From the NCBI GenBank assembly GCA_963850895.1, contig CAWKNK010000011.1, forward strand, positions 117,841-181,840: 64,000 nt of DNA, read 5' to 3'. The notes under the pieces are model-generated. The model worked only from the letters and a program-made list of their open reading frames with translations. It was not told where the DNA came from and did no database searches. The position numbers and the translations under genes were made by a program. How positions within the stretch are numbered: the first letter of the stretch is position 1; each line of letters starts with the position of its first letter. Of the stretch, positions 1 through 64,000 are shown piece by piece. This stretch comes from an uncultured Actinomycetota bacterium. GTDB lineage: Bacteria > Actinomycetota > Actinomycetes > Mycobacteriales > Mycobacteriaceae.

Positions 1-1
1 G

Positions 2-766
2 ACCGGCGAGCGGGAAAGCAATGCGCCCTACGGCGTCGACTGGTCAAAGCCAGTGGCGCGCTTCGAGGAGGCGGTGGCCACCATCCGCGCGCTGTGGGAC
101 TCCAACGGCGAGCTGGTCACCCGGGACTCACCGTTCTTCCCTTTGCACAAAGCGACTTTCGCCCTGCCCCCGTATAAGGGCAAGTGGCCACCGATCTGGA
201 TCGCCGCGCACGGGCCGCGGATGATGCGTGCCACCGGACGCTATGCCGACGGCTGGTTTCCCGGAACGACCCGAGCGGCCGAATACGGCGAGCAACTCGA
301 CATCGTGCGCGGCGCGGCTTCCGAGGCCGGCCGCGACCCGATGTCCATCACGCCCGCGCTCATCCGGTTCATCGTGACCGGGCGTTCTCGCGACGAGATC
401 GACGAAGTCGTGGACTCCGATATCGCCAAGGTGTTCACGCTCAACTCGCCCGCCAAGGACTGGGCGCGCCACGGCGCCCAGCACCCGCTGGGGGCCGATT
501 TCACGGGAGTGCAGGACCTCATTCCACAGACAATCGACGAGCAGACGGCGCTCTCCTATGCGGCCAGGGCACCGCGGTCGCTCGTGCGCGAGTTGTTTGC
601 GGTCGGAATGCCGGACGAGGTCATCGAGCAGATTGCCGAGTTCCGCGACAACGGATTACGCCACGTCGTCGTGGGCAATGCCGGTGCGATTCAACCGAGT
701 CTGCGCAAGAGCGCCGCCGCAATCGCGCCCTACGTCAAGGTCGTGCGAGGCCTGCGGAAGCTATGA
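2..766 (+). CDS. LLM-class (probably F420-dependent) oxidoreductase, 5' part outside window
   Basis: Frame open from base 2 ([24 protein letters not shown]...[23 protein letters not shown]), typical luciferase-like monooxygenase motifs. Confidence 0.8.
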
Positions 767-779
767 GCGAGGAGCTGCC

Positions 780-1211
780 ATGCCGATGATCGACCTGACG
801 TTCGTGCGTGGCTCGGTGGACGACGAGGCGTTGAGCCGGTTGACCGACGAGTTGGTCACCGCGCTACTGCGGGCCGAGCGCGCCCCGGACACCGCGTTCT
901 TACGCGACAACACCTGGGCGTACGTGCACGCGGTGGATCCTGCAGACCTCTCGGTAGGCGGTCGGGGGCCGGGCGCGCCTCGGTTCAGGGTCGATCTCAC
1001 GGTGTTCGAGGGCGCGCTGTCACAGGACCGCAAGGAGCAGCTTGCAGCGGACGTGCACGCCGCAGTGTGCGCGGCGGCGGGAATCGAACCGCAGGGCGCA
1101 CGGGCGTTTCATGTGTGGACGTTGATCCACGAGATCCCCGAGGGGAATTGGGCCGGCGGCGGCCAGGTCATCTATTACCAACAAGTGAAAGGCCTCGCGG
1201 CCGAGGATTAA
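780..1211 (+). CDS. Tautomerase-family protein (4-oxalocrotonate tautomerase/CaaD-like fold)
   Basis: ATG at 780 gives N-terminal M-P-M-I (catalytic Pro1 after Met removal); C-terminal EIPEGNWAGGG; starts 13 bp after the upstream stop. Confidence 0.7.
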   Translation: MPMIDLTFVRGSVDDEALSRLTDELVTALLRAERAPDTAFLRDNTWAYVHAVDPADLSVGGRGPGAPRFRVDLTVFEGALSQDRKEQLAADVHAAVCAAAGIEPQGARAFHVWTLIHEIPEGNWAGGGQVIYYQQVKGLAAED

Positions 1212-1234
1212 TGGGATCCTTGCTTGACCCACGG

Positions 1235-1308
1235 TGGCCAGGGGCGGGATCGAACCGCCGACCTTCCGCTTTTCAGGCGGACGCTCGTACCGACTGAGCT
1301 ACCTGGCC
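1235..1308 (-). tRNA. tRNA-Phe(GAA)
   Basis: GGCCAGG/CCTGGCC acceptor stem, anticodon loop CTGAAAA, GGTTCGATCC T-loop; CCA not fully encoded. Confidence 0.97.
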
Positions 1309-1334
1309 GGAAGGCATGAAGTGCCTCGCCGAGT

Positions 1335-1411
1335 TGGCGACCCTGACGGGACTCGAACCCGCGACCTCCGCCGTGACAGGGCGGCGCGCTAACCAACTGC
1401 GCCACAGGGCC
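1335..1411 (-). tRNA. tRNA-Asp(GTC)
   Basis: Cloverleaf, anticodon loop CTGTCAC, GGTTCGAGTCC, encoded CCA. Confidence 0.97.
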
Positions 1412-1440
1412 TTGCTGCTGCTCCGCGTTACCGCGTCGCG

Positions 1441-1513
1441 TACCCCCTACGGGATTCGAACCCGCGCTACCGCCTTGAAAGGGCGGCGTCCTAGGCCGCT
1501 AGACGAAGGGGGC
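1441..1513 (-). tRNA. tRNA-Glu(TTC)
   Basis: GCCCCCT/AGGGGGT acceptor, anticodon loop CTTTCAA, GGTTCGAATCC. Confidence 0.97.
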
Positions 1514-1637
1514 CAGAACCGAATCTCTCCGGGGTACTCGCAACGAGGTTCCGTTGGGAGCCACGTCAGCTTAGGTCACCGCAGGCCCAATCCTCAAACG
1601 AGCCGCATTTCGGGTCCAAGTATCCTGAATCTCCGCG

Positions 1638-1710
1638 GCCCCTATAGCTCAGTTGGTAGAGCTACGGACTTTTAATCCGCAGGTCCTAGGTTCGAGTCCT
1701 AGTGGGGGCA
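1638..1710 (+). tRNA. tRNA-Lys(TTT)
   Basis: GCCCCTA/TGGGGGC acceptor, anticodon loop CTTTTAA, GGTTCGAGTCC; TATCCT -10 at 1621. Confidence 0.97.
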
Positions 1711-1740
1711 CCGAAGCGTATTGGCCTCGGCAGATGGCGC

Positions 1741-2640
1741 TTAGCGCCCGAGCACCGCGCTGCTGTAGGTCACATCGGCGAAGGCTTGGGCGACCTCGTC
1801 GTCGGCGTAGACAAAGCCGTTGGCCGCGTGCAGTTCCGCGACGGTCTGCGACGAAGTCCGCCAGCCGCGCCGGCTCAGGTGGTCGACGATGTGGCTGCGT
1901 TCGCCGTGATAGACGAGGTCGTTGAAGTCAACCTCGAACCCGAGCTCGCTCATCCGATCGTGGTGCGCCCGCCAGCGCGGGTCGGCGAAAATGGCGGTGT
2001 CAGGCACGAAGTCGAAGGCCAGGCGGCTGCCCGGGGCGCTCAAGGCGGTGATGTTGTCGAACAGCGCGTCCTGGGCCGCCTCCGGCAGGTACACCAATAG
2101 GCCCTCGGCACTCCACACCGACGGAGCCTGCGGATCGAATCCGGCATCGCGCAGCGCCGTGGCCCAATCGTCGCGCAGGTCGACGGCGACGGTGCGCCGC
2201 TCGGCGGTCGGCGCGGCACCCAGATCGTCGAGGGTCAGGGTCTTGAACTCGATCACCTCCGGCATGTCGACCTCGTAGACGACCGTGCCCGCCGGCCACG
2301 GCAGGCGGTAGGCGCGCGCGTCAAGCCCCGACGCGAGGATCACCGCCTGGCCAATGCCGCTCCGCGTTGCTTCCAGGAAGAAGTCATCGTAAAACCTTGT
2401 GCGACATGCCATCCCCCGCGCCATTCGGTGCGGATCGAACTCGGAAGGCCCGCCGACGGGGATTTCGCCGTTCACCAGCCGGACGTAGACGTCGATCCCG
2501 GCGGCGCGCACCAGCGGGGCCGCGTACGGGTCGTCGATCAACTTCGCGTCGGAGGACAGGGCCCGCTGGGCCGCGACCATCGTCGCCGTCGCCCCCACGC
2601 TCGTCGCCAGATCCCAACGATCACGATCGGTGCGCGCCAT
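1741..2640 (-). CDS. Mycobacterial SAM-dependent methyltransferase (Rv0830-like)
   Basis: [20 protein letters not shown] start, [16 protein letters not shown] and [10 protein letters not shown] motifs. Confidence 0.92.
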
Positions 2641-2731
2641 GGTGCTCCCTCATCCCGGCCCAAATTAAATAGACAATCTAGTCAGTATCACAGCGCGGAT
2701 TCCCAACCCCCGCGGGACTACCCTGCGACCT

Positions 2732-3232
2732 GTGACCGACTTCGCCCAGCGGACGATCGACCTGGCACGCAGAAACGTCGCGGAGGGCGGGCGCCCGTTC
2801 GCGACGGTGATCGTCAACGACGGCGAAGTCCTCGCCGAGAGCGCCAACAAGGTCGCCCAGACGAACGACCCGACCGCCCACGCGGAAATCCTGGCCATCC
2901 GCGAGGCGTGCATGAAGCTGGGCACCGAGCACCTCGTCGGCAGCACGATTTACGTGATGGCGCATCCGAGCCCGATGTGCCTGGGCTCGCTGTACTACTG
3001 CTCACCCAAGGAAGTCGTCTTCCTGATCACCCGCGAGGCCTACGAGCAGTACTACCTCGACGACCGCAAGTACTTCGAGGTGTCCACCTTCTACGACGAA
3101 TTCGCCAAGAGCTGGGATCAGCGGCGCCTGCCCATGCGCTACCAACCTCAAGACGGTGCGGCGGAGGTCTACCGGTTCTGGAACGAGCGCAACGGCGGCC
3201 AGCGCCGGTCGACGGTCGTCCCGCCGGCCTAA
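2732..3232 (+). CDS. Nucleoside/guanine deaminase family (Rv0828c-like), with PSxxC in place of PCxxC
   Basis: DPTAHAE motif present; second motif reads HPSPMC. Confidence 0.85.
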   Translation: MTDFAQRTIDLARRNVAEGGRPFATVIVNDGEVLAESANKVAQTNDPTAHAEILAIREACMKLGTEHLVGSTIYVMAHPSPMCLGSLYYCSPKEVVFLITREAYEQYYLDDRKYFEVSTFYDEFAKSWDQRRLPMRYQPQDGAAEVYRFWNERNGGQRRSTVVPPA

Positions 3233-3268
3233 GAAACACCCATTGGCAGCGGCCGCCGACCTTGATTA

Positions 3269-3292
3269 CTATTTGCGTATGCATGCAGATAA
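3269..3292. promoter_or_regulatory. Putative KmtR operator overlapping the kmtR start codon
   Basis: CTATTTGCGT-atgc-ATGCAGATAA, 7 of 10 arm positions complementary; ArsR/SmtB repressors bind palindromes at their own promoters. Confidence 0.6.
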
Positions 3293-3686
3293 CAGCGGAG
3301 GCCGGTTGCCCGACGACCAGGCGAGTCTGGTGGTCGAGGTCTTCCGAATGCTGGCCGACGTGACCCGCGTGCAGGTGCTGTGGTCACTGACCGACCGCGA
3401 GATGTCGGTCAACGAACTCGCCGAGCACGTGGGTAAGCCGGCACCGTCGGTCTCACAACACCTGGCGAAGCTGCGGATGGCGCGCCTGGTCCGCACCCGC
3501 CGGGAGGGGACCACCATCTTCTACAGCCTCGAGAACGACCACGTCCGTCAGCTCGTCACCGACGCGGTCTTCAACGCCGAGCACGCCGGCCCGGGCGTGC
3601 CCGGTCATCACCGCAGGGATGGCGGACTGAAGGCGGTCGCCGAATCGACGGCCCCGCCGGACCGTCGGCACAGCGGCACCAAGTGA
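3279..3686 (+). CDS. kmtR: ArsR/SmtB Ni/Co-sensing repressor KmtR (Rv0827c-like)
   Basis: LPDDQASLVVEVFRMLAD...SVSQHLAKLRMARLV...NAEHAGPGVPGHH. Confidence 0.9.
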   Translation: MHADNSGGRLPDDQASLVVEVFRMLADVTRVQVLWSLTDREMSVNELAEHVGKPAPSVSQHLAKLRMARLVRTRREGTTIFYSLENDHVRQLVTDAVFNAEHAGPGVPGHHRRDGGLKAVAESTAPPDRRHSGTK

Positions 3687-3730
3687 ATAGGGAATCGACA
3701 CAGCGCATTTGACACAAGGAGACGACACCG

Positions 3731-3934
3731 ATGACCGAGCAGCACACCCATGACGCGCCCCACGCGCACGAACACGAGCACGGCGACGTCACCCACGCTC
3801 ACGCGCACACCGCGCACGAGCATGACCACGTCCAGCACGAGCACCCCCACAGCCACGCCGACGGGACCGAGCACAGCCATCAGCACGTGCACCAGGCGGG
3901 CCTGGAGGACGTTCACGGTCACGCTCACGCATAG
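3731..3934 (+). CDS. 67-aa His-rich putative metal-binding protein
   Basis: 23 His in 67 aa, mostly HxH spacing; AAGGAG RBS at 3716; no TM segment. Confidence 0.8.
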   Translation: MTEQHTHDAPHAHEHEHGDVTHAHAHTAHEHDHVQHEHPHSHADGTEHSHQHVHQAGLEDVHGHAHA

Positions 3935-3949
3935 CGCAGGCGGCGCGGC

Positions 3950-5010
3950 TCAGGAGACCGCCGGGCAGTAATGCTTCGGGTCGCCGCGCTCGTCCACCGG
4001 CGGCAGGTTGCGCGCCGGCGTCTGCACCAGCGGCGTATCGGCGGCGATTCGCCCGGCGGCGCGGTCGAAGCCCGCCCGGGCCCGCGGATGTTTACGGAAT
4101 CGGCTCGGCACGAAGACGAAAACCCCGCGAACGATGTCGCCGAAGCGGCGGTGTAACCACTCGTCGCGCCGCGACCACCGGTAACCCATCAACTCGCGAA
4201 CGGGGGGGTCGTACAGACCCACGGTCACCCAAACGAAGAACGGCGCGAGGAGTTTGCGCTGCGCGGCCCACAACCACTCCGGAAGCCATTGCGCGAACGG
4301 CGGTTTGGGGAGCTCGGTGAGGTCGAGCACGGCGCGAGCGGCGAAGTTGTCCTCTAGCACGTTGCGGCACATGTGATCCCAATAGACTCTCGAATTCCTC
4401 CCACGAGGCGGGGACGGGCCGCATGCTCATGCCATACATCCGGTACCAATCGACGTGTTCGTCGAACAGCTGGCGTTTCTGCGCTTCGGTCAGCCCGCCG
4501 CAGAACCGCTCCGCCACATGAATGGTGCCGACGAAGAAGGTGGCGTGGGCCCAGTAGAAGACATCGGGATTCAGACGCGTGGTAGCGGCGGCCCTGTTCG
4601 TCGACACCCTTGATGTCGGTGTGGTAGTCGCGCACTTCGGTGCCGGTGACCGGGGCGCGGTCACCGTCGAAGACCACTCCACCGATCGGGTACAAGGAGC
4701 GCAGCAGACGCTGCCAGCGCTCAATGAAGAACGTCGAGTGGTCGATGACGGCCGCGCCCAGTTGGGGGTGCATGTTCTGCATGGATCCGGCCCACGGACC
4801 CTGCAGCATGCCGCGCCAATCCCCGAAATACCGCCAGGTCAGCGACTCGGGCCCCAACGGGAGGGGTGGCGCGTCGTATCCCATGGGCGACACCGGGCAG
4901 CCGCCGGCCACACCATTCGATTTGTCTGTCGGATCCTGGGCGGCGGTGGTCGAATCGCCGCGCGCGACGTCGCTGGTCAGCGGGCCCGGTCCGGACGTAT
5001 GTTGAGTCAC
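3950..5010 (-). CDS. Oxygenase MpaB/DUF2236 family (Rv0826-like), two apparent frameshifts (~4575, ~4385)
   Basis: LGPESLTWRYFGDWRG, LNPDVFYWAHATF and MCRNVLEDNFAARAVLDL segments lie in three successive frames. Confidence 0.85.
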
Positions 5011-5079
5011 TATCAGATTCCTGTGGTTAATCCTGCAAAACTGACTACATGCGTTGTCATTTTCTAGCTTAGGAGCGAT

Positions 5080-5685
5080 GTGCAGCCCGGTCAACGACGG
5101 GGCCGTTGGACCGGCGTGCCCCTGGAGAGTCGCCTCGCCCTCCGTCGCGACAACCTCATCGCCGCCGGTGTGCAATTGCTCGGCAGCGACAGTCGACCGG
5201 CGTTGACCGTGCGTGCCGTGTGCCGCAAGGCCGCGCTGACCGAACGCTACTTCTACGAAAGCTTCTCGGACCGTGACGAATTCGTTCGCGCGGTCTACGA
5301 CGATGTATGTACGCGCGCGATGAGCACGCTCACCTCGGCGAATACCCCACGGGAAGCCGTCGAAAAGTTCGTCGAGCTGATGGTCGACGACCCGGTCCGC
5401 GGGCGCGTGCTGTTGCTGGCGCCGGCGGTCGAGCCGATATTGACCCGGTCGGGTGCGGAGTGGATGCCCAACTTCATCGAACTGCTGCAGCGCAAGCTGT
5501 CCCGGATCGGCGATCCGGTGCTGCAGAAGATGATCGCCACCAGCCTGATCGGCGGTCTGTCGAGTCTGTTCACCGCGTACCTGAACGGAAAGCTCGGGGC
5601 CACCCGCAAACAATTCATCGACTACTGCGTCAACATGCTGTACATCACGGCGGCCCCATACGTGCCCACCCCCGAGCTGGGGTAG
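5080..5685 (+). CDS. TetR-family regulator (Rv0825c-like)
   Basis: HTH LTVRAVCRKAALTERYFYESF; AGGAG RBS; divergent from MpaB-family gene. Confidence 0.9.
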   Translation: MQPGQRRGRWTGVPLESRLALRRDNLIAAGVQLLGSDSRPALTVRAVCRKAALTERYFYESFSDRDEFVRAVYDDVCTRAMSTLTSANTPREAVEKFVELMVDDPVRGRVLLLAPAVEPILTRSGAEWMPNFIELLQRKLSRIGDPVLQKMIATSLIGGLSSLFTAYLNGKLGATRKQFIDYCVNMLYITAAPYVPTPELG

Positions 5686-5863
5686 CTGACCGGCTGTTTA
5701 TCAATTGGGCCGCGGCGGCAAACCGTAAAACCTGGACGCGGCGCCAGGGCGCGCTCAAAATATAGCTCAAACCGTTATGCGGCGCGCGGCCAGGCAACTT
5801 GATGCTACTGAAGTACACAGATATATTGAGTGCAACCCGTCGACACAGATAACTGGAGGGCCT

Positions 5864-6879
5864 ATGTCAGCCGAGCTGACCGACCTACAGCTGCTGCACG
5901 AGCTCGAACCGGTCGTTGAGAAGTACCTCAACCGGCACGAGAGCGTGCACAAGGACTGGAACCCGCACGACTACATCCCGTGGTCGGACGGCAAGAACTT
6001 CTACGCGCTCGGCGGCCAGGACTGGGACCCCGAGGCAGAGCCAGCTCTCCGACGTCGCCCAGGTGGCGATGGTGCAGAACCTGATGACCGAGGACAACCT
6101 GCCGTCCTATCACCGCGAGATCGCGATGAACTTCGGCATGGACGGCGCCTGGGGCCAGTGGGTCAACCGGTGGACCGCCGAGGAGAACCGGCACGGCATC
6201 GCGATCCGCGACTACCTGGTCGTGACCCGCGCGGTCGACCCGGTCGAGCTGGAGAAGCTGCGCATCGAGGTGGTCAACCGCGGCTTCAGCCCGGGCCAGA
6301 ACCAGCAGGGGCGACCTGTTCGCCGAGAGCCTGTTCGACTCGGTCATCTATGTCACGTTCCAGGAGCTGGCCACCCGCGTCTCGCACCGCAACACCGGTA
6401 AGGCCTGCAACGAGACGATCGCCGACCAGCTGCTGGCCAAGATCTCGGCCGACGAGAACCTGCACATGATCTTCTACCGGGACGTCAGCGAGGCCGGGTT
6501 CGAGCTTCGCCCAACCAGGCGATGAAGTCGCTGCACAAGATCCTGCGCAACTTCCAGATGCCCGGCTACCCGGTGCCCGAATTCCGCCGCAAGGCCGTGA
6601 TCATCGCCGTCGGCGGCGTCTACGACCCCCGCATCCACCTCGACGAGGTCGTGATGCCGGTGCTGAAGAAGTGGCGCATCTTCGAGCGCGACGACTTCAC
6701 CGGCGAGGCCGCGCGGATGCGTGACGACCTCGGCGAGCTGATCGAAGGAGCTTGAGGCAGGCCTGCGACAAGTTCGAGGTATCCAAGCAGCGCTAACTCG
6801 AGCGCGAAGCCCGCATGGCCGAAGGGACCACCGCAAAGGAGCTCAGACCGCGGGCAAGCTGACGCTCAGCGGACGGTAG
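5864..6879 (+). CDS. desA1: Acyl-ACP desaturase DesA1, about 5 apparent frameshifts
   Basis: WNPHDYIPW, EDNLPSYH, WTAEENRHG, DENLH diiron motifs; GGAGGG RBS; segments spread over several frames. Confidence 0.88.
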
Positions 6880-6886
6880 CTGGCCG

Positions 6887-8024
6887 TTGCGCATCGGCCC
6901 CATCGAGCTCGCCAGCCCGGTGGTGTTGGCGCCGATGGCCGGTGTGACCAACGTCGCGTTCCGGACGCTGTGTCGTGAACTAGAGCAGTCCAAGGTCGGC
7001 ACCGTCAGCGGACTCTACGTCTGCGAGATGGTGACCGCGCGCGCGCTCGTCGAGCGGCATCCGGTCACCATGCACATGACGACGTTCGCCCCGGACGAGT
7101 CGCCGCGCTCGCTGCAGCTCTACACCGTCGACCCGGACACCACGTACGCGGCCGCCCGGATGATCGTCGACGAAGGCCTGGCCGACCACATCGACATGAA
7201 TTTCGGCTGCCCGGTGCCCAAGGTCACCAGGCGCGGCGGCGGCGCGGCGCTGCCGTTCAAGCGGCGGCTGTTCGGCCAGATCGTCGCCGCGGCCGTGCGC
7301 GCCACCGAAGGCACCGCAGATCCCGGTGACCGTCAAGTTCCGCATCGGCATCGACGACGAGCACCACACGCACCTCGATGCCGGCCGCATCGCCGAGGCC
7401 GGAGGGCGCGGCCGCGGTCGCGCTGCACGCCCGCACGGCCGCGCAGCGCTACTCCGGCACCGCCGATTGGGAGCAGATCGCCGCGCTCAAGCAACACGTG
7501 CGGACGATTCCCGGTGCTCGGCAACGGCGACATCTACGACGCCAGCGACGCCGCTGGCGATGATGGCCACCACCGGATGCGACGGCGTCGTGATCGGCCG
7601 CGGCTGCCTGGGCCGGCCCTGGCTTTTCGCCGAGCTGTCGGCCGCGTTCACCGGCAGCCCCGCCCCCACCCCGCCCACGCTGGGCGAGGTCGCCGACATC
7701 ATTCGCCGCCACGGCCAGCTGCTGGCCGCGCACTTCGGCGAGGACAAGGGCATGCGCGACATCCGCAAGCACATCGCCTGGTACCTGCACGGCTTCCCGG
7801 CCGGCTCCGAGCTGCGCCGAGCGTTGGCGATGGTCAAGACGCTCGACGAACTCGATTCGCTGCTGAGCCAACTGGACGGCGCCGTCCCATTCCCGGCCGC
7901 GGCGACCGGCCCGCGGGGGCGGCAGGGCTCACCAGCCCGCGTGGCGCTGCCCGAAGGCTGGCTGACCGATCCCGACGACTGCACCGTGCCGGCCGGGGCC
8001 GACGTGATGCACTCCGGTGGCTGA
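6887..8024 (+). CDS. dusB: tRNA-dihydrouridine synthase (Rv0823c-like), apparent frameshifts
   Basis: VVLAPMAGVTN, DMNFGCP, TVKFRIG, GNGDI, IGRGCLGRPW. Confidence 0.88.
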
Positions 8025-8248
8025 ACCGGCCGCTCGAAATCGCGTCCGGCCCGATAACTCAGTACGATGTGGACCTTGCTGCATTGCGCGTTCGGTGGCG
8101 GATCGGTTACGTGCCGCCGCACGAGCGCGACAATGCGAGTGCGACCCACGGGTGGCGCGGGCCGCAGCGCTGACAACGGCAGCGCTGGGCCGATATCTGC
8201 GCACGGACACGCTGACGTCCACATCAGAGCTTCGGAGGCCGGTAGGAC

Positions 8249-10317
8249 ATGAGTGACGGCGAGGACGACGCCACTCTGCTCGGCGCATCGGCGCGCAGCC
8301 AGCTATCGCGCAAGCCGGTGCCGCCCTGGGAGCGGTTCTCGGAACCGCCGTCCGACTACAACCTCCATCGATGGCAGGCCGAGACCGCCGGTCGAGACCC
8401 GTCAGACATCCGCAGACGAGCCGGCTGACCGAAGAGTCCGGATGCACACCGAGGGCGGAGTCAGCGTCGCCGACCTGATCGCCAAAGTCGGCGCCCCGGC
8501 CAACCGGCCGGTCCACGCACCACCGCGTCGCGCCGGACATCGAACCCGCCGAGGCCGAGTCGGACCTGCCCGGTCGACTGCAGGACACGCAGGTCATCGA
8601 AGACCTGGCCTACTCGCTCGCGGCCGTCTCGGAGCTTCCCGACCTCGAGGCCGCCCACTATCGCGCACGGCGACGGGTCCACATCCGACGAGACTCTGGA
8701 CGCGTCCCGAGCCGGAAAAACCGGGCATCGCCACCGGCCGATGCTGCTGGCCGCGCGCTCGGCGGCGGCACTGCTTGCCGTCTGGCGCTGGCCCTGACCG
8801 GCGGGGCGTGGCAGTGGAGCACGTCGAAGAACGCCCGGCTCAACACCATCAGCGCCCTCGACCCACACTCGGGCGACATCCGGGACCCCAACGGCCAGTA
8901 CGGCGACGAAGACTTCCTGATCGTCGGCGTGGACTCCCGCGCCGGCGACAACGCCAACATGGGCGCCGGCAACACCGACGACGCCGACGGCGCCCGGTCG
9001 GACACCGTGATGCTGGTCAACATTCCGGCCAACCGCAAACGCGTGGTGGCGGTGTCTTTCCCCCGCGACCTGGCGATCACCCCGATGCAATGCGAGGCCT
9101 GGAACCCGGACACCGGTAAGTACGGACCCCTCTACGACGAGAAGACCAAGACCTGGGGTCCGAAGATGGTCTACACCGAGACCAAGCTGAACTCGGCGTT
9201 CGCCTTCGGCGGCCCGAAATGTCTGGTGAAGGAAATCCAGAAGCTGTCCGGTTTGAACATCAACCGCTTCATCGCCGTCGACTTCGCCGGCTTCGCGAGG
9301 ATGGTCGATGCCCTCGGCGGCGTCGAGGTGTGCAGCAACACCCCGCTGCACGACTACGAGCTGGGCACGGTGCTCGAACACGCGCGGACGCCAAGTCCTC
9401 GACGGCTCACCGCCCTGAATTATGTGCGAGCCCGCCAAGTCACCACCGAGATCAACGGGGACTACGGCCGCATCAAACGCCAGCAGCTGTTCCTGTCGTC
9501 GCTGCTGCGTTCGATGATCTCCGAGGACACGTTGCTCGACCTCAACAAGCTCAACAACGTCGTCAACATGTTCATCAGCGACACCTACGTCGACAACGTG
9601 CAAGACCAAAGGACCTGGTCCAACTCGGCCAGTCGTTGCAGGGGATGGCGGCCGGGCACGTCACCTTCGTGACCGTGCCGACCGGCATAACCGACCAGAA
9701 CGGCGACGAACCGCCGCGCATGGCCGATATGCGGGCGCTCTTCGACGCCATCATCAACGACGATCCGCTGCCCGAGGAAAACGACCAGAACGCAAAGAAT
9801 CTGGGGACCTCCGACGACAAGTCGGGGCAGACGAAGGCACCCGCCACCAAGAAGGCGCCGACCCCCACGCCCGCCCCCACCGCGGCCCCCGAGGCTCGAC
9901 ACGAGCAGGTCACCACGACCACGCCGGGCGATGTCACCGTGCGGGTGTCGAACGCGACCACGCAGAGCGGCCTGGCGGCAACCGCGACCAGCCAGCTCAA
10001 GCAGGACGGCTTCAACGTGATGACGCCGGACGACTATCCGAGTTCGGTGAACACGACGACGGTGTTGTTCTCCCCCGGCAACGAGCAGGCCGCGGCCACC
10101 GTGGCGTCCTCGTTCGCCAACGCAAGAGTCCAGCGGGTTTCCGGCTACGGGCAGGTCGTTCAGGTGGTGCTCGGACCCGACTTCAAGGCGGTCAGCCACT
10201 CCCCCACCCAGCGGCTCGTCGATCAGCATGCAGATCGAACGCAGCGCTGGCAGCGCCCCGACCAAGCTGCCCGAGGACCTGACCGTCACCAACGCCGCCG
10301 ACACCACCTGCGAGTAA
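8249..10317 (+). CDS. LCP (LytR-CpsA-Psr) cell-wall ligase with LytR_C domain (Rv0822c-like), apparent frameshifts
   Basis: LIVGVDSR, RSDTVML, SFPRDL, KLNSAF, DYGRIKRQQ; C-terminal VRVSNAT...VVQVVLGPDF; boundaries reconstructed across frames. Confidence 0.8.
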
Positions 10318-10377
10318 GCGTCATTTGGCGGCGCTCGCGCCGCCCTTTTTCGGCGCCGAGAACGTAGGCTTGGCGAT

Positions 10378-11046
10378 ATGCGAACCGCCTACCACGAGCA
10401 GCTCTCGGAGCTATCCGAGCGGCTCGGCGAGATGTGCGGACTGGCAGGGGTCGCGATGGAGCGGGCGACCCAAGCGCTGCTGCAGGCCGATCTGGTGCTG
10501 GCCGAACAAGTGATCTCCGACCACGAAAAGATCGCCACGCTGAGCGCCCGCGCCGAGGAAAGCGCCTTCGTGCTGCTGGCCTTGCAGGCACCGGTCGCCG
10601 GTGATCTGAGGTCCATCGTGAGCGCCATCCAGATCGTCGCCGACATCGACCGGATGGGCGCGCTGGCCCTGCACGTCGCCAAGATCGCCCGCCGCCGGCA
10701 TCCCCAGCACGCGCTGCCCGAAGAGGTCAATGGCTACTTCGCCGAAATGGGCAGGGTCGCAGTCGAATTGGGTAACAGCGCGCAAGAGGTGGTGATGTCC
10801 CGCGACCCGGAGAAAGCCGCCCGGATCCGCGAAGAAGACGACGCGATGGACGATCTGCACCGCCATCTGTTCTCGGTGTTGATGGACCGCGAATGGAAGT
10901 ACGGCGTGGCGGCCGCCGTCGACGTGACCCTGCTGGGCCGGTTCTACGAGCGCTTCGCCGACCACGCCGTCGAAGTGGCGAGGCGCGTCATCTTCCAGGC
11001 GACCGGCAGACTGCCCGAAGACGAAACGAAACCCACCTCGCATTAG
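10378..11046 (+). CDS. phoU: Phosphate signalling protein PhoU (PhoY2)
   Basis: [27 protein letters not shown]. Confidence 0.93.
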
Positions 11047-11064
11047 GCGAAGTCGCGTCCCGGG

Positions 11065-11841
11065 CTAGCCGAAGCGGCCGGAGATGTAGTCCTCGGTCGC
11101 CTTCTGGCTGGGGTTGGAAAAGATCTTCTCGGTGTCGTCGATCTCGACCAGCCGGCCCGGCTTTCCTGTTGCTTCCAGGTTGAAGAACGCGGTGTAGTCA
11201 CTGACCCGGGCTGCCTGCTGCATGTTGTGGGTGACGATGACGATGGTGTAGTCCTGCTTCAGCTCGCTGATCAGCTCCTCGATGGCCATCGTCGAGATCG
11301 GGTCCAGCGCGGAGCACGGCTCGTCCATCAGCAGCACGTCGGGTTGCACGGCGATGGCCCGCGCGATGCACAACCGCTGCTGCTGGCCCCCGGACAATCC
11401 GCCGCCGGGCTTGTCCAACCGGTCCTTGACCTCATCCCACAGGTTCGCGCCGCGCAGCGAGTATTCGGCGGTCTCGTCGAGCAGCTTGCGGTTGCGCACG
11501 CCCTGCAGCTTCAAGCCGGCCACCACGTTGTCACGAATCGACATGGCGGGGAACGGGTTCGGTCGCTGGAACACCATCCCGATTGCCCGGCGCACACCGA
11601 CCGGGTCGACACCGGCGCCGTAGATGTCCTCGTCGTCGAGCAGCACGCTGCCCTCGACCCGGCCGCCGGGGATGACCTCATGCATCCGGTTCAGCGTGCG
11701 CAGCACCGTCGTCTTGCCGCAGCCCGACGGGCCGATGAACGCCGTCACGCTGCGCGGCAGAATGGACAGCGTCACATCCGCGACCGCGTGAAACGAACCG
11801 TAGTAGATGTTGACGGCTTTGAGGTCCAACCGCTTGGCCAC
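11065..11841 (-). CDS. pstB: Phosphate ABC transporter ATPase
   Basis: Walker [31 protein letters not shown]. Confidence 0.95.
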
Positions 11842-11854
11842 TTAGTGCTCCTGC

Positions 11855-12095
11855 CTATGACTTCTTGGCGCCAAGGAATTTCGCTATCGCTCGGGCCCCG
11901 ATGTTGATGGTGGCGATCACCAGGATGAGGGTTAGGGCGGCACCCCACAACCGATCCGTGGGGACGGGGTTGACGCCGGCGCCCGCGATGGTCTGGTTGT
12001 ACATCATGCCGGGCAGCGACCCCATGAACCCGCTGAAGATGTCGAAGTTCATGGACTGCGCGTAGCGGACGAGAATCAGGGTTCGGCGTGGTCAC
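11855..12095 (-). pseudogene. pstA: Fusion remnant: first codons of pstC joined out of frame to the last ~75 codons of pstA
   Basis: GTG ACC ACG CCG AAC at 12095 runs directly into LILVRYAQSMNFDIF...DRLWGAALTLIL; no room for full permeases between pstS and pstB. Confidence 0.75.
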
Positions 12096-12143
12096 TGCGA
12101 TCCCGGCACAGTTCTGTCGCTCCTTAAGCCCGGGGCCAGTTGG

Positions 12144-13271
12144 TCACTGCAGGGCATTGATCGCCGCAACCAGTCGATCTTTGACCTTATCGGGGAGCGG
12201 GACATAGCCGGCCGATGGAAGATCGGTCTGCCCGCTGCTGGCGGCCACCGTGAGGAACGACTTGATCGCGCCGGAGATGTCGGGGTCGGAGCCCTTCGAG
12301 CACACGATCTCGTACGTCGCGAGCACCAACGGGTAGGCGCCCGGCTCCTGGGAGCTGTACATCGGGTTGAGGTCGAGCACCAGGTCGTTGCCGTCGGACA
12401 CGAAGTTGGCCGCCTTCACGGCGTTCCCCGCCGTCTCGTTGGTGAGCGGGACTACGACGCCCTTATTGGTGGCGATTTGGGCGTAGGGCATACCGCCCTG
12501 GTCGGCAAAGCCCTTCTCGACGTATCCGATTGCGCCCGGGGTGGCCCGCACGGCCTGAACGACACCGGCCGACTTGGCGGCCCCCTCGCCCACCCCGCCC
12601 TGAAACTCGGTGCCCACGCCTTTGGTCCAGCTCTGCGGTGCGGCGGCCGTCAGATACTTCTGCATGTTGTCGGTCGTCCCCGACGAGTCCGTCCGGTAGA
12701 TCGGCGTGATCTTGATATCGGGCAGCGCGACGCCGGGATTGAGGGCCGCCAGGATCGGGTCATTCCAGGCCGTGATCCGTCCGCTGAAGATCTTGGCCAA
12801 CGCGTCACTACTGACCACCAACGCCGGGACTCCGTCCAGGTTGTACACCAATGCGATCGGCCCGAACACCAGCGGCAAGTCCCACGCCGGGTTGCCGTCG
12901 CAGCGTGCGGCGGCCGGACCGATCTGGTCCGCGGCCAGCGCGGAGTCGGCGCCCGCGAAGTCGACATGGCCGGCGATGAACTGCTCACGCCCGGCACCCG
13001 AACCGGTTGGGTTGTACGACACGCTCTTGCCCGGGCAGTACTGGCCCCAGGCGTGGTTGAACAACGCCATCGCGTTTTGTTGAGCCGTCGAGCCTTCCGC
13101 CGTCAGCTTGTTCTTGCCGCTGCATCCCGCCGTGCCCGTGGGCCCGGAGACGGCCGCCGGGGACGCGCCTCGGCGGTTCTGGTCGCTGCCACAGCCAGTC
13201 AATGCGCCGCTACCGATCGCCACCGCCAGGGCCAGCCCCGCCAGCGCTCTTCCTCCCCTGTCGAGCCTCAC
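12144..13271 (-). CDS. pstS: Phosphate-binding lipoprotein PstS
   Basis: Lipobox LTGC, AEGSTAQ, GSGAG, RTDSSGTT, YPLVLATYEIVC; GTG at 13271 chosen as start. Confidence 0.92.
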   Translation of the reverse strand: MRLDRGGRALAGLALAVAIGSGALTGCGSDQNRRGASPAAVSGPTGTAGCSGKNKLTAEGSTAQQNAMALFNHAWGQYCPGKSVSYNPTGSGAGREQFIAGHVDFAGADSALAADQIGPAAARCDGNPAWDLPLVFGPIALVYNLDGVPALVVSSDALAKIFSGRITAWNDPILAALNPGVALPDIKITPIYRTDSSGTTDNMQKYLTAAAPQSWTKGVGTEFQGGVGEGAAKSAGVVQAVRATPGAIGYVEKGFADQGGMPYAQIATNKGVVVPLTNETAGNAVKAANFVSDGNDLVLDLNPMYSSQEPGAYPLVLATYEIVCSKGSDPDISGAIKSFLTVAASSGQTDLPSAGYVPLPDKVKDRLVAAINALQ

Positions 13272-13379
13272 CGATCTCGCTTCCTGACGCATTCGGACCC
13301 GCGCGTGCGCCGCCGGCCATCTCCCAAGAGGTTGCCAGGTCGTCGCGAAAATATGCTCCGCTGCAGCCCACGGCAACGT

Positions 13380-13401
13380 TTCACTAGCAAGCCCAGGTGA
13401 A
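13380..13401. promoter_or_regulatory. TTCAC-N12-GTGAA inverted repeat upstream of pstS, possible RegX3/PHO-type site
   Basis: Inverted repeat seen; GTTCAC resembles actinobacterial PHO-box half-sites. Confidence 0.3.
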
Positions 13402-13437
13402 CAACCGGGGCGAGGGGCCCGCTGCCTGCGCGTTTGG

Positions 13438-15124
<1,687 letters not shown>

Positions 15125-15301
15125 CTAGCCCCTCCAGCTCGGGGGGAACGGCATCTTCACAATTCGTAACGCAACAACGCGTTAGTTGCCAGGTCACCTA
15201 ACGATAACTTGCCACCTGCCATTCTTGCGTGGCGACGAGGCAGTGTGAGCCGCGCCACCGGGGCGGTCGGCGACACGACGGGCAGAGGGTTACGCGAGAA
15301 T

Positions 15302-16101
15302 ATGCGGGTGCGCAAGGTGCTGATCGCGCTGTCGGCCGCGGCGATCGCCGTGGCCGTGGTCGTGCTCGGTGCCGTCGGCGTCGACTTCGGGACCAGCATC
15401 TACGCCGAATACCGGCTGGCGCGCAGCGTGCGCAAAGCGGCCGACCTGAGGTTCGACCCGTGCGTGGCAATCGTGGCGTTCCCATTCATCCCGCAGGCGA
15501 TGCGCCACCACTACAACGAGATCGAGATCAAGGCCAACGGCGTCGACCATGCGACGGTCGGCGAGGCCTCGCTGGAGGCGACCATGCACTCGGTCGACCT
15601 GACCGAGGCGTCCTGGCTGATCAGGCCGGACGCGAAGCTGCCGGTCGGCAAGCTGGAGAGCCGCATCATCATCGACTCGACCCACCTGGGCCGATTCATG
15701 GGCATCAGCGATCTGATGGTCGAGGCGCCGCCCAAGGAGACCAACGACGCCACCGGCGGCACCACCGAGTCGGGCATCTCCGGCAGCAACGGCCTGGTGT
15801 TCACCGGCACCCCGCACTCGGCCGACTTCGACACCGGGTCAGCGTCTCGGTGGACCTGTCCATCGCCGGGCGACCAGCGACGCTGGTGTTCACCCGACCG
15901 GCGTCCACCGGCCGGACACCGCCGACCAGAGCGTTCCCGACGACAAGCGGACGCGGTGCTGCCGCGTTCACCAGCAGCCTGCCCGGCCAGCGGCTGCCGT
16001 TCGGGGTGGCGCCCACCCGAGGGGGCCCGGGGCTCCGACGTCATCATCGAGGGCATCGCCAGGGAGTAACCATCGCTCTCGACGGGTTCAAGCAGTCATG
16101 A
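15302..16101 (+). CDS. lmeA: Lipomannan elongation factor LmeA (DUF2993, Rv0817c-like), apparent frameshifts
   Basis: N-terminal TM, DFGTSIYAEYRL, LESRIIIDSTHLG, GSDVIIEG; synteny. Confidence 0.8.
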
Positions 16102-16510
16102 CCTTCACGTGATCGCCACCATGGCGGCGGCGCTGGCGCACTGGCCGCCGTCGTCGCTGGCTGCTGACGCGGCGTCCGGCGTGTCTGCGCGAGATCCCGG
16201 CGCGTCCGGACGCCGTCGACACCAGCGATCTGGGCCTGTCCGGACCGGGCCGACCATCGTGCACTTCAGCGCGGTGTGGTGCGGGCCGTGCGCCGGGGTG
16301 CGCCGGGTGGTCAACCAGGTCTGCGCCGACTGGGCGACGTCGCGCACGTCGAAATCGACATGGACGCCAATCCGGCTGCCGCGCGGCGGCTTTCGGTGCT
16401 GTCGCTGCCGACGACGTTCATCTTCGACGCCGACGGCCGCCAGCGGTACCGGACCGCGGGTGCCCAAGGCCGCCGACCTGCGGTCGGCGCTGCAACCGCT
16501 GTTGGCTTGA
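16098..16510 (+). CDS. thiX: Thioredoxin-like ThiX (Rv0816c-like), apparent frameshifts
   Basis: HFSAVWCGPC, VLSLPTTFIFD, ADLRSALQPLLA; ATGA coupling with lmeA. Confidence 0.8.
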
Positions 16511-16537
16511 TCGCTGTCATTGGGTAAGCTGGCCGAC

Positions 16538-16628
16538 GTGTCCAGCCCGCCTTGAGCCCCTGCTCACCAAGCGTCGCGCAGTCGATCTGTGCCGCATCGC
16601 GGGTTGTTGCTGTTGCTGTAGCTGCTGA
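16538..16628 (+). CDS. Leaderless polycysteine leader peptide (Ms5788A-type), one extra base near 16543
   Basis: Removing one C gives MSARLEPLLTKRRAVDLCRIAGCCCCCSC*; TAAGCT -10 at 16525-16530, 7 nt before GTG. Confidence 0.85.
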
Positions 16629-16729
16629 GTCGCCGCGCGTTTTCGCGCAGCACTCGGAGCGGCCCCGGAACTTACCGTGGCCTGCTCCCGCCGTTCTTCC
16701 CAGCAACAGGAGTATCCTGGAGTATTACC

Positions 16730-17202
16730 GTGCCGAGCAGCAACACCACCACCGACCAGACACCGTGGACGTGCGCGGACCCCGCTTCGCCGCCTGGGTC
16801 ACCACCGCCGTCCTGGTGGTCACGCTCGTCGTCGCTGCCGTCAGCCCGCTGGCGGCGGCGCTCATTCTGGGCGTGCAGGCCGTCGTCTTCGCCATCGGCG
16901 CGCTCGGCGGCCCGCGCAAGCACCCCTACGGGCGGGTATTCGCCAGCGTCGTGGCACCCCGGCTCGAGCCCGGTCACCGAGCGCGAACCGGTGCCGCCGC
17001 TGAAGTTCGCCCAACTCGTCGGCTTCGTCTTCGCGCGTCGTCGGGTGTCGGCGGGTTCGCCGCGGGCGCCTTCCTGCTCGGTGTGATCGCCACCGCCGTT
17101 CGCGCTGGTCGCGGCGTTCCTCAACGCGGCCTTCGGCATCTGCCTGGGCTGCCAGCTCTACCCGCTGGTCGCGCGTTCCGAGGCGCCGCGCGCACCGCAT
17201 GA
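16730..17202 (+). CDS. DUF4395 membrane protein, apparent frameshifts
   Basis: VDVRGPRFAAWVTT, PPLKFAQLVG, AFLNAAFGICLGC segments. Confidence 0.8.
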
Positions 17203-17237
17203 CCCTTCATCAGCAAGCAATCGAAAGGATCCCCCTC

Positions 17238-18071
17238 ATGGCACGCTCCGACGTCCTGGTCTCCGCCGACTGGGCCGAGAGCAATCTCGACGCCGCCAGC
17301 GTCGTCTTCGTCGAAGTCGACGAGGACACCAGCGCCTACGACACCGGCCACATCCCCGGCGCGGTCAGGCTGGACTGGCGGACCGATCTGCAGGACCCGG
17401 TCAAGCGCGACTTCGTTGACGCTCAGCAGTTCTCGAAGCTGCTCAGCGACCGCGGCATCTCCAACGACGACACCGTGATCCTCTACGGCGGCAACAACAA
17501 CTGGTTCGCCGCCTACGCGTACTGGTACTTCAAGCTGTACGGCCACGAGAACGTCAAGCTGCTCGACGGCGGCCGCAAGAAGTGGGAGCTCGACGGGCGC
17601 GCGCTGTCCACCGACACCGTCAGCCGGCCGGCCACCACGTACACCGCCGCGGCGCCGGACAACAGCATCCGCGCGTTCCGCGACGAGGTCATCGCGGCGA
17701 TCAACACCAAGAACCTGGTCGACGTGCGCTCGCCCGACGAGTTCTCCGGCAAGATCCTCGCGCCGGCGCACCTGCCGCAGGAGCAGAGCCAGCGGCCCGG
17801 CCACATCCCCGGCGCGATCAACGTGCCGTGGAGCAAGGCGGCCAACGAGGACGGCACCTTCAAGTCCGACGAGGAGCTGGCCAAGCTGTACGCCGATGCC
17901 GGCCTGGACGGCAACAAGGAGACCATCGCGTACTGCCGCATCGGTGAGCGGTCGTCGCACACCTGGTTCGTGCTGCAGGAACTGCTGGGCCACAAGAACG
18001 TCAAGAACTACGACGGCAGTTGGACGGAATACGGCTCTCTCGTGGGCGCCCCGATCGAGTTGGGAAGTTGA
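17238..18071 (+). CDS. cysA2: Thiosulfate sulfurtransferase (rhodanese) CysA2/CysA3-like
   Basis: MARSDVLVSADW, GHIPGA twice, active-site YCRIGERSS, NYDGSWTEY. Confidence 0.93.
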   Translation: MARSDVLVSADWAESNLDAASVVFVEVDEDTSAYDTGHIPGAVRLDWRTDLQDPVKRDFVDAQQFSKLLSDRGISNDDTVILYGGNNNWFAAYAYWYFKLYGHENVKLLDGGRKKWELDGRALSTDTVSRPATTYTAAAPDNSIRAFRDEVIAAINTKNLVDVRSPDEFSGKILAPAHLPQEQSQRPGHIPGAINVPWSKAANEDGTFKSDEELAKLYADAGLDGNKETIAYCRIGERSSHTWFVLQELLGHKNVKNYDGSWTEYGSLVGAPIELGS

Positions 18072-18072
18072 T

Positions 18073-18376
18073 ATGTGCTCTGCACCCAAGCAAGGACAGA
18101 CCCTGCCCGCCGGCGTCGACCTGGAGAAGGAGACGGTGATCACCGGCCGTGTGGTCGACGGCGACGGGCAGACGGTCGGCGGCGCGTTCGTGCGGCTGCT
18201 GGACGCCACCGACGAGTTCACCGCCGAGGTCGTCGCGTCGGCGACCGGTGACTTCCGGTTCTTCGCGGCGCCGGGCTCCTGGACGCTGCGCGCGCTGTCG
18301 GAGATCGGCAACGGCGACGCCGTGGTGGCGCCGTCGCGGCGCCGGCATCCACGAGGTCGACATCAAGGTCGCCTGA
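18073..18376 (+). CDS. sseC: SseC / DUF1416 protein, apparent frameshift near 3' end
   Basis: MCSAPKQG, VRLLDATDEFTAEVVAS, RFFAAPGSW. Confidence 0.85.
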
Positions 18377-18427
18377 CGGCCCCGGCCGGCCTGCCGGGCA
18401 TCGCGCGGGACGAATAAACTCGTCCCC

Positions 18428-18526
18428 GTGGTCCTTTTCTTCGAGATCCTGCTGGTGGCTGCCGTCGTGGTGATCACCTGGTTCGCGCTGTACGCGCTGT
18501 ATCGGCTCATCACCGACGAATCGTGA
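18428..18526 (+). CDS. 32-aa single-TM small protein, probably leaderless
   Basis: [38 protein letters not shown] -10 seven nt upstream; stop overlaps next GTG. Confidence 0.7.
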
Positions 18527-19178
18527 CCTCCGACGAGGACCATCCGGTCCGGCAGTCCGGCGATCGCGCGGTCGCCGCCGCCGCCGAGCGCGCCAAGGAG
18601 ACCGCCGGCCGCAACATCCCCGTCTTCGACGATCTGCCGCTGCCCGCCGACACCGCCAACCTGCGCCAAGGCGCCAACCTCACGACGCGCTGCTGGCGCT
18701 GCTGCCGCTGGTCGGGGTGTGGCGCGGCGAGGGCGAGGGCCGCGGACCCGACGGCGACTACCGGTTCGGCCAGCAGATCGTGGTCTCGCACGACGGCGGC
18801 GACTACCTGAATTGGGAGGCCCGGTCCTGGCGGCTCACCGAGACGGGCGACTACCAGTAACCCGGCCTGCGCGAGACCGGCTTCTGGCGCTTCGTCGACG
18901 ATCCCGACGACCCGAGCGAATCTCAGGCGATCGAGTTGCTGTTGGCGCACTCGGCCGGCTACGTCGAGCTGTTCTACGGACGGCCGCGCACCCAGTCGTC
19001 GTGGGAGCTGGCGACCGATGCGCTGGCCCGCAGCCGGTCGGGTGTGCTGGTCGGCGGCGCCAAGCGGCTCTACGGCATCGTCGAGGGCGGCGACCTGGCC
19101 TACGTCGAAGAGCGGGTCGACGCCGACGGCGGCCTGGTGCCCCACCTGTCGGCGCGGCTGTCGCGGTACGCCGGCTAC
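18523..19178 (+). CDS. FABP-like / nitrobindin heme beta-barrel protein (Rv0813c-like), disrupted in this sequence
   Basis: [41 protein letters not shown]; frameshift, internal TAA ~18858 and missing native stop. Confidence 0.8.
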
Positions 19179-19213
19179 GTCGCCGCTACCGAGCGGGGAG
19201 TGCAGACATGGAG

Positions 19214-19263
19214 CGGCCCCCGAGCGAGGCTCCTGGTTGGACAGACCGGAAGCTCGGGGGCCG
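19214..19263. terminator. Hairpin between convergent genes, probable terminator
   Basis: Perfect 12-bp arms CGGCCCCCGAGC / GCTCGGGGGCCG. Confidence 0.55.
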
Positions 19264-19437
19264 GGTGGCTGCGGGGAATTCGCTAGCGCGCGTACATCGC
19301 CAGCTCTTCCGAGCCAGTGCAGCTAGCGCGCAGCCACCTCACATGTCCATGAAGCTATCAATTTCGCGGACCACCTCCTTCCTCGTGTACGGCCGACCGT
19401 ACCCGCGATTCCGCGAGCCGACAACACAATTCAGCGC

Positions 19438-20328
19438 TTAGCGATCGCTGACGATTGCCGAGTCGACCAATGCGGCGAATTCGGCGGCCAACGGAGAGCG
19501 AGGCAGCGGCCGACCGTCGAGCGTGTGCACGCGGGCGGCCAACGTCATGCTCGAGACCAACCAGATCCCTTGCGCGGCATCGAGATCGGCGAGCCTTAAC
19601 GCGCGATAGTCGCAGTCGTACCCCTTGGCCCGCGCCACCTCGAAGAGGGCCTGCTGCGTGGTGCCACGCAAAATCGGATACCACGGCGGCGGCGTCAGCA
19701 GGCACAGGCTCCCGCCCGCTCCCGTCTCGCCATCGGTCGCGATCACCACCGTCGAGCGCGGGCCTTCCAGGATGTAGCCGTCCGAGCTGACGAAGATGAC
19801 GTCACCGGCGCCCTGCCGGGCGGCATGACGCAAGGCGGCCATGTTGACCGCGTAGGACAGTGTCTTGGCCCCGGCCAGCAGCCACGGCATCGCGTCGGTA
19901 CCGGCCGCGGGCAGTCCTCGGTCCAAGGTCACCGCGGCCAGCCCCTCGCGCCGAACCGCCGTCACTCGTTCGGGAACAGCGTTGACCATCACATAGGCTG
20001 TCGGCGCGGTGCCGCTCTCCCGGCCGCGGCTGTAGATCAGGCGCATCGCGCCTTCGTCCGCGGTGCCCGCGACCCAGTGCCGAGTGGCCACGCCGATCGC
20101 GCTGCGCCAGTTGGGCAGGTCCGGCTCGGGCAGATCCATCAGCTTGGCCGACTGGGTCAGCCGCTGCAGATGGGACTCGACCAGGCAGGGCCTGCCGTCG
20201 CGGACCAACAGCGTCTCGAAGATGCCGTCGCCGCGAACCGCTGCCAGGTCGTCGGCGTGCAGCAGCGGGACATCCGGCGGATGAACATCGCCGTCCAGCG
20301 TGACGATCACACCCGTCCGGCCTGCCAT
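19438..20328 (-). CDS. PLP class IV aminotransferase / ADC-lyase-like (Rv0812-like)
   Basis: RGDGIFETL, HLQRL, AKTLSYAVN, ILEGPRSTV, ILRGTTQ. Confidence 0.9.
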   Translation of the reverse strand: MAGRTGVIVTLDGDVHPPDVPLLHADDLAAVRGDGIFETLLVRDGRPCLVESHLQRLTQSAKLMDLPEPDLPNWRSAIGVATRHWVAGTADEGAMRLIYSRGRESGTAPTAYVMVNAVPERVTAVRREGLAAVTLDRGLPAAGTDAMPWLLAGAKTLSYAVNMAALRHAARQGAGDVIFVSSDGYILEGPRSTVVIATDGETGAGGSLCLLTPPPWYPILRGTTQQALFEVARAKGYDCDYRALRLADLDAAQGIWLVSSMTLAARVHTLDGRPLPRSPLAAEFAALVDSAIVSDR

Positions 20329-20408
20329 GGAGGTAAAGCCTAGCCGCGCCTGTGCGACGGGCCGCACGCTCGGCGGACGGGACGTTCAGGGGTCCGTAGA
20401 GTTGACGT

Positions 20409-20465
20409 GTGACTCGCGCCGGCGACGATGCAGAGCTGAGTGATGAGGAGGAGCGGCGCACATGA
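20409..20465 (+). repeat. Single MIRU-like element encoding an 18-aa ORF coupled to ygfZ
   Basis: GTGACTCGCGCCGGCGACGATGCAGAG...GATGAGGAGGAGCGGCGCACATGA; TAGAGT -10 at 20397. Confidence 0.7.
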
Positions 20466-21556
20466 CTGCAGTGCCTGCACCCGATGCCGGACCCGACGCT
20501 GGCGCCATCTGGCATTACGGCGATCCGCTGGGCGAGCAACGCGCGGCCGAAACCGATGCGGTAGTGGTGGACCGCTCGCACCGCGCGGTGCTCACCCTGA
20601 CGGGTGGCGACCGCCAGAAGTGGCTACACAGCATCTCCACCCAGCACGTCAGCGACCTCCCCGAGGGTGCCAGCACGGAGAACCTCAGTCTCGACGGTCA
20701 GGGCCGCGTCGAGGATCACTGGATCCAAACCGAACTCGGCGGCACCACCTACCTCGATACCGAACCGTGGCGGGGCCAACCGCTGCTGGACTACCTGCGC
20801 AAGATGGTCTTCTGGTCCGATGTCACCCCGGCCGCCGCCGACATGGCGGTGGTTTCGCTCTTGGGGCCGCGACTGGCCGACCGGGCGGTGCTCGACGCGC
20901 TCGGCCTGGACGCCCTGCCCGCCGAGCTGACCGCGATCGCGGTCGCCGGCGGTGGCTTTGTGCGCCGGATGCCCGGCGCCCCTGCCGGCCAGATCGAACT
21001 GGATTTGCTGGTCCCGCGCGGCGAGTCCGCCGGCTGGCAGAAACGCTTGGTGCAGGCGGGACTGCGACCGGCTGGGGTCTGGGCGTACGAAGCCCACCGG
21101 GTGGTGGCGCTGCGTCCGCGACTGGGAGTCGACACCGATGAGCGCACTATTCCGCACGAGGTGGGGTGGATCGGCGGTCCCGGCGAGGGTGCCGTCCACT
21201 TGGACAAGGGCTGTTACCGGGGGCAAGAGACCGTCGCACGGGTGCACAACCTCGGTAAGCCGCCCCGGACGCTGGTGCTGTTGCACCTGGACGGCTCGGT
21301 GGAGCGGCCCTCGACGGGTGACCCGGTGCTCGCCGGCGGTCGCGTCGTCGGCCGCCTTGGCACCGTGGTGGATCACGTGGACCTTGGGCCCGTGGCCCTC
21401 GCGCTAATCAAGCGCGGGGTGCCGGCCGACACCGAACTGGCGACCGGCCCACAGGCCTCGGTTGCTGCGGTGATCGACGCCGATTCGCTGCCGCCCACGG
21501 AACAGATCGGTGCGGGACGGCTGGCCGTTGAACGGTTGCGGGGCGGTGCGAGATAA
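20462..21556 (+). CDS. ygfZ: Folate-binding YgfZ family (Rv0811c-like)
   Basis: HLDKGCYRGQETVARV signature. Confidence 0.93.
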   Translation: MTAVPAPDAGPDAGAIWHYGDPLGEQRAAETDAVVVDRSHRAVLTLTGGDRQKWLHSISTQHVSDLPEGASTENLSLDGQGRVEDHWIQTELGGTTYLDTEPWRGQPLLDYLRKMVFWSDVTPAAADMAVVSLLGPRLADRAVLDALGLDALPAELTAIAVAGGGFVRRMPGAPAGQIELDLLVPRGESAGWQKRLVQAGLRPAGVWAYEAHRVVALRPRLGVDTDERTIPHEVGWIGGPGEGAVHLDKGCYRGQETVARVHNLGKPPRTLVLLHLDGSVERPSTGDPVLAGGRVVGRLGTVVDHVDLGPVALALIKRGVPADTELATGPQASVAAVIDADSLPPTEQIGAGRLAVERLRGGAR

Positions 21557-21700
21557 TCATCGATGACGTCCGCCACAGCGGCAGGGGGCACCAACGCCCA
21601 ACCGTAAGGCACGGTAAACTGTCGGCAGGACAATAACGACACCAGTAGATCGGAGCCGCCTGATTCGGGCCGCTCCGTTATTGCGCGAGGGGGTTCCCCC

Positions 21701-21886
21701 ATGGGCCGCGGCCGGGCTAAGGCAAAGCAGACCAAGGTTGCTCGAGAACTCAAATACAGTTCCCCGCAGACCGACTTCCAGCGGCTTCAGCAAGAGCTGG
21801 CAGGGACGGGTGCCGACGACTCCACCGGGCTGGAGGACGACGGCGTCGGCGATCCTTGGGAAGACACCGACGACTGGCGTCGCTGA
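21701..21886 (+). CDS. DUF3073 small protein (Rv0810c-like)
   Basis: MGRGRAKAKQTKVARELKY. Confidence 0.92.
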   Translation: MGRGRAKAKQTKVARELKYSSPQTDFQRLQQELAGTGADDSTGLEDDGVGDPWEDTDDWRR

Positions 21887-21947
21887 AACTCACGTCGCTG
21901 TGCCGGTGCAATCCGCTTCGGCACGGCGCTAACCCGGCTCCCGCCTT

Positions 21948-23042
21948 CTAAAATCTCGGGTGCTGCCCGACAAGCTTTGCCCGCGGGCCCTCTTTGCCGC
22001 CCTTGCAGACCGTCCCCAACACCCAGCAATCCAAGTGACGGGCCGTCAAGATGGCCAAGGCGCGGTCGGTGTCCTCGGGCGCGACGACGGCGACCATGCC
22101 CACGCCCATGTTGAACGTCTTCTCCATCTCCTCCCGCCTCACCCGGCCACGCTGAGCGATCATGGCGAACACCGGTGCGGGCGTCCAGGTCCCGCGGTCG
22201 ATTTCGGCGACCAGGCCGTGCGGGATGACGCGTAGCAGGTTGCCGGCCAGCCCGCCGCCGGTGACATGGCAGAACGTGCGGACATGGGTTTCGGCGGTCA
22301 GCGCCAGGCAGTCTTTGGCGTAGATCCGGGTGGGTTCCAACAACTCCTCACCCAACGTGCGGCCGAACTCCTCGACATAACCGGCCAGGTTCATCCGGTC
22401 GATCTCGAGTAGCACCGTGCGGGCCAACGAGTACCCGTTGGAATGCAGGCCGGAGGAACCCATCGCGATGAGCGTGTCGCCGGGCTTGACGCGATCGGGC
22501 CCCAACACGTCGTCGGCCTCGACGACGCCGACACCGGTCGCCGAGATGTCGTAGTGGTCCGGTTCCATCAGACCGGGGTGTTCGGCGGTTTCGCCGCCGA
22601 GCAACGCGCAGCCGGCGCGCACGCATCCCTCGGCGATACCCGCCACGATCGCGCTGAGGCGTTCCGGCACCGTCCGGCCCACCGCGATGTAGTCCTGCAG
22701 GAACAGCGGCTCGGCGCCGCAGACCACAAGGTCGTCGACCACCATCGCGACCAGGTCCAGGCCGACGGTGTCGTGCTTGTCCATCGCCTGGGCGACCGCC
22801 AGCTTGGTTCCCACACCGTCGGTGGACGCCGCGAGCAGCGGTTCGCGGTAGTCGTTGCGCAAAGCGAACAACCCGGCGAACCCGCCCAGGCCGCCCCGCA
22901 CCTCGGGCCGGGTGGCCCTTGTCGCCAGCGGCTTGAACATTTCAACGGCGCGGTCACCGGCCTCAATGTCCACCCCGGCCGACGCGTAGGTGATGCCGTG
23001 GCTGCCCGGGTTTCGTCCGGGGCTTTTTCCGGGATCCGTCAT
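21948..23042 (-). CDS. purM: AIR synthase
   Basis: YASAGVDIEAG, STDGVGTK, GGETAEHPG, TFNMGVGM. Confidence 0.96.
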   Translation of the reverse strand: MTDPGKSPGRNPGSHGITYASAGVDIEAGDRAVEMFKPLATRATRPEVRGGLGGFAGLFALRNDYREPLLAASTDGVGTKLAVAQAMDKHDTVGLDLVAMVVDDLVVCGAEPLFLQDYIAVGRTVPERLSAIVAGIAEGCVRAGCALLGGETAEHPGLMEPDHYDISATGVGVVEADDVLGPDRVKPGDTLIAMGSSGLHSNGYSLARTVLLEIDRMNLAGYVEEFGRTLGEELLEPTRIYAKDCLALTAETHVRTFCHVTGGGLAGNLLRVIPHGLVAEIDRGTWTPAPVFAMIAQRGRVRREEMEKTFNMGVGMVAVVAPEDTDRALAILTARHLDCWVLGTVCKGGKEGPRAKLVGQHPRF

Positions 23043-23113
23043 CGCGATAAAGGCTACCGGGCGCCGCCGACCGCCGTTATCAAACGTCTTGGAAGGGGCG
23101 AATCGGATGTCCT

Positions 23114-24640
23114 TCAGTGGACGATGGGCACTTCGTCGGGCGCCAGATCGTCGAGCCCGGCTCCGCGCGCGGCGTTGGCGAGCATGTGCTCGATGACGTT
23201 CTTACCCAAGGCCGTCTCCTCGGGCAGTTCGATCGGATACTTGCCGTCGAAGCAGGCGGTGCAGAGCCGCGACGCGGGTTGCTCGGACGCCGCGACCAGG
23301 CCGCGCAGCGAGATGTAGCCGAGGCTGTCCGCCCCGATGGCGTGCCGTACCGCTTCGAGCATTTCCTCTTTGTCTTGCACGGCGTTGGCGATCAACTCGG
23401 CCGGCGACGGGAAGTCGATGCCGTAGAAGCAGGGCCATTTCACCGGCGGTGACGCAATACGCACGTGGACTTCGACGGCGCCGGCCTCGCGCAGCATCCG
23501 CAACAGCGCGCGCTGGGTGTTTCCCCGCACGATCGAGTCGTCGACGACGATGAGCCGCTTGCCGCGGATTACCTCTTTCAGCGGGTTGAGCTTCAACCGG
23601 ATACCGAGCTGGCGGATAGTCTGGGACGGCTGGATGAATGTGCGCCCGACGTAGGCGTTCTTCATCAGGCCCTGCCCGTACGGAATGCCGGACTCCTGCG
23701 CGTATCCGACCGCGGCGGGGGTGCCCGACTCCGGGACCCCGATCACCAGGTCGGCGTCGACCGGGCATTCACGGGCCAGCCGGCGACCGATCTCCACCCG
23801 GGTGCCGTGCACGGACCGGCCGGCGATCGTGCTGTCCGGGCGAGCCAGGTAGACGTACTCGAAGGCGCAGCCCTTGGGCGTGGGGTTGGCGAAACGGGTG
23901 GAGCGCACCCCGTCCGCGTCGATCGCCAGTAGCTCGCCTGGCTCGATATCGCGCACGAACGACGCGCCGACGATGTCGAGCGCGGCCGTTTCGGAGGCCA
24001 CCACCCAGCCGCGATCCAGTCGTCCGAGCGAAAGTGGCCGTACCCCATGCGGATCGCGGCAGGCATACAGCGTGTTCTCGTCCATGAACGTCAGGCAGAA
24101 CGCGCCGCGCACGGCTGGCAGCAGGTCCAGCGCCGCCTGCTCCAGGGTGGAATCGGCCGCGCCGTGGGCCAGCAGCGCGCCCAGGATGTCGGAGTCCGTC
24201 GTCGCCGGGGCGGGGCAGCGCCGGGCGATCAGCCCCGCGTCGCGGGCGCGGGCGGCAAGCTCGGCGGTATTGACCAGATTTCCGTTGTGCCCCAAGGCGA
24301 CCCCGGTGCCGGCCGCGGTGTTGCGAAACACCGGTTGCGCGTTCTCCCACGTAGTGTCGCCCGTGGTGGAGTAGCGGCAATGCCCGATGGCGACGTGGCC
24401 CGGCATCGCCGCGAGCGTCTGCTCGTCGAACACCTGGCTGACCAAGCCCAAGTCTTTGAAGACGAGGACCTGCGAGCCATCGGCGACGGCGATGCCCGCG
24501 GCTTCCTGCCCGCGATGCTGCAGGGCGTACAAGCCGTAGTAAGTGAGTTTTGCGACATCCTCGCCCGGGGCCCAAACCCCAAATACGCCACACTCTTCAC
24601 GGGGCGAGTTCAGGTCCTGCTCGGGCTCCTGGACGGTCAC
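23114..24640 (-). CDS. purF: Amidophosphoribosyltransferase
   Basis: EECGVFG, LQHRGQE, VDDSIVRGNT; start taken at GTG 24640. Confidence 0.95.
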   Translation of the reverse strand: MTVQEPEQDLNSPREECGVFGVWAPGEDVAKLTYYGLYALQHRGQEAAGIAVADGSQVLVFKDLGLVSQVFDEQTLAAMPGHVAIGHCRYSTTGDTTWENAQPVFRNTAAGTGVALGHNGNLVNTAELAARARDAGLIARRCPAPATTDSDILGALLAHGAADSTLEQAALDLLPAVRGAFCLTFMDENTLYACRDPHGVRPLSLGRLDRGWVVASETAALDIVGASFVRDIEPGELLAIDADGVRSTRFANPTPKGCAFEYVYLARPDSTIAGRSVHGTRVEIGRRLARECPVDADLVIGVPESGTPAAVGYAQESGIPYGQGLMKNAYVGRTFIQPSQTIRQLGIRLKLNPLKEVIRGKRLIVVDDSIVRGNTQRALLRMLREAGAVEVHVRIASPPVKWPCFYGIDFPSPAELIANAVQDKEEMLEAVRHAIGADSLGYISLRGLVAASEQPASRLCTACFDGKYPIELPEETALGKNVIEHMLANAARGAGLDDLAPDEVPIVH

Positions 24641-24779
24641 GATTGGGCGGCTCCCCGGGGAACGGTTGGTGACGTAACGGAGTCTACGGGTCCGACGCCC
24701 GCGTCCGCGAATCAACAGCGCGTGTTGCGTGCCGAAAATTCCCTCGACCCACCCTAAACCTGCAGTTCAGGGTTATTAT

Positions 24780-25169
24780 TCAGCTGACATCGAACAGGGG
24801 TAGACAGTGTTCGATCTCACCGGCTCGAGAGCCTGAAAGGCTCAGCGCAGCGGCTTCCTTCGCCTCCTGGAACGACAGCAGCCCGGCCGCCAACAGCAGC
24901 CAGGTCCGTGGATCGGTCTCCACCACGTTGGGCGGCGTGCCGCGGGTGTGTCTGGGCCCGGCGACGCACTGCACCGCGGCGAACGGCGGGATCCGCACCT
25001 CGACGCTGGCGCCCGGCGCCACGGCGGCCAGGGTGCGCGCGGTGAGCCGGACGGCGGTGCCGAGGCTCTCGCGGTCGGGGGCAGGCCGGGATTCGTCTCG
25101 CAACCAGTCCACGACGGCCGACACGGCCTGCCGGGTCTTTGCCGGATCTGCCTTCTGACGGGCGGCCAT
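24780..25169 (-). CDS. Sterol-carrier-like (SCP_3) protein (Rv0807-like)
   Basis: PGASVEVRIPPFAAVQC...HTRGTPPNVVETDP. Confidence 0.88.
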   Translation of the reverse strand: MAARQKADPAKTRQAVSAVVDWLRDESRPAPDRESLGTAVRLTARTLAAVAPGASVEVRIPPFAAVQCVAGPRHTRGTPPNVVETDPRTWLLLAAGLLSFQEAKEAAALSLSGSRAGEIEHCLPLFDVS

Positions 25170-25188
25170 ACCCTAGGGTCTCAAACTC

Positions 25189-26403
25189 ATGGAGCGTCGT
25201 CGCTTGCGGCGCGGGCCACCCTACAAGTCCGTCGGCCTCGTGACGGTCGTCCTCATGGGGTTGGTCGGGTCGCTGCTGTACCTGCAGTTCCGGGGCGACC
25301 TCACGCCGACCACGAAGCTGACCATGGTCGCCACCCGGGCCGGCCTGGTGATGGATCCCGGATCCAAGGTCACCTATAACGGGGTGCAGATCGGGCGGGT
25401 GGCGAGCATTTCCGAGATCACCCGCGACGGCAAGCCGGCCGCCAAGGTGGTGCTGGATATCACCCCCCGGTACGTCAAGATGATCCCGGCCAACGTGGCG
25501 GCCGCCATCAAGGCGACCACGGTGTTCGGCAACAAATATGTCGCATTGAGTTCGCCGCCTAAGCCCGCGGCGCAATCGATCACACCGTCGACCGTGATCG
25601 ACGCGACCTCGGTGACCACCGAGTTCAACACCGTGTTCGAGACGCTCATGTCGATCGCGGAGAAAGTCGATCCGGTCAAGGTGAACCTGACGCTCGGCGC
25701 GGCCGCGCAAGCCCTGACGGGACTGGGCGAAAAGTTCGGCGCCTCTTTGGTCAACGGCAACACAATCCTCGACGACGTGAACCCCCGGATGCGCGAAATC
25801 CGGGCCGACATTGCGCGGTTGGCCGCTCTGGGTGAGACCTACGCCAACGCCTCGCCGGACCTCTGGGACGCGCTTGACCACGGGGTGACCGCGGCGCGCA
25901 CGCTCAACCGCCAGCAAGTCGATCTGGATGCGGCGCTGCTGGCGACGGCCGGACTGGGCGGCACGGGCGCCGATGTTTTCGGACGCGGCGGGCCGTACCT
26001 GGCGCGGGGAGCCGACGATCTGGTCGGCTCCAGCCAGCTGCTCGACGAGTACAGTCCGGAGATCTTCTGCACCATACGCAATTTCAACGAAGTCGGACCC
26101 AGGATCCACAACGCCCTCGGCGACAACGGCTACTCGCTGGGCGCCCACGCGGCGGGCGCAATCGCCGGGGCGCCCAACCCGTATATCTGGCCGGAGAATC
26201 TGCCCCGGACCAACGCCAGGGGCGGTCCCGGCGGCCGGCCGGGCTGTTGGCAGACCATCACCCGGCAGCTGTGGCCGGCGCCGTTTCTGGTGATGGACAC
26301 CGGCGCGAGCATGGCTCCCTACAACCACTTCGAGATCGGCTCGCCACTTGCGGTCGAGCACGTGTGGGGTCGCCAGCTGGGCGACTACACCATTAACCCC
26401 TGA
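25189..26403 (+). CDS. Isolated MceA-type (Mce1A-like) MCE-domain protein
   Basis: PPYK + TM, RAGLVMDPGSKVTYNGVQIGRV, ATTVFGNKYV, C-terminal DYTINP. Confidence 0.9.
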   Translation: MERRRLRRGPPYKSVGLVTVVLMGLVGSLLYLQFRGDLTPTTKLTMVATRAGLVMDPGSKVTYNGVQIGRVASISEITRDGKPAAKVVLDITPRYVKMIPANVAAAIKATTVFGNKYVALSSPPKPAAQSITPSTVIDATSVTTEFNTVFETLMSIAEKVDPVKVNLTLGAAAQALTGLGEKFGASLVNGNTILDDVNPRMREIRADIARLAALGETYANASPDLWDALDHGVTAARTLNRQQVDLDAALLATAGLGGTGADVFGRGGPYLARGADDLVGSSQLLDEYSPEIFCTIRNFNEVGPRIHNALGDNGYSLGAHAAGAIAGAPNPYIWPENLPRTNARGGPGGRPGCWQTITRQLWPAPFLVMDTGASMAPYNHFEIGSPLAVEHVWGRQLGDYTINP

Positions 26404-27013
26404 CGCTCAGCGCGGCGATCGCGCCGGCCTCATTGATGGCCAAGTGCGCCAGCATGGGCGCGGCGAGGCTGTCGGAACGGTCTGCCAGCCAGCCGAATAG
26501 CCACCCCGCGATGCCGGTCACCAGCACGGTGCCCACCACCGGCTCGCCCGCCGCCCGCGCGTCCGCAATGTGGGAGAGCCCAAAACTTGCCGCTTGCAAC
26601 AACCTTCCGCCGGACCTGCCGCACGCACCGGAAGCGGTTGTGGTCAATGCCGCGCGGAACGCGGCCTCCTCGGCCCAGACGGTGCCGACGGGGATCCGCA
26701 GCAGCAGCCAACCGGGCACCGACCCGGGCGGCTCCCGGTCGGCCATGGACGCCCGCACCAACGGCACGGCCGCCGTCGCGGCGATCGCGCTCGCCGCGGC
26801 CGCGCCGGCCGCCGACCCCAGCCGCAGCCCCGCCCACAGCCGCGGCGGATACAAGCCCAGCGGTGCACGCGTCCCAAGCACCAGCAGCCCGGCCGCACCG
26901 GCCTGCGCCGTGACCCGCCATGCCGTGGGCAGTCGCGGACCGACGAAGCTCCAGCCGACCAGGGCGGCGGCCAAAGAGAACGCACGAGCCCGACGGAAAC
27001 CGTTCTCGCCCAT
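26393..27013 (-). CDS. CPBP (Abi/CAAX) intramembrane metalloprotease (Rv0804-like)
   Basis: WAEEAAFR, FGLSHI, PMLAHLAIN. Confidence 0.88.
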   Translation of the reverse strand: MGENGFRRARAFSLAAALVGWSFVGPRLPTAWRVTAQAGAAGLLVLGTRAPLGLYPPRLWAGLRLGSAAGAAAASAIAATAAVPLVRASMADREPPGSVPGWLLLRIPVGTVWAEEAAFRAALTTTASGACGRSGGRLLQAASFGLSHIADARAAGEPVVGTVLVTGIAGWLFGWLADRSDSLAAPMLAHLAINEAGAIAALSVRG

Positions 27014-27032
27014 CAGGATTCGCCGCTGCGGC

Positions 27033-29728
<2,696 letters not shown>

Positions 29729-29746
29729 ACCGCCAGACCTTAGGCC

Positions 29747-31021
29747 TCACAAGGGCTCAGGCGAAAGGAACGCCCGCATCGCCGACGAGTAGGCGGCCAC
29801 GTCGTGAGCGCCCATCAATTCGCGCGCCGAGTGCATCGCCAGCTGCGCGGCACCGACATCGACGGTGGGGATGCCGGTCCGCGCCGAGGCCAGCGGCCCG
29901 ATCGTCGACCCGCACGGCAGGTCGGCGCGGTGCTCGTAGCGCTGCAGGGCGACCCCGGCCCGCTGGCAGGCCAGCGCGAAGGCCGCGGCCGTCCGTCCGT
30001 CGGTGGCGTAGCGCAGGTTGGGGTGCACCTTGAGCACCGGTCCGGCGTTGACCTCGATGGGGTGGCCGGGCTCGTGCCGCTCCGGATAGTTGGGGTGGGT
30101 CGCGTGCGCCATGTCCGCCGAGACCAGCAACGAGTCGGGCAGCCGGCGCAGGAAGTCTTCCCGGGTGCCGCCGGCCGCGAGCACGATCCGCTCCAGGACG
30201 GTCCCGAGCAGGTCGGACTGGGCGCCGTGGTCGGAGGACGAACCGACCTCCTCGTGGTCGAAGAGCACCAGCACGGGCAGGAAACCCCCCGGCTCCGAGG
30301 CCTGTTCCAACGCCAACAAGGCCTCCATCCCCGCATAGCAGCTGGCCTGATTATCGAGCCGGGGAGCGCTGAGCAGGTCGGCGTCTGCGCCGATCACCGT
30401 CGACGGGGTCAGGTCGTGGGTCATCAGGTCGGCGGCCAGCACGGCGGTCGGCGCGACCCCGGCGCGTTCTGCGACGAAGTCGACGAACGACTTCGCTTCT
30501 GCGCCGACGCCCCAGACCGCGTTGACGTGTCGCTGCGGGTCCAGCGTCAGCGATTTGCGGTCCTCGGCCAGGTGAATGGCCAGCTGCGGGACCCGCAGGA
30601 TCGGGTCGTCTATCCGGACCAGCCGGTGCTCGATCCCGGCGCCGTCATGCACCGACAATCGTCCGCTGATGCCCAGGTCGCGGTCCAGCCAGGAGTTGAG
30701 CCACGCTCCGCCGTAGGGCTCCAGCGCCACCACGCGCCAGCCGGCGACCAGCCGGTCCGGATGCTGCTTGACCCGCAGGTTCGGGCTGTCGGTGTGCGCG
30801 CCGACGATCCGGAACGGGCCCTCGGGCCCATCGGAATTCCAGGCGACCAGCGAGCCGGCCCGCACCGTGAAGTAGCGGCCCGGTTCGTCCGGCCAGCGTC
30901 TAGCCTCGCTCAGTTCGGTGTAGCCGGCAGCGGTCAGCCGCGCGGCCACCGTGGCGCAGACGTGAAATGGCGACGGAGAAGCGTCGATGAAATCGCAGAG
31001 GCCTGCGGCGCTGGCCGACAT
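29747..31021 (-). CDS. pepC: M18 family aminopeptidase
   Basis: [39 protein letters not shown]; alternative ATGs up to 31033. Confidence 0.92.
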
Positions 31022-31035
31022 GTTCATCATCATGG

Positions 31036-31235
31036 CTTCCGGCGCTCGCCGTCGCCACGCTAGGTCCGAGTGCGCGGCTCCTTGCTCGCGCCCTTCCGGC
31101 GCTCGCCGTCGCCACGCTAGGTCCGAGTGCGCGGCTCCTTGCTCGCGCCCTTCCGGCGCTCGCCGTCGCCACGCTAGGTCCGATTGCGCGGCTCCTTGCT
31201 CGCGCCCTTCCGGCGCTCGCCGTCGCCACGCTAGG
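31036..31235. repeat. 57-bp tandem repeat (VNTR), 3.5 copies
   Basis: Units start at 31036, 31093, 31150, 31207; one G>T variant in copy 3. Confidence 0.95.
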
Positions 31236-31244
31236 GTCAGCAGA

Positions 31245-32255
31245 GTGCCTCCCGTCCAGCCACAGCCGATCCTCGAGCCGTTGACGCCTGCGGCGGTCTT
31301 CCTGGTAGTGACCATCGACGACGGCGGGGAAGCGACGGTGCATGACGCGCTGCCCGACATTTCCGGGCTGGTGCGCGCGATTGGTTTTCGCGAGCCGCCG
31401 AAACGGCTGTCGGCCATCGCCTCCATCGGCTCGCAGGCCTGGGATCGCTTGTTTTCCGGGCCGCGCCCCGCCGAGTTGCACGAGTTCATCGAATGGAATG
31501 GCCCGCGGCACACCGCCCCGGCCACGCCCGGGGATCTGTTGTTCCACATCCGGGCCGAGAGCTTGGACGTGTGTTTCGAATTGGCCGACCGCATCCTGAG
31601 GTCGATGGCCGGCGCCGTCACCGTGGTCGACGAGGTGCACGGATTCCGCTACTTCGACAACCGCGACCTGTTGGGCTTCGTCGACGGCACGGAAAACCCC
31701 GACGGCGCGCTGGCCGTCAGCTCCACCGCCATCGGCGGCGAAGACCCCGAATTCGAGGGCTCGTGCTACGTGCACGTGCAGAAGTATCTGCACGAAATGT
31801 CTTCGTGGAACTCGCTGTCGGTCACCGAGCAGGAGTTGGTGATCGGCCGCACGAAGCTGGAGAACCTCGAACTCGACTACGACGAAAAGCCGGCCAACTC
31901 CCACATCGCCCTCAACGTCATCACCGACGACGACGGGACCGAGCTGAAGATCGTGCGGCACAACATGCCGTTCGGCGAGCTCGGCAAGGGCGAGTACGGC
32001 ACCTACTTCATCGGCTATTCCCGCACGCCGCAGGTCACCGAACAGATGCTGCGCAACATGTTCCTCGGGGATCCGCCCGGCAACACCGACCGCATCCTCG
32101 AGTTCTCCACCGCGGTCACCGGTGGCCTATTCTTCTCCCCCACTGTCGACTTTCTCGATGATCCACCGCCACTGCCCGCAGCACCGGTAGCGGAAATGTC
32201 TGCTGCACAGGACGGCTCACTTTCGATCGGCAGTCTGAAAGGAACCACTTCATGA
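31245..32255 (+). CDS. dyp: Dye-decolorizing peroxidase with encapsulin targeting peptide
   Basis: [19 protein letters not shown]-terminal [17 protein letters not shown] -10 seven nt before GTG. Confidence 0.93.
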
Positions 32256-33049
32256 ACAACCTCTACCGCGACCTCGCCCCGGTCACCGAAGCCGCTTGGG
32301 AAGAAATCGAGTTGGAGGCGACCCGGACGTTCAAACGCCATGTCGCCGGACGCCGGGTGGTCGACGTGAGCGGGCCCGGCGGGCCGGTCACCGCAGGGGT
32401 CAGCACCGGCCGCCTGATCGACGTGGCGTCACCCTCCGACGGCGTGGAGGCTCATTTGCGGGCAAGCAAACCCCTTGTCCGCCTGCGGGTTCCGTTCACG
32501 CTGTCGCGCTATGAGGTCGACAACGTGGAGCGCGGCGCGCAGGACTCCGACTGGGACCCGGTCAAGGCCGCCGCCAAGAAGCTGGCCTTCGTCGAGGACC
32601 GCGCCATCTTCGAGGGCTACGCTGCCGCGTCGATCGACGGCATCCGCACCTGCAGCGCCAACCCGCCGCTGAAGTTGCCCGAGGATCCCCGCGACATGCC
32701 CGACGCCATCTCGCAGGCGTTGACCGGCCTGCGCCTGGCGGGCGTCGACGGCCCCTATTCGGTGCTGCTTTCCGCCGACGTCTACACCAAGGTCAGCGAG
32801 ACCACCGAACACGGCTATCCGATCCGCGAGCATCTGAACCGGTTGGTCGACGGCGACATCATCTGGGCGCCCGCCATCGACGGCGCCTTCGTGCTGACGA
32901 CTCGCGGCGGCGACTTCGATCTGCAGCTGGGTACCGATGTCGCGATCGGGTACCTGAGCCATGACGCCAATACCGTGCAGCTCTATTTGCAGGAGACGCT
33001 GACCTTCTTGTGTTACACCGCCGAGGCGTCCGTCTGTTTCGCCCCGTAG
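32252..33049 (+). CDS. enc: Family 1 encapsulin shell protein (Cfp29)
   Basis: [33 protein letters not shown] overlap with dyp. Confidence 0.95.
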   Translation: MNNLYRDLAPVTEAAWEEIELEATRTFKRHVAGRRVVDVSGPGGPVTAGVSTGRLIDVASPSDGVEAHLRASKPLVRLRVPFTLSRYEVDNVERGAQDSDWDPVKAAAKKLAFVEDRAIFEGYAAASIDGIRTCSANPPLKLPEDPRDMPDAISQALTGLRLAGVDGPYSVLLSADVYTKVSETTEHGYPIREHLNRLVDGDIIWAPAIDGAFVLTTRGGDFDLQLGTDVAIGYLSHDANTVQLYLQETLTFLCYTAEASVCFAP

Positions 33050-33116
33050 GAATAAATGCCGGGGGGCCGCTGCTGACGGGGAGGCAAGTGAACTTCTCTC
33101 TTGGAGGCAGGGTTCG

Positions 33117-33857
33117 ATGGCAGCAACAATTGCCGGCTCCACCGCGTTGGTGACCGGAGCCACGTCCGGGATCGGCCGAGAAATCGCGTTACGACTCGCC
33201 GAACGCGGGGTTGAGGTGGTGGTCCACGGCCGCAGCGCCGAACGCGGCGCGAAGACGGTCCGTGATATCGAGAATGCCGGCGGTAGGGCGCGTTTCGTCG
33301 CGGCGGACCTCAACGATGGCGACGACGTGCGCCGCCTGGCCGCCGAGGCCGGACCGGTCGACATATTGGTCAACAACGCCGGCATCTACCAATTCGGGTC
33401 GACCGTAGCGACCGACGATGCGACGTTCGACGAGCACGTGAATGTGAACCTGCGCGCCCCTTACATTTTAGTCCAGCAGTTGGTGCCAGGAATGATCGAG
33501 CGCGGCAGCGGCTCGGTGGTCAACGTGAGCACCGTTGCGGCCTCGGTGCCGGCGAGCGGTGCGGGCATCTATGGCGCCACCAAAGCCGGTCTGGAGCAGC
33601 TGACGCGCGTCTGGGCGGATGAGTTCGGCGGATCGGGGGTGCGGGTGAACGCGATCGCCGTCGGGCCAACCGACACCCCCGGTGTGGCCGCCCTGCCCGG
33701 TGTGTTGGAGGCGGTGGCGGCCAGCACCACGCTGGGCCGGCCGGCCGAAGCCAGTGAAATCGCCAGCGCGGTCGTCTTTCTCAGCTCCGCCGACGCCAGC
33801 TATGTGAACGGTGCAGTGTTGCCCGCAACCGGCGGTCAGCGCGCAATTGCCGCCTGA
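33117..33857 (+). CDS. SDR-family oxidoreductase
   Basis: TGATSGIG, NNAG, YGATK. Confidence 0.92.
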   Translation: MAATIAGSTALVTGATSGIGREIALRLAERGVEVVVHGRSAERGAKTVRDIENAGGRARFVAADLNDGDDVRRLAAEAGPVDILVNNAGIYQFGSTVATDDATFDEHVNVNLRAPYILVQQLVPGMIERGSGSVVNVSTVAASVPASGAGIYGATKAGLEQLTRVWADEFGGSGVRVNAIAVGPTDTPGVAALPGVLEAVAASTTLGRPAEASEIASAVVFLSSADASYVNGAVLPATGGQRAIAA

Positions 33858-33871
33858 AGAAACGTTTTTCA

Positions 33872-35575
33872 CTACAGGTCGAGAACAAGATCGGTCTCCG
33901 GAGCCGCCGAGCAGATGAGCACGGTCCCCTGCTCGGCCGGCTCCAGCGGCTGCTGTATGTAGGTGGCCCTGCCGGCAACGACCCCGGTGACGCACACGTG
34001 ACAGACCCCGCTTCGGCAGGAGAACCGGGTGGGCACGTCGCAGGCTTCGGCCAGCTCGAGGATGCTTCCGCAGCCGGATGACCAGTTGACCGTCAGGCCG
34101 CTGCGCGCGAACGTGATCGACGGCCCCGTTCCCGGAAGTCCCGCGGGGGGATGCGGTGGCTTACGAGGGGCGCCGTCGACGATGCCCGGGTTGATCGGCG
34201 GGAGGGCGCCGAAGAGTTCGCTATGGATCCGCTCTGGGTCCAGGCCCCTCGCGGTGAGAGCGTCGCGCATGTCGCTCATGAATTCGGTTGGGCCGCAGAG
34301 GTATGCCGTGGCGTCGGTCGGGATACCCAGCGCCGCGACGGCCGGCCGGTCCAACCTCCCCTGTGTCTGCGTGTAAAACACCGACTGCCGCGCACGCGGC
34401 AACGACCCGATCAAGCTCGCGACTTCGGCCGCGAATGCTTGCGTTGCACGATTGCGCGCGGTGTGCAGCCACCAGATGTCGCGGGCGCTGCGGGCCGCCG
34501 AGAGCGCATGCAGCATCGCCAGGACGGGCGTGATGCCGATTCCCGCCGACATCAGCAAGACCGGGCCGCCGCCATTGGTGAGGCAAAACTCGCCGCGCGG
34601 GGCGGCGGCCTCAACGACCGAGCCCGGCTCGATGTGCTCGTGCAGCCATCGGCTCACCAGACCGTGCTCGTCGCGTTTGACGCTGATGCGGTAATGCCCT
34701 GCGGCGGGGTCTCCCGAGAGGGAGTAACTGCGCAGCGGTGCCGGCGCGCCTGCGCCGGGGACTCGCACCGTCAGGTATTGCCCGGGGAGCGGCGGCGGAA
34801 GGGCGGCATGGTCGTCGGCCTCCAGCCGGATGGACATCACCTGTGGGCTTTCCCGGCGTATTGCGCTGACACGCAAGGGGCGAAACCCATCCCACGCCGG
34901 CTGCGCTCCCGGGATTTCGGCGACGGATTTCTGGTGCGCTTCCAGCATGTCCCGGAACGACTGCTGCCAGCCGGGGCTGAGCGCGGGGACGTCGACGACC
35001 TTGCGGAGTCGGTCGAAGTCGCGGTTCGGCAGATACAGAAGCGCGTCGACGTCGGCGATGCTGAGCTCGTGGCGACCCCGGCGGGTACGCACGACGTCAT
35101 CGCCGGCGCGAACCTGTCCCTCGGTGATCACCCGAAAGTAGAACCCCGGGCGCCGTTGAGAGACAAGCAGGTTCGGCATCTTGGGTTCGTTCAGACGCAG
35201 ACCTACCCGGAAGCAGGTGACGCGGGGCTGAGTGACCTCGAACTCGGCCTCACCGATCCGGTAGCGGTCGCCGATGCACACATCGTCGTCGGGCAGTCCG
35301 GTGATCGTGAAGTTCTCCCCGAAGTGGCCGGGCACGAGGTCGTCGCGACCCAGGTATCTCTTCCAGAAGTCGTATGACTCGGTCTGGTACACCATGACGG
35401 CACGCTGCTCACCACCATGGCCGCCGAGATCGCCCTGGCCGTCGCCGTCGATGTTCAGGCGGCGCACCATGACCGGCCCGTCGACCGGCGTCTTCCAGAT
35501 CCCCGTGTAGACGGTCTTGTCATGCCACTGCACGTTCTTGGGCATGCCGACGTTCACCGAGACCAGCTTGCCCAC
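33872..35575 (-). CDS. MOSC(YiiM-like)-FAD/NADH reductase-2Fe2S fusion oxidoreductase
   Basis: GENFT, QPRVTC, RSYSLS, SAGIGITP, CGP, CRSGVCHVC...LIC; GGAGGTG RBS before GTG 35575. Confidence 0.9.
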   Translation of the reverse strand: MGKLVSVNVGMPKNVQWHDKTVYTGIWKTPVDGPVMVRRLNIDGDGQGDLGGHGGEQRAVMVYQTESYDFWKRYLGRDDLVPGHFGENFTITGLPDDDVCIGDRYRIGEAEFEVTQPRVTCFRVGLRLNEPKMPNLLVSQRRPGFYFRVITEGQVRAGDDVVRTRRGRHELSIADVDALLYLPNRDFDRLRKVVDVPALSPGWQQSFRDMLEAHQKSVAEIPGAQPAWDGFRPLRVSAIRRESPQVMSIRLEADDHAALPPPLPGQYLTVRVPGAGAPAPLRSYSLSGDPAAGHYRISVKRDEHGLVSRWLHEHIEPGSVVEAAAPRGEFCLTNGGGPVLLMSAGIGITPVLAMLHALSAARSARDIWWLHTARNRATQAFAAEVASLIGSLPRARQSVFYTQTQGRLDRPAVAALGIPTDATAYLCGPTEFMSDMRDALTARGLDPERIHSELFGALPPINPGIVDGAPRKPPHPPAGLPGTGPSITFARSGLTVNWSSGCGSILELAEACDVPTRFSCRSGVCHVCVTGVVAGRATYIQQPLEPAEQGTVLICSAAPETDLVLDL

Positions 35576-45075: not shown

Positions 45076-45746
45076 ACCGAAAGCGCCGCGTCCAACACCG
45101 AATAGAACAGGCCCAGGCCGTCGTCGGAGGGGCCCGTGAGCGCTTCGATGGCGTGCTCGGGATGCGGCATCAGTCCGACGACACGACCGTTGGCGGAACT
45201 GACGCCGGCGATGTCATGCAGCGAGCCGTTGGGGTTGTCGTGGTAGCGGAACACCACCCGACCCTCGCCCTCGAGTTCCTCGACGACGTCGGCGGGGGCC
45301 ACGTAGCGGCCCTCTCCGGATTTCAGCGGCACCAGCAGGTCCGCGTCGGGCTCGAAACGCGACGTCCACGCCGTCGACGTCGACGCCACCCGCAGCCACA
45401 CATCGCGGCAGACGAAATGCAAACCGACGTTGCGGGTCAGGGCCCCGGGCAGCAGCCCGGCCTCGCACAGCACCTGAAACCCGTTGCAAATGCCCAACAC
45501 TGGCATGCCACGCTGTGCGGCGGCCACCACCTCGCCCATCACCGGGGCGAACCTGGCGATCGCCCCCGCCCGCAGGTAGTCGCCATAGGAGAAACCGCCG
45601 GGCACCACCACGGCGTCGACGCCCTTGAGGTCGGCGTCGGCATGCCACAAGCTGACCGCCTCGGCGCCGACACGCCGCGCCGCCCGGGCGGCGTCGACGT
45701 CGTCCAGCGTCCCCGGAAAGGTGATGATGCCGATTCGTGCCGTCAC
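45072..45746 (-). CDS. purQ: FGAM synthase glutaminase subunit
   Basis: [24 protein letters not shown]. Confidence 0.96.
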
Positions 45747-45982
45747 TGGGTCTCCCGGCTGATCGTCCAGTCCTCGATCACGGTGTTCGCCAACAGCGAT
45801 TCCGCTATCTCGGCGAGCATCGAATCGTCAACCGTGTCGTCCACTTCGAGTTCGAACCGCTTGCCCTGTCGGACATCTGAGATCCCCGGATGACCGAGTC
45901 GGCCCAGCGCGCCGACAATCGCCTGACCCTGCGGGTCGAGAATCTCCGCTTTGGGCATCACATGAACGACTACCCGGCCCAC
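45743..45982 (-). CDS. purS: FGAM synthase PurS subunit
   Basis: [26 protein letters not shown]. Confidence 0.95.
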
Positions 45983-46043
45983 CGGCGCTCCTCCTCAGAT
46001 CTGTCTCCGCGCCAACTCTACCGGCGAACGTGCAGTTCGACCG

Positions 46044-46721
46044 TCACGGGCACGAGGCAATGTAGGCCTCGCACAGGGGCGCGGTCATGGCGTTCAGCAC
46101 CGGGTCGTCCGCCATTGCCGGCCACGGCACCTGCGGCGGCCCCGACGACCAGAGCGTCAGCTCGCTGATCGTGCTGCTCGCCGGGTGGGCGACCAGGTAG
46201 GTGTGCATGACGACCGGACCGCTGATCACCGCGGCCATCCGGTTCGTTTCGTCGCTGGTGATCGAGGGTGATTGCACCGGCGCCCGTTGCTGGCAGGAGC
46301 GCAGCGCGGCGACGGCATCGCTGAACACCGACGCCGCGATGGCGCCGCCGCTCGCCGTGTCCCCGCGCCAGTGCAAGATCTGGGCCTGCAGCTGCCACTG
46401 CCCGTCCGGGTGGGCCACTGTGGCGCGTGCCACCACCGCCCAGTCGCGGGGATCCCGCGGCACCGGGGGTGTGGCACACAGCTCCTCGAACCGGAATCGA
46501 GGGCCGGGCGCCGCCCCGGTCACCTGCGCCGCCACGCCCGCCAGCGCGGGCCAGCCGTAAACCGAATCCAGCGGCACGGCGCGTCGCTGGATCCACGCGG
46601 AGTCGGGGATCTGGTCGCACACGGGCGGGCAGGTCTGCGGCTCGGCATGCGCGGGCACTACGGCGATGAAAGCCACCGCGAGGCCGCCGACCACCACCAT
46701 GGTCGCCAGGATCACCCGCAT
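46044..46721 (-). CDS. Secreted protein (Rv0787-like)
   Basis: Signal peptide ending AHA, CPPVCDQIP, C-terminal LCEAYIASCP; GGAGG RBS. Confidence 0.8.
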   Translation of the reverse strand: MRVILATMVVVGGLAVAFIAVVPAHAEPQTCPPVCDQIPDSAWIQRRAVPLDSVYGWPALAGVAAQVTGAAPGPRFRFEELCATPPVPRDPRDWAVVARATVAHPDGQWQLQAQILHWRGDTASGGAIAASVFSDAVAALRSCQQRAPVQSPSITSDETNRMAAVISGPVVMHTYLVAHPASSTISELTLWSSGPPQVPWPAMADDPVLNAMTAPLCEAYIASCP

Positions 46722-46754
46722 CGGCATCACCTCCGTCAGGGCACAATCGTAAAC

Positions 46755-47393
46755 ATGCAACTGACGCATTTCGGCCACTCCTGTCTACTTGCGGAATTCG
46801 ACCACACCCGGGTGCTCTTCGATCCTGGAACCTTCGCCCACGGTTTTGAGGGCATAACGGGGTTATCGGCCATCCTGATCACCCATCAACACCCCGACCA
46901 CGTCGACGGCACCCGCCTGCCGGCGCTGCTCGAGGGGAACCCGGACGCCGCGCTTTACGCCGATCCGCAAACCACCGCCCAGCTGGGCGCGCCGTGCCAG
47001 GCGGTGCACGTCGGTGACGAGCTGCGGATCGGTGAGCTGACGGTTCGCGCCGTCGGCGGCAAACACGCCGTCATTCACCCGGAACTCCCTGTGATCGAGA
47101 ACATTTCGTTTCTCGTTGGCGACGGCGACCATCGCGCCAGACTGATGCATCCCGGTGATGCGCTCTTCGTGCCCGACGAGCCGGTCGACGTGCTCGCGAC
47201 ACCGGCGGCCGCCCCGTGGATGAAAATCTCCGAGGCCGTCGACTACCTGCGCGCGGTGGCGCCGGCGCGCGCGGTGCCCATCCACCAAGGGATCATCGCC
47301 CCGGACGCGCGGGGCATCTACTACGGCCGGCTCACCGAGATGACCACCACCGACTTCCAAGTGCTCCCCGAAGAGGACGCGGTCCAGTTCTGA
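46755..47393 (+). CDS. Metallo-beta-lactamase-fold hydrolase (Rv0786c-like)
   Basis: MQLTHFGHSC, ITHQHPDH, HPGD, VPIH. Confidence 0.9.
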   Translation: MQLTHFGHSCLLAEFDHTRVLFDPGTFAHGFEGITGLSAILITHQHPDHVDGTRLPALLEGNPDAALYADPQTTAQLGAPCQAVHVGDELRIGELTVRAVGGKHAVIHPELPVIENISFLVGDGDHRARLMHPGDALFVPDEPVDVLATPAAAPWMKISEAVDYLRAVAPARAVPIHQGIIAPDARGIYYGRLTEMTTTDFQVLPEEDAVQF

Positions 47394-47408
47394 CCGCGAA
47401 CCTTCGAG

Positions 47409-49076
47409 CTAGGCGATGTCGTCGGCGACGCCGCGACCGGCGGCCCGCCCGGAGAAGATGCAACCGCCCAGGAACGTGCCTTCCAGGGCGCGGTAGCCGT
47501 GCACGCCGCCCCCGCCGAACCCGGCGACCTCACCGGCGGCGTACAGCCCGTTCAGGGGCGTGCCATCGGCCTTCAACACGCGGGAGGCCAGGTCGGTTTC
47601 TATGCCGCCCAACGTCTTTCGGGTCAGGATGTGCAGCTTGACCGCGATCATCGGCCCCGCCTTCGGATCGGTCAGCCGGTGCGGTGCCACCACCCGCCCC
47701 AGCCGGTCGCCCAGGTAGCCGCGGGCGGCGCGGATCGCGGTGATCTGGCCGTCCTTGCTGAACTTGTTGGCCACCTCGCGGTCGCGGGCGGTCACCTCGG
47801 CCTCCACCGTGGAGTAGTCCAGCGGCGTCACGGCGGGCAGTTTGTTCATCGCGGTCACCAACTCCCGCAACGAATTTGCGCTGACGAAGTCCACTCCCCT
47901 GTCGACGAATGCCTGCACCGGCCCCGGCGGCCCAGAGCGCGCGCGGTTACGCAGCAGCGCGCGCAGGCTCCGCCCGGTCAGATCGGGATTCTGCTCCTGC
48001 CCCGAGAGCGCGAATTCCTTCTCAATGATCTTGGCGTTCAACACAAACCAGGTATAGTCATACCCCGATTTGGTGATGTATTCCAGCGTGCCGAGCGTGT
48101 CGAAACCGGGGTACAACGGAACCGGCAACCGCTTGCCGGTCGCGTCGAGCCATAGCGACGACGGCCCCGGAATGATGCGGATCCCGTGTAGCGGCCAGAT
48201 CGGCTCGTAGTTGGTGATGCCCTCGGTGTAGTGCCACATCCGGTCCGGGTTGATCACCCGCGCACCGGCCTGCTGGGAGATGCCGACCATCCTGCCGTCA
48301 ACGTGAGCAGGCACCCCGCTGAGTAACTGCTCGGGTATGCGGCCCATGCGCTCCGGCCAATTCTTGCGCACCAGCTCGTGGTTGCCGCCAATGCCGCCGC
48401 TGGTGACGATCACCGCGGGCGCGCGGAACTCGAATTGCCCCATGGCCGTTCGTGACGACGCCACGCCCCTCGACGCGGCCGATTGCTTCAGCACGGTGCC
48501 CCGGACGCCGGTCACCGCGCCACCCTCGACGATCAACTCGTCGACCTGGTGGCGGTGCGCAAAGCGCACTGTCGAGCGGTCCCGCAGCTGACGGGCGAAG
48601 ATCTCGACCAAAGCGGGCCCGGTGCCCCAGGTGATGTGGAAGCGGGGTACCGAATTGCCATGCCCCTGCGCGTCATACCCGCCACGTTCGGCCCAGCCCA
48701 CCAGCGGAAAAATCTTGAGTCCCCGGTCGCGCAGCCAACGGCGTTTCTCCCCCGCCGCAAAATCGACGTAGGCGTGCGCCCATTGGCGTGGCCAGTAGTC
48801 CTCGGGCCGATCGAACGCCGCGGTACCGAGCCAGTCCTGCAGGGCCAGTTCATGACTGTCGCGAATCCCCAGACGACGCTGTTCGGGGCTGTCGACGAAG
48901 AACAAGCCGCCGAACGACCAGAAGGCCTGCCCACCCAGGTTGGCGCTGTTCTCCTGGTCGAGGATCAGCACCCGCAGGCCCCGGTCCACCATCTCGCAGG
49001 CGGCCACCAACCCGGCGAGTCCCGCCCCGACGACGATGGCGTCGGCGCCCAACCCCGCGGCCGAAGAATCGCTCAT
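47409..49076 (-). CDS. FAD-binding dehydrogenase (Rv0785-like)
   Basis: VGAGLAG, RKTLGG, GLYAAGE, LGGCIFSG. Confidence 0.9.
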   Translation of the reverse strand: MSDSSAAGLGADAIVVGAGLAGLVAACEMVDRGLRVLILDQENSANLGGQAFWSFGGLFFVDSPEQRRLGIRDSHELALQDWLGTAAFDRPEDYWPRQWAHAYVDFAAGEKRRWLRDRGLKIFPLVGWAERGGYDAQGHGNSVPRFHITWGTGPALVEIFARQLRDRSTVRFAHRHQVDELIVEGGAVTGVRGTVLKQSAASRGVASSRTAMGQFEFRAPAVIVTSGGIGGNHELVRKNWPERMGRIPEQLLSGVPAHVDGRMVGISQQAGARVINPDRMWHYTEGITNYEPIWPLHGIRIIPGPSSLWLDATGKRLPVPLYPGFDTLGTLEYITKSGYDYTWFVLNAKIIEKEFALSGQEQNPDLTGRSLRALLRNRARSGPPGPVQAFVDRGVDFVSANSLRELVTAMNKLPAVTPLDYSTVEAEVTARDREVANKFSKDGQITAIRAARGYLGDRLGRVVAPHRLTDPKAGPMIAVKLHILTRKTLGGIETDLASRVLKADGTPLNGLYAAGEVAGFGGGGVHGYRALEGTFLGGCIFSGRAAGRGVADDIA

Positions 49077-49124
49077 GTCGGACCAGGGTAATGCCCGCGA
49101 CGGGCGAGTTGAGCAGACGATTCG

Positions 49125-49829
49125 TCAGGCCGCGTCGAGAATCGCCTTGTCGCGCCGCCACCGGTACACCGTCGGTGCGCAGCCGTGCATCAACGACAGA
49201 TCGACGGCGTCCACCATCGCCTGTAGGGGGCCCGGTTTGCGCAGGTGGCGAGCGGCGACGGCGACCCGCACCACGCCGCCGCGGCGGGCGATCCGCTCGG
49301 CGGACAGCACTACCATCCGGCACCACCACGGTTCGGTGAGAAAGCCCTCCCCGATGCCCAATACGCGGGAGCGGACGGTGGTGTGCCGAACCAGGTCCGT
49401 GACGCCGTGCAGGTCGGCGAGCATCCGAAAGCCGTTGTCCGGCAACGCCTTGACGACGCCCGGGGACACCACCCAGCCCGGTGCCGCGAACAGCCGAGTG
49501 CGCAGACCGAGGTGCTCGAGTACCCGGTCGGCGGCCATCAGCCGCAGGTTGGCCTCGTGCGCGCGAAGGATGGCGAATTCGCCGCGGCGCTTTTTGGTGG
49601 CCGCGTCGTCATAGCCGTGCAGCACGAGGGCGTCGCCGCCGGACCGGCGGTCGGTCAGCCATTCGACCGTGCGCGGGTCGTGGTCGAGTCGATAGTCACC
49701 ACTCAGCCGGGGAGCCACCAACAGCGACACCGGCACGTTGCGGGCATCCATTTGCGCGCAGAACGCCTCGACGTCAGCCAGGGTGCGTTCGCCTATCCCC
49801 GAGACCGAGACGATCAATTTTCCAGCCAC
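49125..49829 (-). CDS. DUF2334 / deacetylase-like protein (Rv0784-like)
   Basis: LVLHGYD, FAAPGW; synteny. Confidence 0.8.
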   Translation of the reverse strand: MAGKLIVSVSGIGERTLADVEAFCAQMDARNVPVSLLVAPRLSGDYRLDHDPRTVEWLTDRRSGGDALVLHGYDDAATKKRRGEFAILRAHEANLRLMAADRVLEHLGLRTRLFAAPGWVVSPGVVKALPDNGFRMLADLHGVTDLVRHTTVRSRVLGIGEGFLTEPWWCRMVVLSAERIARRGGVVRVAVAARHLRKPGPLQAMVDAVDLSLMHGCAPTVYRWRRDKAILDAA

Positions 49830-49974
49830 ACCCGCAGTTTGACGATCTCAGGTGTCGGAATGGTGAAGGACACGCAGACGGCAGGCGTATATCGGTACCG
49901 CCGGGCAGCAGGTCCTGCCGATCCGCGCCGCGCGGCAAAGGCCTGCCGGCGTCGGCGGGGGGAATCGGTTCGAT

Positions 49975-51594
49975 ATGCTAAGCAACGCCATGGATCAGGC
50001 CCCGTACGCAGCGGCCGACACCCCGCTGCCCTACGCCCCCGCCCCGCAGCTGGGCGCGGGTGAGCGGGACTACCCCGACAAGCTGGACGCCGGACTGTTG
50101 CGGATTTCCGGCGTATGCATCCTGGCCACGGTGATGGCGATCGTGGACGTCACCGTTGTCAGCGTCGCGCAGCGCACCTTCATCGACCAATTTGCGTCCT
50201 CACAGGCGGTCGTCGCATGGACGATGACCGGCTACACGCTGGCGCTGGCGACCGTGATCCCGATAACCGGGTGGGCGGCCGACCGGTTCGGCACCAAACG
50301 ACTTTTCATGGGCTCCGTGCTCGCCTTCACGCTGGGCTCCCTGCTGTGCGCTCTGGCCGCAAATATCTTGCAGCTCATCGTCTTTCGGGTGGCCCAAGGC
50401 ATCGGCGGCGGCATGCTGCTGCCCCTGAGTTTCATGATCTTGACCCGCGAATCGGGCCCGCGGCGGCTCGGTCGCCTGATGTCGATCCTGAGCATCCCGA
50501 TGCTGCTCGCCCCGATCTGTGGCCCCATCCTGGGGGGCTGGCTCATCGGCACCTCCAGCTGGCGATGGATCTTCCTGATCAACCTGCCGATCGGACTCGT
50601 CACCATCGTGCTCGCGGTAATCATTTTTCCCAGGGATCACGCGGCGCGGTCGGAAACCTTCGACCTCGTCGGCGTGCTGCTGCTCTCGCCCGGCCTGGCC
50701 ACGTTCCTGTTCGCGGTGTCGTCCATCCCGCGTTGCGGCACCGTTGCCGACCGCCACGTGCTGATACCGGCGACCATCGGGCTGGCGCTGATCGCCGGGT
50801 TCGTCGCGCACGCCTGGCACCGGGCCGACCACCCCCTCATCGATCTGCGGTTGTTTCGCAACCCGGTGCTCACGCACGCCAATGTGACGATGCTGGTTTT
50901 CGCCACCGCCTTTTTCGGCGCCGGCTTGCTGCTGCCGAGTTACTTTCAACAAGTCCTGCACCAAACGCCGATGCAGGCGGGCCTGCGCATGATCCCCCAG
51001 GGCCTCGGCGCCATGCTGACCATGCGGCTGACCGGGCCGTTGGTGGACCGACAGGGGCCCGGGAAGATCGTGCTGGTCGGCATCGCGCTGATCACCGCGG
51101 GCCTGGGCACCTTCGCCTTCGGCGTGGCCCGGCAGGCCGACTACCTGCCCACGCTGCTGGTCGGGCTGGCGATCATGGGCCTGGGCATGGGCTGCACCAT
51201 GATGCCCCTGTCCGTCGCTTCGGTGCAGGCGCTGGCCCCGCACCAGATCGCCCGGGGCACGACGCTGATGAGCGTCAGCCATCAGGTGGGCGGCTCGGTG
51301 GGCACCGCCGTGATGTCGATGATCCTGACCAATCAGTTCAATAGAAGTGAAAACATCGTTGCCGCGAACAAGCTTGCCGCTCTGCAGCAGCAATCCGCCG
51401 TCAGCGGGGTGCCGGTCGACCAGTCCGCAATACCGCCGCAGGCGCTGGGCGCCGGCTTTTTGGGCAATGTGGTGCACGACCTTTCCCACGCCTATACGGC
51501 GGTATTTGTGATCGCGGTGGCGTTGGTGGTGTTCACCATCATTCCGGCGTCGTTTCTACCGAAAAAGCCGGCGAGCCAAACAGTCGGCGAATAA
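49975..51594 (+). CDS. emrB: DHA2 MFS efflux pump EmrB (Rv0783c-like)
   Basis: GWAADRFG, FRVAQGIGGG, GPILGG, WRWIFLINLP; many TM segments. Confidence 0.92.
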   Translation: MLSNAMDQAPYAAADTPLPYAPAPQLGAGERDYPDKLDAGLLRISGVCILATVMAIVDVTVVSVAQRTFIDQFASSQAVVAWTMTGYTLALATVIPITGWAADRFGTKRLFMGSVLAFTLGSLLCALAANILQLIVFRVAQGIGGGMLLPLSFMILTRESGPRRLGRLMSILSIPMLLAPICGPILGGWLIGTSSWRWIFLINLPIGLVTIVLAVIIFPRDHAARSETFDLVGVLLLSPGLATFLFAVSSIPRCGTVADRHVLIPATIGLALIAGFVAHAWHRADHPLIDLRLFRNPVLTHANVTMLVFATAFFGAGLLLPSYFQQVLHQTPMQAGLRMIPQGLGAMLTMRLTGPLVDRQGPGKIVLVGIALITAGLGTFAFGVARQADYLPTLLVGLAIMGLGMGCTMMPLSVASVQALAPHQIARGTTLMSVSHQVGGSVGTAVMSMILTNQFNRSENIVAANKLAALQQQSAVSGVPVDQSAIPPQALGAGFLGNVVHDLSHAYTAVFVIAVALVVFTIIPASFLPKKPASQTVGE

Positions 51595-51906
51595 TGACGC
51601 CGATTTCGCCCGTCGAGCCCGCGGCAGCCAGTGCAGCGGCGAGCATGCAATGGGTGAACAGCTCCACGCGGCCGGACGCACATTAGCTAAGCCCACCTAG
51701 GCGCAAGGCCGGCGTCGACGGCGGCTAGGGGTGCCGGAACTACCAGTACGCTGCCATGCTCAATCTGCCGGTCACATGCCCAGTGCTGCGAGGTCTTGAG
51801 CCGTTCACCGGACCGGTCGATGCGCGATCGGTCCGTTGTCGAAAGCGACGACCAAAAACGCCCCCGGCCAGCGGGTTAGCGGCCTACACGGAGCCAAACG
51901 CCTAAA

Positions 51907-52371
51907 AGCAGCTACTTCCAGCTTGTGGTGCATCAGACGCCCATGCAGGCTGGGCTGCACTTGGCGCCGGTGGGACTGGGCGCGCTGGTAACCCTGCCGC
52001 TCGCGGGGGCGTACATGGACAGATCGCCCGGGGAACCACGCTGGTCAGCGTCAATCAGCAGCTGGGCGGCTCGATAGGAGCCGCCTTGATGGCAGTGGTC
52101 TTGACCAATCAGTTCACCAGCGACGAAACCCTGGTCGCCGCGGGCAAGCTGGCCGCACTGCAGGACGAAGCCAACAAACGCGGGGCTGCCGGTCGACCCG
52201 TCGGCAATCCCACGGCAGGCCCTCTCCCCCGATTTCACCAGCCATGTGATGCATAACCTTTCTCAGGTCTACACGCTGGTGTTTGTGCTGGCCGTCGCCC
52301 TGGTGGCGTTCACGATCATCCCAGCGGCCTTTCTGCCGAGGAAGCCACCGAGCCCTGTGGTCGGCGAATAG
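51907..52371 (+). pseudogene. Truncated, internally deleted second emrB paralogue
   Basis: SYFQLVVHQTPMQAGL...MDR joined to ARGTTLVSVNQQLGG...PAAFLPRKP, paralleling the emrB C-terminus. Confidence 0.8.
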
Positions 52372-52447
52372 CGCGACGAACCGTCGAACAGCATCGTCGC
52401 GATCCGCCGCGCCGTGTCCCAATCCACCCACATGGATGACGACGCAG

Positions 52448-54634
52448 CTACCGCTGCGGACCGCCACCGAGATCGTCTTTCTCGCCGCCGCGATTGTGGT
52501 GGCCATCGGCGACAGCCAATAGCCAGGCGTATTGAAATGCGGTTTCCTGCCACGCCTTATAGCGACCACTGACTCCGCCGTGTCCGGCGTTCATCTGGGT
52601 CTTCAGCAGGATCGGAATGCCGTTGGCGTTCGCGTGCCGCAACGCTGCCACCCACTTGGCGGGCTCGACGTAGTAGACCCTGGTGTCGTTCAAGGAAGTC
52701 ATCGCCAGAATGGCCGGATACTGCCTGGCCTCGACGTTCTCATAGGGCGAATATGACTTCATGTAGGAGTAGACATCCTTGTCCTGCAATGGGTTTCCCC
52801 ATTCGTCCCATTCGGTGACGGTCAGCGGCAAGGACGGATCGAGGATCGTGGTCAGCGGGTCCACGAACGGGACCTGCGCGAGGATTCCGGCGAAGAGATC
52901 CGGCGCCAGGTTGGCCACCGCCCCCATCAGCAGGCCGCCCGCGCTGCCACCCAGCGCCACCAACTGATGAGGTCGGGTGACTCCGGTTTCGACCAGGTGC
53001 CTCGCCACCGCGACGAAGTCGGTGAAGGTGTTCTTCTTCTCCAACAGCTTGCCGTGCTCGTACCACGGCCGGCCCATCTCACCGCCACCGCGGACGTGGG
53101 CGATGACGAACACCATGCCGCGGTCCAGCAGCGACAGCCGAGCAATGGAGAAGCTGGGGTCGGTGCATATTTCGTAGGCGCCATAGCCGTAAAGCAAGGC
53201 CGGCGCGGGAAATTCGATACCGGCGCGGTGCACGATGGACACCGGGATCCGGGTGCCGTCGTCCGCAAGCGCCCAGTCGCGCCGCTCTACGTAGTCGGCG
53301 GTGCGGTAACCGCCGAGCACCGGTTGCTCACGCAGCAAAGTGCGCTCACCGGTGGCAAAGTCGATGTCGTATACCCGCGCCGGGACGACCAGCGACCCCG
53401 CTCTGATCCGCAGCTTGGGCGCATCCCAGCTCGGGTTGCCGGCGAGACCGGCCGACATCAGCTCGGAGTCGAACGAAATCTCCTCGGGCTCACCGTACTC
53501 CCCGTCGGGATCGATGCTCCACACCTGGAGCCGGGGCAGCGCCTCCCGCCGGTAGCTGACCACCAGATGGCCGGCGAAGGCATCCACCCCGTCGAGCCGC
53601 ACGTCGTCGCGGTGCGGGATCAGGGTGCGCTGCTGAGTCGGATCGCTGACCGGCGCTTCGGTCAGCGTGAAGTTGACCGCGTCCTCGTTGTGCAGAATCA
53701 AGAACCGGTCCTGCCCGCCGACCACCGCGTGCTCGACCGCGTACTCGACGCCTTCGCGCCGTGGCAGCACGACGGTGAACCGTGCGTGCGGATCAGCGGC
53801 GTCGGCGTACCGGAACTCCGAGGTGATAGAGGAACCCGATGCGATGAAGACGTAGGCCTCGCTACGGGTGAGCCCCACGCCAAGCCAAAACCGTTCGTCG
53901 GCCTCGTGATACACCAACTCCGACGGCTCGCCGGAGCCCACACGGTAGCGCCAGACCTTATCGGGGCGGTGGGCCGCATCCAGGGTCAGGTAGTACACGG
54001 TGAGGTTGTCGGCCGCCCAGGTCGCGCCCGCCCCGATGTCGGCGATCTCGTCCGGATAGAGCTCACCGGTGCGCAAGTCCTTGAAGCGCAGTGTATAGCG
54101 TTCGTCGCCGACGACGTCGACCGAGTATGCCAGCAGATTTCCGTCGAGGCTTACCGTGGCGGCACCGAGCGCGAAGAACTCGTGGCCCTGCGCCTCGGCG
54201 TTCGAGTCGAGCAGGATTTGCTCGCCGGGTATTTCGGTGTCCTCGTCCAGCGTCGGCGGATCCCAGTCATCGGGATCGCTTACCGGACAGCGGCACTGGA
54301 CCCGGTACTGCTTTCCTTCGTAGGTGCGGGCGTAATACCACCAGTCGCCCTGCCGCGTCGGGACCGACAGGTCGGTCTCCTTGGTACGGGCCTTGATCTC
54401 ATCAAAGATCTTCTTCCGCAACGGTTCGAGATCAGCCGTCATCCGATCCACGTAGTCGTTTTCCGCCTCGAGGTAGGCGATGACTTCGGGGTCGGACTTA
54501 TCGCGCAGCCACTCATAGGGGTCGATGAAGACGTCCCCGTGATGCTCGCGTCGGGTCTCCCGCCGCTTGGCGACGGGCGCCACTGGGGGTACGCCCCGCT
54601 TGCGGGGGCGTGCACGGGCGGGTGTTTCCGTCAT
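52448..54634 (-). CDS. ptrB: Oligopeptidase B (S9A), intact
   Basis: [30 protein letters not shown]. Confidence 0.94.
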
Positions 54635-55518
54635 GCGCCGATCCAGTCACCGAAGCTCAACCCGGAAATGCGTTCGTAGGCATCGATATAGCGGTCCCGA
54701 GTGGCGTCGATGATGTGGTCGGGCAGTGGGGGTGGTGGTTGCGAGCCGTGGCGGTCCCAGCCGGACTCGGGGCTGGTGAGCCAGTTGCGGACGAACTGCT
54801 TGTCGAAACTGGTCTGCACCTCGCCAACCCGGTAATCCTCGGCCGGCCAATAGCGCGACGAGTCCGGGGTGAAGATCTCGTCGGCCAGCAGCAGGTTCCC
54901 GTCGCGGTCGGTGCCGAACTCAAACTTTGTGTCGGCGATGATGATTCCCCTCGTCAGGGCGTGATCGGCGGCCTGGACATAGATCTGCAACGTGCGGTCG
55001 CGCAGCTGATTGGCGCGCACCCCGCCCACCAACTCGACCACCCGGGAAAATGAGATGTTCTCGTCATGGTCTCCCAGTGCGGCTTTGGTCGCCGGCGTGA
55101 ACAGCGGTTCGGAGAACTTGCTTGCCTCGACCAAACCGGGCGGCAAGGTGATGCCGCAGACCTTTCCGGTCGCCTGATAGTCCAGCAATCCCGACCCGGT
55201 CAGGTAACCGCGCGCCACACACTCCACCGGCAGCATGTCCAGCCGCCGCACCACCAACCCACGGCCCAGGACCTCGTCGGGGATGCGTGGGTCATCCGGT
55301 GGCCCGGCCAGATGGTTCGGGGCGTCGACCAGACCGAAGAAGAAGACGCTCATCGCGGTCAGGATGCGGCCCTTGTCCGGGATCGTGCTGTCGAGGACGT
55401 AGTCGTACGCCGAGATCCGGTCGGTCGCGACCAGCAGCAGGTTTTCGTCGTCGACGCGGTAGATCTCGCGGACCTTGCCGCTGGCCAGGTGCTGGTAGTC
55501 GGACAGTGCAGGGCGCAT
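54631..55518 (-). CDS. purC: SAICAR synthase
   Basis: [30 protein letters not shown]. Confidence 0.96.
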
Positions 55519-55582
55519 CGGTTCAGCCTATCGGGCACCCGGAACGGGGCCGTGGGTCGGGAGCTGTGCTGTGATCGAGACT

Positions 55583-56203
55583 ATGACACCGCGGTTCTTG
55601 CCTTACTCCACCAGACCTGGCCGGCTGATGGCCCAGCTGCTCAGCGACTTCGCCGTCGTCCTGTGGACGGCACTCTGGCTGCTCGTCGGCCTGGCGGTTT
55701 ACGACGCTGTGTCGACTATCGCCGCGGCCGGCCGGCAGGTCGAGAGCGGTGCGCACGGCATCGCCGGCAATCTAGCCTCGGCCGGCCACGGCGCCCAGCG
55801 TATCCCCGTAGTGGGGGACGCGGTCAGCGAGCCGCTGAAGTCCGCCAGCCAGGCCGCGCTGGACATTGCGGGCGCGGGCCACGACCTGGACTCCACCGCG
55901 AGCTGGTTGGCGGTCCTGCTGGCGATGGCCGTCGTCGCAGTCCCGATCCTGATAGCGGACGTACCGTGGCTTTTCCTGCGGCTGCGGTTCTTTCGACGCA
56001 AATTGACGGTGAGCGCCCTGGCCGCAACGCCGGCCGGCGAGCAGCTGCTGGCCCTGCGGGCGTTGACGAACCGGCCGCCGGGAAAGCTCGTCGCGGTCAG
56101 CGTGGATCCGGTCGGTGGTTGGCGCCGGGAGGATCCGGTGACCATCCGGGCCCTGGCCGCGCTCGAATTACGGGCGGCCGGCATCTCGATTGGCGGGGTG
56201 TAG
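55583..56203 (+). CDS. Membrane protein (Rv0779c-like)
   Basis: Two TM segments, LLALRALTNRP, ALAALEL; synteny. Confidence 0.8.
   Translation: MTPRFLPYSTRPGRLMAQLLSDFAVVLWTALWLLVGLAVYDAVSTIAAAGRQVESGAHGIAGNLASAGHGAQRIPVVGDAVSEPLKSASQAALDIAGAGHDLDSTASWLAVLLAMAVVAVPILIADVPWLFLRLRFFRRKLTVSALAATPAGEQLLALRALTNRPPGKLVAVSVDPVGGWRREDPVTIRALAALELRAAGISIGGV

Positions 56204-64000: not shown

Follow-up and report, generated by a model that had tools for sequence, protein, structure and literature searches.

Our analysis of a 64,000-nucleotide stretch of Mycobacteriaceae DNA (hereafter the window) reveals a real, yet undescribed and unannotated, gene behind the gene of the metal sensor KmtR. Its product, which we call Hrp (working name of the gene, hrp), is a His-rich protein that probably serves as a KmtR-controlled buffer of nickel and cobalt in the cytosol, encoded in a kmtR-hrp operon and working alongside metal export by a CDF protein. 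While this function is deduced from sequence, the gene itself is conserved and under purifying selection, its position behind kmtR is maintained among mycobacteria, the candidate KmtR operator exists in two copies in the genome, and distant members of the family adjoin nickel and cobalt genes.

The hrp gene and its protein

Homologues of hrp are found in 135 of 400 Mycobacterium genomes, nearly all of them free of internal stops, with carriers including the M. avium-complex relatives M. colombiense, M. arosiense and M. vulneris as well as other non-tuberculous species; M. paraffinicum and M. nebraskense also carry the gene. Across 95 distinct orthologues, the median dN/dS is 0.155, and the codon-position entropy amounts to 64 at third positions, as opposed to 28 and 24 at the first two. 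The His columns are encoded by CAC or CAT in 2180 of 2184 codons, and 22 of them are invariant despite switches between these two triplets; 17 additional columns are at least 90% conserved. The start codon and Shine-Dalgarno sequence are likewise conserved, with the core of the latter found at its position in 85 of 94 distinct orthologous contexts, indels come in multiples of three, and the frame stays open in distant homologues down to 55% identity. Owing to the scarcity of stop codons in this sequence, antisense frames are open as well in about 60 of the 95 orthologues. This property, together with the fact that no gene caller predicts hrp, could be taken to mean that the region is merely an untranslated, CAC-rich 3' tail of kmtR that is open by accident. 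However, the dN/dS value, a wobble pattern specific to the His frame, the conserved translation signals, the nature of the indels and the open frames of remote homologues already disfavour this explanation and make it extremely improbable. Two overlapping frames, a Val-rich antisense ORF (3608-3928) and a Thr-frame ORF (3750-3971), were rejected as true genes, since the wobble pattern fits the His frame only; exact look-up retrieved neither of them from a collection of 15 billion proteins.

Hrp comprises 67 residues (7.5 kDa), 23 of which (34%) are His. The protein from the window contains neither Cys nor Lys or Arg and has no adjacent His pairs, following instead a strict HxH pattern in which every second residue is His over long stretches. 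Its non-His motifs include P10, G18, DGTEH and HVHQxGLE, and Cys is absent from all 95 members of the family. With a predicted pI of 5.96, a single Leu and four Val residues in the whole chain and a Kyte-Doolittle maximum of -0.9 (19-residue window), Hrp is an acidic cytosolic protein whose hydropathy profile gives no transmembrane segment. These features bear out an earlier note on this DNA, which had described a soluble protein of this length and His content with a ribosome-binding site of its own, located 44 bp behind kmtR on the same strand. The note had also warned that a transporter-type label would be wrong; its argument from the missing transmembrane segment is sound, although the remark turns out to be moot, because hrp carries no label at all. 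An AlphaFold2 model of Hrp shows five beta-strands at moderate confidence (mean pLDDT 66, pTM 0.30).

The entire conserved family is essentially missing from protein databases. None of 10 hrp orthologue sequences was retrieved by exact look-up in the 15-billion-protein collection, and a word-indexed homologue search with Hrp solely returned a frameshifted chimera (P0001). Among 1.84 billion protein representatives, only 44 weak or chimeric matches were obtained, and the Hrp-like sequences inspected in this set were all relatives of the HxH type. Comparison of Hrp with Pfam and NCBIfam gave no family match, a profile search against the PDB gave no hit, and the best Foldseek hit of the model in the PDB had an E-value of only 1.1; a scan of positions 3000-4200 with Rfam gave no match either. 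Similarly, our literature search found no described His-rich gene beside kmtR/Rv0827c.

The probable kmtR-hrp unit and its candidate operator

The gene upstream of hrp (Table 1) had previously been proposed to be kmtR, and its ligand residues, its expected synteny and an operator shared with a CDF gene indeed identify its product as a KmtR orthologue. The predicted protein contains an ArsR/SmtB winged-helix domain (PF01022; 1.9e-13), matches NF033788 (2.5e-27; 94.5 bits versus a cut-off of 55) and displays His88, Glu101, His102, His110 and His111 all at their exact positions in the translation. Campbell et al. reportedly identified these five residues as the sensory ligands of KmtR in 2007. 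Orthologues from named Mycobacterium species are 81-93% identical, and kmtR was found in 299 of 400 Mycobacterium genomes. KmtR has been reported to repress a CDF exporter, with nickel and cobalt bringing about its release (PMC7055735; PMC7689651).

Table 1. Features of the kmtR-hrp region (window coordinates)
Feature	Position	Strand	Basis or remark
Predicted sigma-A-type kmtR-hrp promoter: -35 TTGGCA, 18-nt spacer, -10 TACTAT	3243..3272	+	
Candidate KmtR operator: TATTTGC-GTATGCAT-GCAGATA, 7-8-7 inverted repeat	3270..3291	+	Genus conservation, two genome copies
kmtR, 135-aa ArsR/SmtB-family Ni(II)/Co(II) sensor-repressor orthologue	3279..3686	+	HTH_5, NF033788, ligand residues
hrp Shine-Dalgarno sequence AAGGAG	3716..3721	+	9 nt before hrp ATG
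hrp (working name), gene of a 67-aa His-rich protein	3731..3934	+	ORF and composition, purifying selection, synteny

Between positions 3100 and 4100, we detected one promoter-like site, situated upstream of kmtR, compared with 0.1 expected from shuffled sequences. Its TTGGCA/TTGACA and TAnTAT boxes are conserved among 96 distinct upstream regions. Since the A of the kmtR start codon (3279) lies 7 nt past the -10 box, the kmtR mRNA, and hence the predicted kmtR-hrp transcript, is probably leaderless. The candidate operator, defined from a multi-genome alignment of upstream regions, overlaps the -10 box, the predicted transcription start and the kmtR ATG, and the conservation of its 22 columns exceeds 90% across the genus. 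At its core lies TGCATGCA (3280-3287), the palindrome over the kmtR start that the earlier note had recognised. Taken by itself, this 8-bp element would be at chance level, unlike the conserved 22-mer. At the settings used, an automated repeat search did not report the operator, because in the window its arms differ by one mismatch and there is no exact 6-nt seed. In the 5.9-Mb genome, the 22-bp operator has exactly two occurrences, whereas a reversed control pattern has no matches. The second copy is located 10 bp upstream of a CDF gene (Cation_efflux/ZT_dimer; C27:318654), suggesting that KmtR may control both its own promoter and the CDF exporter gene via a common predicted operator.

Of the 80 nearest kmtR loci surveyed for synteny, 77 have hrp as the next gene downstream of kmtR in the same orientation. 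The gap between the two genes, 44 nt in the window, has a median of 37 nt; it is at most 20 nt in 29 of 94 cases and gives way to an ATGA overlap in 7 of 94. One relative has lost the kmtR coding sequence by deletion, and at its locus (L117) the retained promoter and operator immediately precede an intact hrp. Because the sole promoter-like site is found upstream of kmtR, and given these short gaps and overlaps and the layout of L117, we infer that hrp belongs to the kmtR transcription unit, with positions 3243-3934 probably constituting a leaderless two-gene operon.

About half of the kmtR-positive mycobacteria lack hrp, in some cases as a result of a clean deletion, and the gene is therefore dispensable. 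When hrp-negative kmtR loci were sampled, 14 of 20 had a CDF gene next after kmtR, with an ATGA overlap, and the CDF protein encoded there bears a His-rich N-terminal tail; in about a third of species, the slot behind kmtR is occupied by hrp in place of cdf. We considered and rejected the idea that hrp arose recently as a remnant of cdf, from the His-rich 5' end of that gene, since distant homologues share the non-His motif HQxGLE and are older than the genus. A leader peptide of the His-operon type was dismissed because nothing follows downstream on this strand; likewise, the lack of tailoring genes nearby led us to reject a RiPP or metallophore precursor.

Distant homologues and the probable function of Hrp

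The wider Hrp family is tied to nickel and cobalt transporters and to metalloregulators. Distant homologues are located beside NicO in four contexts, two of which also include hypF, and one adjoins CbtA/CbtB. Fur-family regulators are adjacent or fused to five distant homologues and ArsR regulators to three. The fusions comprise an ArsR-Hrp protein in a single ORF (P0028), two Fur-Hrp proteins (P0039 and P0037) and one of reverse order, Hrp-Fur (P0050); in addition, fur is followed by hrp with an ATGA overlap at locus L138, and at L125 a distant hrp gene is divergent from an arsR gene.

These fusions suggest a role for Hrp that is nearer to sensing than to bulk storage. Hrp could represent a separate module for collecting or co-sensing metal, which would dock on KmtR (elsewhere on Fur- or ArsR-type proteins) and thereby tune the metal threshold or selectivity of the regulator. 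In line with this notion, which we regard as unlikely, are the Rosetta-stone fusions, the gene overlap at L138 and the fact that the mycobacterial hrp gene always accompanies the regulator and not the pump. There is also a precedent in SrnR-SrnQ of Streptomyces griseus, where an ArsR-family nickel-responsive regulator works with a small co-encoded partner of no known family (PMC7055735); a docking of Hrp on KmtR would resemble this pair. However, 23 conserved His residues go far beyond the need of one sensory site, KmtR already possesses all of its ligands and functions in roughly half of the genus in the absence of Hrp, and L117 has kept hrp after the loss of the adjacent kmtR, while the fusions may reflect stop-codon losses or gene-calling read-through.

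It is also conceivable, albeit at a rather low probability, that Hrp is the founding member of an as yet undescribed family in actinomycetes, made up of detachable, His-rich Ni/Co modules acting by protein-protein hand-over. Hrp would then be either a dedicated cytosolic metallochaperone loading the His-rich N-terminal tail of a CDF exporter or a sensor tail that acts in trans to set the threshold of ArsR/Fur regulators, some species having the two physically fused; the family would have gone unseen so far because gene callers systematically miss hrp. We are not aware of any chaperone described for a CDF pump. Hrp may act as a bulk chelator, as a chaperone of the CDF pump or as a partner of a regulator, the last role being retained because of the ArsR and Fur fusions in other taxa.

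The hypF and NicO genes that adjoin the distant homologues at loci L130 and L139 raise another question, namely whether Hrp stores nickel and delivers it as a chaperone to urease and [NiFe]-hydrogenase, and is no resistance factor. Such a protein would be comparable to Hpn/Hpn-2 and to the segments of HypB and UreE that are rich in His. The idea gains some appeal from Hpn, which is involved in both storage and detoxification (PMC3177205), but the mycobacterial hrp gene is under a derepressor of the efflux type and occupies a slot that elsewhere holds a CDF exporter, and neither urease nor hydrogenase genes were found nearby in the window, making a delivery function improbable.

The metal preference of Hrp is not readable from its sequence. 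His, Glu and Asp ligands fit zinc and copper as well, one review lists KmtR as Zn-responsive too (PMC11672702), and at locus L128 an Hrp homologue forms the tail of a gene that was read by eye, from its sequence alone, as a ZnuB-like Zn/Mn-type ABC permease. Nevertheless, the four NicO contexts, the CbtAB context and the link to KmtR favour nickel and cobalt, the two metals with which derepression of KmtR has been reported in mycobacterial cells (PMC7689651). A protein specific for Zn(II) or Cu(II) instead of Ni/Co, equivalent to an SmtA-like zinc buffer built from His, is therefore decidedly improbable.

The best-supported reading of the data is that metal would release KmtR and induce a His-based chelator, as the earlier note had proposed. 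We infer co-transcription, induction, metal binding, stoichiometry and hand-over along the following lines. KmtR would occupy the 22-bp inverted repeat over its own -10 box, transcription start and ATG, as well as the almost identical site before the unlinked CDF exporter gene. A rise in cytosolic Ni(II) or Co(II) would then dislodge it from the DNA, leading to the transcription of both units. Translated from its own AAGGAG sequence, the very acidic, Cys-free Hrp protein of 7.5 kDa could hold several nickel or cobalt ions, and possibly also zinc, by means of its imidazoles, aided by Glu and Asp, and upon metal binding it would probably fold from disorder into a His-faced beta-meander. It may thereby buffer the cytosol while the metal is exported by the CDF pump, whose N-terminal tail, similarly rich in His, could receive ions from Hrp. 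Since Hrp and the repressor would be produced at the same time, the buffering should also help to re-set KmtR.

Relation to known metal-handling systems

In our best reading, Hrp would be a cytosolic Ni/Co buffer or holdase that resembles Hpn or SmtA in its action while apparently being unrelated to them in sequence. Like Hpn and Hpn-2 (Hpn-like) of Helicobacter pylori, it is a small (~60-70 aa) cytosolic protein with more than 30% His and no catalytic domain. Hpn contains Cys pairs and His runs, whereas Hrp is devoid of Cys and poly-His runs and instead combines alternating HxH with the DGTEH and HQxGLE motifs. No sequence relationship to Hpn emerged from the Pfam, NCBIfam and PDB searches, in which Hrp has no match. 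The lineages differ as well, with Hrp found in Actinomycetes and Hpn in Helicobacter, as does the mode of control, which for Hrp would involve an ArsR-type derepressor encoded in the same operon, to judge from the layout, and for Hpn relies on activation by NikR. The His-rich Hpn is induced by nickel and contributes to nickel detoxification and storage; expression of Hpn/Hpn-2 is raised by nickel via a nickel sensor (PMC3177205), and the same is proposed here for Hrp.

The kmtR-hrp pair is also reminiscent of SmtB-SmtA from Synechococcus, in which an ArsR/SmtB sensor gene lies next to the gene of a small metal-sequestering protein that the sensor derepresses, a role that is predicted for Hrp. 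The divergent layout of SmtB-SmtA has its match in the distant hrp locus L125, whereas the mycobacterial kmtR and hrp genes are co-directional and share one operon. SmtA, a metallothionein for Zn and Cd, is rich in Cys and adopts a zinc-finger-like fold. Hrp, by contrast, is Cys-free, based on His and Glu and linked to nickel and cobalt, and with no Cys in any orthologue it falls outside the Cys-rich metal-thiolate definition of SmtA/BmtA metallothioneins. A further point of reference is the kmtR-cdf system of M. tuberculosis (KmtR/Rv0827c and CDF/Rv2025c), which uses the same sensor; in the genome studied here, one type of operator precedes both kmtR and cdf. In the literature we searched, the published KmtR regulon consists of kmtR and cdf only, making hrp a probable additional, undescribed member.

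Collectively, our findings point to hrp as a probable third member, hitherto unnoticed, of the KmtR Ni/Co regulon of mycobacteria. They also provide a concrete example of how low-complexity small genes can be lost in annotation. The natural trio of kmtR-hrp, kmtR-cdf and kmtR alone makes a division of labour between buffering and efflux in the handling of nickel and cobalt testable. Moreover, under the control of an ArsR/SmtB sensor, Hrp may represent a Cys-free, His-only counterpart to buffering of the metallothionein type.

A His-rich gene behind kmtR

The window consists of slow-growing Mycobacterium DNA (67% G+C) and contains an ArsR/SmtB-type regulator of 135 aa, kmtR, whose translation includes His88, Glu101, His102, His110 and His111. 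Campbell and co-workers are said to have named the same five residues in 2007 as the sensory ligands of M. tuberculosis KmtR. The regulator carries this ligand set, and its flanking genes agree with the Rv0826-Rv0830 region of strain H37Rv. Among named species, the closest kmtR loci are those of M. paraffinicum, M. scrofulaceum and M. nebraskense. When translated from its conserved ATG (3279), the regulator has no entry in the protein collection, so that the deposited annotation probably starts kmtR elsewhere. Single-base frameshifts at two places, near 4395 and near 4572, break the convergent MpaB/DUF2236 gene into three reading frames, and only a 140-aa C-terminal piece of it is annotated in the deposited record. 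Unbroken orthologues of 333-363 aa occur in L013, L015 and L025. Either the window copy is a pseudogene or the assembly is faulty here.

Features of the kmtR region and of the cdf locus in the same genome
Feature	Coordinates	Strand	Remarks
tRNA cluster	1233-1712		tRNA-Phe, tRNA-Asp, tRNA-Glu (-); tRNA-Lys (+)
LCM-type methyltransferase	1741-2640	-
Cytidine-deaminase-fold gene	2732-3232	+
Promoter-like site	3243-3272		TTGGCA-18-TACTAT
Candidate KmtR operator	3270-3291		TATTTGCGTATGCATGCAGATA
kmtR	3279-3686	+	PF01022, 1.9e-13; NF033788, 2.5e-27
hrp Shine-Dalgarno sequence	3716-3721		AAGGAG
hrp	3731-3934	+	67 codons, ATG start
MpaB/DUF2236 (Rv0826-like) gene	3950-4890	-	convergent, ending at 3950
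CDF exporter gene (cdf)	C27:317636-318675		Cation_efflux, 2.6e-41; ZT_dimer, 6e-14
Second operator copy	C27:318654		TATCTGCGTATGCATGCAGGTA

The open reading frame behind kmtR, here given the working name hrp (His-rich protein), encodes the protein MTEQHTHDAPHAHEHEHGDVTHAHAHTAHEHDHVQHEHPHSHADGTEHSHQHVHQAGLEDVHGHAHA, which comprises 23 His residues, none of them adjacent to another, and 12 acidic residues (Asp+Glu), while lacking Cys, Lys, Arg and aromatic residues. Its pI is 5.96, its charge about -10 at pH 7, and its peak 19-residue hydropathy of -0.9 indicates a soluble protein. The earlier note had described such a small soluble, His-rich product, with its own AAGGAG ribosome-binding site and encoded 44 nt behind kmtR on the same strand, all of which is borne out by the present analysis.

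CAC-rich DNA is commonly open in several frames, and an open frame by itself is little proof of a gene; indeed, about 60 of 95 hrp orthologues also have antisense frames without stops. However, a six-frame search of 400 genomes of the genus detected Hrp in 135 (kmtR is present in 299 of the 400), with identities down to about 55% and internal stops absent in nearly all cases; no match was found in 24 genomes from other families of the order. When 95 distinct orthologues were aligned by codon, the summed column entropy for codon positions 1, 2 and 3 was 28.5, 24.4 and 64.1, respectively, and pairwise comparisons gave medians of 0.155 for dN/dS and 0.96 for dS. Within the His columns, 2180 of 2184 codons were CAC or CAT: selection keeps the His residues while their codons drift. 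In the alignment of 71 Hrp sequences, 22 His are invariant and 17 more columns are at least 90% conserved, including Pro10, Glu14, His17, Thr27, Val34, Asp44-Gly45-Thr46-Glu47, Val53, Gln55, Gly57-Leu58-Glu59 and His64. The ATG and the Shine-Dalgarno core are kept in 85 of 94 distinct contexts. Together, these patterns mark hrp as a protein-coding gene, and it is barely conceivable that its reading frame is never translated.

Despite its conservation, Hrp is largely missing from annotation. Neither the window protein nor nine orthologues (from loci L013-L083, including M. paraffinicum, M. nebraskense, M. arosiense, M. palustre, M. fragae and M. kyorinense DSM strains) had an exact match among about 15 billion predicted proteins, a collection that does include the DUF2236 fragment of the same genome, with NCBI and ENA as its sources. 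The antisense and Thr-frame reading frames over hrp were not called there either. Searched with a profile, 1.84 billion cluster representatives yielded only 44 matches at E<=1e-3, of which none had an E-value under 1e-30; at least five of the seven best were frameshift chimeras that begin as Hrp and continue in another frame, and some lower-ranked ones were N-terminally over-extended. The composition of Hrp is evidently rejected by gene finders.

Proposed transcription unit and regulon

Of the 80 closest kmtR loci, drawn from named genomes and MAGs, 77 have hrp as the next co-directional gene, before the convergent DUF2236 gene. Two of these 77 copies are shortened by in-frame internal deletions, to 42 aa (L058:3401-3529) and 46 aa (L085:3411-3551), which shows that this repeat-like gene tolerates module loss. 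Every strong hrp match whose flanks were read adjoins kmtR. The intervening gap has a median of 37 nt, measures at most 20 nt in 29 of 94 cases and gives way to an ATGA overlap in seven; such variable spacing is incompatible with a conserved promoter dedicated to hrp. Between 3100 and 4100, the only promoter-like site lies upstream of kmtR, and its -35 and -10 boxes are conserved across the genus. Because the A of the kmtR ATG is located 7 nt past the -10 box, the mRNA is probably leaderless and starts at this ATG. One relative (L117:1380-1701) amounts to a natural experiment: its kmtR coding sequence is deleted, with promoter and operator retained about 60 nt before an intact 67-aa hrp, and a second kmtR is present at another place. 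We infer from this arrangement that kmtR and hrp are co-transcribed.

The palindrome that the earlier note had seen across the kmtR start proved to be part of a 22-bp, 7-8-7 inverted repeat spanning the -10 box, the predicted transcription start and the ATG. It corresponds to a block that is more than 90% conserved in 96 aligned distinct upstream regions, TAT(C/T)TGCGTATGCATGCAG(A/G)TA, and represents a candidate KmtR operator. This conservation could partly be coding (Met-His-Ala-Asp). However, the entire 5.9-Mb genome contains exactly one further copy, in the same orientation and 10 bp upstream of a 335-aa CDF exporter gene, which argues against a merely coding origin. A second relative also has two operator sites, and a reversed control pattern had no match in 41 genomes. 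In M. tuberculosis, KmtR reportedly represses a CDF exporter until Ni(II) or Co(II) releases it, and it surpasses NmtR, the second sensor, in sensitivity (PMC7055735; PMC7689651). In light of this role, the two operator copies suggest that the KmtR regulon of this genome reads as kmtR-hrp plus cdf, which would extend the published regulon (kmtR, cdf) by one gene. Two perfect 7-8-7 palindromes of similar shape elsewhere in the genome, TATATGC-N8-GCATATA (C22:45114) and TATGTGC-N8-GCACATA (C11:266785), are possibly operators of other ArsR-type regulators.

When hrp is absent, its place is often taken by the exporter. In 14 of 20 kmtR loci sampled from hrp-negative genomes (L158-L164, L166-L172), a cdf orthologue directly follows kmtR with an ATGA overlap, forming a translationally coupled operon. 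These exporters are 74-80% identical to the CDF protein of the present genome, whose N-terminal tail is His-rich (GHGHDHHHEPGHEHAHG), and they too have a His-rich N-terminal tail. In five loci, the convergent DUF2236 gene immediately follows kmtR, and in one of these, L155, a recognisable remnant of the hrp Shine-Dalgarno region shows that hrp was lost by deletion; what follows kmtR in the last locus (L165) differs from both. As judged from gene order, three arrangements thus occur in the genus: kmtR followed by cdf, kmtR followed by hrp while cdf lies at another place behind an operator of its own, and kmtR by itself. The hrp gene thus takes the place of the effector in a Ni/Co resistance operon.

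Recurrent partners of the wider family

Outside the genus, about 380 genomes representing other genera of the class were searched with the profile of the 71-sequence alignment, and four had an Hrp homologue. The representative library added proteins in which Hrp stands alone or is fused, with the non-His motif H-V-H-Q/E-x-G-L-E-D/E in common. NicO genes precede Hrp in L137; in L130, NicO precedes a fusion of a Fur-family protein with Hrp, and hypF is close by; in L139, the order is hypF, NicO and a Fur-Hrp fragment; in L132, a divergent NicO gene and ArsR precede an Hrp-Fur fusion beside a B12-dependent methylmalonyl-CoA mutase and MeaB. CbtA/CbtB cobalt-transporter genes lie 1.2 kb from Hrp in L135. 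In L138, the stop of Fur overlaps the start of the Hrp frame behind it; in L136, a Fur-family gene is convergent with Hrp; and ArsR is divergent from Hrp (L125) or joined to it in a single ORF (P0028). An Hrp-like tail is found on a putative ZnuB-like ABC permease gene, as read from the sequence without a family scan (L128). Three short contigs provided no informative context. The recurrent association with Ni/Co transporters and metalloregulators supports Ni and Co as the metals of Hrp and shows that the module is used with importers (in Nur-like contexts) as well as with exporters. Specificity for Zn or Cu is highly improbable. The fusions, together with the SrnR/SrnQ precedent, would also suit a co-sensor that docks on the regulator, which we regard as an unlikely alternative; a store or chaperone serving Ni enzymes appears less probable still.

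A proposed metal buffer

An AlphaFold2 model of Hrp, based on the 71-sequence alignment, contains five beta-strands (residues 2-7, 11-17, 20-26, 29-41 and 47-56) at a mean pLDDT of 66 and a pTM of 0.30, and a fold search with it against the PDB returned no neighbour (best E 1.1). An HxHxH strand has all its His on one face, so that a His-lined sheet with ions held between the strands is plausible. As Hrp lacks a hydrophobic core, the apo-protein is probably disordered and may fold or oligomerise upon metal binding.

It appears reasonably likely that Hrp acts as a KmtR-controlled buffer alongside CDF export, with induction, translation and metal binding all deduced from sequence. In excess Ni or Co, KmtR would leave both operators, leading to transcription of the kmtR-hrp unit and of cdf. 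Each Hrp chain could then take up several ions through its imidazoles and carboxylates and buffer the cytosol while the pump exports the metal, and its synthesis together with the repressor would provide negative feedback. A hand-over of metal from Hrp to the pump is conceivable, given the resemblance between the PHAHEHEHG-type motif of Hrp and PGHEHAHG in the pump tail.

Hpn and Hpn-2 of H. pylori are His-rich, nickel-induced proteins for detoxification and storage, and we propose from its sequence that Hrp works alike; in contrast to Hpn, it has a regulator of another family and no poly-His runs. The regulatory logic resembles that of SmtB-SmtA, whereas the absence of Cys implies a ligand chemistry different from that of metallothioneins. 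With no detectable homology, Hrp appears to belong to neither the Hpn/Hpn-2 nor the SmtA family, and our literature search found no published description of hrp. The concept is thus familiar; what is new is the Hrp family, the fact that annotation overlooks it, and the three interchangeable arrangements of the kmtR operon, all of which are open to direct testing.
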